In this document: positions 1-64,000 of the stretch, one piece after another
Layout: each line of letters opens with the position of its first letter
Numbering within the stretch: position 1 is the stretch's first letter
Virus record (IMG/VR): IMGVR_UViG_3300045971_000344
Location: 1 to 64,000 of that record
Strand: one strand, 5' to 3'
Length of the DNA: 64,000 nt
The notes under the pieces: model-generated
Told to the model about the DNA's origin: nothing
Database searches by the model: none
Seen by the model: only the letters and a program-made list of their open reading frames with translations
Made by a program: the position numbers and the translations under genes

Positions 1-2
1 AA

Positions 3-116
3 AAAACAGACGATGAAGGTAATATTATCGCTGGTGAGGCACGTAAGATCTCTGGAAAAGAACGTGACCTTTGGGGCTTTGACCTAGGTATTTTTCTTTT
101 TACCTCTCCAGCCTAA
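3..116 (+). pseudogene. Truncated paralog of the downstream putative phage metallopeptidase (5' end outside window)
   Basis: Frame 3 reads KTDDEGNIIAGEARKISGKERDLWGFD, matching KTDDEGNIIAGEAKKLSYKDVSLWGYD in 1198..1935. It diverges where the antisense endonuclease ORF ends (84) and stops at 114-116 before the HExxH motif. Confidence 0.75.
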
Positions 117-1067
117 AACATGCTCGGAGCGTTCTTCAGGGCTCATGCCCTTAAAAAGGTCTTTTACTCTTTTAGAATTAGCTTTTCTTATTTCTAAGTT
201 CTCTTCATCGGTTCTATTTGCTTTTGCCTTTGCTTTACCTTCCGAAATGCCTTTAGACATTTTCTCTTTAGTCTTTAATTTTTCTTCTTCTGACTTATTA
301 CGCATAGTTTCTAGTCGTCTTTTTGTTCTATCTTTAAGAACATCTTCAGGAGTATTTTTAATGGCGTTTTTGACAGCTATAGATATATTTTGTCGTCTTT
401 TATCCTTTTTCTCTTGCGAAGAGTTTTCTCTTCCTTCAATTAGCAGTTGAAGTCTAGTTTCCTTTTCTTCATCCGTCATCTTTTTATATTTTTCTTTCAT
501 TGTTTTTGAGCGTTTATTATTTATTTCTTCTATTTCTTCGTTTGTTTTATTTGACCACATTTTCTTAGACGTTAAACCTTTAGCTAACTTTTCTTCTTTG
601 GTATGCTTACAGCCCAAAGCTGTGCTAAGTCCACCCTTTGAATTATTAAGTAGAGGACCTGTCTTTATGTTTTTTCTACCAATTTTATCAATTAGTTTTT
701 CTTCTAGTTCAGCGGCTTCAAATTTAGTTATCCTAACACTTTTCATTTCAACTATGGCTGAAAGACCTTGTAAAATTAATTTCTTTAACACTCTTTTCAA
801 GTGTTTATTATGACTTTTACCATTTAAATGAGTATATACTCTTTCACCTTTACCTTCACCTACGTATAAAGGTTCGTGGCTAAATTTCCAATGTCCATAA
901 TAAAAAGGACCAGGTTTTCTAGGATCCAGCAAAGCATAGACATAGAAAATCTTTTGGTTATACCTTCTTAGTCTAGCATTGTCTAAACATTGTGCTTTTA
1001 CTTCTTGTACTCTAAGCTTTTCTTTTTTGGAAAGTTTCTTCTTGGATTTGGCTTTAGGGGTCTTCAT
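84..1067 (-). mobile_element. Free-standing GIY-YIG (LEM-3-like) homing endonuclease with basic helical C-terminal repeats
   Basis: FYVYALLDPRK...LYVGEGKGERVYTH...AAELEEKLI...LLNNSKGG fits the GIY-YIG core (Y..Y.G..R..E..N). GGAG lies 10 nt before ATG. Confidence 0.8.
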
Positions 1068-1078
1068 GATTAGATATC

Positions 1079-1162
1079 TCCACAGGATAGTTTGATACAG
1101 TATTGTTAGTTAGCGTACTGTGGATACGCAAAGGTAATTAGGCTCTGTCCTAACAATACTGT
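1079..1162 (-). promoter_or_regulatory. Structured 5' leader of the endonuclease (13-bp stem, nested hairpin, anti-SD loop)
   Basis: Inverted repeats 1097-1109/1150-1162 (13 bp) and 1113-1117/1125-1129. Loop 1118-1124 is complementary to 1079-1085, which overlaps the SD. Confidence 0.5.
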
Positions 1163-1197
1163 CAATAGTAAATTACATAAAATAACAGGAGAAATGT

Positions 1198-1935
1198 ATG
1201 GCTACGAACTATTGGAAAAATACAGACCCAGCTACAGAGAAAATCTTCTCTAAACTGGTAAAAGAATGTTTCCCTCACCTTAAAACAGCTAGTCTTTTGA
1301 TAATTTTTAGGGACAACGAAAAGACCGATGATGAAGGTAATATTATAGCTGGTGAAGCTAAAAAGCTTTCATATAAAGACGTTAGCTTATGGGGCTACGA
1401 CTTCGAGATTTGTTTGGATGCAGAGATCTGGTCAAAAATGAATAAGGCCGATAAGTACCGCTTGGGTTTTCATGAGCTTTGTCATTGTGGAGTTGAAACA
1501 GAGGAAGGCTCTACTGAACCTAAATTTGATGATAACGGTAAATTGAAGACAAAGATAATAAAGCACGATATTTGGCTCAAAACTTTCAAACAAGAAATTG
1601 AGACATTTGGCTTTGACGGTACAGATCAAGAGGTAGCGACGGTATTGTCTGAAATGATGGATAACAAAGCACAAATAAAGAAGAATAAAAAAGAATTCTT
1701 GGCTAAAATGGGAATTGAGATAAACAAAGAAGTTGGCGAGACTGAAGTTAAAAAGAAGAAAAAGAAAAACAAACATACAGAGATTGAGATTTCTACTAAG
1801 AAAAAGAGTAAAGAAGAATTAGAGGAAGAGGCAGACAAGTTGTTAGGTCTCGACCCCAAAAAGAAAAAGAAGGACCGCCTCATTGAGATAGACATGAAAA
1901 AACATAACCGTAAGAAATTCGGAAAGAAAAAATAA
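1198..1935 (+). CDS. Putative phage metallopeptidase (HExxH) with Lys-rich tail
   Basis: LGFHELCHC and downstream KHD motif; RBS AGGAG. Confidence 0.7.
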   Translation: MATNYWKNTDPATEKIFSKLVKECFPHLKTASLLIIFRDNEKTDDEGNIIAGEAKKLSYKDVSLWGYDFEICLDAEIWSKMNKADKYRLGFHELCHCGVETEEGSTEPKFDDNGKLKTKIIKHDIWLKTFKQEIETFGFDGTDQEVATVLSEMMDNKAQIKKNKKEFLAKMGIEINKEVGETEVKKKKKKNKHTEIEISTKKKSKEELEEEADKLLGLDPKKKKKDRLIEIDMKKHNRKKFGKKK

Positions 1936-1950
1936 AAGAGGATTGCTTAT

Positions 1951-2508
1951 ATGGCACGCTTACTTATTCACCCTTGGCAATTAAAACCCATGATGAAGAA
2001 ATATTTTGGTAAGAAGAGTGAACCTTATCAGTGGTTTAAGTCAGAAATATCAATGGTTTTGCCTGACCATATACACTATCTTAGTCTTCCTCTTCATATA
2101 GTTTATACTATAATGGACATTACTGGGTTAAACTCAAATCCCTTTGAAGGTATGCCCTCTCTAGAAGATGAAGGTGGAGAGTGTATCGACTGTACTGACT
2201 GCCCACAATTAGACGAGTGTAAACAAACTTTCCCTTTGGTCGAATTAACTACCGTAGAGTTTGAGGCGTACAAAAAGATACATGAAATAGAAAAACTATC
2301 TGAACCTATTCTTAGAAATAAAGATAATGTCTTAGTCGAAGTTAATTTATCTTCTTTAGAAGACTTGTATTCCTTGATAGTAGAAGCGTATGAAGGCCTT
2401 GATTTTTCTACTGAAGATAAAGGTTCTACTAAAGAAACACCTGTAACAGGAAATCCTAAAGTGTTAGAATTTAAGTCTCTTAATAGCTCAAGTAAGAAAA
2501 AGAAATAA
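1951..2508 (+). CDS. Hypothetical protein with Cys cluster (CxxCxxC..C)
   Basis: ORF with RBS GAGG; no family recognised. Confidence 0.6.
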   Translation: MARLLIHPWQLKPMMKKYFGKKSEPYQWFKSEISMVLPDHIHYLSLPLHIVYTIMDITGLNSNPFEGMPSLEDEGGECIDCTDCPQLDECKQTFPLVELTTVEFEAYKKIHEIEKLSEPILRNKDNVLVEVNLSSLEDLYSLIVEAYEGLDFSTEDKGSTKETPVTGNPKVLEFKSLNSSSKKKK

Positions 2509-2520
2509 AGAGGTAACTGT

Positions 2521-2718
2521 ATGCCAATATACGAATACTCTTGTAATAACTGTGGACATAAATTTGAAAAGAAAAATTACATGGTTTATCGTAATGAATA
2601 TCAAGAATGCCCTAAATGTGGAGGACAGTTATCCTTAGCAGTTAGCGCAAATAGTCGACGATCTGAAAGCTGGGTGGCTAATGTACCAAAGCCTGTTAGT
2701 ACAAAGAAGAAAAGGTGA
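2521..2718 (+). CDS. FmdB-family zinc-ribbon protein
   Basis: MPIYEYSCNNCGHKFE...CPKCGG signature. Confidence 0.85.
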   Translation: MPIYEYSCNNCGHKFEKKNYMVYRNEYQECPKCGGQLSLAVSANSRRSESWVANVPKPVSTKKKR

Positions 2719-3158
2719 GAGTTATGTTTAATAGAGGTCCTGATGTAGTTGTTGCTCTTATAGAGCACAAAGAAAAGCCTGAGCATTTTCTTGTGCAGTA
2801 TAGAGCTCAAAGTAAACAATACTCAGGGTGGTTGGAATTCCCCGGTGGTAAAATGGAGCCGGGTGAAAATCCAGAATCAGCCTTATGCCGAGAAGTTAGG
2901 GAAGAAGTAGATATTACAATAGCCGGACACTGTAAGTTTGTGGAAATGGATTATTTATTCCCTTCTGGATTGTATCATAAAGTAATTTTCTACTTTGTTA
3001 AACCGGAGTACTGGATTAGAACACCTATCGGCATGGAGGGTCAGCGTATTGGATGGTTGACTTTGTTCCAGATAATGACCTATCCTAAAGTTTTGCCCTT
3101 AAATAGAGCAGCGGCATTAATATTAACTACAGAACGACATCCAGATATCCTGGAGTAA
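2715..3158 (+). CDS. NUDIX hydrolase (MutT-like)
   Basis: Nudix box GGKMEPGENPESALCREVREEVDI. Confidence 0.9.
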   Translation: MRVMFNRGPDVVVALIEHKEKPEHFLVQYRAQSKQYSGWLEFPGGKMEPGENPESALCREVREEVDITIAGHCKFVEMDYLFPSGLYHKVIFYFVKPEYWIRTPIGMEGQRIGWLTLFQIMTYPKVLPLNRAAALILTTERHPDILE

Positions 3159-3177
3159 CCAATATGGTGACAGCTCT

Positions 3178-4128
3178 GTGAGATCCGAACAAGAATTTTT
3201 GGATTTATCTGCACAGTTAGAAGAGGCAATCAGTTCTCAGAATGAGATGCAAAGACTATTATCTCATTACCAAGGATTAGCCGAACATTATCAGGACATT
3301 TTTAACCTAGCTCCTGTGGGCAAACTCATTTTAGACCTAAGAGGGAACATTCTCCGTGCCAATGATAAGGCTTGTGCGATATTAGGATGTAAAAAGGAAT
3401 TTGTGATTACAAAGTCTATATTCTCTTTTGTAAATACAAAAGGCTCTTCTGCGTTCTATGAAATGTTGCTAGAGCACTTCCATCATGTTAAGTTTGGAAG
3501 CACTGCAATAAGATGTGATGTGATGCTAAAAGCTAAGTGGTGTGCCTTCCATTCCAGTCTGTTTTCCGATGACCTGATTATGGTCACACTAATAGATATT
3601 ACTGACCGAAAAAACACTGAGCATAGAGTTATCCATAGCAGTACCCACGATAGTCTTACAGGGTTATACAATAGAGCCTTTTTTACTTCCGAACTTGAAA
3701 GACTATCTCTGAGTAGGCTATTTCCTATAACGATAGTAAGTTCAGATATTAATGAGCTTAAAAAGGTTAATGACACCAAAGGACATAAAGCGGGTGATGC
3801 CTTAATTAAGCGAGCCGCTTCCGTGTTAGTTGCCTCATTTAGAGCCGAGGATGTTGTTGCGCGTTTAGGCGGGGATGAGTTCATTGTTCTTCTCCCAACT
3901 ACCACTGAAGAACAAGCCCAGCATATTATTATTAGTTTGAAGAATAATCCTATCATTACTTCAGGTCAACTGAGTTTATCTATCGGTATAGCCACTGCGG
4001 ATTCACAAGACAAGTTGCATAGAGCCTTAAAATTAAGTGATAAACGAATGTACCAGGATAAGCAAAAGTATAGAGATAGGGTCAGTCAAGTAGTTCTTGG
4101 AGTGAACAATGGAAACTATAATCAATAA
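3178..4128 (+). CDS. PAS-domain diguanylate cyclase (GGDEF)
   Basis: HDSLTGLYNR, DINELKKVNDTKGHKAGD, RLGGDEF, RxxD I-site (RAED), SIGIA, SDKRMY; N-terminal coiled coil and PAS (IFNLAPVGKLILD...ANDKAC). Confidence 0.92.
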   Translation: MRSEQEFLDLSAQLEEAISSQNEMQRLLSHYQGLAEHYQDIFNLAPVGKLILDLRGNILRANDKACAILGCKKEFVITKSIFSFVNTKGSSAFYEMLLEHFHHVKFGSTAIRCDVMLKAKWCAFHSSLFSDDLIMVTLIDITDRKNTEHRVIHSSTHDSLTGLYNRAFFTSELERLSLSRLFPITIVSSDINELKKVNDTKGHKAGDALIKRAASVLVASFRAEDVVARLGGDEFIVLLPTTTEEQAQHIIISLKNNPIITSGQLSLSIGIATADSQDKLHRALKLSDKRMYQDKQKYRDRVSQVVLGVNNGNYNQ

Positions 4129-4276
4129 GTTGGGTTTAATACGATTATCCGCTGAGTTGTCTATTAAGGCACTTCAAATGGGTGCTCCTGTTGAAAGTAT
4201 TGAGCAATACCTTAACTCAATATCTGACAGTCTCTATAAAGTGCGAGAGTTATGCTCCAAAGGTGATAAGACATGA
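4109..4276 (+). CDS. Small hypothetical protein (55 aa)
   Basis: METIINKLG...KGDKT, with GGAG upstream; not in the supplied ORF track. Confidence 0.5.
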   Translation: METIINKLGLIRLSAELSIKALQMGAPVESIEQYLNSISDSLYKVRELCSKGDKT

Positions 4277-4407
4277 GGAATACAGGATTTGTTGCTATTT
4301 CCTATCTTAAAAAGGGTGATAATGGTTCCTGGGTTTGCTGTGGTAATAAGAATCCAGTCTATGCAAATGTATGTCTTATCTGTATGCGAAATAAGAATTG
4401 GAGGTAG
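4273..4407 (+). CDS. Small Cys-rich protein, RanBP2-like zinc finger (44 aa)
   Basis: W-V-C-C-G-N-K-N...C-L-I-C pattern; start overlaps upstream stop (ATGA). Confidence 0.45.
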   Translation: MRNTGFVAISYLKKGDNGSWVCCGNKNPVYANVCLICMRNKNWR

Positions 4408-4409
4408 CT

Positions 4410-4679
4410 ATGGACTGTAAAGGTTGTGGTAAATGCTGTGATATTACAAACGACCCTTATTTAGACGTAGAGTTGTTTGAGGAAGACAGGGTACCCATTT
4501 ATGGCCTGGAGTTTCGGTCATCTTCTGGACAATTTTACCTTAAAAGAAATCTTGATGGTACCTGTATTTTTCTAAATGAGAATAAAGAATGTGCTATCTA
4601 TAATGACCGACCTAGAGAATGTAGAGAGTTTACTCAAGAGCACTCAGTGTGTAAACGCTTAACAGGTAACGACTCATGA
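4410..4679 (+). CDS. YkgJ-family cysteine-cluster (CxxCxxCC) protein
   Basis: CKGCGKCC...CIFL...CAIYNDRPRECREF; ATG 4410 follows GGAGG. Confidence 0.85.
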   Translation: MDCKGCGKCCDITNDPYLDVELFEEDRVPIYGLEFRSSSGQFYLKRNLDGTCIFLNENKECAIYNDRPRECREFTQEHSVCKRLTGNDS

Positions 4680-5081
4680 CAAAAGATGAATTGCTTATAC
4701 ACCTTGAATACTGCATGGGCGATACAGAAATAATGGTTAAGATTGATGGCAGACTTTTACAGATTCAAGATGTTAACCACTACGCTCCAAAAGAGTCAAC
4801 AGCTAGATTTTTAATTTTAATACCAAATGAAAGAATACCTAGAAAATAGAGGTATGACTATTATGGATTTTTATATCGTCTTTACAGAACGTCAAAAGGA
4901 TAAAATAGAGCTTTGGAAGAAAACGTTACCAAAGTTAAAAGCAAAGGTTGTCCGATCTTTTGGAATAATCTTTGTTCCTACAGACAATGTAAATAAAGAT
5001 GGTAGAAGGATTTTTAAAGCCTACTTTAAAAGTTCTGATGGTCACAAATTTTTTGTGACTAAGAAAGCAATTTTACACTGA
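4676..5081 (+). other. Two small hypothetical CDS (4676..4849; about 4854..5081)
   Basis: Contiguous, coupled ORFs; no motifs. Confidence 0.5.
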
Positions 5082-5098
5082 TTAAGAAAGGATAACCC

Positions 5099-5755
5099 AT
5101 GTTGGTAACAAAAATATTTCGATTCGAGGCCTGCCATTCAGTAAAAGACGCATACACTTGTAGATGTGACAGAACGCGGACAGATAAATCTGCCGGGGGC
5201 TTACACGGACATTCTTATGTTGTAGAGCTCACCCTTGAAGGGGATGTGGCAAAATCAGATGGAATGGTTATTGACTTCACTCTTGTTAGGGAAACTTTTA
5301 ACCATATAATTGATGCTTTTGACCACACTCTTGTTATTGGGGATACTGATAAAGTAATGGCAACCCTAGGTCCCTACATCTCAGCTCGTTATATAATTTT
5401 CCCTGGTAATCCAACTGCAGAGAATATGGCTGAATACTTCTTTAACTATCTTGATAGTTATCTTACTGACAACTACCTTTTAGGCGTAAGTGTATTCTCA
5501 GTAACCGTGTGGGAAACCGTTACAGGGAAAGCGACTAAGGTAAGAGAGATAAAAGGAGTTTTACCCAGTGACTTGTATATTAGTCCTGCCTTAGCTTATG
5601 GTTGGTCAGACTATGATAAGAAGACTTTTGAGTATAACAACGGACATATTTTAGAAGAAAAGCAGCTGATAACAAACATAACTACCCTAGATACAACTGA
5701 TTCTGCTGGTACTACCCTAAATTTTACTGCTACTCTTGGAAATAAAAACTGTTAA
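5099..5755 (+). CDS. queD: 6-carboxy-5,6,7,8-tetrahydropterin synthase (QueD/PTPS)
   Basis: TKIFRFEACH...LHGHSY...GMVIDF...FDH...NPTAENMA...VWET. Confidence 0.9.
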   Translation: MLVTKIFRFEACHSVKDAYTCRCDRTRTDKSAGGLHGHSYVVELTLEGDVAKSDGMVIDFTLVRETFNHIIDAFDHTLVIGDTDKVMATLGPYISARYIIFPGNPTAENMAEYFFNYLDSYLTDNYLLGVSVFSVTVWETVTGKATKVREIKGVLPSDLYISPALAYGWSDYDKKTFEYNNGHILEEKQLITNITTLDTTDSAGTTLNFTATLGNKNC

Positions 5756-5793
5756 TATACATTGATATTTGCTTAAAGGGGAGGTGATTCTCC

Positions 5794-7161
5794 ATTAGAC
5801 TATTCAGTCCAGAAACAGAGTTTAGAGTAATAGCTTCTATCTGCAATTCTCCTCCTAATTCAGTTACTACTACCTTTCTTTTATCCAGAATTACTACTGA
5901 GCACTTTCATTTTGATCCAGCAAAAGCCGCTTTTAAGCGAATAATGAAGTTGATGCAAACTAGTGGTAATATTCCTGGGTATAGAGAGTTAGAAGCTGAT
6001 CCAATATTGGATGAAGGCTTTAGAGCAGAAATATCTGCGTATGATGATAAAAAGAAAAAGATAAGACAAGAGAAAACCGCTAAGGCGGTATTTGATCTCT
6101 TAGAAAGCTATAGAAAAAAGAGGGTACTGTATAACGTAGCAAAGTCTACAATAGATAAATTAAAAGGCGAAGCTGTAGATGTAGACAGCCTTATACAGGC
6201 AATGGGTGATAATTTAGCTGTTGCAACCTCGGCTGTCTCAACAATTGAACAACTTGTCCACATAGGAGAAGGTAACAACAGCGTTGAGCTCGTTAAAGAG
6301 ATACTAGATGGAGAAGGTTCTCCAACTATTCCAACAGGTTTTAAGACGTTTGATGATAAAAATGGAGGATTCTTTAAGCAGGCAGTTGCGGTATTATCTT
6401 CAAATAGTTCAGGCGGTAAGTCCGTTTGCGCACTTCAGATGGCAATAAATATGTACTGGGCAGGGCAAAGCACTTGCGTACTCTCCTTAGAGATGAGTAA
6501 AGACCAGTACATGGCACGTTTCTTATCTAACATAAGTGGTGTATCTGCCTCAAGAATATTTTTGAAGAAACTTACTGAAGACGAAAAGAATGAAATACGA
6601 GCTGCCTATAAAAAGTTTGTTATCTTCGGAAAGAAAAATAATGTACGATGGACAATACTAGCCCCTGAAACTGGTTTATCACTTGACCAGTTACTTATGA
6701 CTTGTAAGCCCTATAGCTTTGACGTAGTAACAATTGACTATGCTACCTTATTAGAAGAGGCTGATGTAGATAACCAAGCACGAGCTTTGGCCTCAATTAC
6801 ACGCCGTTGTAAAGTATTCTCTCAAGTATCAAAATGTCTAGTTATAGTACTAGCTCAGTTGTCTGATGATGGGTTTATAAAATACAGTAGGGCGATAAAA
6901 GAAAATGCGGACCACGTTTGGACCTGGACTTTTTCCGATACGGAAAGAGAAACTCATAATATAACAATAAAAGTTGATAAAGGTAGAAACCAAATGTGTT
7001 TTCCTTTTGAAGTTACTGAAGATTTCTCAACTATGAGAATTATAGATAATGGACCCGTAAGATCATTCGATGAAGATACTGAAAACGAATTTTCAACAAA
7101 AAAGAAAAAGAAAGAGAAAGAAGAACCTGAAGATGATTATTTAGCGGAGGACGATATCTGA
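5794..7161 (+). CDS. dnaB: DnaB-like replicative helicase (probable ATT start at 5794)
   Basis: IPTGFKTFD, SNSSGGKS (Walker A), LSLEMS, VTIDY, VLAQLS, IKENAD, VDKGRN. The frame is open 50 codons upstream of ATG 5944 to an ATT downstream of GGGGAGGTG. Confidence 0.88.
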   Translation: MRLFSPETEFRVIASICNSPPNSVTTTFLLSRITTEHFHFDPAKAAFKRIMKLMQTSGNIPGYRELEADPILDEGFRAEISAYDDKKKKIRQEKTAKAVFDLLESYRKKRVLYNVAKSTIDKLKGEAVDVDSLIQAMGDNLAVATSAVSTIEQLVHIGEGNNSVELVKEILDGEGSPTIPTGFKTFDDKNGGFFKQAVAVLSSNSSGGKSVCALQMAINMYWAGQSTCVLSLEMSKDQYMARFLSNISGVSASRIFLKKLTEDEKNEIRAAYKKFVIFGKKNNVRWTILAPETGLSLDQLLMTCKPYSFDVVTIDYATLLEEADVDNQARALASITRRCKVFSQVSKCLVIVLAQLSDDGFIKYSRAIKENADHVWTWTFSDTERETHNITIKVDKGRNQMCFPFEVTEDFSTMRIIDNGPVRSFDEDTENEFSTKKKKKEKEEPEDDYLAEDDI

Positions 7162-9035
7162 TGATGAAAAAAGATCCGTTAAAGTCAGAGATTAGAAAAT
7201 TGAAGTCCCTACCTCTTGAGTCTCCTTTTGGAGTAATTGATGACCCACCACCATATAAATCAAAAAAGAAACAAAAAGAAACAATCTATATTCCTGAAAA
7301 AACAAGTTCTGATGTTCCCAAAGCAGCAAAATTAGGTCGTCTTCCAAAAGAAGTAGAAAAGATACAAGGTAAGATAGACAATCTGGTAAAGGTTCCTAAA
7401 GAGCAACTTGACCAATTCATGCAGGTCTATACAGATTCTAGCAAGGGTATAGCTAATGACTTTTTGACCCGAATAGCCCCTGTATTTTTATCCTTTGAAG
7501 ATGCAATGAGCTATTCAACCGTAGCTCTAAGGGATTGTTTGTCTTATGATGGTGAGATTGATCTTGAAATACTACCTCTTTTAGAATGGGCGGCACGTAT
7601 CTCTGTACTAGCAACATTTTTAGATAAATTAGGTTTACCTTACGTCTATAAAAAACGGTTTATGCAACTCTCAATAGCAAAGGCTGTTGAAAAAGCATTC
7701 TTAACTAAAAATTCTATGTTGGGGACAACTGTTGGAATCTCCGCACAGAATAGAGTAGCCGGAATAGTAAACACCCCAAATAAGACTACCACCACCCCAA
7801 ATGTTCCACCTGCGGCTATTCGGACACGGAATTTGAATACAAATCGGAAAACAAAATGATCCGCCATCTGCATATTTGTCCCTTACAAGCAGAATTTAAG
7901 TTCTATAATTGCTGTCCAATTCATTCTTGTCTTTATTACAGCAAAAAGTGTTTTTCTTGTTGCATAAAATTAGGTACAAAAGAATCAGATAACGATTCCA
8001 TAGGAATATCTAACTCAGAACTTTTATTCTATAAAGGATCCGATGAAATTAGATCAAGTAAACATATAGCTGATCTTAAAAAAGGGGGAATACTACGCAT
8101 ACAGCAAATTTATGGTTTCAATGCTTATTTAGATTTTATCCGTGAGAACTACTTTGACCTACGGACACATTTTACTCAAAAATTTAGCTTTGGAAGAAAA
8201 TTACGTTCAAAATGTATAAGTAACACCTTAGCTTTATATCCTTATAATGTAGACCTTTTTAAGATAACAAAAGCAGATTTAGTATTAATCTTAACAAATA
8301 ACGTCTATAGTTCATTTGTAAGTAGAAAAAAATTAGATTCAAATATTTTAGACTATTTCTTAATTATACATCTGTCAAAAGAGAGAGTGGAGAAAGTGCG
8401 GGCGGTACTAAAAAACTATTTTAGAAAAAAGGGGATAACACATGATTTCAGCGAAGAAAGCAATAAAGGGATTGGCCTCATTGAAAGTTAGCTCTCTTGA
8501 GGACAAAAGTTTAAAAGAAATTTGGGTCATAAACGAAACAAAGCCAAAAGGAATTATTATTCTTGATATTAAGAATAAAATGGACGGAAGTCCTACTTTG
8601 GTAACTATTCCTCCTACTTGGATTCCTATTTGTTTAACTGATCAGATACCCAAGTCTATGCTTACAGACAGCCCTAAATTCAGGTCGATTTTATCCTTGG
8701 GTCACATTAAGCTCCTTGATCCAAAAGGTGTTCATGAGATAATTGCAATACCTGAGATTGCAGAAGAGATTACTGCAATAAAGAATAAAACATCGGAAAT
8801 GTTTAAGGAACAACTTCCCGAGGCTATAAAGACAGAAGCGATTTCTGTAATTGTCCTGGATATCCTTTCAAGAGAAGAAAGTAAGACAATAACTGAATCT
8901 GAAGCAAAAGACATTTTGAATAACAAAGAAGATGAACTATCCAATGAAGATCTTGAGCACTTAATCAATAATAGTAACATGGCAAAAGTTAAGAAATGGG
9001 CCGCAGAAATGATTACCGATAGAGATTCAGAATAA
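7161..9035 (+). other. Three hypothetical CDS between helicase and primase (7161..7859, 7856..8491, 8442..9035)
   Basis: Overlapping co-oriented ORFs of 197-232 aa. Confidence 0.65.
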
Positions 9036-9042
9036 CATACAT

Positions 9043-9077
9043 AGGAGGGCGAGGGTCTCTGACCCTCGCTTCTATTC
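9043..9077 (+). promoter_or_regulatory. SD separated from the primase start codon by a 9-bp hairpin
   Basis: AGGAGG 9043-9048, GCGAGGGTC-TCT-GACCCTCGC 9049-9069, 8 nt, ATG 9078. Confidence 0.65.
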
Positions 9078-10067
9078 ATGAGTAATTTATCCGATACAAA
9101 CTCTGCGCTAGATATTATACTTGAAGAATTAGCTAAATACGGAGGGCAACAAAAAACGGGTACCTCTTATAGGCTCGTTGTTTGTCCTTTTCACTCTGAT
9201 AGCTCACCTAGCTTGAGTATAAACTTAAGTAAACCTGGCTTTAAAGTTGGTACCTTTAACTGTTGGAGCTGCCCTGCCTCAGGTAGTTGGAATAAATTTG
9301 CTGAAAAAACGGGCTTAAGAAAGATAAAAGACTGGCAGAATAAAGAACAAACAATATCTGAAATAAGTGCAGATGATGAAGCCCACTTGATGGGGTTTAG
9401 GTCAGAGACAGACTATGCAACGTCACTAGGCGTTGACGTAATAACGGACTGGTTTCCTAATAAATCCTGGAGAGGTTTTAGTGGAAAGCTTTTGGCCCGT
9501 ATTGGGGCAAAATTAGCTATAGACAGAGTAACCAATGACCCGGTGTTATTGTGTCCTGTTATAGTAAATAAGAAGAAGGTTGGTTACGTTAAGGCATTAC
9601 TTGAGAAAAAACAGGGTAGATTGGCTTACGTCTCCAGTAAAGGTCCTTGGACTAAAAACACCGCATTATTTCCTTTTGACTATGTAAAAGCCAAGATAAG
9701 AAAAATGGGTTTTGTTATACTTGTTGAAGGTCCAAGAGACGCATTGAGATTGATAACCGCAGGACTGCCTGCACTTGCTATTTTGGGTGTCCAAAATTTT
9801 GGGGACAAGAAAGCATTGATTTTGGCTTCACTTGGAATTGATATTTATGTAATGCCGGATAATGATGAAGCCGGAATTACTCTATATAAAAAGGCAAAGG
9901 AATCTTTTAAGAAGCTTGGAATATCCATAAAGCACATAAAACTTCCTAAAAAGAAAGATAAACAAGGAAGAATAATAAAGATGGACCCATGTTCTGCTCC
10001 AGATGAAGTAATAAATACCCTAAAAGAACAATTGGAGGATTACTATAATGGCGGAGCAGTTAGATAA
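9078..10067 (+). CDS. DNA primase (CHC2 zinc finger + TOPRIM)
   Basis: CPFHSDSSPS...FNCWSC; LVEGPRDAL; MPDNDEAG. Confidence 0.9.
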   Translation: MSNLSDTNSALDIILEELAKYGGQQKTGTSYRLVVCPFHSDSSPSLSINLSKPGFKVGTFNCWSCPASGSWNKFAEKTGLRKIKDWQNKEQTISEISADDEAHLMGFRSETDYATSLGVDVITDWFPNKSWRGFSGKLLARIGAKLAIDRVTNDPVLLCPVIVNKKKVGYVKALLEKKQGRLAYVSSKGPWTKNTALFPFDYVKAKIRKMGFVILVEGPRDALRLITAGLPALAILGVQNFGDKKALILASLGIDIYVMPDNDEAGITLYKKAKESFKKLGISIKHIKLPKKKDKQGRIIKMDPCSAPDEVINTLKEQLEDYYNGGAVR

Positions 10068-11055
10068 TCATTGGTTACAAAAGAACATAAAGCAGGTCTT
10101 TGATGATGCTAATAAGTTGAAAATAAAAGGAGTATCAACTAAGGAACCTTATATTCGTCCCTCTATGGCTCCCGGATGCGCACTAAAGATGTTTGTTGAG
10201 ATATGCAATGGTTTAAACGATGGATGGGAAACAGAAGAAAACTTCATGATGGCGTACTACACATCCATCGGCACATTGACCCACGAAATATTCCAACGGT
10301 GGTTTGGTCTGACTGGAAAATTAATAGGCAATTGGAGTTGTGGTTGTAAAGGTACAAAAAAGGAGAAAATTCTTCTAGGAAGAACTGTCTATGAAATAGA
10401 TGTCCCGAAGGTTTATATTAAAAACATAGTGTCCCAACAGATCTGTACTCATTGCAAAAAGCCAATGAAGTACGAAGAGATAGGAATAGACGTAAAAGGC
10501 ATAGTAGGACACATAGACGGTATTCTAGAATTTACTGTAAATAACAAAAAATATCATATAGTTATTGACTACAAAGGAACAAATGCAGATAAGCTTAAAC
10601 GTGATAAAGATAATCCAAGGTTCCCTCAATATCCAGATCCTAAGCATATAAAGCAAATAACCCTATACTCTTATGCTTTGAAGAAATATTACTCCGAAGA
10701 TCATGGATTAAATATAGTTGGTTATGCTATTTTATACACTTCAAGGGATACCCCAATTCCTAAGTATAAAATTGTTCCAAAAATTATGGATGAGCTTGAC
10801 TGGGATATCGCAAGTGAATTATTCAAGTCCCAGATAAAACAGGTCCGTATACTAAACAAATGTTTGACCGATGGTAACTTGGAGCGCCTTATAAAGCACC
10901 GGTTATGTCCTGATATGGATTACTATAAGTGCAAGGTACACCATAAGTATAGTGAGTGCGCCTACTCTGCTATCTGTTTTAGCGCGCCTAAACAGTTAAT
11001 GTCATTACTAAAAGAAGCAAAAAAGAAATTAAAACAAAAGAAAGGGGGATACTAA
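10048..11055 (+). CDS. PD-(D/E)xK Cas4/RecB-like exonuclease
   Basis: IGTLTHE, GHIDGIL...VIDYKG, QITLY; C-terminal Cys cluster. Confidence 0.75.
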   Translation: MAEQLDNHWLQKNIKQVFDDANKLKIKGVSTKEPYIRPSMAPGCALKMFVEICNGLNDGWETEENFMMAYYTSIGTLTHEIFQRWFGLTGKLIGNWSCGCKGTKKEKILLGRTVYEIDVPKVYIKNIVSQQICTHCKKPMKYEEIGIDVKGIVGHIDGILEFTVNNKKYHIVIDYKGTNADKLKRDKDNPRFPQYPDPKHIKQITLYSYALKKYYSEDHGLNIVGYAILYTSRDTPIPKYKIVPKIMDELDWDIASELFKSQIKQVRILNKCLTDGNLERLIKHRLCPDMDYYKCKVHHKYSECAYSAICFSAPKQLMSLLKEAKKKLKQKKGGY

Positions 11056-11056
11056 A

Positions 11057-11488
11057 GTGTTAGAAAAAAGAGAAAAAGCAAAGGGCTTAACACTAAAGAA
11101 AATACTTTCTGAATCAATTATTTTGGACCTTAACAACGCAAAAGATGTCCATGTTACGAATGTAAAAGAAACTGTCTCTGCAAAAGGTAGAAAAGCAGTT
11201 GTAGCTACTTGTTTTTCCGATCCTAAGGGAAATAAGGTCCCTACTAAGTATAAGTGCTCCGTTATAGGTCTTGAGGATGATGGCCCACTATCAGGACAAC
11301 GGTGTATGTTTAGCTGTGAGTGTGACCGTTATATGTATTACTATGAGTACGCACTCGCCCAAAAGGGCGCGGCTAAGATTAAGTTCTGTAACGGAAATGC
11401 TCCGACCGTTACGAATCCCTCACTTATTCCTGGTGGGTGCAAACACTTAATTGCGCTATCGCGTAAGCTCGTTAAGGAAAAGAAGTGA
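11057..11488 (+). CDS. SWIM zinc-finger protein
   Basis: FSCECD...CKHLIAL. Confidence 0.75.
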   Translation: MLEKREKAKGLTLKKILSESIILDLNNAKDVHVTNVKETVSAKGRKAVVATCFSDPKGNKVPTKYKCSVIGLEDDGPLSGQRCMFSCECDRYMYYYEYALAQKGAAKIKFCNGNAPTVTNPSLIPGGCKHLIALSRKLVKEKK

Positions 11489-12507
11489 GATACTTTGAAG
11501 TTAACAAGACAAACGTAAACCTTACGGGTAATCAGATATATACTATATTTGAGAGCATTAGTAATCAAATGCTGTATAACTTAAACTTGTTTTCTGGTTG
11601 TTTAGAAAAGAACTTAGTGTCAATGTTAGCGTGGGTCTCTAAAAATAGACGAAAAAAGATATCGTCTATTGATAGGGTAAAACAAATCCAATATTTATTT
11701 TATTACATAAGTACAAGTGATTTGGATGAGCGTTTTAGGGCCCTTCGCAAAATAAAAATGGACAAATTCTATGTAAGAAAATTAGTTCAACTATTTATCC
11801 AAAATTCTGAAAATTATCAAGATTTGTATTTAAAGTATCTAAACAATAATATAGATCTTGATGACATGGTAAAAATGTCTGAAATTGAGTCCCGATTAGA
11901 AACCTCTAGAACTCACCTGTATCCTTTGCTTAAGAATTTAATTTCCTATTTAAAGCTTTATAGTGAAATGACTGACTTAGTTATAAGCAAGTATTATAAG
12001 TTTCTTTTCTCTTTGGTTAAAAAGAGGGTCCATGCTACCAGTAGATACTTTGATGAAGAAGAGCTGTATCAGAATTACATCGGAGCAGCGTTAAAGGCAT
12101 TAGATAGGTATGATCCTAAAAAGGGAGCATTAACTTCTTACATACAACTCTGGATAAAGAATAATATGCAGTCCGCAGAAGAAAATCCAGAGTATGGAAT
12201 TGCGTATGAAATACCTGCTTTACGACTAAAACAGTCTCTAGATGATGATACAAAAAAGGATGAAAATTTTTCTATATCTTTGGACTCGTTATGCGATGAC
12301 CAAAATACTGAAGCTTCGGCAGTAACTAGTCTTATGTATTCTTTCACTGATGACTTGGAAGAGGATACTAAAAGACAAACTTTGTGGCACCTAGCGAAGA
12401 TTGCTGACCCTACAGGAATAGCTCGGTTATCTTTGGGGATAATGGAATACGTAGACTCAAGTATGAAACAGCAAATGAAGGCCTCTATGACTGCTTCATT
12501 TACTTAG
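11485..12507 (+). CDS. Phage sigma70-like transcription factor
   Basis: Region-2-like ELYQNYIGAALKALDRYDPKKGALTSYIQLWIKNNM; later ISLDSL. Confidence 0.7.
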   Translation: MRYFEVNKTNVNLTGNQIYTIFESISNQMLYNLNLFSGCLEKNLVSMLAWVSKNRRKKISSIDRVKQIQYLFYYISTSDLDERFRALRKIKMDKFYVRKLVQLFIQNSENYQDLYLKYLNNNIDLDDMVKMSEIESRLETSRTHLYPLLKNLISYLKLYSEMTDLVISKYYKFLFSLVKKRVHATSRYFDEEELYQNYIGAALKALDRYDPKKGALTSYIQLWIKNNMQSAEENPEYGIAYEIPALRLKQSLDDDTKKDENFSISLDSLCDDQNTEASAVTSLMYSFTDDLEEDTKRQTLWHLAKIADPTGIARLSLGIMEYVDSSMKQQMKASMTASFT

Positions 12508-12510
12508 TTA

Positions 12511-12528
12511 AACTGTAAATATAATACA
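12511..12528 (+). promoter_or_regulatory. Candidate phage-specific promoter motif AACTGTAAAT
   Basis: AACTGTAAATATAATACA, identical to 49241-49258; intergenic, upstream of an RBS. Confidence 0.6.
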
Positions 12529-12565
12529 GTGATGAACAACAACCAAAAAGAAAGGACGGTACAAA

Positions 12566-14065
<1,500 letters not shown>

Positions 14066-14141
14066 TATATAACTTTTGGTGAGGTAAATAGTCTTCACGA
14101 ATCAATACAATCTAACGGATAGAATTGAGAGGAGATTATTT

Positions 14142-14835
14142 ATGATTTTTGAAGAGAATAGAAGCCCACAACAGATTGAACAGGATAAAATTTCGGTTGC
14201 TAGAGATCAATTTGATTTGGACACCATGAAGTTACGTTCAACCCTTGAAACCGAGATAACTAAAACGTCAGCCTTGGCCGATAAACAAATTATCATTCGT
14301 AGAAATTTAGATAGTCTAATTTCTTTACGAAAATGTCTCTGTGTTACGGACCATAAGGACAGAAATGATGGTCTACTTAAGAAAGTAGATGATAAATTGT
14401 CAGAACTTGTTCCCGAAATGCTTTCAAAAATAGACTAACAATTGGCCGACTATTATCCTCACCAAAATTTTCAAAGGTAGAGCGTGCAAAATGGGGAAAC
14501 CTAAACGACTTACAGCATTGGGCCGTATGAACTATAGAAATATAGGTTTAGGTTTCTCCATTGCAATCCTTATGGAGATGAAAAAAGAGCTTATAGAAAG
14601 TAGTACTCAATATAGGTATATTTCAGAGGCAGAAGAAAAATTGGTTAGAGTTTTGAATGGGCTACCTGATGAACTTTACGAAGACGAAGTTGAAAGAAGT
14701 ACTCTAGTATTTTTTGAAATGGAAAAACAAATCCTAAGAGAAAAGGAGTATTCCAAACTTCTTAATCCATTAGAGCAGGACCAGTTGTATGAGTTAATTA
14801 CTCCGGGAGAGAACTGTGGGACTGATTATCTTTAG
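14142..14835 (+). other. Two hypothetical CDS (14142..14438, 14491..14835)
   Basis: ORFs of 98 and 114 aa. Confidence 0.55.
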
Positions 14836-14855
14836 ATCAACAATGGGAGTAACCG

Positions 14856-15479
14856 GTGAATACAGACGAATCGCTTTATGATATTTTAGGTATAACTAAG
14901 GATGCAACCGAAGAAGAAATTAAGAAAGCATATAGAAAACGAGCACAAGAAACACATCCAGATGTAAAAGGTAGTGCTGAAGAATTTTCTTATGTAAATG
15001 AAGCATATACGATTTTATCCGATAAAAAAGCTAGATTAATCTATGATAGATCAGGTAGGAAACAAGGTGAGAAAAATAAGGACCAATTAAGAACAGAAGC
15101 TATTAGAGAAATTCAAAGGGTTATGGTTCAAGTTTTGGATGACTCTGATGATACTATCTTTTTCTCTAATTTACCTGAGCACATACTTAGGATATTCAAT
15201 GCTAATATTGAGCGTTGTAAGTCAATAGTTGCTGAAACTAGAAAGAAAATAAAACGCTTACGCCGTTATAAACAACGTTTTCACTATAAAAAGGGAGACG
15301 ATAATAACTTTATTCAATTTGGTATTGAAGGACAGGTATATCATTTATCTACGTCTATAAGCGTAGAGATTCAAAAGATACGACAGTTTGAGTTGATGTT
15401 AGAGTTGTTGGCTGAATACGATTGGGAACCTGAAAGTATAAAGCCTTCTTTTGGGTTAAAAACGGTATTTGATAAATAA
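14856..15479 (+). CDS. J-domain (DnaJ-like) protein
   Basis: LYDILGITKDATEEEIKKAYRKRAQETHPD...VNEAYTILSD. Confidence 0.9.
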   Translation: MNTDESLYDILGITKDATEEEIKKAYRKRAQETHPDVKGSAEEFSYVNEAYTILSDKKARLIYDRSGRKQGEKNKDQLRTEAIREIQRVMVQVLDDSDDTIFFSNLPEHILRIFNANIERCKSIVAETRKKIKRLRRYKQRFHYKKGDDNNFIQFGIEGQVYHLSTSISVEIQKIRQFELMLELLAEYDWEPESIKPSFGLKTVFDK

Positions 15480-15496
15480 CGAAAGGGCTATTAGAC

Positions 15497-15988
15497 ATGG
15501 ATGTATCAACTATTGAAGACGCAATTTTAGTAAACCCAGAAGAAGAACAACCACTTGAGGAGCTTGATACTGCATATTATACTGTAGCTCAAATTCCTAT
15601 TGTAGGTGGAATAGTCTATATCGCCGTTAAGCACGGCTATACGATGGAGTCAAAGCCCTCAAAGAGCTTGGCTGACGTTGGAATGATGTTTGTTGAGGTA
15701 ACTGTAAATAATAGTCAAGGCGATTTTGTAGAGGCATTTGTCTTTGGTGCAACCTTTGAACTAGCAACAGAATACTTTCTTAATAAGAAAACGATAGGGG
15801 TAGACATTGAGATCGAACCGATGAATATCCCGTATTTTGATAAAAAGAAAGTAGGCTTTAGAAAACCCAAGCAAGTAAGTAGTACAACCGAAGGTAAAAA
15901 TGTTACCCAATATTTAGAAAACAAAAAGAAGTCTAATAGAAATGCTCGTAAAAAAGCTGCACTTTCAAAAAAGAAAAATAGAAAGTAA
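15497..15988 (+). CDS. Hypothetical protein with basic C-terminal tail
   Basis: ORF 163 aa. Confidence 0.6.
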   Translation: MDVSTIEDAILVNPEEEQPLEELDTAYYTVAQIPIVGGIVYIAVKHGYTMESKPSKSLADVGMMFVEVTVNNSQGDFVEAFVFGATFELATEYFLNKKTIGVDIEIEPMNIPYFDKKKVGFRKPKQVSSTTEGKNVTQYLENKKKSNRNARKKAALSKKKNRK

Positions 15989-16003
15989 TAGAAAGGTTAA
16001 TCC

Positions 16004-16519
16004 ATGTCTATTCACGTTACTAAAGCACTCGCTAGAATCCAAAAGGCACACGATACGTTTAAGGGGTCGTTATTTTGTGGACACTCTGGAGGAAAAGACA
16101 GTACGGTTATCTTAGACCTTGCTCTAAAGGTTGACCCAGGAATAAAGATCATTCATAATAGTAAGGACTCAACTCATCTTGAGACTATATTATTCTTATA
16201 TGAGTTATCAAAAGTCCATACAGTGTTCTTTGTACCCGGAAAAGACATGCAGGAATTTTTAGAATCGAATGACCTCAGCTGCCAGATTGACGGGACGCGA
16301 ATTGCCGAGGCTACTAGAGAAGATGGAAGAAGTGTAGACCTGATCTCAAATGGAGAAAATCTTTCTAGAAGCGATATGAGGTTGTTTGAAAATCGCGGGT
16401 TGTATAACATGAGTATGTTATACCCAATATATGACTGGTCTGATGAGCAAATTTGGACCTATATTGTCCAGAATAACATACCAGTATCTAAAGAATATAA
16501 AGGGAACGGTTATGTCTAA
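16004..16519 (+). CDS. PAPS-reductase-family (PP-loop) protein
   Basis: CGHSGGKDSTVIL, IDGTRIAE, YPIYDWSDEQIWTYI. Confidence 0.8.
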   Translation: MSIHVTKALARIQKAHDTFKGSLFCGHSGGKDSTVILDLALKVDPGIKIIHNSKDSTHLETILFLYELSKVHTVFFVPGKDMQEFLESNDLSCQIDGTRIAEATREDGRSVDLISNGENLSRSDMRLFENRGLYNMSMLYPIYDWSDEQIWTYIVQNNIPVSKEYKGNGYV

Positions 16520-17324
16520 TATAATATTTGCCCCACACTGCGATGATGAGACAATCGGATGTTGGACCTTGTTGTCTGAAAGAAAAATAGACGCAGTATA
16601 CTATTTCTTTGAGCTTTCAGAACAACGTAGGATTGAGGCAAGAAACTGTGCTGAGATGTATGGTTTCTTGCCGTACTTTAATACTGGTAGTACTCTTTAT
16701 GCTTTTACTAGCTTGTGGGAACCTGGGGATACGGTCTATGTTCCTCATATTAAGGATAATCACCCTCACCATAAGACTATAAATCAGCTTGCTAAATCTG
16801 AGGCCTCCAAATTAGGATTGGTTTTAAAGTATTACTCAGTTGATATGAATACTAAAGAGCTGACCGTGTTAGAAAAAGGGAGCCAAAAGAGAGAGGACTT
16901 GATAACGCTCTTTCCTTCTCAGGACACTTTGTGGGGTGGTGACGATAAATATTGGTTATTTGAGAGTCTTTCAGATACTGACTTCAGCTCAAAGATTTTC
17001 ATAAAGACCACTTTTGAAGGGATTCATGCTTATCCAGCAGCACCTGAAGGTGTAGAATTTTTGGCACATCCACATAGGCATATTTTTCATGTAGAAATTA
17101 AGGTGGACGTGTTCCACCATGATAGGGAGATAGAATTTATCCTGTTTAAGCGAGAAATAGAGAATTACATAGTCGTTAACCTTAGGTCTTTACAGTACAA
17201 ATCTTGTGAAATGATCGCCGAAATGTTCTTGAATTACGTTATTTGTAAATATAAGAAAAGGTCTTGTAGTGTTATAGTTAGTGAAGATAATGAAAACGGG
17301 GCTGAGGTGTCCTATGTCTATTAA
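16512..17324 (+). CDS. PIG-L-family deacetylase fused to a T-fold QueD-paralog (DpdL-like) domain
   Basis: N-term FAPHCDDETIGC...HPHH; C-term FEGIHAYP...LAHPHRHIF...REIEF...SCEMIAE...VSEDNENGA (LxxxHRHxF). ATG 16512 is the likely start. Confidence 0.7.
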   Translation: MSNIIFAPHCDDETIGCWTLLSERKIDAVYYFFELSEQRRIEARNCAEMYGFLPYFNTGSTLYAFTSLWEPGDTVYVPHIKDNHPHHKTINQLAKSEASKLGLVLKYYSVDMNTKELTVLEKGSQKREDLITLFPSQDTLWGGDDKYWLFESLSDTDFSSKIFIKTTFEGIHAYPAAPEGVEFLAHPHRHIFHVEIKVDVFHHDREIEFILFKREIENYIVVNLRSLQYKSCEMIAEMFLNYVICKYKKRSCSVIVSEDNENGAEVSYVY

Positions 17325-18675
17325 GTCCTCAATTCCCTTAATGAATATCTTTGGACTAAATCCTACAAGTAAGAATATTCAAAAATTTTACATACCACAT
17401 TTTTCACAAGTTAAGTCTATTTATGGTAATACTAAAGAGACTCTTTTAGATGTAAAGAGCGTAATGTTTACCCGAGACGCGTGGGCCAATGTTGACTTTT
17501 GGAATAGCGATGCAGATGTAATGTACGTAGAAGATAGTTTAAGTTGGCGCGATGCTATGAATACTAGTGGAAACCATTTTGATTACTTCGATGGGTTCTT
17601 AAAGATTTATAGAGTAGCTCATAGTAATTTAGAGTTGGGCTTTGGCGAAAAAAATGACAACCATGTCCATGATATTTATGCTAATTTTCTAACTGCTGAC
17701 ATTTTATGGGTTAGTCCAATTGTATATGATAGAATTTTTCCTTTCTTGAAAAAGCTGTACTGTAGGTCCACGTTGGAGACTTTGAAAGCAAAAACAGTTT
17801 CATTACCGTATCCTGCGTTTTATAAAATTTCAAAAAATAAGGAGTTGGAAAAAACTCTTAGAATACATAAAGCAAAACCTTTAGTGTTTTTGTGGAATCA
17901 TAGACTAGTACCTAATAAAAACTATAAGGACTTTTGTACTATTCTTTGTGAATTGAATAGTCAACATCCTGAAATACCTTTTGAAATTCATTATGTTTGT
18001 GCCGAGCCCGAAGAAAACATACAAAAAGCTACGCCTAATCAGTTAAAGCCTTTTATTAAGTACGTGGGCTTTATTACAGATAAATCTACTTATGAAAAGG
18101 CTTTGAGGGATACTAACATAACAATAGCAACAGCTAAATTAGAAAGCTTTGGAAGTTCTGTTTTTGATGCAATTGGGTTAGGAGTACTTTTACTTAATCA
18201 GGATTGTAATGACGCCCTTTGCTCTTTGATTGGAAAGACCTATACTTTCTCTAAAAAAGACATGGTTGCTGCTATAGTAAAGGCATATAAGAGTAAAACT
18301 TATAGAGAAGAAATGCACGGGCACAACTTGGACGGGGTAAACTCTCTATTGAAGAATGCTCCTGAAAAGGTATTGTCTGAAAAAATAAATGAGTATTTTT
18401 CAGTAAAGAAACAGCAAGGCCCTGTTAAGTCACGTGTTCTTTCAGACGCATTACGAGCATTGGAAAAGACTGCTTTAACAAAGAAACAGCTGTTTCAAGC
18501 TGTAGGATGGAATGTTGCTAAAAATCCTGTAAATGCTCACTGGGCGGGTTACTACTACGCACTTCGCCGAGAAAATGTAAATATTAGTTTAGTAAACGGT
18601 ATACAATACTTTCATTTAACAGCTAAGCCAGAAGTAAGAGAAGCAGCTCTTAAAAAGAAAGGATTATTTTCATGA
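17314..18675 (+). CDS. GT-B (GT4-like) glycosyltransferase with extra C-terminal domain
   Basis: FLWNHRL..NKN, TAKLESFGSSVFDAIGLG (ExFG motif). Confidence 0.75.
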   Translation: MSIKSSIPLMNIFGLNPTSKNIQKFYIPHFSQVKSIYGNTKETLLDVKSVMFTRDAWANVDFWNSDADVMYVEDSLSWRDAMNTSGNHFDYFDGFLKIYRVAHSNLELGFGEKNDNHVHDIYANFLTADILWVSPIVYDRIFPFLKKLYCRSTLETLKAKTVSLPYPAFYKISKNKELEKTLRIHKAKPLVFLWNHRLVPNKNYKDFCTILCELNSQHPEIPFEIHYVCAEPEENIQKATPNQLKPFIKYVGFITDKSTYEKALRDTNITIATAKLESFGSSVFDAIGLGVLLLNQDCNDALCSLIGKTYTFSKKDMVAAIVKAYKSKTYREEMHGHNLDGVNSLLKNAPEKVLSEKINEYFSVKKQQGPVKSRVLSDALRALEKTALTKKQLFQAVGWNVAKNPVNAHWAGYYYALRRENVNISLVNGIQYFHLTAKPEVREAALKKKGLFS

Positions 18676-19094
18676 AGATAGGATATGAAGTTGAGGGAAG
18701 GCTAAAGGGAGTAAGATCATTATTTTTAGATGTTTCCGAATTGGATAAATTTTATGAGCACTTTGTACGATGTAACTGCATAAAGACAGTACATGAAGTA
18801 TGTCAGATCTATGTATCTGACCATTCAAATACTTTAGACTTATTTAGTATTAAGCTTCTTAACCTTTCAAAAGAATTTTTACTGACAGTTGAAGTAACAG
18901 AACTCAAGGTGGATCCGCCTCGGTATATAAATACTATGTTGTGTATAGACTCACCTAGTTTCTGGTTTTTACGGAGCATTGACCAAATTAAGATCTCTAA
19001 GGATCTTAGAGTGTTTTCTACAACGGTTGAGAATATGAGTATAACAAACCCTGAAGAATTTAAAAATGATACTGAGGTAACCTTACATGGCTAG
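18672..19094 (+). CDS. Hypothetical protein within the modification cluster
   Basis: Coupled between the two glycosyltransferases. Confidence 0.65.
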   Translation: MKIGYEVEGRLKGVRSLFLDVSELDKFYEHFVRCNCIKTVHEVCQIYVSDHSNTLDLFSIKLLNLSKEFLLTVEVTELKVDPPRYINTMLCIDSPSFWFLRSIDQIKISKDLRVFSTTVENMSITNPEEFKNDTEVTLHG

Positions 19095-20187
19095 AATTAT
19101 ATATATCCCTATTGAACCGCTCCAAGAGCGTTACTCACAGCAGTGGTACGATAATTTTCCGAAAGCCTTTAAGACCCAGGGTTATGAGACAATAGTTATT
19201 GATGGTATTGTCTTGTCTGATACGGTTGAAGTTGGAACTTTTTTGGATATAAATTCAACCATACACTATAAGTGCGCACAACTTCAAACTATCTCCAAGA
19301 TGTTTAGATCAAAGCAAATACAGGACGGTGATATATTCTTTTTTGGGGACTTAGAATTTTGGGGTATAGAAAGCGTACGCTTACTTGCAGATCTAAACCA
19401 GGTCGATATTAAGATAACCGCATTTTTACACGCCGCGTCTTATACTATTGAGGATGCCTTTGCAATAGCAGAACCTTATCAGCGGTATACTGAGGTTGGA
19501 TGGATTTCGATCTGTGATTTTGTCTTTGTAGGATCTGAGTATCATAAACAAGCTGTAGTAGACCGAAGACTTGCCCCAGTAAACCGGTTGGACCTAGCTG
19601 ATAGAATTGTTGTAACAGGTAACCCTCTTTGGAAAGAAGACTATGCACTTACTAGTGTCCCGGAGAAAAGGGACCAACTTATCATAAGTAATAGATTCGA
19701 TTGGGAAAAGAGGCCCAATTTAAGTTTGGACTTCGCATATATTCTTAAGAAGAGAAATCCAGATTTGCAGATTATGATAACTACCAGTAGGAACGAATTT
19801 AAGTCAAATAAGCAGTGGTTAGTTGACTACGCAACAGCTTTAGAAAAAGATGGTATTGTAACAATAAAGAGTGGACTGTCTAAAGCAGAGTACCATGAAA
19901 TTTTGGCGCAGAGTAAAGTAATGCTAACAAACTCTATTGAAGAGAATTTTGGGTATTGTATTATTGAGAGCTGTGTCTATAATACTTATCCTGTGCTAAA
20001 GAACGCGCTTTCACATCCAGAATTGGTCCAAGGTGATGAACGGTTATTGTTTAACGATGAAGACGAAGTTGTTAGCAAGATCGAGCGTCTCTTAAGCGCA
20101 GATTTTTCTGTTGTACACTATGCAGAAAACTATTTTTACAGTATAGATAGAATAATGACCTATATAAATACTTTAAGTCCGTGTTAA
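19087..20187 (+). CDS. GT-B (GT4-like) glycosyltransferase
   Basis: ISNRFDWEKRP, YHEILAQSKV..TNSIEENFGYCIIES, HPELV. Confidence 0.85.
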   Translation: MARIIYIPIEPLQERYSQQWYDNFPKAFKTQGYETIVIDGIVLSDTVEVGTFLDINSTIHYKCAQLQTISKMFRSKQIQDGDIFFFGDLEFWGIESVRLLADLNQVDIKITAFLHAASYTIEDAFAIAEPYQRYTEVGWISICDFVFVGSEYHKQAVVDRRLAPVNRLDLADRIVVTGNPLWKEDYALTSVPEKRDQLIISNRFDWEKRPNLSLDFAYILKKRNPDLQIMITTSRNEFKSNKQWLVDYATALEKDGIVTIKSGLSKAEYHEILAQSKVMLTNSIEENFGYCIIESCVYNTYPVLKNALSHPELVQGDERLLFNDEDEVVSKIERLLSADFSVVHYAENYFYSIDRIMTYINTLSPC

Positions 20188-20200
20188 ATCGAGGTAGTAT

Positions 20201-21682
20201 ATGTCTTATAGTTTTGTGCCAGCAGCAATAGATTCTTTCGATGCTCGAGGAATGACCTTGTACGTTAAGTATACTAAGTCAAAGTCAAATAACGTCTTTA
20301 TTAAAGAGGACAACCCTAGATACACTTGGTTTATTTGCCCTGACCGAGAGCTCTTAATAGTTAAGAATACAGCACAAGAGTATCACCCTGCAGGTGAAAA
20401 CTTTGATGAGGCTATAAATCTAGATGTTTATGATGATAGAGTCTTACAAGAACTGGGCACCGATATCTATATGCTAAATAGTGGTGCCTTTGGAGACAAC
20501 CCAGAGAGGAGTCCGAGGCTTAGGCGTAATGGAAGAAATCCAAAGTTGGTCCAACCACATATTTTAGCAGACTCCGGAGGATTTCAGATTTTATCCGGGC
20601 GAACGGACTACATTGACCCTATAAAAGTAGTAGAATGGTATAACGAAAATACCGACTGGGGAATGGTATTGGACGTTCCACCAATTGTTTCTGATTGGGA
20701 CAACGTTAAACGCGGTGCTCGTATCCAGGCAAAAAATACTGAAATAATGTTTAAGCACAAAACTAAAGAGCTTGAACTTGTAAATGTTATCCAAGGATTT
20801 GACTCTAAGCAACGTGCCGCATTTTTAGACATGGTTGACCACCCGGAAATAAATAGGCTCGCTATAGCCGGCTCTTATAGGATTGAAAATCTTGTAGAGC
20901 GAATAACTGATATACTTAAGATTATTCACCTTGATAGAAAATTCAAGCATTACCATATTCTTGGTATCTATAGTTTGACCACGCTTTTACCTTTGATTCA
21001 GATCTCTAATTTGTCTACAGTAAATGCGCTTATAACTTCGGACGCAAGTACTCCCTTACAAAGTGCAGTTAATAAATTTTATCATCACCAACAAAGTATT
21101 TTTTCCCCAGAAAGGCGGCTACCTATTGGGCATAAAGATATCGTCTATAACTCACGTCTATATCTTCCCTGTCATTGCCCAGTATGTAGTGCAGTTAAAT
21201 ACCAGAATATTTTTAGTTTCGTAGATACTGGAGTTATAACGGCTCTTTTAACTTTGCACAACCTTTATGAGATTAATCGCTATACATCTATGATGAATGA
21301 GTTATCTCAAACAATAAGCTATAAAGAATATAGATCTATAACTCGGCATCAACTAGGCGGTCGAGCTCCGGCCACACTTCAAGCTCTGGATCTTATCCAT
21401 GAGTATTCAAAAGATCCAGATAAAGCGTTTAAGATCTATTCAGCTATAAATACAGGCTCTATGTTATTCAAGCCCTCACCTTTATACAAAGATATTTCTG
21501 ATACACCAATAGCGTTATTGGTAAAAGGTAATGGAGGAATTGAGAGAAAAGAAGAGACTGCGGAAGAAATGGTCGAACGCCAAAAGAGAGTATTACATAA
21601 CTACGAATCACGTTATAAAATAAAACCCAAGGATAACACAAAGAAAAAGAAAAAGAAGAAAAAATCTAAGGTAAAAGGATGA
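20201..21682 (+). CDS. Guanine transglycosylase (TGT/DpdA-like)
   Basis: ADSGGFQ, VLDVPP, VIQG, HILGI, SDAS, Zn site CHCPVC...HNL. Confidence 0.85.
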   Translation: MSYSFVPAAIDSFDARGMTLYVKYTKSKSNNVFIKEDNPRYTWFICPDRELLIVKNTAQEYHPAGENFDEAINLDVYDDRVLQELGTDIYMLNSGAFGDNPERSPRLRRNGRNPKLVQPHILADSGGFQILSGRTDYIDPIKVVEWYNENTDWGMVLDVPPIVSDWDNVKRGARIQAKNTEIMFKHKTKELELVNVIQGFDSKQRAAFLDMVDHPEINRLAIAGSYRIENLVERITDILKIIHLDRKFKHYHILGIYSLTTLLPLIQISNLSTVNALITSDASTPLQSAVNKFYHHQQSIFSPERRLPIGHKDIVYNSRLYLPCHCPVCSAVKYQNIFSFVDTGVITALLTLHNLYEINRYTSMMNELSQTISYKEYRSITRHQLGGRAPATLQALDLIHEYSKDPDKAFKIYSAINTGSMLFKPSPLYKDISDTPIALLVKGNGGIERKEETAEEMVERQKRVLHNYESRYKIKPKDNTKKKKKKKKSKVKG

Positions 21683-23298
21683 CCCGTATGGCTCCAAAAA
21701 CTGTTGCTAAAAAAGAAATGTCTAAACAAGACATCGTTAAAGAGAAACTTAAAAAAGTAAAAGATAAAAAGAGTAAGAAGGAAGAAGTACCTGTTGAGGA
21801 TAACAAGAAAAGCAAGAAAAAGAGTAAGGGTGATGAAGCTGTGGACGAACTTGTTGAGATCAAGAAGGGTAAGAAAAAGGCAGTAAAGGTTGTGGATGCA
21901 ATAAAAGAAAAGAAAAGTAAGAAGGAAGAAGCAAAGGCAATTTTGAACTGCGCGGTAGACTATGGTGACGTCATGGATGGTATCGAGAAAAAGTACGATA
22001 CTGGAAGTAGTCAGCTAACATCTGATCCTCGTGCTAAATTAAGCATCGGCCTGCTTTCTTTAGACCTTCTTCTTAATGGGGGAGTTTTAGGTGGGGGTTG
22101 GTATACCTTTTTCGGGCAAGAGCAATCAGCAAAATCCACCCTTGCAATGCTAACCTTAGTTTCTGCCTTAAATACCGATGTACCTTTGCTTGGATACTAT
22201 GATTACGAAGGCAGTTCTAGTTATGACTACATCTCAAATATAATGAAAAGCATGAATGTAAAAGGAAACATAGAAAATATTTTTGGCTTAAGAGATGATG
22301 AAGGACATTGGTTGATAAAGCCCAGAGTGCGTTACTATCAGCCAAGTACAGCCGAAGCATTTTTCGATTCAGTAGCTAAATTGCTTAGAGCACTACCGGA
22401 TATAAAGATGATAGGCGATAAGCAGTACTATGTTTATCCAGATGAGAAGACTGTTAGAGCTAAGATAAAAACCTGGGATGAAAAACTTCTTAAAAAGACA
22501 GGTCAGCTATATGTTGAGACATCCAGTTATATAAAGCACCAAGCAATCTTTGTAGTTGACTCTTATCCTGCGATGCTTCCTGAGAAGCAAGACGAAGATG
22601 ATCCAGGTTCAGCAATGGCTGTCCAGGCGCGTATGTTCAGTGAACAAATCAAGCGCATAAAGGCCCGCCTTAAGCCAAAGAAAGTTACTATCATTGGTAT
22701 TAACCAGATCCGTTTGAAGCCCGCAGTTATTTATGGTTCGCCTGAGTATGAACCTTGTGGTGAAGCTTTAAAGCTATTCAGTGATGCTCGTATTCGCTGT
22801 GCCTCTAGATCTATACCGCATGGTAAGGGAGCTATTGAAGAAGAACCTAGTGCAACAGGTGAAGGTATTGACACTTATCGCTATGTTGCATGGCGTACGC
22901 AGAAAAATAAATTGGGAGGAATTCCTAATTCAGAAGCCTGGGGCCGTATCTGGGTTTCAAATAACGAAGGTCAAGGTTGTGGTTTCTGTCCGGTTTTTGA
23001 CGTTTACGAATTTTTAAAAATGACGGGCCAAATAAGTGGTTCCAGAAATAAACTTGTGCTTACTATCCCCCAGTTTAAAGGGTTGAAGGCTAAGTTAAGT
23101 TGGATGCAATTCAAGGTCCTTGTTATCGGTAAGAAAGAGCAGGTTGAAAAGGTATACAAACAGATTGGGTATAAAGATAAATACTTTAACCTACGAAAAG
23201 AGTGCTTTAAACAGTTTGAAAAGGGTGTTGCTACTAAAATGTATTTGGACAAGAAAGTGAAGAACGTAGATGCTAAGGGAGACGAAGATGAGGATTGA
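21679..23298 (+). CDS. RecA/UvsX-like recombinase with Lys-rich N-terminal extension
   Basis: SIGLLSLDLLLNGG, GQEQSAKST, VVDS, INQIRLK..YGSPEYEPCGEALK. Confidence 0.85.
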   Translation: MTRMAPKTVAKKEMSKQDIVKEKLKKVKDKKSKKEEVPVEDNKKSKKKSKGDEAVDELVEIKKGKKKAVKVVDAIKEKKSKKEEAKAILNCAVDYGDVMDGIEKKYDTGSSQLTSDPRAKLSIGLLSLDLLLNGGVLGGGWYTFFGQEQSAKSTLAMLTLVSALNTDVPLLGYYDYEGSSSYDYISNIMKSMNVKGNIENIFGLRDDEGHWLIKPRVRYYQPSTAEAFFDSVAKLLRALPDIKMIGDKQYYVYPDEKTVRAKIKTWDEKLLKKTGQLYVETSSYIKHQAIFVVDSYPAMLPEKQDEDDPGSAMAVQARMFSEQIKRIKARLKPKKVTIIGINQIRLKPAVIYGSPEYEPCGEALKLFSDARIRCASRSIPHGKGAIEEEPSATGEGIDTYRYVAWRTQKNKLGGIPNSEAWGRIWVSNNEGQGCGFCPVFDVYEFLKMTGQISGSRNKLVLTIPQFKGLKAKLSWMQFKVLVIGKKEQVEKVYKQIGYKDKYFNLRKECFKQFEKGVATKMYLDKKVKNVDAKGDEDED

Positions 23299-23334
23299 TA
23301 CCCTCACTATAACAACAGCTAAAAGGAGAGAAAG

Positions 23335-24037
23335 ATGAGTGAGATCGTGAATGAAGGTAAGAGTGTAATGTTTGTAGATAAAAAGGTGTGCTTGATTTGT
23401 ACCCACTTGGTAGGGGCTGAACTGGGTAAGAAGACTAAGTCTTGTACTGCCAAGAAAGGTAATACTAAATGCCCTGCACAGTATTACACAATCGAGATTG
23501 GTTTTGACGTAAACCAAATCCTAAGTGACTTCTACAATGCTCTAGCAGTAGGTGACGTAGCTCAAATGATGAAGATACTGGCTGAAGCACAGACCAATCC
23601 AAAGGTTGAGGCAACTATTGTCCAGGATCTAAAGGATCGTTTGTTTGAACCTACTTCCCCTTCAGAAGCCGCTGTTGAAGCTCTTGTAGTAGACTCTTCA
23701 GCTGAAGAGGATGAAGATGAGGATGAGGATGTAGACTAATCTAGTTTAACCTTAGATTACTGTTAATAACTTATGGCTCTGGCTCAGTTTGTCAGAGCCA
23801 TAATCTTATCTTACGTAAGGAGAAATACATTCTATGACTCGAACAGTAGAAATCTTTATAGATGGGTTATGGCAACCTATTACAATTGATCTTATAGTTA
23901 AGGGAGACCGCTTTAGACTAATTGAACCTGATGGATCATTTGTTACAGATGAAGAAGGAAACTCAGAGTGGGTGGCAAAAGCAGATAGCTTTTATAGTGA
24001 AATTTATAAAGATCATATAGTAGAAATAGAGGTGTAG
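23335..24037 (+). other. Two hypothetical CDS (23335..23739, 23834..24037) separated by an 11-bp hairpin (23771-23803)
   Basis: ORFs with RBS; TTATGGCTCTG/CAGAGCCATAA inverted repeat. Confidence 0.6.
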
Positions 24038-24039
24038 AC

Positions 24040-25080
24040 GTGAAGACAAGCCTTGAATGGGTTTTTACTTCTGACTTTCATTTGGGGAAATTGAAGAAAT
24101 TATTTCCCGAGGACCATATTAACTTAGTTATGACTGAAGTAAGAAAACCTTTTGAATATGCTGTAAAGAACGGTGTCAGTACAGTAATACTTGGTGGGGA
24201 CTTGTTTGACGTTCCTACTCTTGACCATCGCTATAGTCGTGCAATGATAAAGGTCTTACTGGAATTTAGTAACCTAGAGGTTTATATTTTATTGGGTAAT
24301 CATGACTATGAGGACACTGATAGTAACAGTTTGCACCTTATAACGCTCTGTGTTGAGCTGAATATATTACCCAAGATAAAAGTTATAACTGAGAAAACAT
24401 ATCTCACCATTGAAGGCCTACCTTTCTATTTTCTACCTTTCCCTTATGTTAAGTTCAGTAAAAAGTGTGCCGTAAATATCGCACATCTTGAGCCTTCGGG
24501 CGCGCGTAGGGACAATGGTATGCTTATAAAGGGAGGATACTCGATAGACAAGAATGAGGCCTTCATCGGGCATATTCATAAAAAACAGAGTATAGGTAAG
24601 ATGCATCTTTGTGGGGCCCTTTATCAGACAAACTTCGGTGAAGATAGTATGAAGGGCTGGTATCACGTTGAGACTACTTATGATAAGAAAAAAGAACGGA
24701 CAAAAAGTAAGATCAAATTTGTAAAGAATATTTGTGGGTTTGAACTTGTAAATCTTGAAATAAACGTAACTGATGATTTTGATAAAATAGAGAACAACCC
24801 ACGAATTTTATATAAACTACGTCTTGCTGACGGAGTTGAACTGCCTAAGAAATTGATGCTTAAATATCCAAATATTGTCCAGATGGTAGGCTTCAAAGGT
24901 GGCGAAGAGCGTGCTATCTTTGATAAACAACTTCCACCGGAAATGTTTGATGGGTCGGCCGAACTTGATATAGCCACGGATCCTTTATTTGGACTCTTGT
25001 CGTTCTTAAAGAACGAAGGTCTAGATAAGAAACAGCGAAAGAGAGCAATAGAATTAATAGAAGTCTATCTAAAGCAATAA
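24040..25080 (+). CDS. SbcD/Mre11 (gp47)-like metallophosphoesterase nuclease
   Basis: SDFHLG, GGDLFD, GNHD, GHIH. Confidence 0.9.
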   Translation: MKTSLEWVFTSDFHLGKLKKLFPEDHINLVMTEVRKPFEYAVKNGVSTVILGGDLFDVPTLDHRYSRAMIKVLLEFSNLEVYILLGNHDYEDTDSNSLHLITLCVELNILPKIKVITEKTYLTIEGLPFYFLPFPYVKFSKKCAVNIAHLEPSGARRDNGMLIKGGYSIDKNEAFIGHIHKKQSIGKMHLCGALYQTNFGEDSMKGWYHVETTYDKKKERTKSKIKFVKNICGFELVNLEINVTDDFDKIENNPRILYKLRLADGVELPKKLMLKYPNIVQMVGFKGGEERAIFDKQLPPEMFDGSAELDIATDPLFGLLSFLKNEGLDKKQRKRAIELIEVYLKQ

Positions 25081-25088
25081 CTGTAAAT
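25079..25088 (+). promoter_or_regulatory. AACTGTAAAT motif copy
   Basis: Overlaps upstream stop codon and precedes the RBS of 25107. Confidence 0.5.
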
Positions 25089-25106
25089 AAGAAAGGACGA
25101 CCTTTT

Positions 25107-25877
25107 ATGACAATGGTATCTTACGTTCCTTTTGGAACAGCAATGAAACATGGTAAATACACTGAGCATATAAACGGTGTTTTGTACTATGCAGATAGAT
25201 ATATTATTTTAGGTGAAGACCATTCCTCAAAGGTAATGATTTCAAAGTATAGTGCTTCGCACTTACTGCGTTATCTAGAGTTGATAAAATTTCTAGCTGT
25301 ATCTTTTGGTATTTATTTTGAGGGAGCTGAGGCTAAACCACCTCCTCAAGGTGGGGTCTTACCTTTTATTACTAAGCATAAGTTAAAAGGTAAATGGCAC
25401 TCTTGGGAACCCGAAGGCTCAATTAAACAAACAAAACAAGAACACCTTTTGCTTATGACCCTAGGTTGTTGCTTTGAGGAATATTGTACTCTATTAGAGG
25501 CACCTGGTGGAAATAAAGTACTTCAAATGAGCGTAATAGAAAGGTTCTCTGAAAAAAGTAGTAAGTGGATGAAGAGAAACGTACCTATTAAAGAATACGT
25601 GAACTTAATAAACTTAAGTAACGATAAAGAGCTAATAAGATTAGCAAATGAGCCTTTTAGTAAGAAAAATCTTCAGTGGTTTAACGAGTACGGAATGTGC
25701 GTGGCTTTTAACGATGACGGATTACATGGTAACAATTCGTTGTATAAAATTCAGGAAAGTATAAACACTAAACGAGGACACCATCTTAGGGACTTTGCTA
25801 AGAAACATGGAGGAGTGTACTTTGTAGGTGCATCTCATATAGAAGTAGAATACCTAAGAAAATACGGAATGCTATAA
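25107..25877 (+). CDS. Hypothetical protein, weak TraB/TIKI-like metalloprotease motifs
   Basis: ILGEDH, YFEGAE, VYFVGASHI. Confidence 0.4.
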   Translation: MTMVSYVPFGTAMKHGKYTEHINGVLYYADRYIILGEDHSSKVMISKYSASHLLRYLELIKFLAVSFGIYFEGAEAKPPPQGGVLPFITKHKLKGKWHSWEPEGSIKQTKQEHLLLMTLGCCFEEYCTLLEAPGGNKVLQMSVIERFSEKSSKWMKRNVPIKEYVNLINLSNDKELIRLANEPFSKKNLQWFNEYGMCVAFNDDGLHGNNSLYKIQESINTKRGHHLRDFAKKHGGVYFVGASHIEVEYLRKYGML

Positions 25878-25900
25878 ACGCTCCAAGGAGGAATATACCA

Positions 25901-27076
25901 ATGGCAAAAGAGAAAGACTCTAAAAAGACTAAAGAGAAAGAAGAGCCAAAAGCCGAGCTAGTTATAAGTGAGAGCCTGGCCGTTAAATACCGTCCGCAGT
26001 CATTCAGAGATGTTGTAGGTCAATCTAAAATACTGACCCAATTGAAAGGTGCCATAAAGTCAAAAAAGATTCCTTCAACAATCCTCTTTCACGGACCCGC
26101 AGGTTGTGGTAAGACCACATTGGCTCGGTTGTTTGCCATGTACTTAAATTGTGCTACAAATAACCTTTGTGGTACCTGTCCAAGTTGTATGCAAGGGATT
26201 GACAGTCATCAAGATATAACAGAAATAAATATGGCTTCAGCTACAGGTAAGGCCGAGGCAGAGAACTTAGTAAAGATGGCGAAATATAGCCCACGTTTTA
26301 AGATCAGGGTCTTTATTTTGGACGAGTATCACCAGGTTTCGGCAGCCGCAGAACAGACCTTCCTTAAACCTTTGGAAGAGCCTCCTCCAAATACTATCTG
26401 GATTCTTTGTACGACAAATCCCGAAAAGTTTAAAACTGCTACACTTACACGCTGTCTAAAATTACAGGTTACTACCCCTTCCCCAGAAGAGCTTTGTGAA
26501 AGACTGATGCAGATTTCTTCAAAAGAAGGACTAGATTTATCTGATAAAAGAGGTAAGAGTCTTTGCATGACTATTGCTAATTACTCTAACGGTCATGTTA
26601 GGGATGCAATATCCATATTGGAATCTGTACTATTATCTCACGCAGGATCAAAGAAATCAGATTTAGCCAAAGTTGTAGAAGACTTTGCCGCAACATTAGA
26701 ATCAACAACTGAAAAGGCCGCGGCCCGTTGTATGGTTGCGTACTTAAAGAAAAATTTGAAGACAATTTGTATCCAGTCCTCTCAAGTTTCTGATAGCCGT
26801 CAGCTTCTGTCTGCACTTAGATGGCTTTGCATGACTATTTTGGATGACTACGCAGGTACAATAAAATGGAAGACCTATGCTTTTGATGATTTTAAGTCAA
26901 TGATTAAAGCCGCTGAGATCAAATATGATTTCAAAGCCATTGTACCATCTGTTATAGAACTTCTTACGGTTTTGAATGAAATAGAGACCAAGATGTATCT
27001 GACAAATATTGATATCCGAGTTTTGTTTACTACGGGAATGTGTAACCATATAATGGAGCTGAAACAAAGGGATTAA
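25901..27076 (+). CDS. dnaX: DNA polymerase III gamma/tau-like clamp-loader ATPase
   Basis: KYRPQSFRDVVGQ, GPAGCGKTT, CGTCPSC, LDEYH, LKPLEEPP, SNGHVRDA. Confidence 0.88.
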   Translation: MAKEKDSKKTKEKEEPKAELVISESLAVKYRPQSFRDVVGQSKILTQLKGAIKSKKIPSTILFHGPAGCGKTTLARLFAMYLNCATNNLCGTCPSCMQGIDSHQDITEINMASATGKAEAENLVKMAKYSPRFKIRVFILDEYHQVSAAAEQTFLKPLEEPPPNTIWILCTTNPEKFKTATLTRCLKLQVTTPSPEELCERLMQISSKEGLDLSDKRGKSLCMTIANYSNGHVRDAISILESVLLSHAGSKKSDLAKVVEDFAATLESTTEKAAARCMVAYLKKNLKTICIQSSQVSDSRQLLSALRWLCMTILDDYAGTIKWKTYAFDDFKSMIKAAEIKYDFKAIVPSVIELLTVLNEIETKMYLTNIDIRVLFTTGMCNHIMELKQRD

Positions 27077-27082
27077 TTAACT

Positions 27083-29443
27083 ATGCGAATCCTGAAAAGC
27101 ATTGAGCTCGATAATATTCTTTATTATAAAAAAGCAAAGTTTATTTTTAAGCCCGGAATAACAGTTGTAAGAGGCCTAAATAAGAACTCAAAGGATATTG
27201 AGAAAAATACAAATGGTGTAGGAAAATCACTATTGTTTTCTTGTATACCCAATGTTAGATTTGCAACTACACCTTTGGCAAAAAAGAATGATAAGAAGTC
27301 GCTGTTTAGTAATACCAAAGGTACATCTGAGATACGTCTGACGTTTAAGGACCAGGTTAATACTTGGACATTGATCCAGCGTTCAAGAAAGACCACTGTT
27401 GCCTATGATATTCTTAAGAACAAAGAGTCTATACATCCTAGAACTGTACCTATTGCAGAATCAAAGATAAAAGAGCTTTTTGGAAATGTTTCTGAAGAGC
27501 TATTTTATACTTTGGAATACATAAGTATTCAGCGCCCTCACGTATTCTTAAGAGGTACCGCTACGCAAAGACAGGAATTTTTTACCGAGGTCTTCAATTT
27601 AGATCATTATGATAAATTGAAGGCAAACTTTTTGTCTCAAATACGAGAGTTGAAAGTTAAGAAAGTAAAGATTGATGTACTGAAAGAACAACTTGTAGAG
27701 AGCATAAATCGTCTAAAGGTAATTGACTGGGACATAAGTAAAGAAAAAAGAATAAATGAACTTGAAACTATCCTACAGACTACCAATGCGGATTATGTTT
27801 CACATATCGCGACCGTTACAAAGTTGCAGTCTGAGTTGCATCTTTCGATGACCATTTCTAAAAAGAAAAAGAAGGCGAGTACAGAGAATACAATAGCTGA
27901 ACTTAAGGTTAAGGTCAAGAAGCTTAAAACGTTAATTTCAGCTGTTAAGGACTATGCTGAGTATAAGCGTGCAAAGAAGAAATACGAGAAAGATACTGCA
28001 TCACTACAGGATCGTCTGGATGAATTAACTTCACAGTTAAAGGAATTAAAACATGATGGCTCTGATGAATACTCAGTCAAAGACATTAAGCTCAAGCTTG
28101 AAAAGCTTAACGCTAGAAGAGCTAGTGAGGAATCAAGAGTCGAGAGCATCATTTCTCTCCGCAATAAGTATACCACCATTGAAGAGTCTCTGCCTGAAAA
28201 GCACCCAAAGTTATCGTTGGAGCAGCTTGGAACAAGAATCGGAGAACTTGAGCAAATCATCGAGCTTCACGGAGCAGTTGGAACAATCTCAAAGAACTGT
28301 CCTTTATGCGGATCAGTCATCGAAAAGTCTGTTTTCGGACGAATTGCAGGTGACGCTGAAGATGAATTGCCAAGAAGAAAGAAAGAACTTAAGACTGCAC
28401 AGGGCTATGCTAAGCTCAAAGAGATCCAAAAAGAGGCTAAGGAATATAAAGGTTGTGAAGACGCTCTTGCAGATCTTGAAGCTAAAATCAAGGTCCTGGA
28501 GAGTAAGAAATCACTGGTCGAGAGATCCAGTAGGTTACAAGCTAGTATTGAAGACGTTACAGCTTCTCTTAAACAAATCCGCAAGCCAAGGTCTGTTGAC
28601 AACCCAGGAACAGACAAAGATGAAGGGGCTCTCGAGTCGGAACTATGTGTCGTTAATGAATCTATTGTCCTCTTAGAGGAGATTGAAGAGTTGAAGGCTG
28701 AACAGGTCCGTAATTTTGGTACAACCACCACTAGAGCGGTTTCTGAAATAGAGAAAGAAATAGCTAAACGTAGTAAAGAACAAAAGAAACTGTCTAAGAA
28801 CATAAATAAAATAAATGAAGAACTACCTTCGTTACTTTCGTACCAAAAACAGTACGTAGATGGAACAAGCATAAAGACTAATCTAGAATCTAAGATTGAA
28901 AAGCTAGAGCGTGATCTTTCTGATCTGCCTGTACTTGAGGCTCTTGTTAAGGCATACGGATCAAAAGGTCTTAAAGTAGACGTAATGCGGCACATAGGTA
29001 CAATTGTTGAGGCAAATCTTAATAAGTACCGAGAGCTTTTATTTGCCGAGCCTTTTGTTTTTAGTATAAAGATAGAAGAATCATCCTTTGAGGTTATAGT
29101 TGACCGAGGAAACGGTTTAATCTCTGATGTAAGCAAGCTAAGTGGTGCCGAAGGTGCAGCGTTTATCTTATTGCTCTTGTTGTCTATGCTGCCCTTGATT
29201 CCTAGAAAGCTCAGGTCCGATACTATTATCTTAGATGAGTGTGATGCTTATCTTGGACCTCCTTTGAAAGCAATGTACTTTAATAGTTTTCTTCCTGTTT
29301 TAAGTACAGTGGTACCAAAAGTGGTAGTTATAACCACTGCTGGGTCTAACCTGAAGATCGAAGGTGCACGGAACATTCTGATTGAAAAAGATGGCGATAC
29401 TACCGAAATAAAAGAGCTGTATTCCTTAGAAGGAATAATCTAA
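27083..29443 (+). CDS. SbcC/Rad50 (gp46)-like SMC ATPase
   Basis: NGVGKS, coiled coil, CPLCG zinc hook, LSGAE, IILDE. Confidence 0.9.
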   Translation: MRILKSIELDNILYYKKAKFIFKPGITVVRGLNKNSKDIEKNTNGVGKSLLFSCIPNVRFATTPLAKKNDKKSLFSNTKGTSEIRLTFKDQVNTWTLIQRSRKTTVAYDILKNKESIHPRTVPIAESKIKELFGNVSEELFYTLEYISIQRPHVFLRGTATQRQEFFTEVFNLDHYDKLKANFLSQIRELKVKKVKIDVLKEQLVESINRLKVIDWDISKEKRINELETILQTTNADYVSHIATVTKLQSELHLSMTISKKKKKASTENTIAELKVKVKKLKTLISAVKDYAEYKRAKKKYEKDTASLQDRLDELTSQLKELKHDGSDEYSVKDIKLKLEKLNARRASEESRVESIISLRNKYTTIEESLPEKHPKLSLEQLGTRIGELEQIIELHGAVGTISKNCPLCGSVIEKSVFGRIAGDAEDELPRRKKELKTAQGYAKLKEIQKEAKEYKGCEDALADLEAKIKVLESKKSLVERSSRLQASIEDVTASLKQIRKPRSVDNPGTDKDEGALESELCVVNESIVLLEEIEELKAEQVRNFGTTTTRAVSEIEKEIAKRSKEQKKLSKNINKINEELPSLLSYQKQYVDGTSIKTNLESKIEKLERDLSDLPVLEALVKAYGSKGLKVDVMRHIGTIVEANLNKYRELLFAEPFVFSIKIEESSFEVIVDRGNGLISDVSKLSGAEGAAFILLLLLSMLPLIPRKLRSDTIILDECDAYLGPPLKAMYFNSFLPVLSTVVPKVVVITTAGSNLKIEGARNILIEKDGDTTEIKELYSLEGII

Positions 29444-30984
29444 TGAGCAACAATGACCTATCACGAGATTACTTTAAAGAAGGCCGAGAATTAGAACTAG
29501 CGCTTGCTTTAAAGGGTATATTGAATTGGGAAGGACAAACTTTAGTTGAATTGGTAGATTTCTATGCTCAGTCATTTAATACCTATGGATCCTTAATCTC
29601 CACTACAAGTGTTTCTCCTGCAATTGCTAGTGAACCCGCACTAGTTCCTGTAACGGTCACACCTATTGAACTACCTAAGTCTGCAATACCCTTTGAGTTT
29701 GACCTGAAGCCCGCTTCTCTTGTTCCTGCAGAACCTGTTATTACTCTAAGCGATGACCAACAAGACGCCTGGGATAAGCTAATGGTCTGGCTATATAATG
29801 ACGCTCCTTATTTTGTTCTTAGGGGCTACGCGGGTACAGGCAAGTCATTTCTTTTAAAGAAACTTGCTGATATAAAAGGTATGAAGGTCTATTTCAGCGC
29901 ACCTACTAACAAAGCGACCAAAGTACTGGGTTCTTTTGTAGGTGGGGTCCATAAGACCACGTACTCAATTTTGGGTCTCCGGATGGAACAAATAGAGGAT
30001 AAACTAGTTCTGGTTCCTTCTAGAGAGACTCCATACTTTCCAAGAAAGTCTATACTTGTTATAGACGAAGCTTCCATGTGCGGGTCACAACTCTGTGAAG
30101 TGGTTGAGACCGTCCGAAAAAAGTGTGGCATAAAGATACTTTATGTAGGTGACTCTGCACAGCTCAATCCTGTAGGCGAAAAGAGGTCTCAATCTTGGGA
30201 TTCTACAAAGCTAAGATCTTGTAGGTCAATTCTAAGGCAGGTAATGCGTTATGACAATGAGTTATTGGTCTTGGCTACTGAACTAAGGGATTGCATAAAG
30301 ACAAAGACCTGGACGTCCCCTCTAGAGTCGAACCACGGTGAGACGCACGGCGTTTGGAAATATAAAAATCAGGATCAGTTTGAACGAAAGATCTTGATGC
30401 TAATAGACTCTGGGTATAACCTTCAAGACATGAAGATCATAGCCTGGAGAAACCGAACAGTCGATGCCTATAATGCTATGGTTCGGCGTCACTTGGGTTA
30501 TGCAGAGCCTTATTGTGTTGGGGAGTTGATACTTCTTGCAGAGCCCGTAGAAAAAGATGGGGATCTGGTTGCACATACTGATGACGAGTATAAAATAGAA
30601 AATATTGTCCATACAGAAGTGGAAATTGATAAAATAAAGATTAAGGTATGGAGATTAACCTTAAAGGGAGACCGTGATCTAGTTGTAACTGTTCCAAAAG
30701 ATCAATCCATAGTAGACTCAATATTACAACGTAAGGCTGATTTTGCTAAGACTGCCAACAAGCTGTTTAGAGCAGGAGCCTGGCAGGATTTCTGGAAAAC
30801 AAAGGCTCTGTTTACTAAGATTAGGTATGCGTATGCACTTACAGCTCACAGAGCACAAGGTTCCAGTATACCTATTGTGTTTTGTGACCAAATGGATATT
30901 CTTTCCAATCGAAATAGTCTGGAGGCGTTCCGGTGTTTATACGTTGCGTGTACTCGCGCAATGGAGCGTCTGATAAGTTTTTAG
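29443..30984 (+). CDS. Dda/RecD-like SF1B helicase
   Basis: GYAGTGKS, APTNKA, IDEASM, GDSAQLNPV, YALTAHRAQGS, YVACTRA. Confidence 0.92.
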   Translation: MSNNDLSRDYFKEGRELELALALKGILNWEGQTLVELVDFYAQSFNTYGSLISTTSVSPAIASEPALVPVTVTPIELPKSAIPFEFDLKPASLVPAEPVITLSDDQQDAWDKLMVWLYNDAPYFVLRGYAGTGKSFLLKKLADIKGMKVYFSAPTNKATKVLGSFVGGVHKTTYSILGLRMEQIEDKLVLVPSRETPYFPRKSILVIDEASMCGSQLCEVVETVRKKCGIKILYVGDSAQLNPVGEKRSQSWDSTKLRSCRSILRQVMRYDNELLVLATELRDCIKTKTWTSPLESNHGETHGVWKYKNQDQFERKILMLIDSGYNLQDMKIIAWRNRTVDAYNAMVRRHLGYAEPYCVGELILLAEPVEKDGDLVAHTDDEYKIENIVHTEVEIDKIKIKVWRLTLKGDRDLVVTVPKDQSIVDSILQRKADFAKTANKLFRAGAWQDFWKTKALFTKIRYAYALTAHRAQGSSIPIVFCDQMDILSNRNSLEAFRCLYVACTRAMERLISF

Positions 30985-31029
30985 ATAAAATGTAAATACT
31001 AACAATAAATAACGGTGAGGTAAAATACA

Positions 31030-31872
31030 ATGGCAAAGGTTATCGCGGTCTGCAATACAGTTCCGGATACTATCAGTTCAATGCTTAAAAGTTGCACCGA
31101 GGTTGTTCCAACATATCTAGAAGTAGGTACGAGGCTTAGTAAAGTTCCAAAAAAAGAAATTATCTATGTTCTTACTCACAGGGATTTTATTAGTAATCTT
31201 AAAATAATAAATAGTGAAGCCTACGGGGAGACCACTATATTCTTATTCTGCCCGGTGGTTAATGCAAAGACATTGACCCGTATTCTTTTTCTTGATGTTG
31301 CTAAAAATAGTACATCTTCAAATACAATCCGGTCGTTGTATAAAGACCCTTCACCGGATGCCCTTAAAGGGTATCTAGATAAAGAGTTTAAAAGGCAGAC
31401 AATAAAAGAAATAGATAAAGAATATAAATATTGCATAGTGGAAAGTATGGTAAAAGGGTCGCTATTAAATCCCCTCATGACCTTGCTTTATTCGATTAAA
31501 GCCGAAGAGAACTTAAGAATCAAAAATTTAATCTTTGATTATTTTTCCTCAAAGACTAAGTTTTCAAATTTTGAAGAACAGCTCGTTCACTCTTATGAGT
31601 GGAAGACTGTTACAAAACAGATCAGATTAAAGTTATTAACCTTGTTGGATTCTGAAGTGGGTAGAAAGTATGTTTCAACCCTTAGGGATTTTATTGCCTC
31701 AAAGTCCGATAAAGAGCACTCGTTTAATCTTAAGGGCGCCTGTAAAAAGGCAGGTATAGAGGAGTATGAAATAAAGTACATCGCTAATAATATGATGAAA
31801 AAGAGGCAAAAGAATCTTACAGGGGTTTACTTGAAGGATCTGCATAACAAGAGCAAATCAAAACTTAATTAA
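31030..31872 (+). CDS. Hypothetical protein
   Basis: ORF 280 aa; preceded by a TGTAAATA variant (30991). Confidence 0.65.
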   Translation: MAKVIAVCNTVPDTISSMLKSCTEVVPTYLEVGTRLSKVPKKEIIYVLTHRDFISNLKIINSEAYGETTIFLFCPVVNAKTLTRILFLDVAKNSTSSNTIRSLYKDPSPDALKGYLDKEFKRQTIKEIDKEYKYCIVESMVKGSLLNPLMTLLYSIKAEENLRIKNLIFDYFSSKTKFSNFEEQLVHSYEWKTVTKQIRLKLLTLLDSEVGRKYVSTLRDFIASKSDKEHSFNLKGACKKAGIEEYEIKYIANNMMKKRQKNLTGVYLKDLHNKSKSKLN

Positions 31873-31891
31873 AAATACCTTTATTTCTGAT

Positions 31892-31927
31892 AAAAGTGCG
31901 TGGATTTTATTTATCCACGCACTTTTT
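31892..31927. terminator. Bidirectional-type intrinsic terminator ending the replication block
   Basis: AAAAGTGCGTGGAT / ATCCACGCACTTTT 14-bp inverted repeat with A- and T-tracts. Confidence 0.85.
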
Positions 31928-32101
31928 CTACTTTATACCTAAATTTTTACCTGAATTCCATTAAAATTAACCCGAATTCCATGAAAAAACCTCATAAAAT
32001 AACCCATTTCTATGGGTGTTTTATGCGATAAAAACCCCTTAGGGGTCAAAAACCGTAGTATTTTGCATAGGTTACCAAGAAAACGAACCTTTTAGGTAAT
32101 T

Positions 32102-32130
32102 TTGACATTTGGGTAAAAATTTGATAAAAT
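32102..32130 (+). promoter_or_regulatory. sigma70-type promoter
   Basis: TTGACA-17-TAAAAT with TGn extended -10. Confidence 0.8.
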
Positions 32131-32227
32131 AAAATTGAAGGGGAATAGAAAAAGGAATACATCACGAATTTTCGCAGATTTGCGAAATCATTACAAACCC
32201 AAAGAGTTGTACGAAAAGGAGATCATC

Positions 32228-33055
32228 ATGGCACGCACAGCAAAAATTTCGGCAATCGCAGCAGTTGAGACGCTCACATCTAACGCTACATCATCCAAAA
32301 AGGAGAACACCATGAAAACCAACGCTATCGAGATCATCTTCACCCCGGCCAAATCGCTTGTCGCTATCGTAAACCCCGCAACTCCGGCCGTTGTCGTTCC
32401 CGAAGTCGCAGTCGAAGCAGTTGCTCCGAAGCGCACCCGCAAAGCAAGAGTTGTTGCCCCGGTTGTGGTCGCAGTTGTTGAAGAGCCCAAGAAGCGCACT
32501 CGCAAGACAAACAAGATCGCAACTCCGGTTGAGGTCGCTGAAGTCGTGGTAGTCGCTCCGAAGCGTGAGCGCAAAGCAAAAGTCGGCGTTAACTTCGAGA
32601 ACGAACTCGGCATGATCTTCAAACCCGCATCGCAGTTCAAGAAAGCGCTGTCCGCAACTCCGGTAGTCGAGGTCGAGGCAGTTGCTCCGAAACGCACTCG
32701 CAAGTCCTCCAAGATCGCAACTCCGGCAGTCGAGGTTGCAGAAGTGGTTGTTGAAACTCCGAAGCGTGGTCGCAAGGCAAGAGTTGCAGTCGAAGTCGAA
32801 GTCGTAGCAGCTCCGGTATCGGCCAAAGTTATCTCGATGGACGAGCATCGCGCACGCCGCAGCATGAAGGCCCTGGCAGAAGTTTCGGAAAAAATCATCT
32901 CCGCAGATTCCGAAAAGGCAGCAAAAAAGTTCTTCAAGAAGTATGTTGCTGAAGTCGGTATCGAAGATGCAGCACGCAACCTGCGTTACATCCTCCGCAA
33001 GCTGAACTCCGAAAAAGCAACAGAGTTGTTCGCTCAGTACAGCGTTAACCAGTAA
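32228..33055 (+). CDS. Ala/Val/Pro/Lys-rich repeat protein (histone H1-like); second in-frame start at 32312
   Basis: VEAVAPKRTRK-type repeats; AAGGAG before both ATGs. Confidence 0.7.
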   Translation: MARTAKISAIAAVETLTSNATSSKKENTMKTNAIEIIFTPAKSLVAIVNPATPAVVVPEVAVEAVAPKRTRKARVVAPVVVAVVEEPKKRTRKTNKIATPVEVAEVVVVAPKRERKAKVGVNFENELGMIFKPASQFKKALSATPVVEVEAVAPKRTRKSSKIATPAVEVAEVVVETPKRGRKARVAVEVEVVAAPVSAKVISMDEHRARRSMKALAEVSEKIISADSEKAAKKFFKKYVAEVGIEDAARNLRYILRKLNSEKATELFAQYSVNQ

Positions 33056-33166
33056 CAGTTGTTCAACCTCGGCGAGAGGGAATGGTTTTATCTACATTCC
33101 CTCTCGACACTCTTTCATTTTCACTTATCGATCCATGCAGTACAAATTAACTAAAGGAGAATTATC

Positions 33167-34603
33167 ATGGCCAAGGTAAAGAAAATCAAGTGTATGATCT
33201 GTACAGACCCCTTTCAGGCAACAGAGTTGTTGTATAACGAAGCGCAGCACGGCATCAATGTTTGCCCCGAATGCGCCGCTCCGGCTGAGTCACGTGTCCT
33301 CGAAGAAAAGATCGCAGAGTTTATCGCTAAAAAGGGCATGAGCAAAAAGGCCGCCACGCAGAAAGCAAATGAACTGAATCTGGAAAAAGGCGTAGTCGCG
33401 CTCCTCACAGAAATCATCGAGTCGGACGATATGGACGAGAACGAAACTACCCCCGCAACTCTCGATCCTCATGATGACTTCGCCGATGAAGATATCGATC
33501 TGGGCGATGATGATGAAGACGAAACCAAACCCGCAACTCCGGAAGTTAAACCCTCGAAGGTCAATAAAAAAGAAAAGGAGATTTCAACCATGAGTGACAA
33601 CAGCAAACAGGCAATCAAAGATGCACGGACAGAGTTGAACGCAGTTAAGGCCAAGATCGCAGAACTGGAAGCAAAAGCCGCCGCCGGCAAAAAGGTCACC
33701 AAGGCATTGGCGACCGCTCAGGAAGAACTCAGCGCAGCTAAGGCAGCACTGAAAGAGTTGAAGGCCGATTCCAAGACCTCTGCTGCACCCGAAGTTGAAA
33801 CAACAACCCCGAAGGTTCGCAAGCAGAAAGACAGCGCCGCTCCAGCAGTTGAGGCAACCATCCAGGAAACGAATAAAACGACCGCAAAAACTCTTCGCGG
33901 TTACATCAGCGAAGCCAAGAACGACATTGAAACTCTGAAAGCTGAGTTGGAAACCGCCGGTGGTACGGACAAGAAGATCAGCAAGAAGTTGACTCACGAG
34001 CTCCTGCACCTGGAAAACTTGAAGGCGATGCTTAAAGATGTTAAGGGCGCATCTTCAGTAGGCGCACCCGCAACTCCGGCCCCGGTTGTCGACAACAAAG
34101 CGGCCCTGAAAGACGCTCGCGCCAACGTCCGCGAAGCACGCAACGCAGTAAAAGAGTTGAAGGCGCAGGTTGCCGCTGACCCCGACAATAAAAAGCTCAT
34201 CAAGAAACTGGCCGCAGCTATCGAGACCTTCAACGCCTGCAAGAGCACTGCAACAGAGTTGAAACCTCAGAAGGACTCAGCAGCTCCGAAGGCTGAAAAG
34301 GTTCCGCGGGCGCCTAAGGCAGATGCAACCATCGCAGAAACGTTCAGCATCGAACTCGAACTCAGCGGTAAGAAGTTGAACCGCGCAGTTGCCGAAGCGT
34401 TCTTCGCAGTTAAGGAGTCCCTGAAGCACATGAAAATTAAACCGGGTGTATCCGCGGCAGACATTTTCGAGAGCAACGCTACAGAGCAGATCGAAGCATC
34501 AATTTCGGAAATGGTCCTGCGGGCAGTAAAGAAACAACTCTCGGAGCAGGATTTCAATATCGGCCGCATCGTCCGCGCAGAGAAGAAATCCATCGGAGCA
34601 TAA
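33167..34603 (+). CDS. Zinc-finger plus helical-repeat protein; second in-frame start at 33590
   Basis: CMIC...CPEC, acidic linker, three Ala/Lys-rich helical repeats. Confidence 0.7.
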   Translation: MAKVKKIKCMICTDPFQATELLYNEAQHGINVCPECAAPAESRVLEEKIAEFIAKKGMSKKAATQKANELNLEKGVVALLTEIIESDDMDENETTPATLDPHDDFADEDIDLGDDDEDETKPATPEVKPSKVNKKEKEISTMSDNSKQAIKDARTELNAVKAKIAELEAKAAAGKKVTKALATAQEELSAAKAALKELKADSKTSAAPEVETTTPKVRKQKDSAAPAVEATIQETNKTTAKTLRGYISEAKNDIETLKAELETAGGTDKKISKKLTHELLHLENLKAMLKDVKGASSVGAPATPAPVVDNKAALKDARANVREARNAVKELKAQVAADPDNKKLIKKLAAAIETFNACKSTATELKPQKDSAAPKAEKVPRAPKADATIAETFSIELELSGKKLNRAVAEAFFAVKESLKHMKIKPGVSAADIFESNATEQIEASISEMVLRAVKKQLSEQDFNIGRIVRAEKKSIGA

Positions 34604-34732
34604 AATCATTCTGATCTGAATTGTGGGGGAGAGCGTTTTGGTGCTCTCCCCATTCAGAGTTTTTGGCTGTGGTAAGCGCCCTTTACAGGGCCTTTATCAG
34701 ATTCAAAAAACCTGAGAAATGAGGATTACACC

Positions 34733-35974
34733 ATGGGAAGAGGTTCCGTACTTAGAAACAGAACGCATCTGTCTGATGACACTGCAGTAGTCGAGGGATT
34801 TAAAAACTCCGCAGGGAAGGTTGTTATTCGGCTCACAGTAGAAAGCGATAAAGTAAATCCAGTAAAAGGTGAAAAGGACTTGCAGGTCATCGCGCTGTCA
34901 ATTGATGAAATGAAATACCTTTTGGAGTTTTTGGGGGATGCAGTAAAATCCGCAGAAAAACTTTTTGCATAAAAAAGGAGTATCAGATGACTAAAAAAGT
35001 AAATGCACCACCCGTCATTTTGTTAGTCGAAGAAGACCGCAAGAAAAAGATTCAAGATGCCTTTGCGGTTCTCCAGGATGTTGTTAAAAACCTGTCCCCA
35101 ACGCTGTCAACTCTGGTAAACCTTGAAAAGTCTGAATACAAGGAAGACGAGCAGTGTTTGGCGTTTGGGTCCTCTCCAGAGTTTAATTTGTACTACTACG
35201 TTAAGCCCGAGGGCTGTAAAAAACGGGTTTACCCAGAGTTTGAGTACTCTATCACCGTATTTGTGTCCACGTACTCTTATGAAGACGGACCATCTTGCGA
35301 TGAAGTCGATCTTGTAAATGCGGCTAACCCGTATGCACTGGTGAGGAGTTTCCTTATCGCCCTCGCAACAGAAGAAATTAACAATGCAGTTACAGCAAGC
35401 GCAGAATACGCTGAACATCTCGAAAATAAAAGAATGGAGGAACTTACTCATGGCGCCTAAGATTACGGAATTCAACAGACAGAACTGCAGGGAACTGAGT
35501 ACAGAGTTGTTGGGGTTCCTCACAAAGTTCGCTGAACAGCATGGTCTCACCGTTGTGGACGAAGGTGGCAAGTTTAACGCTACTACGTACACGCCCAAGT
35601 TCACCTTTCAGGTCCCAACCGAAAATTTGGGGGCAAAAAAGAACGTTGTGGATAAGACGTTCAACCCCAAAAACCCCGCAAACGGTACGATAACTGAGGC
35701 TCAAGCAAGATCAATAAACCCCGAGTACGTTGACTTCGCAGTGGGTAAAAAGGGCAGCAACAGGTCCTCATTTTATCTGTACGACAAGGCCCTTAAAAAG
35801 GGAATGACCGTTTTGGTGCATGATGGCTACGGTAAAGGAAAAGTGACCTTCAAAGTGGCCCGAATATCCTCAGTCGGGATGGATATGAGCGGTGAGAAAA
35901 ATTCAAAGGTAAGAGTGACCGATGGTGCGTACAGCTGGCGCATAGATTCCTGCTACATTATCCCTATCAAATAG
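34733..35974 (+). other. Three hypothetical CDS (34733..34972, 34987..35460, 35450..35974)
   Basis: ORFs each with GGAG-type RBS. Confidence 0.65.
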
Positions 35975-35986
35975 GGACCGAAAACC

Positions 35987-36048
35987 AACGGTTGTCAAAT
36001 TCCAATAATTTAAATGAATTTGACAACCGTTTCGCTGTATGTTATAAT
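35987..36048 (+). promoter_or_regulatory. sigma70 consensus promoter with a 15-bp inverted repeat over the -35
   Basis: TTGACA 36020-36025, 17 nt, TATAAT 36043-36048; AACGGTTGTCAAATT/AATTTGACAACCGTT. Confidence 0.85.
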
Positions 36049-36107
36049 GAAATTGAAGGGACAATCTGGAGAATAAACGTTCATTAAGAAGATTTAAGAA
36101 AGGAGAA

Positions 36108-36873
36108 ATGATGAAAAAATTGGTTTTTACGTCGGATTTTGTTTTGAACGGAAAGCAGTACTTTATCGGTGAGTGTAAGAGTTTTCACTCCGATGAAGAC
36201 GCGTCTGATTGGATGTCCAAGAGTTTTTTGCCCTCAGATTTCATTACCAATATTGTAGAAACCGCTGGTGCAGTAGTAGTGGATACCTCTGAACAGGATC
36301 TGCAGATTCTCCGGGCGATGGATAACCTTAAGGTTGATGTAGAAGAGTATAACAAAGAGTTTATGCAGGGCTACATTTCCGCCAATCAGTGCTGTCAGAA
36401 AATTATGCTGGCTTCGCTCAATGCAATGAATACTATCGACCATGCAGAAGCAGTTATGCTCTGCAAAGAAGACGATGCTCAGAAGAAGGTCAAAGAAGTC
36501 TTAAATAAAAGGAGGATTACCCCAAATGACCAAGCACAAGCTTAAGTTTGTTCTAAAAGAAATTGTGTATCGTATCCGGCGCAGGGTCCACATGAGTATT
36601 GAGTCCCTTAAACACTGGTTCGGTGTATACAACTCTACGAAGGTTGATGATCCGCATGAACTCAGAATGTGTAAGCATGCAATGGTTAATGACCCGAAGG
36701 CAGATGTAGCATACCGGTACTTCCGAATTGGTCATCGGTTCTTTTACAGAGATGAACTCCAACGCTTTTATGAGTACGATCCAGAGTTTATTGGGCAGAA
36801 AAATCAGAAGCATCAAGAGTGGATGGCAGTCGGTTTGGTTATTGCTTTAGGTTATATATTACTTCTTAGATAA
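36108..36873 (+). other. Two hypothetical CDS (36108..36545, 36526..36873)
   Basis: Strong RBS; the second ends in a hydrophobic segment. Confidence 0.65.
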
Positions 36874-36889
36874 AAGGGGGACCACGATT

Positions 36890-37363
36890 ATGGACGACCG
36901 GTTGTTTGATGCTCAAATGGAGTTTGTGGACAACGCTTTAGAAATCTTGGGGATTTGTGCCAAGAGAGATAAAGAACGCTCTGCGTCTACACTTACTGTA
37001 ACAGTATTTTATTCAAAAGAAATGCCTTGGCCCTTTACACCGGTGTACCCAGAGTTGACGCTGGAGAACTTGGAAGAGACTCATGTGGAGTTGATGGATC
37101 TGGTTATTCCTAATTCCACTGCCCCTGAGGTATCTCTGGAGGAGGTTTTTGTCCGTATGCAGAGCGATGTCTGGAGCCTTAACGGTGAGGCCAAGGAGCT
37201 TATACGGTCAAAAGGATTGGCCCATACCAGCATGTCCGTTGGGGATGTGGTAAAAACAAAGTCAAATATTCTGTATGTCTGTGAAGCGCACAGTTGGAGA
37301 AAAATCAAAAAGGAGAATCACTCAGATGACCAAAAAACTTGTGGAGTTGTTGAAGGCCCTTGA
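36890..37363 (+). CDS. YodL-like domain protein
   Basis: HTSMSVGDVV motif. Confidence 0.5.
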   Translation: MDDRLFDAQMEFVDNALEILGICAKRDKERSASTLTVTVFYSKEMPWPFTPVYPELTLENLEETHVELMDLVIPNSTAPEVSLEEVFVRMQSDVWSLNGEAKELIRSKGLAHTSMSVGDVVKTKSNILYVCEAHSWRKIKKENHSDDQKTCGVVEGP

Positions 37364-38425
37364 GGCAGATGAAACCATTGAACCTTGTCAGCATTTGACC
37401 GATGGTGGTCGAGGCGTAAATAACCTGATTGACGAGATTGAAGATGAGGCTTGTGTTCAGCTCATCCTCAGTACAGGTCAGCCTAACTTCCAGGCACATC
37501 GGCAATTGGAGTTGTCAGGGTACAAAGTATTTGCCGAGGAGAAAGACAGTTTCGGCTGGCTCACGGGTTGTATCCGGACGGCCAAGGGAATCATTGTTTA
37601 CGGGTGATCAAAGGTTGTAAACCCTATAGCGAGCACCAGATATTATGGACGGTATCTGGTGCTCGGTGAAGGGCGTACAACAAACAAAAGTACGTTACTT
37701 TCACGGCCATAATGAGCCACAGAAAAGGAGAAACATCATGAGTGAGATCGACAATGAGATTGAAAAACTAGAGGTTAGAATTAAGCACGGCGCAGAAGGA
37801 CCGGCACACGACCCGTACAGCTTCACCGAGTATTCGGCCACACTTAAAAATGGTCAGATCGTTACTCTTCATCTTGGACTTATGGAGTACATTCGGTTGG
37901 ACGGTACTGAAGTACACACTCAGTCGGAGCCATCTGTAGAGTTGTTCAAGAAACTGGTTGGTGTTGATCCGTTTGAAGCCGAAGAGGCTTACAACAACCC
38001 GCGCTGTAAAGATCACCCTGATGCGGATCTAGAATCAATGTCTGGCTATCCAGGTGAGACCTTTGCAATCTGTTCGGTCTGTAAGTGCGTTCTTGAGTGC
38101 TACTTTTCTGAATCGGCAATTATCTAAGAAAGGAGTATGATCCATGTTACCCAAAATGTTCAAGAATAGCATTTGTGGTGAGGTTGAGATTGATGAAGAA
38201 GATAAATTCAGTATGCCCGTTGTTTTGATTTCTAAGGATATTAAGGTGGGAATGAGATATAATTCCTACGTTATTCGTAAGGATACTATTGCCAGGATAA
38301 TGGAGCAGGACGGTGATGATGCTGTATTGCTCGTAAACTCCAATAAAATGTTTGGCTGGACCTCATTGAAGGAAAACACAAACTATCGCCCTATCGGAAT
38401 TCATAACCAAATAGTGGAGGTATGA
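37326..38425 (+). other. Three hypothetical CDS (37326..37607, 37738..38127, 38144..38425)
   Basis: ORFs with AAGGAG RBS. Confidence 0.65.
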
Positions 38426-38428
38426 TCC

Positions 38429-38872
38429 ATGAAACTCTTTATTCTTACTCTTTTGGTTGTAGTACTCACCAGTGGTTGTGCCGGGTCCAAACAGCAAATT
38501 TTTGTTTTGAAGAAAACAGAAACCGCCATAATGAATTACGTGGCGATTGTACCCATGAAAGAGCCACAAGGAAGATACGTGGCGAACCTTTTCGGTGAGT
38601 ACGAGGAACGCCGGTATCAGGTACCCGTTGAGCAGGAATTTCTAAACGCCTATGTAAAGAAATTTTTATCTGGCAGAGGAAACCAGTTGTATGTCCAGGA
38701 AGGTGTGTTGCTGATTAAAAACTCCGAAGGTGGTAAACTTAGGATAGGCGGGGATTTCACGCGAGATGAAGGGATGGGTGAAGTATCGGTGGACAGTAAC
38801 GGTGGGGTGTTCTTGCCACAATCGGAACGCTCGGGTGGACTTGTTACCTCAATTTTAGGTTGGATATTCTAA
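38429..38872 (+). CDS. Predicted lipoprotein
   Basis: MKLFILTLLVVVLTSGC signal peptide with lipobox-like Cys. Confidence 0.65.
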   Translation: MKLFILTLLVVVLTSGCAGSKQQIFVLKKTETAIMNYVAIVPMKEPQGRYVANLFGEYEERRYQVPVEQEFLNAYVKKFLSGRGNQLYVQEGVLLIKNSEGGKLRIGGDFTRDEGMGEVSVDSNGGVFLPQSERSGGLVTSILGWIF

Positions 38873-38891
38873 CAGAAAAGAGATATAAATT

Positions 38892-41690
38892 ATGAACTCA
38901 AAAGACAAGATTGAACGCCATAATGCTATCGCTGCACATGCCAATGCACTGGAAACATTATCCGAGCAATTTATTGATGGCACAATATCTGATATTCAGT
39001 TGTTATGTGCCCAAATGCAGTCCTGCCTCAATACTCTTAAGGTTCTTACAAAGGAGAATTAAACCATGAACTCAAAAGTAGTTCTTAACTCAGCGATTCA
39101 AGGAGCCTCTGCAGATTTTAAAATGCAGGGCCTGCAACTCTATAGTCGATTTTTGTCTATCGTTGCAGGTATGGACCCAAAACCTGTTAGAGGGGGATTG
39201 GAGAGACACCTCAATACTTTTCTTGCGGCACAGGACATTTTGGAAGGAAGTGACCTGTATTCAGAGGTTTGGGCGCAAAAAGAACACCTGGATACCATTT
39301 CATCCGCCACAGCAATAGAAGTAAAAAGTTGGAAGGAATTACCGGATTCAGCTGATGTAGAGTTGTATATAAGCTCTGATGAACAGTTGCGGTATGTTCG
39401 TTGGAAAGCTGGTGATAATACGGATAAACAACCACCAAAGGTTTTGTACCGTGCGCCTGCCTGGGTATGGCAGTTGTACCAACAGGGCTTCGATAAAGGG
39501 TTTAAGATAAGGAGGAAATTATGAACTATTTTATAGACCATCCTATAAATCCTCGGCCAGCCAATGTGGGAAAAGTTGTATCACGCTGAGATCAAAAGGC
39601 CTACAGGCTTCACCTACTGAAAGGAGAACAAGTATGCGGTCAATAGCAATAGTATTAGGTGATAACGATTTTGGTTCAATGTTTCGAGGTCTTCTGGAAA
39701 CAATGGTCAACTTCTTTATTTATCATGACGGTACGAAAGGAATAACTGAAAATAACATTCGGCTGCTTATAAAAGAGGGCCTGAGGTTTCATTATCTTGC
39801 GTATCAGACACGCTGGGACATGCAGGTAAAGGAAGCTAAGGATCAACCTCTTTCAGGTGTACATGAAAAAGAGTTGCAACGAGTTGTAGATTACCTTCTT
39901 TATGGTAATATGCCAAATAAGAATTATAATCATCTTCGCATCTTGTTTGACAATGATGCAGATGCCGCCTTTAATACGGAAGACCATGATGGTGGTGCCT
40001 GGCATTTGGATATCAAAAGCGGACAAATAAATTCATTTTAAAGTGAGGAGTGACTTATGAAAACAAGGATCAAGCGAGTTATAACTACTTTTTCGTATCC
40101 AGGATTGGCATCTTCGGAAAATGACGTTGTACCCAGAGAGTACTTTTTCAGTACGGATGACTGTCAGCCCACAGGAAATCTTCCGTACAACCCGTATAGA
40201 AATTTGGTTTTACACTCACTGGAGATACCTCATGAAATTAATCCAAAGCTTGATGATCTTAAAGGGTCCACAATAAAGATAATCACCTCAATAGAAGAGT
40301 ATCAGTTAGCCTGTCATCCAAATGACACCTTGGTTGCTAATCCAGATTCTAAGTATAAAATTCCAGAGGAAGAACTGTTATTAACTGTTAAGAGGAACAG
40401 ACACTGATATCTTGCTCTGGGAAGAGATGAAGAAAAAAGTGAGGAGATAGCTATGAGAGCACCTATGAAGGAAAAACGGATCAGGAAGCGACCTGCCACT
40501 AATAAGAATCCTACCAAACGGGCAGACGCTCTGCACACCCAATTGGGTAACGTTCTGTTTGCTATTAACAACTCTACAGACGACGTTAAATCCTGTCTGG
40601 TCCAGATGCTTTATGCGGATGCTACAGATGATCTGCGCTATGAGCGCTGGAACCAAGCAATGCTCGACGCTATAAACTTCATAGAGGCACCCAAGCAGGA
40701 TGAATACGATGGACGTTTCCCTTAAGGGGAAAAGGGGGTTGAACCAAATGAAATTAGTACGAGTTTCTATTTTCCGAAAAGGTACAACTACTGAGGGAAA
40801 ACTGTTTGGCTTGTTTATGAATGAAGAACGAGCCAAACAGTATATAAATAATAGTATCAGTAAGTATTTTGGTCGGCCAATTCAGCTCCGCTGGACCAAA
40901 GGTAAAGATGAAGTTACCGCGCGTTCTCAGAACTTGAGAGTTCATTCAAAAGCTTTTGGTGATAAGGTGAATCCAAATAGTTATTTCTTGTGGGCAGATG
41001 ACTATGAAAGTCATGCCGTCCAGTGCACCTGTGGTCATGCGGCCCGATTAATCCAGGGACATAGTCGGTATCAATGCCTTAATTGTTACTCTGATATTTA
41101 TTACAATGTCTGTTGGAGTTGCGGGGCTACCATTGACAGCCGGGTAAATAAAGGACGATGTGGGTGCTGTGGATACTTTTATTGTACCTGTGGCGCTCAT
41201 AGTCAGTATTGTGATTTACTTATGTACTCTCACTAGAAAGGAAGAACTGACTATGATAACAAAATTGATTATTGAAAAGTCTAAACGCGGGTTACCAGTG
41301 GCCTGGGAACAAGGAGGGTCGTATTCCAATACTGGAAATGCAACCATAATAACAGATGAATTTGGTAAGCCACAGCACTCTATCTATGTACGGCGTTCCG
41401 GTAGCTTGGCTTGTGAGAAACACGCCTTGATCCCGATTAAGCTCGGTTCTGTAATAATTAGTGCTTCTCATCACCGAGAGGACTTTACGGTAAATATTTA
41501 TCGAGTCGTTGACTTCACAACTGAAGAACACTATGAAACAGCCACTTTAGAAGTTATTGATACTTTTGATAAAGGTGAGTGGAATAAAGAAGACTCACCA
41601 GGAGTGTTCAGTGATGCTGTTAGAGTTGTTAAGAAAAAAGCGTTGACCTATCATTGTAGAGTACCCATGTATATAACCAATAACCAATAA
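38892..41690 (+). other. Run of hypothetical CDS (38892..39062, 39066..39524, 39634..40041, 40057..40407, 40453..40725, 40748..41236 Cys-rich, 41253..41690)
   Basis: Tightly packed ORFs with RBS. Confidence 0.6.
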
Positions 41691-41706
41691 CCAAAAGGAG
41701 AAACGT

Positions 41707-42570
41707 ATGAAGACAGGTCCAAAATCGCTAGCAATAAGTTTACACCCGGTAGCTTCTGCATTAATCAAGGCCCAGAAGACCGCAAAATGGCTGGGCAAGT
41801 CCACGTTCAGGCATACAAATAACGGTCAGAAAATGTTTCTCGACCACTTATCCAGTTTGGTTAAGGACTCAAAGAAAATTCCTGAAATGAAGTCCCTGGT
41901 ATCCGCCGACCCAGAAAAGATAAAAGAGTTTTTGGGGTCCAACGGAAAGACAAAGAGTACTAAGATAACCGAGAGCGACCACGAATGGTACGCTGCGGGA
42001 ATGTTTGAAATCTTTCTGACATGGAAAGAAAAGGGAGAAATCCTTAACCTAAAATTTGACGGCAAGAACGTTAAAGGGTCATACCTTAAGAATTGTTTGG
42101 TTTCAAAAGGTATGGTCAGCATTGAGACGAAGTCAGGCGATATCGCCTTCATGAAGATCGGTAAGGTCGATACTGAGCTTGATTTATACTCGCAGGTTAT
42201 TGACCTCATGGTCAGTACCCCTGTAAAAGGAGCTGAAAAGGTTGATGTCCATTTTCCGTTTGTTAAGCTCAACCTGGATTCAGAGTTTAAATGGATGAAG
42301 GGTCTTAATCTCAATCCAGAATCCGGTAAGGGAATTGACCACCCAGGGTATTTTGTTAAGCGCGCTCTTACCCATAACGAGCTCGATATTGACAACACCG
42401 GGGCGCGTATCAAATCCTCTGCAGTTGTAACCATGAGAACAAAAGGCCTGGCTCCCCCAAAGCCTAAGGTTGTAAAAATAGATTCACCCTTTCTTTTTTG
42501 GGTCATCCGACCAGGTTGTGACCTTCCAATTTTTGTTGCCTACGTAAACACTGACTCCGTTGTTTCTTAA
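41707..42570 (+). CDS. Serpin-like protein (shortened)
   Basis: VDVHFPFVKL...HNELDIDNTG-RCL-KVVKIDSPFLFWVI...PIFVAYV matches the serpin s5A/RCL/s1C/s4B/s5B order. Confidence 0.65.
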   Translation: MKTGPKSLAISLHPVASALIKAQKTAKWLGKSTFRHTNNGQKMFLDHLSSLVKDSKKIPEMKSLVSADPEKIKEFLGSNGKTKSTKITESDHEWYAAGMFEIFLTWKEKGEILNLKFDGKNVKGSYLKNCLVSKGMVSIETKSGDIAFMKIGKVDTELDLYSQVIDLMVSTPVKGAEKVDVHFPFVKLNLDSEFKWMKGLNLNPESGKGIDHPGYFVKRALTHNELDIDNTGARIKSSAVVTMRTKGLAPPKPKVVKIDSPFLFWVIRPGCDLPIFVAYVNTDSVVS

Positions 42571-42578
42571 TTCTAGAT

Positions 42579-42621
42579 GGGCCTTGTGGATCATTGTTTT
42601 GTACCACAAGGCCCCTTTTTT
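42579..42621 (+). terminator. Intrinsic terminator
   Basis: GGGCCTTGTGG/CCACAAGGCCC plus T-tract. Confidence 0.85.
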
Positions 42622-42660
42622 AATCTTTAATGAAAATAATTTTTGAATAAAATCAAATAT

Positions 42661-42689
42661 TTGACAGGTCAATTTTTCTATGTTATAAT
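42661..42689 (+). promoter_or_regulatory. sigma70 consensus promoter
   Basis: TTGACA-17-TATAAT. Confidence 0.88.
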
Positions 42690-42753
42690 GAATTACGGGG
42701 ATAATCCGGGGAGAAATTCAACATTAAAATTGATGAACAATGAAAGGGGGTAC

Positions 42754-43645
42754 ATGATGAGTAAAGAGTTTGAAGCACCGGCGATTCTGAAACTGTATGT
42801 TAAGCCGGATTGTGAGGCCTTCATTTCCAGAGTTGGCTTTCCTACGGATGCAGAGGCCTCAGAGTTTGCGGCCCACTGGATGAAAGATGGACACTCAGTC
42901 TCTTGGGTCAAGTGCGGCCAAAGTGGTCCGTCTGTCCAGACAAACAAAACCATGATGGAGCTTGCTGCGTCTTTGGTTAATCAAGACGACCATGAAGAGC
43001 CGAAGTGCATTATCTGCGGAACGCTTCATCCAGAGGTTGCACTTGTTACGGGTCCAAATGCTTGGCTTATAATACCTCATTCAGTGCTTGGTTATGCCTC
43101 TGTCTGTCCTGATTGCAATGACGGTAGTTTTAGAACGGAGGTGGGGTCCAGATGAGTCATGTAAAATCAAGTGAACTGGAGTTGTTGGTCTCACAGTTTA
43201 AGTCCAAGGAAATAGATCTTGAAAACTTTTTAGAGATTGCTTCTGATATTGAGTGCCCCAATTGTGGGTGCTCTGGGTTAGACGGAGAAATTACGGATAC
43301 CGATGAAAAAGACCTTCATTCGGCTACCGCTGAGTATTCCTGTAATGAGTGCAACAAATACTCTTTTAGTATCTACGTTCTTATGTCTGACAACTCTGTT
43401 ACTCTTGTGGAGGATTGATCCAAATGAAACATCCTCAAACAGTATGGACAAACGGCAAAATTTCTCTTGGTAACGACCTCATATTTGGACCTGTAGTATT
43501 AACCGAAGAGGGCTGGCATCCAGTTGATGACGTAGACGATAGCGGACTTGAACTTATTCTTAAACTTATTGACAACAACCCCGGGTGTCTGTTTTTGGAC
43601 AAAATTCGAGAAATTAAGTTGAAAAGAAAGGAGGAGTCGGGATGA
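42754..43645 (+). other. Three small CDS (42754..43155 and 43152..43418 with CxxC pairs; 43415..43645)
   Basis: Coupled ORFs. Confidence 0.6.
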
Positions 43646-44172
43646 AACTACTACGGGTAGTAATTGAAGAAATGGCAGTGGCCTTAGCAAGTAATGATAG
43701 CTATGAAAGAAAGATAGAGCGAGTGTTATCTTCCGCAGATGCCTTAAATGATACAAGATTAGAAATAAGATCAATTTCAAAGGTTATTTTAATCCATATT
43801 GCCAAAATAATGATATTTAAAGAGTTGACGTGTAGTTGGGAAAAGGAAATCTCGGATAATATGCTTAATGATATTGGTGATCAAAAGCTTAAAATAACTA
43901 ATAAATACCCAACAAAGACTCAAATTGAATCCTGGATGTTTTCTGCAGGAAATGAAGTTTCTGATATGATAAAGTATTTAAAAATAGCAAAAAGAGAAGT
44001 TAAAAATATGCCAAGAATAGCTGCAAAAAGTTTTGAGGTCAGTCCTGAAAACCTCTTTCATGTCTGGAAATCTTTTGTAACCGAGTTCAGTTCAAAATAT
44101 TGTCCAAATAAAGATTGGACTGAGCATGAAGTTAAAGAAATATTAACCAATTCTAAAGCGTATGAAACCTAA
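43642..44172 (+). CDS. Hypothetical protein, paralog of 54385..54879 (DUF29-like pattern)
   Basis: Shared RVLSSA...HxAK...WEKxI; similar N-terminus. Confidence 0.6.
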   Translation: MKLLRVVIEEMAVALASNDSYERKIERVLSSADALNDTRLEIRSISKVILIHIAKIMIFKELTCSWEKEISDNMLNDIGDQKLKITNKYPTKTQIESWMFSAGNEVSDMIKYLKIAKREVKNMPRIAAKSFEVSPENLFHVWKSFVTEFSSKYCPNKDWTEHEVKEILTNSKAYET

Positions 44173-44186
44173 AAGGAGGAATCAAA

Positions 44187-44915
44187 ATGAAACTGCGGTG
44201 TGTAACCGTCTCAGGAGTAGGGTCTGAAATTGCGCCGCAAGAGTTGATAGAGCTTTCGGTGCAATTTCCTTTTGTAGAGTTTGGAATTCAGCTCGCGTCA
44301 GAGTCAAACCGGTATTGGGATCGCTTTCCACAATCAGATTGGTTAAACCGTCTAACTGAAACCTGTTCAGGTAAGGGTTTTAAATTCTCAGGTCACCTTT
44401 GTGGTAAGTATGTAAAAGACATTTTACTTAAAGGTCTGTTTCCACGCTTTAATGTTCACCCGGAGTTTGAGGGCTTGTTTCAGCGTTGGCAGTTAAATAC
44501 TCATGGGTCGTATCACCACATAAATTTTAACTTGTTCCCAGAGTTGTTGGTTGACTTGGAACAAAGAGGACAGGCGTTTATTTTTCAGCTCGATGGACCA
44601 AATGATGAGAACATAGAACATTGTGCTGCTCTGGGATTTGGAAATGTTGAAGCCCTTTATGATGAGTCTCATGGGTCAGGAAGTTTACCCGATGACGGGT
44701 GGACCTCGCCTCTAAATTGCCCTACAGGCTACTCCGGAGGATTAAGTCCAGACAACCTCGAACAGCAATTAGAACTCATTTCCGAAGTTGTTGGGCCAGA
44801 TAGAACTGATATTTGGATAGACGCAGAAAGTAAACTTCGAACATCTGATGGTAGATTATTTGATCTTGAAAAAGCAAGATCGTTTTTAGAAGTGGCTAAA
44901 AGGTACGTTGTTTAA
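44187..44915 (+). CDS. TrpF (phosphoribosylanthranilate isomerase)-like TIM barrel
   Basis: VTVSG, LYDESHGSG, GYSGGLSPDNL, WIDAESKLRT...FDLEKARSFL. Confidence 0.6.
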   Translation: MKLRCVTVSGVGSEIAPQELIELSVQFPFVEFGIQLASESNRYWDRFPQSDWLNRLTETCSGKGFKFSGHLCGKYVKDILLKGLFPRFNVHPEFEGLFQRWQLNTHGSYHHINFNLFPELLVDLEQRGQAFIFQLDGPNDENIEHCAALGFGNVEALYDESHGSGSLPDDGWTSPLNCPTGYSGGLSPDNLEQQLELISEVVGPDRTDIWIDAESKLRTSDGRLFDLEKARSFLEVAKRYVV

Positions 44916-44931
44916 ATGACGGAGGAATTAC

Positions 44932-46098
44932 ATGAAAAGAATTCAGGTAAGGGTACCTATCTCCAGGCATTCAAAAGTATTTTTAAAGTGTGTTGCTTCG
45001 GCTGACCCTTATAAGGCAATAAGGACAATTACTCATAAACAACCTTTGTTAATTTTTTGGGTTAGTCCAGAAGGGGCGGTAGTTGATGCCAACCCAGCAC
45101 ATAGAATTTCTCCTCCTAATGGAGACCCCTCTATTTTTGGGTCCAAGACACACAAGGGTTATTTAAGAGGAAGGGCAGCATATTTAGGTAACGTGGTCTA
45201 TATAGTTATTTACGGAACTGAGGACCGCAAACTAACTAATCAGCAGTTGGCCCTACTTCGTAGATCAGCTCCAAGATTAATTGATGAAATAAGTAAAAGG
45301 GTTGTAAATCCTGAAGAAGCCTATTCCTCAATCTTTATAGATGAAACTGGAGAGGACCTTGTAGTATAACCTAACAAAAGGAGAGTAAACCGTATGAGAG
45401 CATCAAATGAATTGTCGGCAATGGTGAGTGTATTTAACAAGGGCAATGCAACAGCAAAAGACGTTCTAGAGTTGTGGGAAAAAGAAGTTTGTCCGGATTG
45501 TGGGGCAGAGCTTGAGGGCGAAGTGGATGACTACACAGATGAAGAGCTCGATGACCTTGCGGTTAACGGAACGGTGTGGTGCAATAATTGCGACAACGGT
45601 GAACTTGATCTGAGCATCCGCTACAAACCGGCAAAGAATATTCACAAAGCAGTTCTGACAGATGCCGAGGAAGAAGAAGATGAAGAAGACTATGGGGATG
45701 AAGAGGACGAGGACGAAGATGAAAACTACCTCAACCCAGATGGATCGCATAAAAACCTGAGATCGGTTCATGGGCTTGCAACCTTGCTCCATCAGATCTT
45801 CACTGATGAAAACAACAACTCCGGAAGTAGTGCATACCAAGAGCTTCATCTTGGTGTTGACAGTGGGATAGTGGATCTGGTTATGAATGACGAGTATGAA
45901 GGCCCTCATGGTGAACCCACGCCATTCCCTGTGGACGCCCTGAATGAAGAGTTTTGGAATGGGGATTACATACCCAAGCTGGAAGTCGTGGATAACAGCG
46001 CCCTTGATTACTACATCGTCCGAATAAAAGGTCAACCCAGTGGTATCCTTGTAACAACCCTTATGGTTGAGTCCGCCCTCGAAACTCTTGAAGGTTAA
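44932..46098 (+). other. Two hypothetical CDS (44932..45369; 45394..46098 with zinc ribbon and acidic tract)
   Basis: ORFs with RBS. Confidence 0.65.
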
Positions 46099-46115
46099 TA
46101 CTTAATAACCCGCGC

Positions 46116-46144
46116 GTGGGCTCAAACGGTTTGAGCCCACTTTT
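46116..46144 (+). terminator. Intrinsic terminator
   Basis: GTGGGCTCAAA-CGG-TTTGAGCCCAC-TTTT. Confidence 0.85.
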
Positions 46145-46186
46145 ATCCACAAGTAATAAACCCTCAAAAAAAAGGAGAAACATCAA

Positions 46187-47101
46187 ATGAAGAAAAAACA
46201 GCTTATTTCGGCAGGAGAAATTCTTAAAGGGGTATATGCCAGAGTGGTTTTGGAAACACCGGAAATAAAGACGGTGGTTGTTAAGCGCAAGGACCTGAAG
46301 AAGCTGACCGGTTTTGACCTTACAAAGAAAAACTCAGTAAAATTGGCACACACGTTCTCAGATTTAACTTCTCTGGTTATCGTATATCATAACGATCTGT
46401 TTTCCGTTATCCAGTATACACCGTCTTATGAGGTTTCAAAGGAGAGGTTGAAATCACTTATCGAAATTCAAAACTCCGATTCTGAAGCGATATCTACTCT
46501 TGTTACAAATGAAGTTAAGAGCGAAGGCGAAAACTACAAATATGCGGATTAAATAAAAGGGGAAGGAAGGAAGGTCCATGATGAGACAAGAATTTCCAGA
46601 GTTGTCGATCCAAACAAACTTTGGTCGTTACGTTTTAAAAGACGCAGTATGGGTCGAAGAGGAAAATCGCCCTGGAGTAGGAACCGTAACAGGGCACGTT
46701 GTATCGGGAGGAGACACCAGCAGAATTCTTCAGTACACTTCATTTGAGGATAAGGCTGGAACAGAGCAGTCATTTTACAATGTTGTCCTTAATCGGATGC
46801 ACTCAGGTTATCCTCCACATTTTGATCTAACTTTTTTCTAACAACAGAAAGGTAATGGAGGTAGGCTACTATGAACGCTAAGATGATACTTAGGGTATCC
46901 AGAATTGAGACCATTCTTAGTAAGGTTTCGTTCGTTACAACCAAGGCGTGCGTAGTAGCCTACAACCAGACTTTTCCTGGGCACAAGGTTGACTACACGC
47001 AGGTAAATAAGGTTCTTAATGATCTGGTTCGACTTGGAGTAGCAGGTAAAATAACTGATCTGAAAAGAGGAGTATCATACCATGGCATGGGACGAAAGTA
47101 A
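46187..47101 (+). other. Three hypothetical CDS (46187..46552, 46578..46841, 46871..47101)
   Basis: ORFs with RBS. Confidence 0.6.
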
Positions 47102-47330
47102 AAACAAGGTCATACAGACAAAGAAGATTAAGGGACCCAATGGTGAGGCCCTATATCTTGAGTTGTTCTCTTACAACAAGGGACCTCAGAAAATAGGGCT
47201 CCGACATGAAGTTGAAATTAAGGGCAAAAAAGAGTTGCGTCCGCTCCCAAATTTCACTCCTGAACAAGGATTGAAAATCTCAATTGGACTAAAAAAGTTT
47301 TGTAAAGAAATTCTTGGATTAACAGAGTAA
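47082..47330 (+). CDS. Small basic protein, possibly PC4/YdbC-like nucleic-acid binder
   Basis: LELFSYNKGPQKIGLR pattern. Confidence 0.4.
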   Translation: MAWDESKNKVIQTKKIKGPNGEALYLELFSYNKGPQKIGLRHEVEIKGKKELRPLPNFTPEQGLKISIGLKKFCKEILGLTE

Positions 47331-47384
47331 TGGTAGCCATCAAACTTTAGAAATAACAACTATAAAAAACAAAGGAGACTTAAG

Positions 47385-48956
47385 ATGGAAACTACAAAAC
47401 AGAAAATTACGTGGCGTGAAGCAGTTAAACTGGCAAGGGTTCAGAACGTTCAGGCCATAAAAGAGGCAGGGACTATTGTTGTTTCGGATGGACTTTCAAT
47501 TTCGGCAGTATCTATGGGACTCAATAAGTGGGATTATTATAAATCGGGATCCGAGGTGTTCATTACAGAAAGTGATACTCCCGAAGTTGTACCGGCAGTA
47601 GTAGAAGAAAACAAATGGAAGCATATAAATATGCCAACGCTGAACAGTATACTGGAATCTTCCAGAATAGCAGAACCTGAAAAATACGAGGGACTTCGCG
47701 GTAGTTCAGCTTATCGTAGGCTTCGTGATAGCGGTGATGAAATAACTCTCAGGAACGGTATTAAGATACGAAAGATCGTAACCGAAAAGACTGGTACGAA
47801 GTATGAAATGCTTGAACCTGAGCAGGACCTGACAGATCCTATTGTCCAGTTATTTATTGGCACCAATGGGTCTTCTGTTATTCAGACTCCATCCGGTACA
47901 GAGTTGCTGCTCCAGCAGATGGAAGTAATGTTGGAATCAGGGCTCGGAGACCGTGAATATAGAAGCCATGACTTTGATGAAGACAACTATGATGAAGACG
48001 ATGAAGATGAGGATTATGATGGCAATGGGTCTGGTAGACCACCTCGTGCCAAATTATCCTGGTCTAAAGAAGCGCTGATTAAGCGCGCGGCAAATTCAAT
48101 AGTCATAACACCGGATATTTACTTCCAGTTTGTTAAGTCAAAAATGACGGACCTGCAACTGGAAGATCTTACTGATAGACTACGCAAACTCTCAGTGTTG
48201 GTAAAGCAGGCGGACGAGATCGGGCAGACCGCAGTATATGAATCACTTGCACTTCAGATAGCGATAATCGCCAGGGAGCAAGAGGCTGCCTCAATAGGTT
48301 GCGGTAAAAGGATTGACGTTAACACTGTTAAACACTTCATTGGAAAAATAGAGGGCAAAACTATAAAGTTCGATGACTTTGAGAACTTCCCTCGAATCGT
48401 TCCTGTAGAAATCGCTACCCGGATCAAAGCAGTAAGGGAAACAAAAGTGTTTGACAAATATAAAATTGTCTATGTTGACTATACAAAGGAGAAGGTTGAG
48501 ACGAATGAGCAAAAAATAAGGACGAAAGATCCTATCCTGTTTGGGACCTTTGACCACGAACCTCAAAAACTCTATTTTATTATCGACTGGATTGATGAGT
48601 ACTGTGACCTTACATTAGATAAAATGGTTGGTACTCTTTCAGCGCATGACCCCAATTTTGCTCTTGACCAGGTCCCTGACCTTGATAAGGACTTCATTAA
48701 GCGTACACTGGATGATGTGGAAGCGCGCCACTTGAGGCTGAAAAATACCAATTCTCGAAATTATAAACAACTGATGAGAGAAGAAGAGCAGGCAAGAGAA
48801 GACCGAAGAGAAGCTCTTCGAGAGCGTAATGAGCAATTAAGCGCAGAGCTGGCGTCTGTTCCCTTAGTTGAAGAAGGACAGAACATACCTAAAACAGATA
48901 ATGAAGGAAAAAGCTTCTTGAAACGCCTTGCGGCTCTTTTTACCAAAAAGGAGTAG
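47385..48956 (+). CDS. Large hypothetical phage protein
   Basis: 523-aa ORF; C-terminal KDPILFG...YFIIDWIDEYCDLTL block. Confidence 0.7.
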   Translation: METTKQKITWREAVKLARVQNVQAIKEAGTIVVSDGLSISAVSMGLNKWDYYKSGSEVFITESDTPEVVPAVVEENKWKHINMPTLNSILESSRIAEPEKYEGLRGSSAYRRLRDSGDEITLRNGIKIRKIVTEKTGTKYEMLEPEQDLTDPIVQLFIGTNGSSVIQTPSGTELLLQQMEVMLESGLGDREYRSHDFDEDNYDEDDEDEDYDGNGSGRPPRAKLSWSKEALIKRAANSIVITPDIYFQFVKSKMTDLQLEDLTDRLRKLSVLVKQADEIGQTAVYESLALQIAIIAREQEAASIGCGKRIDVNTVKHFIGKIEGKTIKFDDFENFPRIVPVEIATRIKAVRETKVFDKYKIVYVDYTKEKVETNEQKIRTKDPILFGTFDHEPQKLYFIIDWIDEYCDLTLDKMVGTLSAHDPNFALDQVPDLDKDFIKRTLDDVEARHLRLKNTNSRNYKQLMREEEQAREDRREALRERNEQLSAELASVPLVEEGQNIPKTDNEGKSFLKRLAALFTKKE

Positions 48957-48991
48957 TATAGAGAGTTTCTCGGAAAGGAAGGTAATTTATT

Positions 48992-49240
48992 ATGAGATTT
49001 TGGATCCCCATCATACTGGGTTTTCTTATAGGGATATTTTATCCCTTTTTTACCCAACACGTAAGTTCAGAGTTTCTGGCATCAATACTGTTAATACTAT
49101 TTGTAATATCCGTATATGAGTACAAGCAGAAAAGAGAAAAAGAGTTTTATGAAGGTTATGTCTGTGAGATTTGTGGTTCAGACTATGACCAGTGTGAACA
49201 CTCTATCTGTGAAGATTACACCTTGGTAAAGAAATACTAA
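48992..49240 (+). CDS. Small membrane protein with C-terminal Cys cluster
   Basis: Two hydrophobic segments plus CEICG...C..C. Confidence 0.55.
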   Translation: MRFWIPIILGFLIGIFYPFFTQHVSSEFLASILLILFVISVYEYKQKREKEFYEGYVCEICGSDYDQCEHSICEDYTLVKKY

Positions 49241-49258
49241 AACTGTAAATATAATACA
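49241..49258 (+). promoter_or_regulatory. AACTGTAAAT motif copy (18 nt identical to 12511)
   Basis: AACTGTAAATATAATACA. Confidence 0.6.
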
Positions 49259-49277
49259 ACGAAAGAGAGGAACCGTT

Positions 49278-50510
49278 ATGGCACGCGCAAAAACCTTGGT
49301 AGAAAGATTTCTGAACAAAACAATAATACTTCCGGATCGTTCAGAGCTCATGGTTATGAAAGTTGATGAAGACTCGAAAGTATTGATGGTTAGTACCTTC
49401 GAAAACTCTACACTTGATCCATCATTTGTAAATGGAATATCTGTAAATAATGTAGAAGCAAGAGGTGGTAAATTCTGGTACAATAATAACACTACTACAG
49501 AAAGGAAGATCGCGATGGAAACAGCAGAGAACAGCAATGGAGTTACAGCTCAGGTAAAGAACGTAATGAGCACCGCAGAGGAAGTAACGGTTAAACCAGT
49601 TGAAGTTAAAGATGGGGTTGAGGTAGTAGGACCTACAGTTGATGGTATCGCAGACCTCGTCTGTCAATTCTGCGGACATAAATTTTCATCAAAAGATGAA
49701 AACTCTTTTGTTCGGCCCGAGGTTGCAGTAGACATTTGCTCCGGGTGTATTTCAATGGCGGAAGACCGGCTGTTAATGGCTGGAGTACCCGGGTATGACA
49801 TTATACCTAAATTGGTTATGGAATACTTGCTCCGTTTTTATGGAATGGTAAATACTGATCTTGTTATTGCAATCCCGGAACAGGGTCAAGTTCAACCCAC
49901 GGAGACAACAGGTTGTTGCACCGAGTGTATCTGTGATACCTCACCAGCTGAAGTTGTGGATACTGTAAATGAAGTCGTATCAAATGAGGTTGTCCTTAAG
50001 ACTCCTGTCGAAGCCTTTTTGGCCGCACGTTTGAAGGTTGCAGCAACTATCTGTGAAACAATCCAGAGTTTAAACGCACAGGCAAACATCGACTCTTCAG
50101 ATAACGAAGATGCGTATGTAAAGATTATCTTTGCTCCCTTCGATTTTCATCTAACTGCTCTGTGCGGGGGCTTTATCGTAAAAGATGAGATCGTAGATGA
50201 AGAGTTTTGTAGTCTCGATGACCTACTTTCGTACTTTGCGGATTCAACTTCAACTGTCCTGGGTTACGAAGATGAAGCAGAAGAAGATCTGGACGACGAG
50301 GATGAAGATACAATAGTACTTCCTATCGGAACATTCTATCGCCTGCAAAACTGCGTGAAAGAAGAAAATAACAAAAAGCTGGTCAAGATAATTGAGACCA
50401 TTATCCCCGAAGGCGATGAAACACAGGTCGTGTACCGCGTACAAGATAAAGCCGGAAAGAAATACAAAGTAACAGAAGACAAGCTCAAACCTTCAATAAA
50501 GGAGTTCTAA
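49278..50510 (+). CDS. Multi-domain acidic hypothetical protein; second in-frame start at 49515
   Basis: CQFCG...CSGC zinc site; C-terminal SH3/KOW-like strands. Confidence 0.65.
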   Translation: MARAKTLVERFLNKTIILPDRSELMVMKVDEDSKVLMVSTFENSTLDPSFVNGISVNNVEARGGKFWYNNNTTTERKIAMETAENSNGVTAQVKNVMSTAEEVTVKPVEVKDGVEVVGPTVDGIADLVCQFCGHKFSSKDENSFVRPEVAVDICSGCISMAEDRLLMAGVPGYDIIPKLVMEYLLRFYGMVNTDLVIAIPEQGQVQPTETTGCCTECICDTSPAEVVDTVNEVVSNEVVLKTPVEAFLAARLKVAATICETIQSLNAQANIDSSDNEDAYVKIIFAPFDFHLTALCGGFIVKDEIVDEEFCSLDDLLSYFADSTSTVLGYEDEAEEDLDDEDEDTIVLPIGTFYRLQNCVKEENNKKLVKIIETIIPEGDETQVVYRVQDKAGKKYKVTEDKLKPSIKEF

Positions 50511-50526
50511 AACTGTAAATCATAAT
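50511..50526 (+). promoter_or_regulatory. AACTGTAAAT motif copy
   Basis: AACTGTAAATCATAAT immediately after a stop codon. Confidence 0.55.
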
Positions 50527-50585
50527 TTACGAGTACAATTAAAAAGAGTGTGCCATGCACACTTATATCCCGAAAGGAGTCTTTT

Positions 50586-51236
50586 ATGAAAAAGGACAAG
50601 AAGGAAAAGGCAGTTGAAGTTGAGGTTAAGGAAGTAAAGAGTAAGGATAAGAAGAAAGACAAAACACCGAAGTCGGAGAAAACTCCAAAGTCTGAAAAAG
50701 CTCCGAAGGCAGACAAAGAGCCAAAGGCAGAAAAGGCACCGAAGGCAGACAAGTGCGAAGTTAAGAAAGACGCTTGCCTGGCAGCAGCTGTAAAGGTTTC
50801 GGACCTTGAAAAGCTGGCAAAGAAAATCGAGAAGGACTACGTTGCCCCTAAGAAGGCTGACAAAAAGGTTATTCTCGCAGGCGTAACCGAGGCGTTTAAC
50901 ACTGCAGTTGGCGAACTTGTTACTAAAGAGTTTTTGAAGATCGTTAAACATTCAAAGCTTCCTCTGGTAGCAAATGCGGTTAAGGCCTTAACAGCCAAGC
51001 TCGAAGTAAAGACCGAAAAAGAAGTAAAGGTCGACAAGTCCGAAAAAGCCCCTAAGGTAGACAAAGCTGAAAAGGCCGATAAAAAGGACAAAAAGAAAGA
51101 CAAGAAAGACAAAAAGGTAGTAGCCCCTAAAGAAGGAAAGGTTGAGAAAGCTCCGAAGGCCGAGAAGGCTGAAAAATTGGCTAAGGTAGACAAAGCTGAT
51201 AAGAAAGACAAAAAGAACAAAAAGAAAGATAAGTAA
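50586..51236 (+). CDS. Lys-rich histone H1-like protein (EKAPKADK repeats)
   Basis: Repeats flank a short globular core; AAGGAG before ATG 50586. Confidence 0.65.
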   Translation: MKKDKKEKAVEVEVKEVKSKDKKKDKTPKSEKTPKSEKAPKADKEPKAEKAPKADKCEVKKDACLAAAVKVSDLEKLAKKIEKDYVAPKKADKKVILAGVTEAFNTAVGELVTKEFLKIVKHSKLPLVANAVKALTAKLEVKTEKEVKVDKSEKAPKVDKAEKADKKDKKKDKKDKKVVAPKEGKVEKAPKAEKAEKLAKVDKADKKDKKNKKKDK

Positions 51237-51324
51237 TCGTCTGTCTGAGTGAAGAGTGTGTATTGGGCGACCCCTGCGTAGTGGAGTGACAGTCGGGAGA
51301 GACCGACTTAGTTACGAATAACTT
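51231..51324 (+). ncRNA. Candidate structured cis-regulatory RNA with K-turn-like tandem GA motif
   Basis: CTGTC/GACAG stem, TGAAG...TGGAG, TGTGTA/TGCGTA stem, AGTCGG/CCGACT hairpin, outer stem next to the SD. Confidence 0.4.
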
Positions 51325-51334
51325 GGAGGTACCC

Positions 51335-52099
51335 ATGGTAGCTAAATTAGTAACCTCAATCTCAGATCGAGAATTGATGGTTAATTTTATCAGACAGGAC
51401 TTTTATAGAGACAAATTTGTATTGGCTTTAATTTCAGGAAACACTGCGGAGTATTCAAGTAAAAGTATACTTCTTTTTGATGATCTAAAAACCTTGAAGG
51501 ACAGTGCAAAAGAAATAAAAAATGTAAATGATAATATGTCATACGTTGCCTATGCGTATGGCATAGAAATCGGGTCTGACAGCTGGATGGATGAAAACAT
51601 AAGCGAAGAAATGCTTAAGTTAAATAAGGCCCCTGTTTGGATTGATATACAAAGAACCGCCACTAAGATACCTGTAATAGGAGTAGGTGGAGGAGCGATG
51701 GCGAATCTGTTCTCTTGTCGCTATGTATTGACTCCAAAGAAAACGCTGAAGCGAGCACTGTTTATTAGACACGCAGGTGACCTTTGCAACTCTAAAAATC
51801 AGGCTTTAGTTCCAGTTATGTGCAATGATCTTATAGTAGATGTTTCTGGAATGAAACCGTTTGATTTAAACAATCCGGACATTACCATTAAGCTTTATCG
51901 GGTAGCAACTATCCATGAAATGAAATTAGAATGTGAAGATGTGTCGGAAAAACTTGATGGGTCCTGTATAATACAAAAAGTAGTGGAAGGTGCCCATACC
52001 TATCATAATAGGGATGGTTCATACTTCTGTTCGGAGTTGAAGGTAAAAAATAAGAAGGAGGGGGTTCCAGAGCAAGACGAAGATACACAACAAGAGTAA
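51335..52099 (+). CDS. Hypothetical protein
   Basis: ORF with GGAGG RBS. Confidence 0.65.
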   Translation: MVAKLVTSISDRELMVNFIRQDFYRDKFVLALISGNTAEYSSKSILLFDDLKTLKDSAKEIKNVNDNMSYVAYAYGIEIGSDSWMDENISEEMLKLNKAPVWIDIQRTATKIPVIGVGGGAMANLFSCRYVLTPKKTLKRALFIRHAGDLCNSKNQALVPVMCNDLIVDVSGMKPFDLNNPDITIKLYRVATIHEMKLECEDVSEKLDGSCIIQKVVEGAHTYHNRDGSYFCSELKVKNKKEGVPEQDEDTQQE

Positions 52100-52112
52100 G
52101 TGTAAAGAAGGA

Positions 52113-52128
52113 AACTGTAAATTATTAT
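52113..52128 (+). promoter_or_regulatory. AACTGTAAAT motif copy
   Basis: AACTGTAAATTATTAT in the intergenic region. Confidence 0.55.
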
Positions 52129-52206
52129 CAGTAGCAGCCATCGCAGTAGAAGCAACTATCAAACTCAGCCAAGTCTGAGTAAAACCCAGAAAGGAAGACA
52201 ATCACC

Positions 52207-53154
52207 ATGGCAAAAGAAACTAAAGAAGAAAAAGCAGCACGTTTGGCCAAAGAAGCAAAACTCGCAGAGCGCGCCCGTAAGAAGGCTGAAAAAGAAGCCG
52301 CAGCTAAACAGGCCGCCAAAGAAGCAGAGAAGGCTCGCAAGAAGGCTGAGAAGGAAGCAGCTTCTAAAAAGCCTGCGAAAGCTGAAAAGCCTGCTAAGTC
52401 AGAAAAGGCACCCAAAGCAGGTAAAGGTAAGGCAGCGAAAGCAGAAAACAATGCAACTGTTCTGGTCCAGGCACGAACCGTGCGTGAACTCACAGGAACA
52501 ATCGCTTCAATCACCGGCGAAGAGATTCAGCTTATTCACAAAATGCCGAGGTCTTCAAAAGCTGTTCTCCGTACAATCGCTATCGCCGATGTACTGTTCT
52601 TTAAAGGTGAAGAAGGTTCCTACGGTGAAGTTTCTTTCTACGGTAACGAAGTTCTGGTCGATGATAAAGGTATTAGCGGCAAAGACAAGACTACGGGGTT
52701 TGTTACTGTCACTAACAGAAACGGCGAAGTTATCGCCATCAACCCTGATCAGCCAGAAGGTTCTGATTCAGAAATCCTCGTTCTGGTAGACGAAGAGATT
52801 GCAAAGCGTCCTAAGAAAGAAAAGGGCGAAAAAGAAGAGAAATCCGGTAAGGGCCGTAAGGCAAAAGACGAGGACGAAGATGAGGACGAGGACGAGGATG
52901 ATGAAAAACCTAAGCGTGGCCGTAAGCCTGGTAAGCCCGTAGAGGATGATGAGGATGATGAGGATGAAGAAGATGAAGATGATGATGATGAAGATGAGGA
53001 TGAAGATGAGGATGAAGATGATGATGATGAAGATGATGATGATGATGATGAAGACGAAGATGATGAGGATGATGATGAAGATGAGGATGAAGATGAGGAT
53101 GAAGATGAGGATGAAGATGAGGATGAAGATGAAGATGAAGATGATGACGACTAG
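52207..53154 (+). CDS. Protein with Lys/Ala-rich N-terminus, beta-rich core and ~70-residue Asp/Glu tail
   Basis: Translation; GAT/GAG/GAA repeat tract about 52870-53151. Confidence 0.7.
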   Translation: MAKETKEEKAARLAKEAKLAERARKKAEKEAAAKQAAKEAEKARKKAEKEAASKKPAKAEKPAKSEKAPKAGKGKAAKAENNATVLVQARTVRELTGTIASITGEEIQLIHKMPRSSKAVLRTIAIADVLFFKGEEGSYGEVSFYGNEVLVDDKGISGKDKTTGFVTVTNRNGEVIAINPDQPEGSDSEILVLVDEEIAKRPKKEKGEKEEKSGKGRKAKDEDEDEDEDEDDEKPKRGRKPGKPVEDDEDDEDEEDEDDDDEDEDEDEDEDDDDEDDDDDDEDEDDEDDDEDEDEDEDEDEDEDEDEDEDEDDDD

Positions 53155-53209
53155 TCATTAGCTTAATCTGAAGACGAGGATGATGACGAAGAGGAATTTC
53201 ATTTAGCCT

Positions 53210-53490
53210 GAACTTACCAGGTAGTATCTGAGTTATAGTAAGTCAGCTCTTTATCAGAGTTGTCGAGAAGCTCAGGTGCTGTATAGAGACGAAATAGATA
53301 GGACAGTGAAATGTACCACAGTGTTTAAGCCCTTAGCGGCAGTCCCGACCGGTATCCGGTCATTGCCATCCCCCGAATTGAACAGCGTAAGATAGCTGTT
53401 AGTTCTTCGCCCACAGATGTTATGCCATGTGGGCGCCGTCGGCGCGTAGGGAGTCGCTTGCTTTTACACACATCGCCCGGTACAACTAGC
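53210..53490 (+). ncRNA. Structured RNA with collinear similarity to the 16S rRNA head (about nt 976-1240)
   Basis: GAACTTACCAGGT, TCAGAG, CAGGTGCTG, GTGAAATGT, TTAAGCCC, TATCC..TTGCCA, GATG, TACACAC..TACAA in rRNA order and near-rRNA spacing; many hairpins; no ORF. Confidence 0.55.
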
Positions 53491-53494
53491 CGAC

Positions 53495-53593
53495 AAGTTA
53501 TAATTGTCCGTTTAGGATAGTGCGGAGACTATGAAGCTGTGGCGCCAGCAGCGGTGGAGTCACCCTTGAAATACGCACCGGAAATTATAATTT
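53495..53593 (+). ncRNA. 23S rRNA L1-stalk (H76-H78) mimic
   Basis: Ungapped match to recalled E. coli 23S 2113-2178 with compensatory pairs; 15-bp closing stem 53495-53510/53579-53593. Confidence 0.85.
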
Positions 53594-53629
53594 CTATTTC
53601 GTTTTCTAAAATCTTAGGAGTGATGAGCC

Positions 53630-54175
53630 ATGAGAACAAAAACCTTAAAAGTAATAATACGAAATGCCATAGCTATGGCTTCAAGTCCTTTTGAATGTGT
53701 AAAGTATATCGCTCGTGAGTTGGAAGAAAATAATGTAGAGTACTGCGTTATCGGGGGAGTAGCACTTTCAACTTATAACTACGAAAGAAATACTAATGAC
53801 GTAGATCTATTGGTATCTAAAGAAGGCTTTAGTATAATAAAAAATAACTTTATTGGTCGTGGGTATACGCTTAGACCAGGTTCAACAAAAAACCTTAATT
53901 ATTTAGCTCCTTCTGGTAAAGTACCTATTGATATACTTGTAGAGGGAGACCGAGAGGGAACAATTGTTCTACCCAAACCAAAAGGTATACGAGAAAAACG
54001 TGGTGGTATATGGTACTTAACCTTACCCAAACTCATTGAGTTTAAGTTAAACGCTAATAGACCGGAGGACAGACAAGACGTACTGAAATTAATAAAGTTA
54101 AATGACTTGGGTCCCGAATTGGTTCAGGCAATTGAAGGCCCTGCTAGTATAAAATACTTAGAGTTGTTGGGTTGA
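53630..54175 (+). CDS. Minimal nucleotidyltransferase (Pol-beta superfamily)
   Basis: YCVIGGVAL...RNTNDVDLLV...IDIL...LIEFKL..RPEDRQDV. Confidence 0.8.
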   Translation: MRTKTLKVIIRNAIAMASSPFECVKYIARELEENNVEYCVIGGVALSTYNYERNTNDVDLLVSKEGFSIIKNNFIGRGYTLRPGSTKNLNYLAPSGKVPIDILVEGDREGTIVLPKPKGIREKRGGIWYLTLPKLIEFKLNANRPEDRQDVLKLIKLNDLGPELVQAIEGPASIKYLELLG

Positions 54176-54185
54176 TAACGCTAAT

Positions 54186-54272
54186 GGGCGAGTAGTCGAA
54201 TGGCATAGACAAAGGATTTAAAATCCTTGGCCCGTAAGGGAGTGATGGGTTCAAGTCCCTCCTCGCCCACCA
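54186..54272 (+). tRNA. tRNA-Leu (anticodon UAA), CCA encoded
   Basis: GGGCGAG/CTCGCCC acceptor stem, AAGGA-TTTAAAA-TCCTT anticodon arm, long variable arm, GTTCAAGT T-loop, ACCA end. Confidence 0.95.
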
Positions 54273-54295
54273 TAAAATAAATGTCCGTCAAGAAT

Positions 54296-54324
54296 TTGAC
54301 ATTTAATATCAGCTATGTTATAAT
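54296..54324 (+). promoter_or_regulatory. sigma70 consensus promoter
   Basis: TTGACA-17-TATAAT; leader similar to that of the 42661 promoter. Confidence 0.88.
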
Positions 54325-54384
54325 GAATTATGGGGAATACTCCGGAGGAACTCACATTAAAATTAATGAAAGGGGGTGAATTGA

Positions 54385-54879
54385 ATGAAAATGTTAAAAG
54401 TTATAATCGAAGAAATAAGAGTTGCAGTTAATTCCTCCGACCTCTCCGATGAAGAAAAGTACCAAAGAGTGCTATCTTCGGCTATGCCAATTTCAGCCGC
54501 AAAATTTAAGATTATTGCTCAGTCAGAAGCTTTGATCTTGCACGTAGCAAAAAGAAAGTTATTTCCGCAAGACATTCATAATTGGGAAAAAGATATTGCA
54601 ACAAAAATGCTGGAAAGAATTTCCAGAATAAAATCAGATTTAGATAATTCTGATATAAAGAACTTATTGCTGGAAGGTAAAAATGAAGACCACGAAATGT
54701 TGGATTATTTAGAAGATGCAGTTGAAGCAGTTACAAAGAAGAATAAAAAAGCAAAGCCGATTCAATTTACAGAACAGCAGTTGTTACAAACCTGGACAAC
54801 CTTTGTAGAACTATTTATACAAAATTATGAACAAGGATCACATTATACGGAACACCAGGTCAGAGCCTGGTTACAATAA
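54385..54879 (+). CDS. Hypothetical protein, paralog of 43642..44172
   Basis: Direct sequence comparison. Confidence 0.6.
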   Translation: MKMLKVIIEEIRVAVNSSDLSDEEKYQRVLSSAMPISAAKFKIIAQSEALILHVAKRKLFPQDIHNWEKDIATKMLERISRIKSDLDNSDIKNLLLEGKNEDHEMLDYLEDAVEAVTKKNKKAKPIQFTEQQLLQTWTTFVELFIQNYEQGSHYTEHQVRAWLQ

Positions 54880-54939
54880 TTAAATAACCCGCAAACCACC
54901 CCAACGGCGCTCTAAAAGGTCAACGGAAAGGATCGCATC

Positions 54940-55656
54940 ATGAAAACAAAGTCAATATCGTACCAGAAAGCAATCTCGCTTTTAAAAGCCCACCTTGAGA
55001 CTTCCCTTCAGCATATAACGTCACTCAATCCAGAGTGTACGTTGCTCAACGCCACAAAATCCTATCTTAGCAATAAAAATGAAATCCTACTTAGTAGTGG
55101 AGCAAAGCTCTATTACAACCCCGAGTTTCCTGAACCTTGGTTTATCGGAGGGTATTCAGGTGACGGATCCGATGTAGACTGCTATTTCGATAGGTCTATA
55201 ATGAACCGGTTAATAAAATTCCATAGCATCTGTCCCTCATGCAACCCCGTAGTTAAACAGAAAATAAAGCTCCGAAAACTCCTTAAAGATTTTTTGGAGT
55301 CAGATATCAGATGCACCTGGATCAGAACAGGTAAAGTATCAGTGTATATTCGTAAGAGTTGGAGGTCGTTTAATGGAGAGCAGTCCTCTGTTAATAAAGG
55401 GCTTATCTCTAATTGCTTTGATATTGCAAATATACAAATCCACCCGTCCCTTAGAAACCTGGGCATCTTTAAGTCCTTCATGCAGATCGTAGATGAAGAG
55501 GTAAGGTCTACGGAAACCGGAGTGTATATCCTTATCGAGAACATTGAAAACAAGTTCCTAAAGAATTGGTGCATAAATAATAACTGGAAAAAAGTATCAT
55601 CCGAGTATGATGAAGTAAGTTACTACAAACCCATGGAAAGGAGAAGCGTATTATGA
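54940..55656 (+). CDS. Protein with C-terminal GNAT-like acetyltransferase domain
   Basis: FDIANIQIHPSLRNLGIFK (motif A-like), ILIENIENKFLKNW. Confidence 0.6.
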   Translation: MKTKSISYQKAISLLKAHLETSLQHITSLNPECTLLNATKSYLSNKNEILLSSGAKLYYNPEFPEPWFIGGYSGDGSDVDCYFDRSIMNRLIKFHSICPSCNPVVKQKIKLRKLLKDFLESDIRCTWIRTGKVSVYIRKSWRSFNGEQSSVNKGLISNCFDIANIQIHPSLRNLGIFKSFMQIVDEEVRSTETGVYILIENIENKFLKNWCINNNWKKVSSEYDEVSYYKPMERRSVL

Positions 55657-58209
55657 TTGAGTCGTATATTAAGTCCAACACTGTAGAACGAAAGACCTGT
55701 CTTGGTGAGGAGGCTAGTGATTGGGGACAAATGTCTTTGGAGACAGTCCGGGCGTTAGTCTCAGTAGGTATTCCCCTTGGATTCAATTTTTCTTTCAGCA
55801 AAATCTATGAAGGTCCAAATGATGACTATGAACCGGTTGTCATAACAGCATTGGGTGACAACCTTTTTGTTTATCCAGAATATCCGGGCGATGACAGAGA
55901 AGAGGCGATGGCAGGATTCTGGGGCGCAGTAGATGCCTACAAAAACAATCAAAAACAGATAATATCAGATATCTGTGCTGATGTGGTTGACGAGTGGAAC
56001 AATACTCGAAAAGGGAACAGGCGTAATAACCGGGTCGGTCTAATTAGTCTGGCCGGAAAAGCAAAACATACCCGAATAATTTCTGATTGGCTGGCAACAT
56101 TTACCTCTGGTATGACTATAAGTGAGGCATGTGCAGTAATTTCAACTAATCCTGCAATTGTTAAGAAACTAGAGGATGTACGCGATACTGTTAGACTGAA
56201 TATCTGTGAAAAGAGTTTATTTAATCTTGAAGGAGAGAGACGTAGTACAACAGGAGATAGGAGGAAAAAATGACTGGAACTTTATCCGCGCTAGGACAAA
56301 ATGATTCTCTTATAATTCCAGAATTGACGGAATTAGAAAAAGAATTGGACTTAGACTTTGTAAAGATCAAGCGTAGGTGTAGCGATGCAATGTGGAAAAC
56401 TGATGATACTACTATTATCCTATTTATAGCAAAGTTGTTAAGGGTAAAATTACAATAACCTGGAGGAAGCATCTATGAAGACGTCGCATGAGCAACATAA
56501 AGGGATGAAGATCGCATTACTTGATGGACGTTCAGGTAAGGTTGTAAAGGTATTGCCAGACCGTTATAAAATAAAGATCGCAGATGAGCAATTTTGGATA
56601 AGTATAAAAGATATAAAATGGACAAAGACAAACAAGCTATTTCAGACAGAAACGGACTACACGGGTAAACTTTGTGTACTTCAAAGTAGCGGAGTTGCAA
56701 ATGGAACAATAGTTAAGATCCAAAAGAAGGAATCAGACGGGTGGAGGTTTCATTATTCCACAGGTTGTGGGGGAGTAACCCACGGGTGTAATCTAAAGCC
56801 GATAGAAAAAGGCAATGGCTCTATTCGGATGACAGCAGAAGGTCAGTGTATCTGTGACTGTTGTGGAGCAACGTTTGAGCAAGAACAGATGCAGTTGTAC
56901 TTCATCCGAAATTCCGATGGACCTAAAAACGGTGTTGTCTGTAATATTTGTAATAAATTTATTCATCCGTTTTTGGTATTCAATTCTTCATACAACCTCG
57001 AATTGGATGTTGTTCTACCCACGACTCCAGGTTCGCACCCTATCCGGACATTTGATGTAAAGAACTTAAAAGAACTGAATGACCGGGTTAGGACCAAATT
57101 AGAGACCCTGTCAAAGGACTTGGATTTGGTAATAATAGAGTCGCATAAACAGGTCCGTCCTACTGCAATGGAGTACAAAGTTCTGGTTAAGTTACATTCT
57201 GATGTTGAGCCAAAATTAAACTCTCAAGGTAAGACCACTAAGAAAGGAAAATGATATGGGACAACAAAGGTCACAGAATAAATCCGATAAAGTGGTTTGG
57301 GTTTGTTGTATCTGCGGGGCCAACCCAGACACCTTTTCTTGTAAGCACAAAAATTTAGGCCCATCTGGAATGGTTAGTGAGATCGATTACAAGAAGGTCC
57401 AAAAAATGATTGAGGACCAAAAAATTAGAACAGAAAATCAACTAAAAATATTAAGAAAATAATAGGGGAATCTTACTTATGAAAGTAGCATACTGTCCAA
57501 AATGTAAAGACCTGTTTAAACTGATTTTTGATGTCCGTTCATGCCGTTGCGGAGAGTCAAGTGGTGTCCTAATGCAGGATAAAATGTCCGTCCAGATAAA
57601 CGGACCTACAAAGGTAATTGGTATTGAGGACCGAAGTTTCTTTGAGGCAGTAAATAAGCAACCTAAAAGCGGTAGCGGGAAGGACTTTAAGGCCTTTGTT
57701 TTGCCCATTGAAAACAAAAGCGTTAGGGCAATTATTCCAAATCCAGCGCCGGCCCAAGCAGTTCCAGCTTCAACTCCAATTATAGAAGATTTGATAAGTG
57801 TAGATATCGAGGTTAAAAAAGAAGATAATGAGTTAAAAGGAGAATGACCATGAATACTAATAAGGACCCTCAAGCGAGAGCACACAACCTGGAGAAGGTT
57901 AGAGAAATGATGACGGTTCCTCCAAATGAAGATGTTACTGTTACTCAAAAGGTTCATCGGATAATGATTACCCGATTGAGCTTACAAGGGTTGCAACCTA
58001 AAATAGATGTATTGAACAGTACGCCCTTGTGCACTGGGTGGATGGTTTTTCTTAACAAGGCCGGCACATTGGCTCATATTATGCACGCTGAAGATGTTGT
58101 GGACGGGTCTTACATACGGATGAAAATTCCGAGCGGAGTGGCGGGTGCGCATGAGGAATTCATGCGTCGCTGGTTTTATAACCGTATGGTTCATCGCTAC
58201 GTTATTTAA
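55653..58209 (+). other. Run of hypothetical CDS (55653..56273, 56270..56458, 56475..57254, 57256..57462, 57479..57847, 57844..58209)
   Basis: Coupled ORFs with RBS. Confidence 0.6.
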
Positions 58210-58226
58210 AAAAAGAGAGGGTTATC

Positions 58227-58856
58227 ATGGAAATCTTAAATTCGGAATACCTGAGAGTGGCAGACATTGAAATGGTCGATGAAGAGAAAAGAATTATAGT
58301 CCTGTCTAAACAAAGTGCGGATAAATTTCCACATCGAATTAGCTTTGATGAAAAATTTTGGTCATTTTATAATTATCTACCAATAACACAAGAAGAAGGT
58401 CTTGAATATTTGACAAAAGCAAGCTATAGGTTATCAACTGTTCAAGATACATCAACCGAAGATGATCTTACTACTCTTGTTATTTCTAAGGGTACGCAAT
58501 ATTTCCTCGTTGGATCCATGTTTGCTAATGGCACAATAGATATGTTGCCTGAATTTCTCAAACGGAAGTACTGGTATAATGGGTATCTGAGAACACACTC
58601 TGGTTACAATGCTGTATTTGACCAAGTTCAAGTCGGAGATCGACTTGCGGTTAAGCGTTTGAACGGTCAAGCTGCAAAGGATATGCGGATCCTGGCATTA
58701 GGAATTGTTACAGACATAGACGATGATGGAATAACCTTATATGTAAACTGGATAATTCAGTTCAACCAAAAGGTTGTACCAATGGCAGGTTGTACTGGAA
58801 CTATAATCGGACCTATGGCTAAATCATCCGCAAGAGCCGAAATTTTTAGCATTTAA
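58227..58856 (+). CDS. Hypothetical protein with possible EVE/PUA-like C-terminal domain
   Basis: YFLVGS...YWYNGY...VGDRLAVK...ILALGIV...VNW. Confidence 0.4.
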   Translation: MEILNSEYLRVADIEMVDEEKRIIVLSKQSADKFPHRISFDEKFWSFYNYLPITQEEGLEYLTKASYRLSTVQDTSTEDDLTTLVISKGTQYFLVGSMFANGTIDMLPEFLKRKYWYNGYLRTHSGYNAVFDQVQVGDRLAVKRLNGQAAKDMRILALGIVTDIDDDGITLYVNWIIQFNQKVVPMAGCTGTIIGPMAKSSARAEIFSI

Positions 58857-58981
58857 AGGAGATAAAATGGTATATACTTATGTAGTTTACTCTTTGGCTT
58901 TTCATAAAATAGTAACAATCCAAACAATAGCTATAATATTTTTAGACTTAAGCATTCCATACTAAGATAACTGGAGGTTTT

Positions 58982-59400
58982 ATGGATCAACAACAGGTAA
59001 GTTGGAAATTTGGAAAAGGTCAACTGGTAAAAGTTGTCAACCATGAATTGCAGGGTACTATCGGGGTCATTGTAGACAGGTACTCTAAACCGGCCCGATA
59101 TTTCGGACCCTTGTGCTTAGGTCCCTATCCAGAATTATATGAGGTTTCAACTCCGGCACAAACTCTGGAATTATTGCCTTGCTGTTTAACACCTTTATTA
59201 CTAGGAGCCGACTGATGAAAGTAACAATCCGGTGTCCGGTATGTGGAGTGTTAAATGTCGTAGATTGCATTACTTCAAACGTAAGTGATAATCCCGTACT
59301 TACTATTGAGTCCGAGGCAATCTATGACTCTACGGAGTTTGAGTGTCCAAAGTGTAAAAAGGAAGTACGGGTTCAAATATCAGTCGAATTATTTGAATAA
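58982..59400 (+). other. Two small CDS (58982..59215; 59215..59400 zinc ribbon)
   Basis: CPVC...CPKC in the second. Confidence 0.55.
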
Positions 59401-59408
59401 AGGAGATA

Positions 59409-60062
59409 ATGATGATGATGAATATAGATCGCGCCTCAACTATACTGGGAATAAATCCTCCGATACCGATTGAAAAGTTGATGCAAATATATCGAGCGAA
59501 GGCACAGGAACTACACCCGGATAAGGAATCCGGAAGTCACGAGAAATTCCTGGAGCTTAAACAGGCGTTTGATTTATTCAGGACCTTGGTTAGAGATGAG
59601 CGGAGTTATGATTCCACGGTATATACAACCAACGGGATAGCACTTCACACCTTGGGAAAAGGGCTTGGCAACAAAAATGGATTGACTTGTACTGACTGTG
59701 AAGGCCGTGGTTATAATTCGTATCCTAAACATAAGTATTCGGACTGCCCGCACTGCAAGGGTCATGGAAACATTTGTTGTGACTGTTCCGGTACTGGTAA
59801 GTTTATTCAGAAGAATACCAAACGCGAAGTTTCGTGCAAGACCTGCGAAGGTCAGGGATTTATCTCGGATATTACTCCATATATTAACTGGAGAAAATTC
59901 CAAAGGTCGATGTGTATCCATTGTTGGGGTTCTGGTCGGGGGTACTACGAGACAACGGAACTCGCACACGAATTTTGCCATAAGTGTAAAGGTACTGGAG
60001 AAACAGAAATGTGGAATCCGGTGCTGCAAAAACTTGCAATTCTGAAAGAGAGGCTTAAATGA
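59409..60062 (+). CDS. DnaJ-like protein: J-domain plus six CxxCxGxG repeats
   Basis: LHPDK motif; CTDCEGRG, CPHCKGHG, CCDCSGTG, CKTCEGQG, CIHCWGSG, CHKCKGTG. Confidence 0.85.
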   Translation: MMMMNIDRASTILGINPPIPIEKLMQIYRAKAQELHPDKESGSHEKFLELKQAFDLFRTLVRDERSYDSTVYTTNGIALHTLGKGLGNKNGLTCTDCEGRGYNSYPKHKYSDCPHCKGHGNICCDCSGTGKFIQKNTKREVSCKTCEGQGFISDITPYINWRKFQRSMCIHCWGSGRGYYETTELAHEFCHKCKGTGETEMWNPVLQKLAILKERLK

Positions 60063-61070
60063 AACTTAAGAACATAACTATTTATTTCAAGAACGGTGAG
60101 GTTACTTGTGTCCACAATGCTCAAAACTTTAGCATAAGTAATGAGCAGGTAATAGTGGACTTCATAGCCGCCAATGATAATCCGTCTTGTGTTCAGTGCA
60201 ATCAAGATTCGATTGAGCGCATTGTAATGACCCAACTCCCAGTTAAAGGAGCTAAGTATGAGTGAGGATATAAGTAAAAGAGTTATAACACCAAATCAGC
60301 GAAAGGCCATTTTGGAAATTGACCCAAAGGCTACATTCTCTGAGGATGGTAGCATAGTTTACACCTGCATAGTTTATGACTACCTGTGTGATATTTTTGA
60401 CAACATAGATTAGAGGTGAATATGAATAAGATAGAGCACCTAACACGGGAACAAATACTGACAGAAGTTGACAACGCAGGTTTCATCTTGATGTATCGCC
60501 TATCAGATGAAACCTGCGCTGAACTTGACAGGCTACAAGCAGAAGGTATATTGGCAACGGCTAGGGAAGAAGGAATTTCATTTATAAATGAGGATTACTT
60601 TTATATGCGTAAAGGCAACCCGGCTGGAGTCCACAGAGTAAGTGACAAGCGCGGAATGGAATCCTGGCTTGAAAAGGAGAAAGTATGACATACACAATGG
60701 AGTATATCAATGAACAATGGCCTGAGCATGGGTATAGTAGCTGTAATGACAAAAATATGGCAAATTCAGGTTTCAACCGATGTGCCAGATGTACGGCACT
60801 AGAACTTCGGGAACTTGAGATTCGCAGACTCAAGGATAAAGGTGTAGAAATTGACGAAGAGGAGTAACTATGGACTTTTTATTTACACAAGAAGCAATGC
60901 AGTTGTATTTTACCGCAGTAAGTTTTACATGCCTAGGTTATTGTATAGGCCTCCGTTACCGTCTAAAACTCCGATTGGTAATAATCAATATGGAGTATGA
61001 TTTTGCACAACGTACTGGACAATTCTCACGTTCTATAGAAAAAGTTATTGAAACTTACAAGGAGAAATAA
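60059..61070 (+). other. Small hypothetical CDS (60059..60265, 60422..60688, 60685..60867, 60870..61070)
   Basis: ORFs with RBS. Confidence 0.55.
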
Positions 61071-61072
61071 TC

Positions 61073-61267
61073 ATGAGTAAACCACAGATATTTTAATGGC
61101 TACGGACAAGGGGGGTTGAAATTTCTACCGTAGCGTTCGACCATAAAGAACGTGATGCAAATGTAATAGAAGTTAAAGAGGTTGCTTTCAATACACACCC
61201 TAATGCCACACAAAATATTCTGAGAAACATTCTGTTCAAAGCCGGAGTTGATGTAGTAATGGAATAG
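61073..61267 (+). pseudogene. Small gene with an in-frame TAA at codon 8
   Basis: AAGGAG RBS, ATG 61073, MSKPQIF*WLRTRGVEI...VVME*. Confidence 0.5.
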
Positions 61268-61459
61268 ACTAAACTAAAAAGGAGAGTAAAATGTACGGAG
61301 ACCAACTTGAGGTAAATGATGCCTTCATGATTTTTATAAACACAATCAGACCTCGCCCATTACTGGGCGAGATACAACTTCTTGCCGCCTTCTGTCAGTA
61401 TTTGAATACTGAGGACGTAACAACTATTCCAGGTTATGGACTTGATAAAGGAGTATCCG

Positions 61460-62050
61460 ATGCGAAATAAAATGAAAATAAAAGGCACAATTACTGGTAG
61501 GGCATCAAGAGTTTCATCGAAAGCTGGTTTACTTCTGAATGATCTTCTGGTATTTATAGGCATTGCTTTTGACTTTACATATGCTCATAACAGACTTACT
61601 ACTCAGATAGCAGATAGTGTTTCATTTCTGGAGGAGTCAGAGTTGATTGAGTGGGAGGAAGTGGACTCAGAAAATCCAGATGAGGGTTCAGACCGCTTTT
61701 TACGCCTTACAGATAAGGGCAAAGTGTATCTTAATGGGCTGACTAGCTTGCCTCTTCCAGTTCCAAAAACTGTTTGGGCAGTTCCAACAAAGGAGTGACC
61801 AATGGCTAAAATTTCAGAATGGGTACACTTAGAAACTATTGGCGTTTTGTTCTGTATAGACCAGGAGTATGAACTTAAAGAAGGTGAGGCTACGGAGTTA
61901 GCCTTGCGTTGGCTAATGACACACGATGTAATTCTGTGTGAGTCTGATGCTAAAATGAAGAAAGAACTTCCTTTTTACTTGCTGGACTATGCAGTTACCA
62001 CAAAGGGTAAGGACTATCTCATGTCATTATTAACCGTACCACTGGTTTAA
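61460..62050 (+). other. Two winged-helix-like paralogs (61460..61798, 61802..62050)
   Basis: LTDKGKVYL and VTTKGKDYL motifs. Confidence 0.5.
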
Positions 62051-62072
62051 CAAATAAATAAAGGAGAAACCG

Positions 62073-63250
62073 ATGAGCACAGATAAACTTGAACTTTATA
62101 TTTGTACAACCTGCAATCAAGGTTTCAACGCTAAACTAGATGCAGAAAGATGTCATAAAGCGATACCAGTAAAAGTTGAAGGTACGCTATACACTGAGTT
62201 TAATACCGTTCAGGTAGAAATAGTTTCTGATGTTAAAGACTACTACTATAAAAATTCTCATGGAAACCTTAGGAGCGTACCACCAAGAGCAAAAATAGTA
62301 GCAATTTGGGATGCACCAGTAGTTGACGGCGAAACCTTGATGGAGGTATACTAAAATGAGAGATGAAGAACTCTGTGCTTTCGACCGCAAGTATGGATCA
62401 AAGCATCCAGACTTAATTCAGCGCATGGCCTTTCGCAAAGAGCCTAGAAAGACACCGTTTGACTTTGATGATTTGCTGTCAATGGATTACATGGGTTCAT
62501 CAGAGTTTGAGTGGGGTGCAATGCCTAAGTCACTAAAGCGTATTGTCAGGACGATAAACTCAAGGTTTATCCACAAGTATCCTGCAGTTGACTTTCGTGG
62601 TGACAACCTTTGCTTGCTGGCCCGAACACAAGAAGAAGCGGATAAGTACTATGGCTGGCTCGTCCAACTTTTGTCAGGTAAATCATATCAGGAAGTTGGT
62701 TGGAAACCACGAGAGTTTACAAACTTGTGGGAACAACTTCCACATGAAAAACCGTATTTGAATGACCCTGTTATTCACCGACAGAAAATTGAGGTCTACC
62801 GCTATGGTAGAGAGTCAACTAATGCTTGGTGGGACTTGGAATTCGATATAGTTTTCTGCTTCGGTCATAAAAAGTTGACAAAAATAAAACACTCTATTAT
62901 ACAAATACTGAGGAATAAACAAGCCATTATATTTGAACCTACGACTATGCCGAATGAGCGTATGAAGGCAGAGGAATGGGTTAACGAACCTGAATAAGGA
63001 GTGAACTATGGCACGGATGAAGTACATTGTTATTGACCGAGAGAAAGTTGCGGTGTTCAGCGATTTATTTACCCACTCGGAGTTTAAACCAATGGGTAAT
63101 ATCACCAGTGCAGGATTTGTTGTTATAGGTGAAGACCACGGTAAGTGCGATACCACTTGTACCATTTGGGGCGAGTCAGTTTCCTTGGGAGTTAAGTCAG
63201 ACCAAGAACTTGACGAAAAGTTGATAAACAGAATGTTGACCAGATACTAG
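62073..63250 (+). other. Three hypothetical CDS (62073..62354, 62356..62997, 63008..63250)
   Basis: ORFs with RBS. Confidence 0.6.
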
Positions 63251-63259
63251 GAGGTACTA

Positions 63260-63766
63260 ATGGAAAGAATAAAATGTCCTGTGTGCAATCGAAAAGTTGA
63301 CGTTATAAGGAATCGACTAAAGTCACATCCAGTCTATATTGGGAACAGCACAATGAGTGGCGGAATCTGCCAAGGAAGTATGTTAGATATAACAAGAGAA
63401 AAGGAGAAAGTTATGGGAGCAAAAGGTAAGAAGAAGATATATGTACCGACCAGAGCAGAGGGTATCGTGCTGTCCGTAATGGATATTATGGTGCTGACTA
63501 AAATACTATTAACTCCAGGTTGTTATTTCAGTATGAATGGAATACCTTTCATTGAAAAAGAATCAATTACTTATTTGGAAGAACACCAGTTGATTGATAC
63601 TACTGATGAATGGGTTGCACCGGAAGATTCAGATGAGGATGACGACTGTGATGACTCAGAAGGTGAATTCTACAAGGTAACAGAGAAGGGTGAAATATAT
63701 TTGGATGCACTGACTAAAGTTAAACTTCCAATCCCAACAACTGTGTGGGCTATACCAAAGGAGTGA
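63260..63766 (+). CDS. Zinc-ribbon plus winged-helix-like protein; second in-frame start at 63413; paralog of 61460
   Basis: CPVC...; VTEKGEIYL...LPIPTTVWAIPKE versus LPVPKTVWAVPTKE. Confidence 0.6.
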   Translation: MERIKCPVCNRKVDVIRNRLKSHPVYIGNSTMSGGICQGSMLDITREKEKVMGAKGKKKIYVPTRAEGIVLSVMDIMVLTKILLTPGCYFSMNGIPFIEKESITYLEEHQLIDTTDEWVAPEDSDEDDDCDDSEGEFYKVTEKGEIYLDALTKVKLPIPTTVWAIPKE

Positions 63767-63769
63767 ACC

Positions 63770-64000
63770 ATGCAAGGTAAACCAGTGGAAGTAATAAGAC
63801 ACATTGATACCGGAAGACTAGGTTTCTACGGAACTTATACGGGACGGTCAGTTGGAAGAATAATTCACTTCCTCTATGACATTTATAAACTGCATAATGC
63901 AGACCGATATACTATAGGCTCAGGTGAAGTTATGTATGCCAGAGATTTAGTGGCTACTTATAGTTGGCTTGAGGATACAGATGTACCTATATTTGATGAT
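63770..64000 (+). CDS. Partial hypothetical CDS running off the window
   Basis: AAGGAG plus ATG 63770; no in-frame stop noticed before the window end. Confidence 0.45.
   Translation, partial: MQGKPVEVIRHIDTGRLGFYGTYTGRSVGRIIHFLYDIYKLHNADRYTIGSGEVMYARDLVATYSWLEDTDVPIFDD

What the first reader, a model, noticed from the sequence alone, without database searches (positions are those of the whole stretch)
53210..53490. Degenerate 16S rRNA head-domain look-alike in a phage intergenic region
Seen, versus the E. coli 16S sequence recalled from memory: GAAC(-)TTACCAGGT 53210 ~ nt 976; TCAGAG 53254 ~ 1010; CAGGTGCTG 53273 = 1045; GTGAAATGT 53306 = 1077; TTAAG(-)CCC 53325 ~ 1090; AGCG 53335 ~ 1105; TATCC 53353 ~ 1116; TTGCCA 53363 ~ 1125; GATG 53416 ~ 1187; AGGG 53448 ~ 1219; TACACAC..TACAA 53465-53485 ~ 1224-1239. 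Order is preserved and offsets stay within roughly 10-15 nt. h33-like (CTGAGTT/AGCTCAG) and h34-like pairings remain possible, h32 and h37 are poor, and new perfect hairpins appear (GACCGG/CCGGTC, GCCCACA/TGTGGGC). Inference: a captured and remodelled rRNA piece acting as a decoy for r-proteins, rRNA nucleases or modifiers, or a decaying relic.
Basis: partly seen in the sequence, partly recalled or inferred. Interest (0 to 1): 0.85.

Follow-up and report, generated by a model that had tools for sequence, protein, structure and literature searches.

The report
Phage copy of ribosomal L1 stalk
The claimed 16S rRNA look-alike is a chance resemblance, but the same spacer of this jumbo phage holds a conserved structured RNA whose 3' part is a complete free-standing copy of the 23S rRNA L1 stalk, the ribosome arm that binds protein uL1 and the elbow of the departing tRNA.

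Summary
The resemblance to the 16S head is at chance level. No SSU model hit appears at E<=10. Local alignment scores equal shuffles. 34% of shuffles do as well once any 16S segment is allowed. Mapped 16S pairs equal shuffles, and the anchors are not conserved in relatives.

The 475-nt spacer (53155-53629) is nevertheless a real structured RNA on the + strand, shared with related uncultivated jumbo phages. Its 3' module (53493-53596) is a full replica of 23S rRNA helices H76-H78, the L1 stalk. Rfam LSU scores 50.2-50.4 bits (E about 2e-14). A model built only from seven phage copies finds E. coli 23S nt 2093-2196 at 84 bits. 18 of 26 pairs covary. The six double-T-loop core bases and the Kt-77/78 G.A pairs are invariant. 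The tRNA-elbow platform pair 2112:2169 covaries.

The most likely function is an off-ribosome L1-stalk head that captures host uL1, and possibly tRNA. This is inferred, not shown. I found no report of such an element.

The parts
53155..53211 (+). Post-stop remnant of the upstream acidic protein's D/E tail. The same frame continues SLA*SEDEDDDEEEFHLA*.
   Evidence: (repeat D1)
53206..53280 (+). Two 5' hairpins (53206-53222 and 53223-53280). Their sequence is not conserved in relatives, which carry other hairpins here.
   Evidence: fold z = -3.8; not conserved in alignment
53289..53298 (+). P0 5' strand (ACGAAATAGA). It pairs with 53593-53602 and closes a domain of about 315 nt.
   Evidence: I2, 10/10 complementary; kept in L021 and L040 with one compensatory change
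53299..53491 (+). Module A, a multi-helix GC-rich domain shared with L021 and L040. Conserved blocks are TCATTGCCATC (53360-53370), GCGCC-GTC-GGCGC (53433-45) and GTAGGGAGTCGC (53446-57). The variable hairpins 53347-61, 53381-400 and 53408-35 are replaced by other hairpins in relatives. No rRNA similarity.
   Evidence: (48 pairs with P0, 89.5% paired vs 37-46% slid, 18 double changes)
53493..53596 (+). Module B, a replica of the 23S rRNA L1 stalk. H76: 53493-53510 with 53579-53596. H77: 53520-24 with 53574-78. H78: 53527-29 and 53536-43 with 53548-55 and 53559-61, with a GCCA loop at 53544-47.
   Evidence: Rfam RF02541 50.2-50.4 bits, E about 2e-14; model R1 99 bits here and 83.9 bits on E. 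coli 23S 2093-2196; covariation
53512..53519 (+). Platform residue (U53512, equivalent to 2112) and T-loop 1 (AGGAUA, 53514-19, equivalent to 2114-2119).
   Evidence: roles from PMC3664808 and PMC5309774
53530..53535 (+). Kt-77/78 kink-turn: a 3-nt variable bulge followed by invariant GAA (G53533 A53534). The partners are G53557 and A53558.
   Evidence: naming it a K-turn rests on established knowledge of Kt-77/78
53567..53571 (+). T-loop 2 (UGAAA, equivalent to 2167-2171). Its apex A53569 (equivalent to 2169) pairs with 53512 to form the tRNA-elbow platform.
53593..53602 (+). P0 3' strand (TCTATTTCGT).
53616..54175 (+). Shine-Dalgarno sequence (53616-20) and the MNT-type nucleotidyltransferase gene (53630-54175). 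This is a neighbour, not part of the RNA: its homologues elsewhere lack the spacer.
54186..54272 (+). tRNA-Leu(UAA). The RNA lies in the phage's tRNA/ncRNA island.

Best explanation
The spacer encodes a stable structured RNA on the + strand. A closing helix P0 encloses module A and a complete, autonomously folding copy of the 23S rRNA L1 stalk (H76-H77-H78). This is shown.

The copy keeps every element that makes the ribosomal stalk head work. [quoted passage not shown] This is shown at sequence and covariation level.

The inferred mechanism is as follows. The RNA is made from the phage's tRNA/ncRNA island and presents an L1-stalk head off the ribosome, which binds free host uL1 with rRNA-grade affinity. 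The RNA would thus act as a uL1 sponge. That would relieve or distort uL1's feedback on the rplK-rplA mRNA and its supply to new 50S subunits. It could also form a small uL1-RNA particle that holds the elbow of deacylated tRNA. The role of module A is unknown.
For: Identity with the L1 stalk:
- Rfam LSU hit at the gathering score and in relative L040.
- Reciprocal hit of the phage-only model R1 on E. coli 23S 2093-2196, 83.9 bits.
- blastn and nhmmer confirm it.

Selection on the fold:
- Seven copies in diverged jumbo-phage contigs. 92% of cells are paired against 36-47% in slid controls. 18 of 26 pairs have double changes, and 0 of 500 shuffles reach this.
- A2114, G2115, A2119, U2167, G2168, A2171, G2133, A2134, G2157 and A2158 are invariant. 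The pair 2112:2169 covaries: U:A in two copies, A:G in five, G:A in E. coli.

Strand and fold:
- The + strand folds at z = -3.9 to -4.4, the - strand at z = -1.4.

Context:
- A tRNA gene lies within 1 kb in 4 of 6 informative loci. One copy sits inside a 19-tRNA array with promoter-like sites just upstream.

Background:
- uL1 binds H76-H78 and binds rRNA more tightly than its mRNA operator (PMC10931766).
- The 2112:2169 pair stacks on tRNA G19-C56 (PMC5309774, PMC3664808).
Against: There are no expression data and no binding data. The host is unknown. The platform pair differs from E. coli's G:A, so tRNA docking may be altered. A benefit to the phage from titrating uL1 is not obvious. Only seven copies were found, and module A exists in three. 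Only 64 kb of the 295-kb genome was checked for a phage uL1 gene (none found).
Confidence: 0.5

Rival explanations
1. It is a tRNA-docking RNA. The stalk head is used as in T-box Stem I and RNase P, as a platform that grips the tRNA elbow without needing uL1. Module A would contact another part of the tRNA, so the RNA would sense, chaperone, protect or sequester phage or host tRNAs.
For: The double T-loop core is invariant and the platform pair covaries. This motif is the universal elbow-docking device (PMC3664808). The RNA is associated with tRNA genes.
Against: The H77/H78 region and the whole H78 arm, which T-box and RNase P lack, are also fully conserved, which points to uL1. No specifier-like or NCCA-pairing element was identified. 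The Rfam T-box and RNase P models give no hit. Four copies have no module A.
Confidence: 0.2
2. It is a cis-acting translational operator. uL1, from host or phage, binds the stalk copy in a 5' leader and represses the gene downstream, as in the rplK-rplA leader.
For: In the window, P0 ends 14 nt before the Shine-Dalgarno sequence of the nucleotidyltransferase gene. In L040 a gene starts 97 nt downstream.
Against: The downstream genes are unrelated, or absent, or are tRNAs. Homologues of the nucleotidyltransferase lack the spacer. Known operators are minimal mimics, not full stalks, and R1 does not hit the rplK leader.
Confidence: 0.1
3. It is a decoy for a factor other than uL1 that recognises the L1 stalk: a host defence nuclease or modifying enzyme, or a stalk-contacting translation factor.
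For: Only the general logic of phage RNA decoys, and the complete preservation of the stalk surface.
Against: I know of no L1-stalk-targeting defence enzyme, and no partner gene is conserved next to the element.
Confidence: 0.1
4. It is a non-functional relic of captured host rDNA or an assembly chimera.
For: It is 65-72% identical to the E. coli stalk.
Against: There are seven independent phage contigs, each carrying only this roughly 100-nt piece and no other rRNA similarity. Stems show compensatory changes while loops are invariant. All copies share H77 pair swaps relative to E. coli.
Confidence: 0.03
5. One reading: 53210-53490 is a remodelled 16S head domain.
For: Two exact 9-mers in collinear order, and a global alignment at z about 3 in the chosen register.
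Against: and non-conservation of the anchors in relatives.
Confidence: 0.01

Closest known systems
23S rRNA L1 stalk (H76-H77-H78, E. coli nt 2093-2196)
   Same: It has the same three helices, the same double T-loop core, the same Kt-77/78, the same GCYA H78 loop and the same 12-nt strand CCUUGRAAUA. It matches the LSU model at the gathering score.
   Different: It is free-standing in a phage genome with no other rRNA sequence around it. H77 pairs 2121:2177 and 2122:2176 are swapped relative to E. coli. The platform pair is U:A or A:G instead of G:A. In three phages it is fused through helix P0 to an unrelated module A.
uL1 autoregulatory mRNA operators (rplK-rplA leader; archaeal L1 operon)
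   Same: These are also RNAs outside the ribosome that imitate the uL1 site of 23S rRNA (PMC10931766).
   Different: They are minimal irregular stem-loops in the leader of the r-protein's own operon. The phage element is the whole stalk, is not next to r-protein genes, and is not matched to the rplK leader by model R1.
[quoted passage not shown]
   Same: It has the same AGNNA...UGNNA core and a stacking platform for the tRNA elbow (PMC3664808, PMC4810234).
   Different: Those modules lack H78 and uL1 binding. No T-box or RNase P model matches here.
T4 small stable RNAs rnaC and rnaD (species 1 and 2) in the tRNA cluster
   Same: They are non-tRNA stable RNAs encoded among phage tRNA genes, with unknown function.
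   Different: There is no sequence or structure similarity: R1 scores at most 10 bits on the T4 region.
Large ornate phage-associated RNAs near tRNA genes (GOLLD, ROOL)
   Same: They are big structured RNAs in phage genomes near tRNAs. This comparison rests on my own knowledge.
   Different: There is no Rfam hit to these families, and they are not rRNA-derived.

Membership tests
16S rRNA 3' major (head) domain | Match to SSU rRNA covariance models | tested here: not met
   No SSU hit at E<=10 on 601, 333 or 296 nt. A real E. coli fragment scores 299 bits.
16S rRNA 3' major (head) domain | Sequence similarity above chance | tested here: not met
   The z of about 3 disappears after correcting for the free choice of 16S segment.
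16S rRNA 3' major (head) domain | Helices h32-h40 preserved | tested here: not met
   27-33 of 78 pairs are kept, against 33-34 in shuffles.
23S rRNA L1 stalk | Match to the LSU covariance model over H76-H78 | tested here: met
   50.2-50.4 bits against a gathering score of 50, E about 2e-14. L040 scores 38.1 bits.
23S rRNA L1 stalk | Reciprocal recognition of a genuine stalk | tested here: met
   Model R1, built from phage copies only, hits E. coli 23S 2093-2196 end to end at 83.9 bits.
23S rRNA L1 stalk | H76, H77 and H78 supported by covariation | tested here: met
   18 of 26 pairs have double changes and 92% of cells are paired.
23S rRNA L1 stalk | Double T-loop core AG..A / UG..A and the 2112:2169 platform pair | tested here: met
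   The core is invariant in all 7 copies. The platform pair covaries but is not G:A.
23S rRNA L1 stalk | Part of a full-length 23S rRNA | tested here: not met
   There is no other LSU similarity in the flanks or in the 136 kb searched. It is a homologue or copy of the domain, not an rRNA gene.
23S rRNA L1 stalk | Binds ribosomal protein uL1 | not testable with these tools
   Needs a binding assay.
uL1 mRNA operator | Lies in the leader of rplK/rplA and is a minimal mimic | tested here: not met
   Neighbouring genes are unrelated to r-proteins. R1 does not hit the rplK leader.
T-box leader | Stem I with specifier plus antiterminator; match to the T-box model | tested here: not met
   No Rfam T-box hit. 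Only the double T-loop module is shared.
T4 rnaC/rnaD | Sequence or structure similarity | tested here: not met

The most novel reading that the evidence does not exclude
A lineage of jumbo phages encodes a working ribosomal domain as a stand-alone gene. This trans-acting L1 stalk would, with captured uL1, form a mini E-site arm off the ribosome. It would be used to manipulate host translation or tRNA traffic, by titrating uL1, holding deacylated tRNAs, or guarding phage tRNAs. That would be the first virus-encoded functional rRNA domain.
Probability: 0.35. Interest if true: 0.9.

Novelty: new variant of a known kind. Interest (0 to 1): 0.78.

Why it matters
Phages are known to carry tRNAs, tmRNA, a few ribosomal proteins and translation factors, but not pieces of rRNA under selection. 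A free-standing, evolutionarily maintained L1 stalk would be a new way for a virus to touch the translation machinery. It also gives a directly testable handle: binding of uL1 and of the tRNA elbow. [quoted passage not shown] On method, whole-window Rfam scans missed it because of speed filters. It surfaced only through homologues and a search of 333 nt or less.

Tried and rejected
- Stop-codon recoding or a hidden ORF in the spacer: all three stop codons occur in every frame.
- Other copies of the element in the window: none.
- Link to the downstream nucleotidyltransferase: its homologues at 49-74% identity have no long upstream spacer.
- tRNA pseudogenes, group I intron, RNase P, tmRNA, riboswitches, GOLLD/ROOL: no Rfam or ARAGORN hit.
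- Homologues by DNA search in GenBank phages: none. A later search with the E. coli stalk and with L040 module B found only host 23S contamination records.
- Pattern scans that returned only chance hits: the metagenome scan, mostly a conserved protein-coding gene; two bacterial hits not confirmed by R1; GC-rich coding sequence.
- The word-indexed protein search with the acidic protein gave nothing.
- Two length coincidences with neighbouring genes of relatives were checked and dismissed.
- My own first reading of module B as a novel riboswitch-like fold with a K-turn was replaced once the LSU hit appeared. The K-turn is Kt-77/78.
- T4 rnaC/rnaD are not related.
- Literature: no report of phage L1-stalk copies. 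The supplementary files of the IMG/VR structured-RNA catalogue (PMC10690425) were not available, so I cannot exclude an unnamed entry there.

Full report
CONTEXT. The window is positions 1-64000 of IMGVR_UViG_3300045971_000344, a 294,944-bp uncultivated jumbo-phage contig. It carries T4-like replication genes: gp32-like SSB, UvsX, Dda, clamp loader, gp46-like. The finding lies in the largest GC-elevated non-coding stretch of the window, 53155-53629 (GC 0.50-0.54 at its core against 0.35-0.45 around it). Upstream is a 315-aa protein with a long D/E tail (52207-53154, phrog_22271). Downstream is a 181-aa MNT-type nucleotidyltransferase (53630-54175), followed by tRNA-Leu(UAA) at 54186-54272.

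THE OBSERVATION. I took the E. coli 16S sequence from NC_000913 rather than from memory. CAGGTGCTG and GTGAAATGT are exact 9-mers at 16S positions 1045 and 1077, and the rest are near the stated positions. So the description is accurate. Its significance is not.
- Local alignment to the whole 16S equals dinucleotide shuffles under three scoring schemes.
- A strict end-to-end alignment to 16S 976-1245 gives z about 3 and beats 1314 window tiles. But the register and ends were picked after the fact. If each shuffle may choose its best 270-nt 16S segment, 51 of 150 reach the observed score, and the real sequence fits 16S 613-883 equally well.
- I read the head-domain pairs off Rfam's structure line on a genuine E. 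coli fragment (299 bits, E 1e-93). Mapped through the alignment, 27-33 of 78 pairs remain pairable, against 33-34 for shuffles.
- Rfam SSU models give no hit at E<=10 with 601, 333 or 296 nt of input.

IS ANYTHING THERE? Yes. The + strand of the spacer folds far better than shuffles: z = -3.9 for 475 nt, z = -4.4 for 53284-53612 with the minimum-energy and centroid structures almost identical, against z = -1.4 for the - strand. A perfect 10-bp long-range helix (P0), 53289-98 with 53593-602, closes the domain. All three stop codons interrupt every frame, so it is not coding or recoded.

FINDING RELATIVES. GenBank phages have no DNA or protein match to the spacer or its two flanking genes. Homologues of the nucleotidyltransferase exist but have short upstream spacers, so the RNA is not tied to that gene. 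The exhaustive protein search with the acidic protein's N-terminal domain gave a 44%-identical protein on contig L021. The DNA downstream of that gene is homologous to the window's spacer. The syntenic gene upstream (51323-52099) led to further relatives: L040, L045 and L048. All have a large non-coding stretch after the acidic-protein gene. Conserved blocks then allowed a gapped pattern scan that added three IMG/VR contigs of 75-205 kb: L050, L051 and L052.

MODULE B. Seven sequences share a module of about 104 nt (window 53493-53596). On a plain MAFFT alignment, RNAalifold predicts four helices. 18 of 26 pairs show changes on both sides. 92% of cells pair, against 36-47% when partners are slid by 1-3 columns. 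No shuffle of 500 reaches any of the five measures. The loops between the helices are invariant. I first read this as a new rod-like RNA with a kink-turn.

ITS IDENTITY. When only 333 nt were given to Rfam, which applies laxer filters, the module matched LSU_rRNA_bacteria at model positions 2105-2240 with 50.4 bits (gathering score 50), E 2e-14. L040 gave 38.1 bits, and a 201-nt search gave 50.2 bits with a full alignment. The reciprocal test is stronger. Model R1, built only from the seven phage sequences, scanned E. coli rrlH without filters and hit nt 2093-2196 end to end at 83.9 bits, E 5e-22. That segment is H76-H77-H78, the L1 stalk. Plain blastn and nhmmer agree: 72-81% identity over 2107-2178. 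They find no other rRNA-like piece in 136 kb of these phages.

FUNCTIONAL NUCLEOTIDES. I aligned the seven copies with E. coli.
- T-loop 1 (2114-2119, AGGAUA) and T-loop 2 (2167-2171, UGRAA) are present in all. [quoted passage not shown]
- The tandem G.A pairs of Kt-77/78 (G2133, A2134 with G2157, A2158) are invariant, behind a 3-nt variable bulge.
- The pair 2112:2169 is the surface that stacks on G19-C56 of the E-site tRNA elbow (PMC5309774). It is G:A in E. coli, U:A in the window and L050, and A:G in the other five, so it is a covarying tertiary pair.
- H77 pairs 2121:2177 and 2122:2176 are swapped relative to E. coli in all seven copies. This shared feature fits one origin.

uL1 binds exactly this H76-H78 head, and binds it more tightly than its own mRNA operator (PMC10931766).

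The span 53210-53490 comprises two 5' hairpins (not conserved in sequence) and module A. Module A is shared by the window, L021 and L040. With P0 it has 48 predicted pairs, 89.5% paired against 37-46% when slid, and 18 pairs with double changes against 3-6. The structure was derived from the same three sequences, so this leans in its favour. Module A has no rRNA similarity. The other four phages have module B without module A. The L1-stalk copy is therefore the portable core, and module A is a lineage-specific addition joined to it by P0.

GENOMIC SETTING. A tRNA gene lies within 1 kb of the module in 4 of 6 informative loci: the window, L048, L051 and L052. In L051 the module sits inside an array of 19 tRNA genes, with sigma-70-like sites just upstream (13 found against 6.5 +/- 2.7 expected). 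Downstream genes differ between loci or are absent. This argues for a trans-acting RNA and against an operator for one gene. R1 does not hit the E. coli rplK leader or T4's rnaC/rnaD. No uL1 homologue is encoded in the phage DNA I held, but that covers only 64 kb of the 295-kb genome.

MECHANISM. Three things are shown: a selected, autonomously folding L1-stalk replica; its preservation of the uL1 site and the elbow platform; and its place in tRNA/ncRNA islands. What follows is inferred. The RNA presents a stalk head off the ribosome and captures host uL1. The possible consequences are loss of uL1's feedback on rplK-rplA, reduced uL1 supply to new 50S subunits, or a small RNP that holds deacylated tRNA by the elbow. 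I rate the uL1-capture reading at about 0.5. The alternatives are a uL1-independent tRNA-docking role at about 0.2, a cis operator at about 0.1, a decoy for another stalk-binding factor at about 0.1, and a relic or artefact at about 0.03.

NOVELTY. Searches of the paper library for the motif strings and for phage L1-stalk or rRNA mimics found nothing relevant. In 50,697 GenBank phage records, the only matches to the E. coli stalk or to a phage copy are host 23S contamination records. A catalogue of about 8,500 unnamed IMG/VR structured-RNA candidates exists (PMC10690425). Its files were not readable here, so an anonymous prior listing cannot be excluded. In kind, this is rRNA mimicry of an r-protein site, which is known from autoregulatory leaders. 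The new features are that it is a complete rRNA domain, virus-encoded, free-standing and conserved.

CAVEATS. There is no expression or binding evidence. R1's E-values are rough because calibration was shortened. There are only seven copies of module B and three of module A. The host is unknown.

Noticed in passing
window 53152-53211: After the TAG stop of the acidic 315-aa gene, the same frame continues SLA*SEDEDDDEEEFHLA*, and the D/E-coding repeat resumes at 53169-53196. This is either a relic of a longer tail or an 18-nt insertion carrying two stops. The L021 homologue is called as two ORFs (191 + 122 aa).
   Followed up: partly
window 47385-48956 (+): A 523-aa ORF hits PHROG 10081 'transposase' over residues 239-447. 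OrfB_IS605/TnpB-like genes also sit near the nucleotidyltransferase homologue in L015. A possible guide RNA at its 3' end was not examined.
   Followed up: no
L045 6644-6944: A group I intron (Rfam 76.9 bits) lies inside what looks like a tRNA-Leu gene, at the position syntenic to the window's spacer, followed by tRNA-Met and tRNA-Arg. L045 has no L1-stalk module in the 9.8 kb fetched.
   Followed up: partly
window 53630-54324: The MNT-type nucleotidyltransferase gene (weak PF14907/PF19502 hits) ends 10 nt before tRNA-Leu(UAA). A perfect 12/12 sigma-70 consensus with an extended -10 follows at 54296-54324.
   Followed up: partly
L050 11985-12100; L052 1-22; L048 about 8330-8360: Further short blocks are shared between relatives around the stalk copy: CCAUUCC..GGUAGGGGU directly 3' of it in L050 and L052, and GGAUGUUUGACGRAGAU in L048 and L050. 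These hint at more modular RNA elements in these islands.
   Followed up: no
window 1-64000 (method): Rfam scans of the whole window, and of 601 nt, did not report the LSU hit. It appears at the gathering score when 333 nt or fewer are searched. Speed filters can hide short rRNA-domain copies.
   Followed up: yes
window 12566-14065: The gp32-like SSB also ends in a long D/E-coding repeat (13349-14025) similar at DNA level to the tail of the 52207-53154 gene.
   Followed up: no
L051 5400-6900 (- strand): Repeated promoter-like units (TTGACA-17-TAAGAT/TACGAT) punctuate the 19-tRNA array, about twice as many as in shuffles.
   Followed up: partly

Follow-up and report, generated by a model that had tools for sequence, protein, structure and literature searches.

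A free-standing copy of the ribosomal L1 stalk beside a tRNA gene in a giant pond phage, and its recurrence as an orphan element in large phages

The stretch of DNA analyzed here (the window) comprises positions 1 to 64,000 of the IMG/VR virus record IMGVR_UViG_3300045971_000344, and the features of interest lie on its + strand between two clear boundaries. Upstream is a gene (52207-53154) for a protein that is lysine-rich and then extremely acidic, with D/E repeats and a tandem GATGAA array (52945-53147); it gave only a weak hit to phrog_22271, a protein search found no homologs, and we do not consider it part of the element. Downstream is a consensus sigma70 promoter (54296-54324; TTGACA-17-TATAAT with a TG extension) that matches at 12 of 12 positions, is one of three such promoters in the window (36020, 42661 and 54296), and starts the next transcription unit (gene 54385-54879). 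Between them lie a 475-nt gap (53155-53629), an open reading frame of 181 aa (53630-54175) preceded by the Shine-Dalgarno sequence AGGAG (53616-53620), and a tRNA gene (54186-54272). An initial annotation of this region from sequence alone had described a contiguous, co-oriented trio of an rRNA-mimicking RNA, a minimal nucleotidyltransferase (NTase) and a tRNA-Leu bounded by the acidic gene and the promoter, and this observation is confirmed. The region is also not an assembly chimera, since two sequencing runs give a 115,914-nt contig that crosses 53156-56300 with no mismatches and at the same depth as the flanks.

The tRNA was called by ARAGORN and by Rfam (48.7 bits) as a tRNA-Leu with anticodon UAA, and it has the long variable arm of class II and a genomically encoded CCA end. 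UUA and UUG together make up 44% of Leu codons in the long ORFs of the window, and we regard it as an ordinary phage tRNA that reads the commonest Leu codons of the phage.

The 181-residue protein carries the pol-beta motif GG...DVD, but its Pfam hits to NTP_transf_5 (the best), DUF6036 and DUF2204 are weak and fall below the curated cut-offs, and there is no hit to the AbiEii (DUF1814) model. A profile built from 12 homologs, in contrast, hits MenT1 (PDB 8an4) at E=1.6e-7, and an AF2 model (pLDDT 89.7) has MenT1/MenAT1 as its best Foldseek matches, with the same bilobed minimal NTase fold (TM about 0.6) at about 20% identity. The key residues are G42-G43, T55, D57, D59, D101, K139 and D150; G42-G43 and D57-x-D59 (motif I) are invariant or near-invariant among homologs, and the four catalytic residues of MenT1, T39/D41/K137/D152 (PMC10435456), align to T55/D57/K139/D150, the last two being the motif III Lys and motif IV Asp. 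The protein is therefore placed, by profile and predicted fold, in the MenT/AbiEii group of toxins that modify tRNA 3' ends, as the initial annotation had suggested, although such an activity is inferred here. The gene is solitary: no neighboring gene and no antitoxin candidate is conserved across 9 phage-like and 10 bacterial loci with homologs, and PADLOC returned nothing for the six local proteins.

The gap has no ORF longer than 51 aa in any frame, is GC-rich (0.50-0.54 against about 0.39 for the genome), and folds better relative to shuffled sequence on the + strand (z=-3.5) than on the - strand (z=-2.0). Within it, 53510-53579 matches E. coli 23S rRNA 2110-2178 at 80% identity, so that the term L1-like used in the initial annotation is literally correct: the last ~100 nt of the gap (53495-53595) imitate the L1 stalk. 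A covariance model of L1 stalks scores 53497-53595 at 86.5 bits (E about 1e-22), and this is the only copy in the window. The head corresponds to the top of H76, H77 and H78, and it is set on a phage-specific, A/U-rich closing stem of about 15 bp (about 53495-53510 paired with 53579-53593). Relative to the bacterial stalk (E. coli 2093-2196), the H76 pairs GGUGG/CCACC are replaced by GUGCG/CGCAC, a triple compensatory change. Both T-loop pentanucleotides (UAGGA and UGAAA) are intact, and the junction sequences are present as CGGAG (for GGGAG) and GGAG. The element is not part of an rRNA gene, as no other rRNA similarity was found in the window. Directly after the closing stem is a U-rich tract (53594-53612; CUAUUUCGUUUUCU...) that could be a terminator or 3'-end signal, but the evidence is weak: a terminator scan did not call it, although a similar U-tract follows the mimic in L033, another of the mimic-bearing loci.

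Only this 3' portion of the gap is shown to imitate rRNA. The preceding ~290 nt (53206-53494) are noncoding, GC-rich (0.46-0.54) and lineage-specific, with several perfect hairpins in the minimum free energy (MFE) fold (z=-2.2 for 53283-53494), and they may form one transcript with the mimic. They showed no similarity to E. coli 16S, 23S or 5S rRNA or to about 1 Mb of other loci retrieved for comparison. A resemblance by eye to the L11 site of 23S rRNA (H43-44; CUUAGCGGCAG, GCGUAAGAUAGC) was not supported by MAFFT alignment or by an nhmmer profile of 33 phage H43 elements. Rfam assigned no family to the gap at gathering thresholds or at E<=10, but this is not decisive because the same search mode missed a known LSU piece in L027, another mimic-bearing locus.

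Orphan L1-stalk elements recur in large phage contigs. A sequence pattern for the L1 stalk gave 24 hits in viral contigs and that for the H43/L11 site gave 44, whereas control patterns from two other conserved rRNA sites gave 0 (sarcin-ricin loop) and 3 (16S 530 loop). The pattern hits at loci L020, L022, L028 and L041 were not confirmed by the covariance model, L029 and L049 proved to be contaminant records with a real 23S rRNA, and Paenibacillus phage Pd_22F, considered as a cultured example, was rejected because its record holds a full 23S plus 5S. Of the 18 distinct mimic sequences, 17 have no other rRNA similarity, and the exception, L036, has one further 23S piece, an H43-like element. 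The equivalent elements at L021, L027 and L042 pass Rfam LSU gathering on model positions about 2125-2216. Covariation in the family is strong: of all cells in the 16 pairs, 97.7% are paired, 13 of the 16 pairs show compensatory changes, and the covariation score is 0.777, against 0.218 when shuffled and at most 0.18 when slid. The T-loop pentanucleotides and the GGGAG/GGAG junction nucleotides are invariant apart from the CGGAG form in the window, while the positions equivalent to 2112 (U in the window) and 2169-2170 vary. In MFE folds of 16 of the mimics, phage-specific flanks pair to form a closing stem in most. The H76 variant of the window was absent from 185,579 species genomes, which argues for evolution inside phages rather than a fresh capture.

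The mimics also tend to lie near tRNA genes. Seven of the 18 distinct sequences have a same-strand tRNA within 36-2122 nt, but 10 have no tRNA in the DNA retrieved and one has only an opposite-strand tRNA, so the link is a tendency and not a rule. The H43/L11-site orphans, which are commoner still, lie inside phage tRNA arrays, with tRNAs in 36 of 42 loci and often 10-500 nt away. Some phages carry both pieces (L036, L025 and, weakly, L045).

The trio itself, however, is not a conserved module. Co-occurrence elsewhere had been named beforehand as a test of the idea, and none was found in either direction. No L1 mimic is present at any of the 9 phage-like (L002-L010) or 10 bacterial (L092-L101) NTase homolog loci examined, of which only L007 has a tRNA, 3.6 kb away. 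Conversely, none of about 70 loci carrying an L1 or H43 mimic encodes an NTase homolog at E<=1, and no protein family at all is shared between mimic neighborhoods. Searches for close relatives of this 295-kb phage, in which the arrangement might have been kept, were also negative: blastn and tblastn against 50,697 phage records found none, scans of viral contigs with the NTase, the acidic protein and the downstream 164-aa protein found only the contig itself or low-complexity hits, and an L1 pattern specific to the window found none in metagenome or genome contigs.

Taken together, the analysis establishes that 53495-53595 is a free-standing structural copy of the head of the L1 stalk on a phage-made stem, that it belongs to a recurrent set of elements evolving under strong selection for the L1-stalk fold and tending to lie close to phage tRNA genes on the same strand, and that the neighboring NTase gene moves independently, with no comparative evidence that makes it a partner of the RNA. 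What the RNA does, including its transcription, any binding to uL1 or tRNA and any processing, is inferred from sequence alone, and no RNA sequencing run holding the sequence was listed. We suspect that it is most likely a trans-acting decoy L1 stalk that binds uL1 and/or tRNA elbows, but we hold this view only tentatively. In this model, the RNA would be transcribed from an upstream promoter together with the NTase message and the tRNA, and the extended stem, the U-tract and tRNA processing would give it defined ends. Because isolated L1-stalk fragments fold and bind uL1 on their own, the phage RNA would capture free host uL1 to form an off-ribosome particle whose interdigitated T-loops can dock tRNA elbows. 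Its job would then be tRNA-centered, perhaps to hold, shield or chaperone tRNAs or to compete with E-site and elbow-recognizing factors during infection, rather than to serve the NTase. The L1 stalk is one of three known tRNA-elbow binders that use interdigitated T-loops (PMC4919913), which is consistent with such a role; it shares this elbow-docking motif with T-box Stem I and the RNase P S-domain. On the other hand, G2112 in the ribosome forms the elbow-stacking pair with A2169, and its variability among phage copies alongside an invariant junction fits uL1 binding better than elbow stacking. The mimic also ends 20 nt before the NTase ribosome-binding site, which would suit a cis-regulatory role, and the 5' 290 nt are not accounted for by this model.

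A broader version of this view, which is doubtful but not excluded, is that large phages encode a previously unrecognized class of trans-acting RNAs copied from the two rRNA domains that grip the tRNA elbow at the entrance (H43/L11 stalk base) and exit (L1 stalk) of the ribosome. Made from tRNA operons and released by tRNA processing, they would form off-ribosome particles with captured uL1/uL11 that bind tRNAs, either to protect them from elbow-reading defense nucleases or to steer tRNA and stringent-response traffic, and in this phage the MenT-like NTase might exploit that platform.

Alternatively, the element may serve only to titrate free uL1, with the H43 elements titrating uL11, and thereby rewire host rplKA autoregulation, ribosome assembly or L11-dependent stringent signaling; proximity to tRNAs would then merely reflect co-expression and processing in stable-RNA operons. 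The invariant H77/H78 junction and the variable 2112 and 2169-2170 positions favor this reading, the two orphan pieces found are the binding sites of two proteins of one operon, and the Microcystis jumbo phage PhiMa05 encodes uL1 and uL11 proteins (PMC13157829), so phages do meddle with exactly these parts, although there it is the proteins that are encoded and within our 64-kb window it is the RNA. However, sequestering the repressor uL1 should raise L11/L1 synthesis, with no obvious benefit to a phage, and titration does not explain why the elements sit so tightly inside tRNA arrays, unless only for processing. We consider it possible but less likely than the tRNA-centered view.

It is unlikely that the mimic is a uL1-responsive leader that represses translation of the NTase in cis, as the E. 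coli L11-operon leader does for its own operon. In favor of this idea, the mimic ends about 20 nt upstream of the AGGAG and 35 nt from the ATG, MenT-type NTases are toxic and need tight control (PMC10435456), and no conserved protein antitoxin is found next to the NTase family. But in other phages the mimic is followed by a tRNA (36 nt away in L021/L025) or by several hundred nt of noncoding DNA and not by a CDS, and NTase homologs elsewhere have short, ordinary upstream spacers (1-165 nt) without any mimic. In addition, the uL1 sites in the E. coli L11-operon leader and in archaeal L1 mRNAs mimic only the small H77/H78 junction, occur in ribosomal-protein operons and act in cis, whereas the phage element copies the whole stalk head including the tRNA-contacting T-loops, and in the window the downstream gene encodes an NTase and not a ribosomal protein.

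The interpretation offered by the initial annotation, that the RNA clamp presents tRNAs to the NTase in the manner of an RNase P- or T-box-like ruler or that the three elements jointly counter translation-shutdown immunity, is only partly supported and, as a module, appears equally unlikely. The L1-stalk copy, the NTase assignment and the tRNA all held up, all three elements touch tRNA biology, and the association of the RNA with tRNAs is supported by recurrent synteny. A physical hand-off of tRNA from the RNA to the NTase cannot be excluded for this one phage, but nothing supports it. A T-box is not indicated, as no T-box or RNase P family was found by Rfam at E<=10 in 53100-53700 (moderately strong evidence only, given the limits of that search mode) and no specifier or antiterminator is recognizable; the resemblance to these elbow binders is through the ribosomal version, by homology and not by convergence. 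Nor is this a type III toxin-antitoxin locus, as 53155-53630 contains no tandem repeats and the downstream protein is an NTase rather than an endoribonuclease. Finally, although the element is 80% identical to real 23S rRNA and some public phage records (L029 and Pd_22F) do contain host rRNA, non-functional debris or an assembly artifact is very unlikely given that the boundaries fall precisely at one autonomous domain in 18 independent sequences, compensatory changes keep every helix, most examined copies have phage-specific closing stems, the variant in the window is absent from all species genomes searched, other conserved rRNA sites are nearly absent from viral contigs, and the assembly is uniform and error-free.

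We found no description of such elements in the literature searched. Imitation of rRNA by RNA is known only from short regulatory sites in ribosomal-protein messages, whereas here whole, autonomously folding ribosomal domains are kept under selection in virus genomes, next to the tRNA genes of the virus. A partial analogy is provided by the stable non-tRNA RNAs of the phage T4 tRNA cluster (species 1 and 2, RNA C/D), which are small, of unknown function, and co-located and co-processed with phage tRNAs, but the L1 and H43 queries did not hit T4 in the phage collection. The finding answers a published prediction that elbow-binding T-loop modules might be found in viral noncoding RNAs (PMC4919913), and because the H43-type element is present in cultured jumbo phages (Cronobacter phage GAP32, at 289,501-289,795, Pectobacterium phage CBB, Pseudomonas phage pf16 and others), the idea is directly testable at the bench. 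The MenT-like NTase is itself of interest as a possible host-shutoff or tRNA-editing enzyme carried by a phage. If the orphan domains bind uL1/uL11 or tRNA elbows, they would represent a new way for phages to interfere with, or borrow from, the host translation apparatus, and would give a function to part of the unexplained noncoding RNA in phage tRNA regions.

The window is the first 64 kb of a 294,944-bp IMG/VR contig from a pond metagenome. Nearly all of its genes lie on the + strand, and they include phage-type UvsX-like and SbcC-like genes. A nucleotide search of 50,697 phage records detected no DNA relatives. Three perfect (12/12) sigma70 promoters of the form TTGACA-17-TATAAT lie on the + strand of the window at 36020, 42661 and 54296, so the phage apparently uses host sigma70 for part of its programme. 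A block at 32000-36000 has a GC content of 0.47-0.49 in a roughly 0.38 genome, with long ORFs on both strands and a near-consensus sigma70 promoter at 32102, and is possibly foreign DNA or further structured RNA. About 4 kb upstream of the locus, a 523-aa ORF at 47385-48956 matches a PHROG transposase family (1e-29), which may mark a variable region.

The arrangement described in the initial annotation, an rRNA-mimic RNA, a minimal nucleotidyltransferase (NTase) and tRNA-Leu lying together, is confirmed. ARAGORN and Rfam agree on a tRNA-Leu(UAA) at 54186-54272, and ten bases upstream of it ends a 181-aa ORF (53630-54175) with a good Shine-Dalgarno sequence. Upstream of that lies a 475-nt stretch with no ORF in any frame, whose GC content is 0.50-0.54 in a roughly 0.39 genome and which folds better than shuffled sequence on the + strand (z=-3.5) than on the - strand (z=-2.0). 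The unit is bracketed by an acidic-protein gene and by the perfect promoter at 54296-54324, and two independent runs assemble the stretch without mismatches and at even depth. At the upstream boundary, the acidic ORF stops at TAG (53152), after which the same frame reads SLA, TAA and then SEDEDDDEEEFHLA before a TGA at 53208-53210. Public contigs break at 52938-53156, and this short region could be a relic of a longer tail, readthrough, or a collapse of the GATGAA repeat array.

The RNA does imitate rRNA, but only in its last 100 nt. The first clue was accidental: short, high-depth contigs of other pond organisms matched 53513-53575 at about 82%. A blastn search of E. coli genomes then placed 53510-53579 on 23S rRNA, at 7 places per genome, and the matching position, 2110-2178, is the L1 stalk. 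The alignment keeps UAGGAUAG, GGAG, GAAG, GGAG and UUGAAAUAC, whereas the H76 pairs GGUGG/CCACC are replaced by GUGCG/CGCAC, which amounts to three compensated changes. Below them, a phage-specific stem of about 15 bp closes the domain. A covariance model that we built scores the element at 86.5 bits and finds no other copy in the window. The 5′ 290 nt (53206-53494) form several clean predicted hairpins but match no rRNA, none of about 1 Mb of fetched loci and no Rfam family. The Rfam result is weak evidence, however, because a search in E-value mode missed L1-stalk pieces both in the window (53100-53700) and in another mimic-bearing contig, L027 (4700-6100), even though the L027 piece passes the LSU gathering score in gathering mode.

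The mimic is one of a family. Two degenerate patterns of the L1 stalk found 26 viral contigs, of which one (L029) is a real 23S and another (L024) is a 6.5-kb tobamovirus contig that is probably an assembly chimera. The latter has IRES and UPD pseudoknot hits in Rfam but, oddly, ends with 135 nt (6298-6430) that are 80% identical to bacterial 23S 2068-2200 (L1 stalk; 82.7 bits with the covariance model), where the tRNA-like 3′ end should be. Complete host 23S (and 5S) rRNA genes are present in public "phage" records, namely L029 and Paenibacillus phage Pd_22F (MZ092003, 82190-85116 region), and are a trap when looking for rRNA mimics. Four further loci found by one or other pattern (L020, L022, L028 and L041) fail the covariance model. 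What remains is 18 distinct sequences, mostly on contigs of 28-295 kb, in which whole-rRNA blastn and Rfam find at most LSU positions about 2103-2284 and no other rRNA, with the single exception of an H43-like piece in the mimic-bearing contig L036. Similarity between lineages stops about 20 nt outside the domain, and in MFE folds of 16 of them the flanks form lineage-specific closing stems in most. On the 19-sequence model alignment, 97.7% of cells pair and 13 of 16 pairs show compensatory changes, giving a covariation score of 0.777, as compared with 0.218 in shuffles (0 of 500 reach it) and at most 0.18 when partners are slid. The H76 variant of the window occurs in none of 185,579 species genomes and in no JGI metagenome contig. 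As a control for contamination, equally conserved patterns from the sarcin-ricin loop and the 16S 530 loop hit 0 and 3 viral contigs, respectively.

No protein family is shared between mimic neighbourhoods, but tRNA genes are. A same-strand tRNA lies within 36-2122 nt of 7 of the 18 distinct mimics (window, 591 nt; L021/L025, 36; L033/34, 513; L040, 981; L036, 1565; L027, 1609; and L045, 2122), and one more mimic has an opposite-strand tRNA. We estimate that fewer than about a tenth of positions in such genomes should lie that close to a tRNA, so this is an enrichment and not a rule. Self-cleaving ribozymes lie within 1 kb of the mimic in two loci (L039:7481-7549(-) and L046:6168-6238(-)), with a pistol ribozyme about 1 kb upstream of one mimic and an HDV-like ribozyme about 0.8 kb downstream of the other, which hints at ribozyme processing of these noncoding regions.

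The extra piece in L036 (972-1032) is a copy of 23S 1059-1088, which is H43 of the L11 stalk base (L11 site / GTPase-associated centre). A pattern for it hit 44 viral contigs, none of which has other rRNA, and the element (E. coli about 1052-1088) is 91-100% identical to E. coli, and 94% or more in 41 of 42 loci (examined as L050-L091), over 30-37 nt, with some copies continuing into an H44-like hairpin. Of these 42 loci, 36 have tRNAs, almost always on the same strand; most elements lie inside same-strand tRNA arrays and several start 10-15 nt after a tRNA. In four of the large phage contigs (L054, L067, L075 and L088), tRNAs with anticodon CUA (amber-suppressor type, called "Pyl" by ARAGORN) lie 0.5-1.5 kb from H43-like elements. 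No Rfam family overlaps the elements. They are also found in cultured jumbo phages, namely Cronobacter phage GAP32 (NC_019401, 289521-289557; positions 2501-2537 of the fetched locus L115), CBB, Serratia BF, Erwinia pEa_SNUABM phages, pf16 and Aeromonas 4_4572, where they lie in unannotated intergenic DNA. Both kinds of element are carried by L025 (H43 copy at 4213-4248(-)) and, weakly, by L045, but a profile search found no H43 element in the window.

For the NTase, only 11 homologs surfaced among 5.8 billion proteins. Their profile matches MenT1 of M. tuberculosis (8an4, E=1.6e-7), and the AF2 model (pLDDT 89.7) is closest to MenT1/MenAT1, then to TM1012, ANT(2'')-Ia and LnuA. The catalytic residues T39, D41, K137 and D152 of MenT1, an enzyme that adds CMP to tRNA 3′ ends (PMC10435456), align with invariant T55, D57, K139 and D150. 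The suggestion in the initial annotation that the protein belongs to a superfamily including tRNA 3′-end modifying toxins was therefore apt. The homolog loci, which are nine phage-like contigs and ten Planctomycetota, Acidobacteriota and other MAGs, have varied neighbours, short upstream spacers and no L1 mimic, and the single tRNA among them lies 3.6 kb away in the phage-like locus L007. Conversely, an hmmsearch with the NTase profile finds nothing in about 70 mimic-bearing loci. No neighbouring antitoxin is conserved, and there is no PADLOC hit.

The interpretation in the initial annotation is partly supported: every part was correctly identified and the RNA-tRNA link recurs, but the comparative evidence does not make the NTase a partner. 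The well-supported unit is the L1-stalk mimic, with a tendency to reside in tRNA transcription units. Our analysis establishes the identity, conserved fold and recurrence of this element, whereas binding of uL1 or of tRNA by the phage RNA, and any activity of the NTase on tRNA, are inferred. The L1-stalk rRNA fragment folds and binds uL1 on its own, and its interdigitated T-loops are one of three known tRNA-elbow docks (PMC4919913). The most likely mechanism, which we offer tentatively, is therefore a trans-acting decoy stalk that captures uL1 and/or tRNA elbows. Both a tRNA holder and an r-protein sponge are compatible with the data: the invariant junction nucleotides and the variable 2112/2169-2170 positions lean slightly to protein binding, while the tight embedding in tRNA arrays leans to tRNA. 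A cis role on NTase translation is possible at this locus, since the mimic ends 20 nt from the RBS, but it is unlikely and is not general among the other copies. The trio itself is equally doubtful as a functional unit, being a juxtaposition in one phage and not a conserved module. Finally, given the covariation, the closing stems and the control patterns, the L1-stalk mimics are selected, free-standing RNA domains, not debris.

Full-text literature searches found no report of phage-encoded L1-stalk or H43 copies, although absence from the literature searched is not proof of novelty. The nearest items are phage-encoded uL1/uL11 proteins (PMC13157829) and a large screen of viral structured RNAs in which no rRNA prediction overlapped a candidate. 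The finding is of interest because it is unexpected, recurrent and testable. If H43 with uL11 contacts the elbow of incoming A/T-state tRNA, the two orphan domains carried by these phages are the two elbow grips of the ribosome, and they are also the binding sites of the two rplKA proteins.

What the first reader, a model, noticed from the sequence alone, without database searches (positions are those of the whole stretch)
53495..53593. Complete 23S rRNA L1-stalk mimic with compensatory substitutions
Seen: 53513-53578 aligns without gaps to recalled E. coli 23S 2113-2178 (44 of 66 identical by my count). Both T-loop strands (AGGATAG, CTTGAAATAC), the TGAAG/TGGAG kink-turn strands and the GCCA loop are kept. 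H77 changes GGUGG/CCACC to GUGCG/CGCAC (three double substitutions) and G2128-C2160 becomes A-U. H76 is replaced by an unrelated AT-rich 15-bp stem in the same register. This pattern indicates selection on structure, not decay. Known: this element binds uL1 (which also represses the rplK-rplA operon) and grips the tRNA elbow via interdigitated T-loops; the G2112 equivalent is U here. Inference: a phage RNA that titrates uL1, captures tRNAs or decoys ribosome-targeting defences. I know of no described phage ncRNA like this.
Basis: partly seen in the sequence, partly recalled or inferred. Interest (0 to 1): 0.95.

Follow-up and report, generated by a model that had tools for sequence, protein, structure and literature searches.

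The report
Phage-encoded mimic of ribosomal L1 stalk
A giant bacteriophage carries a free-standing ~100-base RNA gene that copies the head of the ribosome's L1 stalk, the part that binds protein uL1 and grips tRNA. Similar copies sit next to tRNA genes in at least a dozen unrelated phages, which points to an undescribed class of phage RNA.

Summary
Window 53513-53578 aligns without gaps to the E. coli 23S L1-stalk head, with 45/66 bases identical; the next best 66-mer in the window scores 32. All differences lie in paired positions and keep the pairing. The flanks form a private 15-bp helix in the register of H76. The element lies in a 475-nt intergenic region of a 295-kb phage contig, 595 nt upstream of a co-oriented tRNA-Leu.

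It is not unique. Pattern scans found about 14 lineages of isolated L1-head modules in other phage contigs, each with its own unrelated closing helix. On their alignment 85% of cells pair, against 62% in shuffles and 40-47% in slid controls. In two pairs of related phages the module is a conserved island in diverged flanks. Eight of 14 lineages lie within 2 kb of co-oriented tRNA genes, against 1 of 50 control loci.

No scanned species genome carries the window's H77. Rfam, cultured-phage records and the searchable literature hold nothing comparable.

Function is inferred, not shown. The most likely role is an rRNA-grade binding site for host uL1, possibly one that also docks tRNA elbows. The window's platform base 2112 is U, which is atypical for rRNA.

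The parts
53495..53510 (+). 5' strand of the private closing helix (H76 analogue), AAGUUAUAAUUGUCCG, with bulged G at 53507
   Evidence: Pairs with 53579-53593 in the MFE fold and as inverted repeat I2. No similarity to E. coli H76.
53511..53519 (+). Junction UUU (2111-2113 equivalents; U at the 2112 platform position) followed by T-loop 1, AGGAUA (2114-2119)
   Evidence: T-loop and platform definitions come from PMC3664808.
53520..53524 (+). H77 5' strand, GUGCG
   Evidence: Pairs with 53574-53578. Three double substitutions relative to E. coli. This helix is 100% paired across 13 phage modules.
53525..53561 (+). GA linker plus H78. Base pairs GAC/GUC; internal loop UAUGAAG/UGGA; distal stem CUGUGGC/GCAGCGG; GCCA loop at 53544-53547
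   Evidence: The distal stem covaries at 7 of 7 pairs among phage modules.
53562..53573 (+). Bulge loop ACCCUUGAAAUA containing T-loop 2, UGAAA (53567-53571; A2169 equivalent at 53569)
   Evidence: Identical to E. coli from CCUUGAAAUA onward.
53574..53578 (+). H77 3' strand, CGCAC
53579..53593 (+). 3' strand of the closing helix, CGGAAAUUAUAAUUU
53594..53607 (+). U-rich tail CUAUUUCGUUUUCU directly after the closing helix. It may be a 3' end or terminator tail.
   Evidence: Read from the sequence. Not called by the terminator scan. Clearer stem-plus-U-run tails follow the module in L029, L140/L143 and L137.
53310..53494 (+). G+C-rich upstream stretch that may be a second structured RNA domain of the same transcript. 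Whether it belongs to the element is uncertain.
   Evidence: GC is 0.54 against about 0.40 nearby. Fold z = -3.0 on the + strand and -0.44 on the - strand. No Rfam match and no similarity to 23S.
54186..54272 (+). tRNA-Leu(UAA), a co-oriented neighbour 595 nt downstream. Listed as context, not as part of the RNA.

Best explanation
Window 53495-53593 encodes a free-standing structured RNA of about 100 nt, read on the + strand. It reproduces the head of the 23S rRNA L1 stalk: H77, H78 and the two interlocked T-loops, mounted on its own AT-rich closing helix in place of H76. It belongs to a recurrent class of phage RNAs, not found in Rfam or the searched literature, that sit in or beside phage tRNA gene clusters and are kept by selection on structure.

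Most likely mechanism (inferred). The RNA folds on its own, as isolated L1-stalk fragments do in vitro, and binds the host's free uL1 with rRNA-grade affinity. That affinity is more than tenfold above the affinity of the rplK-rplA operator. The RNA would therefore compete with nascent 23S rRNA and with the operator for uL1. The result would be an L1-stalk particle outside the ribosome whose T-loop platform and bound uL1 can dock on tRNA elbows.

Shown here: the sequence match, the fold-compatible covariation, the recurrence in unrelated phages, and the linkage to tRNA genes with matching orientation.

Inferred: expression, uL1 binding, any tRNA contact, and the benefit to the phage.
For: - Gap-free match to the L1-stalk head, far above background.
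- All differences from the nearest bacterial 23S (56/66 identical) fall in paired positions.
- No scanned species genome has this H77.
- Thirteen isolated phage modules support the L1 secondary structure. 84.9% of cells pair, against 61.6% in shuffles (0 of 500 reach the observed value) and 40-47% when partners are slid. H77 is 100% paired, with double changes at 3 of 5 pairs. The closing helices have unrelated sequences yet pair in register. RNAalifold predicts the same helices independently.
- The module is a conserved island: 81-83% identity against 37-60% in the flanks, in two pairs of related phages, with compensatory changes.
- The flanks are not rRNA, and Rfam finds no LSU match around the window element.
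- Co-oriented tRNA genes lie within 2 kb in 8 of 14 lineages against 1 of 50 control loci, p = 5.5e-6.
- A 55-nt rRNA fragment suffices for specific, tight L1 binding across species, and rRNA binds more than tenfold tighter than the mRNA operator (PMC2175363; PMC10931766).
- The window keeps the GGAG junction (2124-2127), its partner C residues and the GCCA loop.
Against: - There are no expression data.
- No uL1 contact list could be retrieved (the key paper is not held), so intact uL1 determinants rest on general knowledge.
- Natural uL1 operators do without T-loops, so uL1 binding alone does not explain why the whole head is kept.
- Platform base 2112 is U in the window and a pyrimidine in 3 of 13 modules, against 13 of 591 rRNAs (p = 0.004). 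This weakens the case for canonical tRNA stacking.
- The benefit to a phage of sequestering uL1 is unclear.
- No close relative of this particular copy was found.
- The T-loop, GGAG and AG columns of the relatives were fixed by my search patterns, so their invariance among relatives is by construction.
Confidence: 0.45

Rival explanations
1. It is a tRNA-handling module. The double T-loop head docks on the elbow of phage or host tRNAs, mainly in cis on neighbouring tRNAs within a shared precursor. There it would chaperone folding, time RNase P processing, or shield the elbow from enzymes that recognise it. uL1 would be dispensable or only an accessory.
For: - Placement is tight and co-oriented with tRNAs: 40-41 nt upstream of tRNA-Arg(ACG) in three diverged syntenic phages (L024, L067, L269), 17 nt after tRNA-Ile in L137, and 108 nt before tRNA-Thr in L265.
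- The full head is retained, although uL1 operators do not need it.
Against: - The platform base is U in the window and variable (G, A or U) among modules.
- In the window the nearest tRNA is 595 nt away, beyond an ORF.
- Six of 14 lineages show no tRNA in the DNA fetched.
- From general knowledge, stacking alone gives weak binding in trans.
Confidence: 0.27
2. It is a cis-acting, uL1-responsive leader. Bound uL1 represses or attenuates the downstream nucleotidyltransferase ORF (53630-54175) and tRNA-Leu, tying their expression to the pool of free uL1 in the way the rplK-rplA operator does.
For: - The module ends 23 nt before the AGGAG ribosome-binding site and 37 nt before the ATG.
- Same-strand ORFs start 20-40 nt after the module in L140/L143 and L135/L136.
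- A U-rich tract follows the closing helix.
Against: - Homologues of the nucleotidyltransferase in other contigs lack the upstream RNA.
- In many lineages the next feature is a tRNA, or nothing lies on that strand.
- No shared downstream gene family was found.
- The terminator scan does not call the site.
Confidence: 0.1
3. It is a decoy for a factor other than uL1 that recognises the L1 stalk, such as an rRNA-modifying enzyme, an rRNA-targeting toxin or a defence sensor.
For: The only support is the general logic of phage decoys and the retention of the complete head.
Against: I know of no toxin or defence system that targets the L1 stalk, and none surfaced in the literature searches. No defence or anti-defence genes were recognised next to the element.
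Confidence: 0.08
4. It is a neutral relic, either a piece of host 23S rDNA picked up by illegitimate recombination or an assembly chimera, and has no function.
For: rRNA fragments and chimeras do occur in viral contig collections: L004, L007, L064, L144 and L157.
Against: - Only the 66-nt head is rRNA-like, and it is bounded exactly by a complementary non-rRNA helix.
- Its H77 is absent from all scanned genomes.
- Substitutions are compensatory.
- The same design recurs in unrelated phages with covariation and conserved-island behaviour.
Confidence: 0.05

Closest known systems
Head of the 23S rRNA L1 stalk (H76-H78 with uL1)
   Same: H77, H78, both T-loops, the GGAG junction and the GCCA loop match position for position. 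Identity is 45/66 with E. coli and 56/66 with the nearest bacterial 23S.
   Different: - It is not part of an rRNA.
- H76 is replaced by an unrelated AT-rich 15-bp helix that ends the RNA, and H75, H79 and the rest of domain V are absent.
- Its H77 sequence is seen in no scanned genome.
- Platform base 2112 is U.
- It is encoded by a phage beside a tRNA gene.
uL1 autoregulatory operators in rplK-rplA mRNAs (bacteria) and L1 mRNAs (archaea)
   Same: These are also non-ribosomal RNAs that copy the uL1 site of 23S rRNA (PMC10931766, PMC2175363).
   Different: The operators are minimal irregular hairpins without T-loops. They bind uL1 more than tenfold more weakly than rRNA and sit in the mRNA they regulate. 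The phage element copies the whole head and is not linked to any r-protein gene.
[quoted passage not shown]
   Same: They share the six-nucleotide core (AG..A and UG..A) and use a platform to dock the tRNA elbow (PMC3664808).
   Different: The phage element is homologous in sequence to the rRNA version and includes H78, which T-box leaders lack. It has no specifier loop, antiterminator or catalytic domain, and Rfam gives no T-box or RNase P match.
Phage tRNA gene clusters and the small stable RNAs encoded within them (for example the T4 tRNA-region RNAs of unknown function, recalled from memory)
   Same: It is a small structured RNA gene lying among or beside phage tRNA genes on the same strand.
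   Different: It is neither a tRNA nor tRNA-like (ARAGORN). No similarity to any cultured phage record was detected. The T4 RNAs themselves were not compared.

Membership tests
[quoted passage not shown] 2013, PMC3664808) | Six conserved core nucleotides: AG..A in T-loop 1 and UG..A in T-loop 2 | tested here: met
   The window has AGGAUA at 53514-53519 and UGAAA at 53567-53571. Among relatives these columns were fixed by my search patterns, so only the window counts as a test.
[quoted passage not shown] 2013, PMC3664808) | An extra residue, almost always U, between the 4th and 5th nucleotide of T-loop 1 | tested here: met
   U at 53518 (AGGA-U-A), the equivalent of U2118.
[quoted passage not shown] 2013, PMC3664808) | Functional platform 2112:2169 is purine:purine (578 of 591 rRNAs) | tested here: not met
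   The window has U53512 with A53569. The platform base is a pyrimidine in 3 of 13 phage modules against 13 of 591 rRNAs, p = 0.004. A U-A platform may still stack; this was not tested.
[quoted passage not shown] 2013, PMC3664808) | Reciprocal intercalation of the two T-loops in three dimensions | not testable with these tools
   No RNA 3D prediction or probing was available.
Bacterial 23S rRNA (Rfam RF02541) | The L1 stalk is continuous with H75, H79 and the rest of domain V | tested here: not met
   No LSU match in the window at gathering score or at E <= 10. The flanks show no similarity to 23S. True 23S copies carry the conserved ...CUAA flank, which is absent here.
Bacterial 23S rRNA L1-stalk head | A 5-bp H77 and a bipartite H78 with a 4-nt loop in the canonical register | tested here: met
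   Gap-free alignment with pairs kept through double substitutions. Covariation among 13 modules.
uL1 binding site (rRNA or mRNA motif) | The conserved H77/H78 junction (G-C pairs flanking GGAG, 2124-2127) recognised by uL1 domain I | tested here: inconclusive
   GGAG at 53524-53527, with partner C residues at 53574 and 53561, is present. The published contact list could not be retrieved, and binding itself cannot be tested in silico.
T-box leader | Specifier loop, T-box sequence and a terminator/antiterminator switch | tested here: not met
   No Rfam T-box match at E <= 10 in 52000-55500. No alternative pairing was seen.
tRNA or tRNA-like structure | A cloverleaf detectable by ARAGORN or Rfam | tested here: not met
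   Only tRNA-Leu at 54186-54272 is called.
Intrinsic terminator | A G+C-rich hairpin with a small loop, followed by a U-run | tested here: not met
   Not called at 53495-53607. The helix is AT-rich and encloses the whole module. Clearer stem-plus-U-run tails occur in L029, L143 and L137.

The most novel reading that the evidence does not exclude
Large phages of many lineages carry a dedicated rRNA-domain decoy gene in their tRNA islands. The RNA recruits host uL1 to form a free L1-stalk particle. That particle either re-routes tRNAs, for example by holding deacylated or phage tRNAs by the elbow or hiding them from elbow-reading nucleases, or rewires r-protein feedback control. This would be the first case of a virus copying a functional ribosomal RNA domain as a trans-acting tool, and a fourth natural context for the double T-loop tRNA dock.
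Probability: 0.3. Interest if true: 0.95.

Novelty: categorically new. Interest (0 to 1): 0.86.

Why it matters
Phages are known to carry tRNAs, tmRNA, a few ribosomal proteins and translation factors. A free-standing, structure-selected copy of a functional rRNA domain appears in none of the sources I could search.

If the RNA binds uL1 or tRNA elbows, it reveals a new route by which viruses act on the translation machinery. It would also supply a minimal, naturally evolved L1-stalk head in many sequence variants for structural and single-molecule work. [quoted passage not shown]

There is a practical point too. Partial matches to the large-subunit rRNA model inside phage contigs (L024 and L029) are not necessarily contamination.

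Tried and rejected
- **Mis-registered pattern.** The scan was off by one base and returned 41 chance matches. I re-used these as control loci for tRNA proximity.
- **Spurious matches.** About 80 matches of 75 nt are a coding sequence of gut phages, not RNA modules.
- **Link to the downstream nucleotidyltransferase.** Rejected. Homologues at 49-74% identity sit in tightly packed gene rows without the RNA, and the covariance model finds no copy there.
- **Close relatives of this copy.** None in viral contigs by protein, and none in metagenomes or genomes by the window-specific H77 pattern.
- **Cultured phages and plasmids.** Only true rRNA genes or contaminants were found.
- **Shared neighbouring proteins among module-bearing phages.** None (tblastn; Pfam).
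- **Upstream domain as a mimic of the uL11-binding GTPase centre.** This was my own idea, prompted by a recalled GCCAUC...AGCGUAA resemblance. Rejected: local alignment to the whole 23S scores 21, against a shuffle mean of 22, and blastn finds nothing.
- **Phage attachment site inside a 23S gene.** Rejected on anatomy. Only the 66-nt head is present, bounded by a complementary non-rRNA helix.
- **Second model hit in L150 (18.6 bits).** This is a coding repeat.
- **Donor or host inference from H78.** The GACUAUGAAGC...GUGGAGUCA type occurs in Bacteroidota, Alphaproteobacteria, Dehalococcoidia and others, so it is not diagnostic.
- **Retrieval of the uL1-RNA contact paper (PMC548342).** Failed.

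Full report
**1. What is in the sequence**

The window is the first 64 kb of IMG/VR contig UViG_3300045971_000344 (294,944 bp), and window coordinates equal contig coordinates. The surrounding genes are phage replication functions: a DnaB-like helicase, a RecA/UvsX-like protein, a clamp loader, a Dda/PIF1-like helicase and a TGT-family enzyme. Most other ORFs have no family.

The element lies in a 475-nt intergenic region (53155-53629). Upstream is an ORF with an acidic repeat tail (52207-53154). Downstream is a 181-aa ORF with weak nucleotidyltransferase matches (53630-54175; PF14907, E = 1.8e-5, below the curated cut-off). That ORF is followed by tRNA-Leu(UAA) at 54186-54272. All of these lie on the + strand.

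**2. Check of the observation**

blastn of 53480-53610 against complete E. coli genomes hits only 23S rRNA genes, in 4886 of 5426 genomes. MAFFT aligns the core without gaps. Over 53513-53578 identity is 45/66. The best other ungapped 66-mer on either strand of the window reaches 32 (mean 16.3, sd 3.5).

- Both T-loops, the GGAG junction, the UGAAG and UGGAG strands and the GCCA loop are identical to E. coli.
- H77 is GUGCG/CGCAC in place of GGUGG/CCACC, which is three pairs changed on both sides.
- The second pair of H78 is A-U in place of G-C.
- Five of the seven distal H78 pairs are also changed on both sides, with one G.A mismatch.
- The flanks 53495-53510 and 53579-53593 form a 15-bp AT-rich helix with one bulged G. 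Its innermost G-C pair is in the register of G2110-C2179.
- The 2112 equivalent is U.

**3. It is not rRNA, and not a recent copy of any known rRNA**

Rfam gives no large-subunit rRNA match in the window, even at E <= 10. The flanks have no similarity to 23S.

A scan of one genome for each of 185,579 bacterial and archaeal species for an L1 head carrying this H77 found nothing. A metagenome scan with the same pattern also found nothing.

A second genome scan retrieved about 100 true 23S genes that share the outer H78 sequence. The closest is an alphaproteobacterial MAG, identical at 56/66. All ten differences lie in H77 or the distal H78 stem. True 23S genes in that set always read GUGU before AGGAUAGG and carry the conserved ...CUAA flank, which the window lacks.

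The simplest history is capture of an L1 head from a bacterial rRNA, followed by compensatory evolution inside phage genomes.

**4. The same design recurs in unrelated phages**

Pattern scans of IMG/VR left all stem positions free. One metagenome scan used the same approach. Besides true rRNA and chimeras (L004, L007, L064, L144, L157, L266, L267), they returned isolated L1-head modules in about 14 lineages:

- the window
- L003
- L024/L067/L269
- L029/L042
- L140/L143/L147
- L041
- L135/L136
- L137
- L142/L150
- L149/L155
- L153
- L156 (the same contig as L268)
- L265

Most come from contigs of 100-300 kb. They lie in intergenic DNA. Their local proteins have no similarity to the window's, and no neighbouring protein family is shared. 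Each has its own closing helix of unrelated sequence.

On an alignment of 13 modules (A2), the L1 secondary structure I wrote down pairs 84.9% of cells. Column shuffles give 61.6% (0 of 500 reach the observed value), and sliding the partners by 1-3 columns gives 40-47%. H77 is 100% paired, with double changes at three of five pairs: GGUGG, GUGCG, GGUCG, GGCGG, GUCGG, GUGGG and GCUGG, each with a matching partner strand. All seven distal H78 pairs and all eight closing-helix pairs show double changes. RNAalifold predicts the same helices without being told.

*Caveat.* The T-loop, GGAG and AG columns were fixed by my search patterns. Their invariance among relatives is therefore by construction. 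The stems and the 2112 column are unbiased.

**5. Selection within phage lineages**

L024, L067 and L269 are syntenic: the module is followed 40-41 nt later by tRNA-Arg(ACG). L024 and L269 are 83% identical in the module but 53-60% in the flanks, spacer and tRNA. They differ by compensatory changes in H77 (GGUGG/CCACC against GGUAG/CUACC), in H78 and in the closing helix.

L029 and L143 are 81% identical across the module, closing helix and U-run, but 37-42% in the flanks. They show an A-U to U-A swap in the closing helix and an A-U to G-C swap at the base of H78. Removing the 20 pattern-fixed positions still leaves 76-78% identity in the modules.

This is the behaviour of a functional RNA, not of decaying rDNA.

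**6. Link to tRNA genes**

Eight of 14 lineages have tRNA genes within 2 kb. In all eight the tRNAs are on the strand that makes the module rRNA-sense.

| Lineage | Position relative to tRNA |
|---|---|
| Window | 595 nt upstream of tRNA-Leu |
| L024/L067/L269 | 40-41 nt upstream of tRNA-Arg(ACG), inside arrays of 9-11 tRNAs |
| L029/L042 | 517 nt upstream of an 8-tRNA array |
| L137 | 17 nt after tRNA-Ile, inside a 10-tRNA array |
| L265 | 108 nt upstream of tRNA-Thr |
| L153, L156 | 1-1.6 kb from tRNAs |

Among 50 control loci fetched by chance pattern matches, one has a tRNA or tmRNA within 2 kb; Fisher p = 5.5e-6. The module therefore behaves as a member of the phage's stable-RNA gene islands and is most likely transcribed in the rRNA sense.

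**7. How it may work**

*Established background.*
- The L1-stalk head folds through the interaction of two T-loops and binds uL1.
- Its 2112:2169 platform stacks on the G19-C56 pair of the tRNA elbow (PMC3664808; PMC5309774).
- A 55-nt rRNA fragment is enough for specific, tight binding of L1, even across domains of life.
- rRNA binds L1 more than tenfold tighter than the mRNA operator of the L11-L1 operon, and that difference is the basis of feedback control (PMC2175363; PMC10931766).

*Inference.* An RNA with the complete head should bind free host uL1 as well as nascent 23S rRNA does, and better than the operator. I take that as the most likely direct activity. The downstream consequence remains open. 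It could be titration of uL1, or a free L1-stalk particle that handles tRNAs.

*Pointers toward a tRNA role.* The position among tRNA genes, and retention of the whole head although uL1 operators need no T-loops.

*Pointers against a canonical tRNA dock.* The platform base is U in the window and a pyrimidine in 3 of 13 modules, whereas 578 of 591 rRNAs have purine:purine (p = 0.004).

*A cis-regulatory reading.* A uL1-responsive leader of the nucleotidyltransferase and tRNA-Leu unit fits the 23-nt spacing to the ribosome-binding site. It is not supported by the nucleotidyltransferase homologues, which lack the RNA, or by the diversity of downstream features in other phages.

**8. Comparison with what is known**

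Structurally this is an L1-stalk head. It is not a member of 23S rRNA, T-box leaders, RNase P or tRNAs (see the membership table). The closest functional analogy is rRNA mimicry by r-protein operators, but those are minimal and sit in r-protein mRNAs.

- Rfam 15 has no family for it. Only the bacterial LSU model touches the most rRNA-like relatives (L024 at 63 bits, L029 at 55 bits).
- The cultured-phage collection holds only rRNA contaminants.
- Ten full-text searches found no description. The nearest paper reports a cyanophage that encodes the protein uL1, not an RNA.

Subscription journals are not covered, so prior description cannot be excluded.

**9. Verdict**

The element is a structure-selected RNA gene and one instance of a recurrent, tRNA-linked class of phage RNAs that copy the L1-stalk head.

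| Claim | My estimate |
|---|---|
| The element is a functional RNA | about 0.85 |
| It binds uL1 | about 0.6 |
| uL1 capture, with or without tRNA docking, is the selected function | about 0.45 |

Noticed in passing
window 53310-53494 (+): A G+C-rich stretch (0.54 against about 0.40 nearby) directly upstream of the L1 module. It folds better than shuffles on the + strand only (z = -3.0 against -0.44). It has no Rfam match and no similarity to 23S. It may be a second RNA domain of the same transcript.
   Followed up: partly
window 54296-54324 (+): A perfect sigma-70 consensus promoter (TTGACA, 17-nt spacer with TG, TATAAT) just after tRNA-Leu and ahead of the ORF at 54385-54879. This is unusual in a jumbo phage region with no other strong matches.
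   Followed up: no
window 52860-53154 (+), end of ORF 52207-53154: A long Asp/Glu repeat tail (GAT/GAA/GAG runs). It causes spurious snoRNA-like Rfam hits and is the only part of 52000-56000 that matches cultured jumbo phages of Erwinia, Xanthomonas, Pseudomonas and Dickeya.
   Followed up: partly
window 20201-21682 (+): An ORF with a queuine tRNA-ribosyltransferase (TGT) family match (E = 1.5e-6) next to a RecA-like gene. It may be a DpdA-like enzyme for 7-deazaguanine DNA modification.
   Followed up: no
L064 (IMGVR_UViG_3300049694_000004) 5457-6469: A tobamovirus contig (IRES_Tobamo and TMV UPD-PK3 matches) whose 3' tRNA-like end runs straight into a 23S-like fragment. This is probably a chimeric assembly in the viral collection.
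   Followed up: partly
L024 about 4675-4700, L067 about 340-365, L269 about 667-692 (- strand): A conserved motif, AAACCYNCGTTTCCTTTT followed by a short A/T stretch and ATGC, lies between the L1-like module and tRNA-Arg(ACG) in three diverged phages. It could be a promoter or a processing signal.
   Followed up: no
L029 2555-2575; L143 1845-1865; L137 about 2790-2800 (-): In several phages the closing helix of the module is followed at once by a conserved U-run, so the whole module may double as the hairpin of a terminator.
   Followed up: partly
L003 (IMGVR_UViG_3300000032_000059), bases 1-91: An L1-like module almost identical to gammaproteobacterial 23S in the head but with non-rRNA upstream sequence. 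It lies 14 nt from the contig end, so its 3' context is unknown.
   Followed up: no
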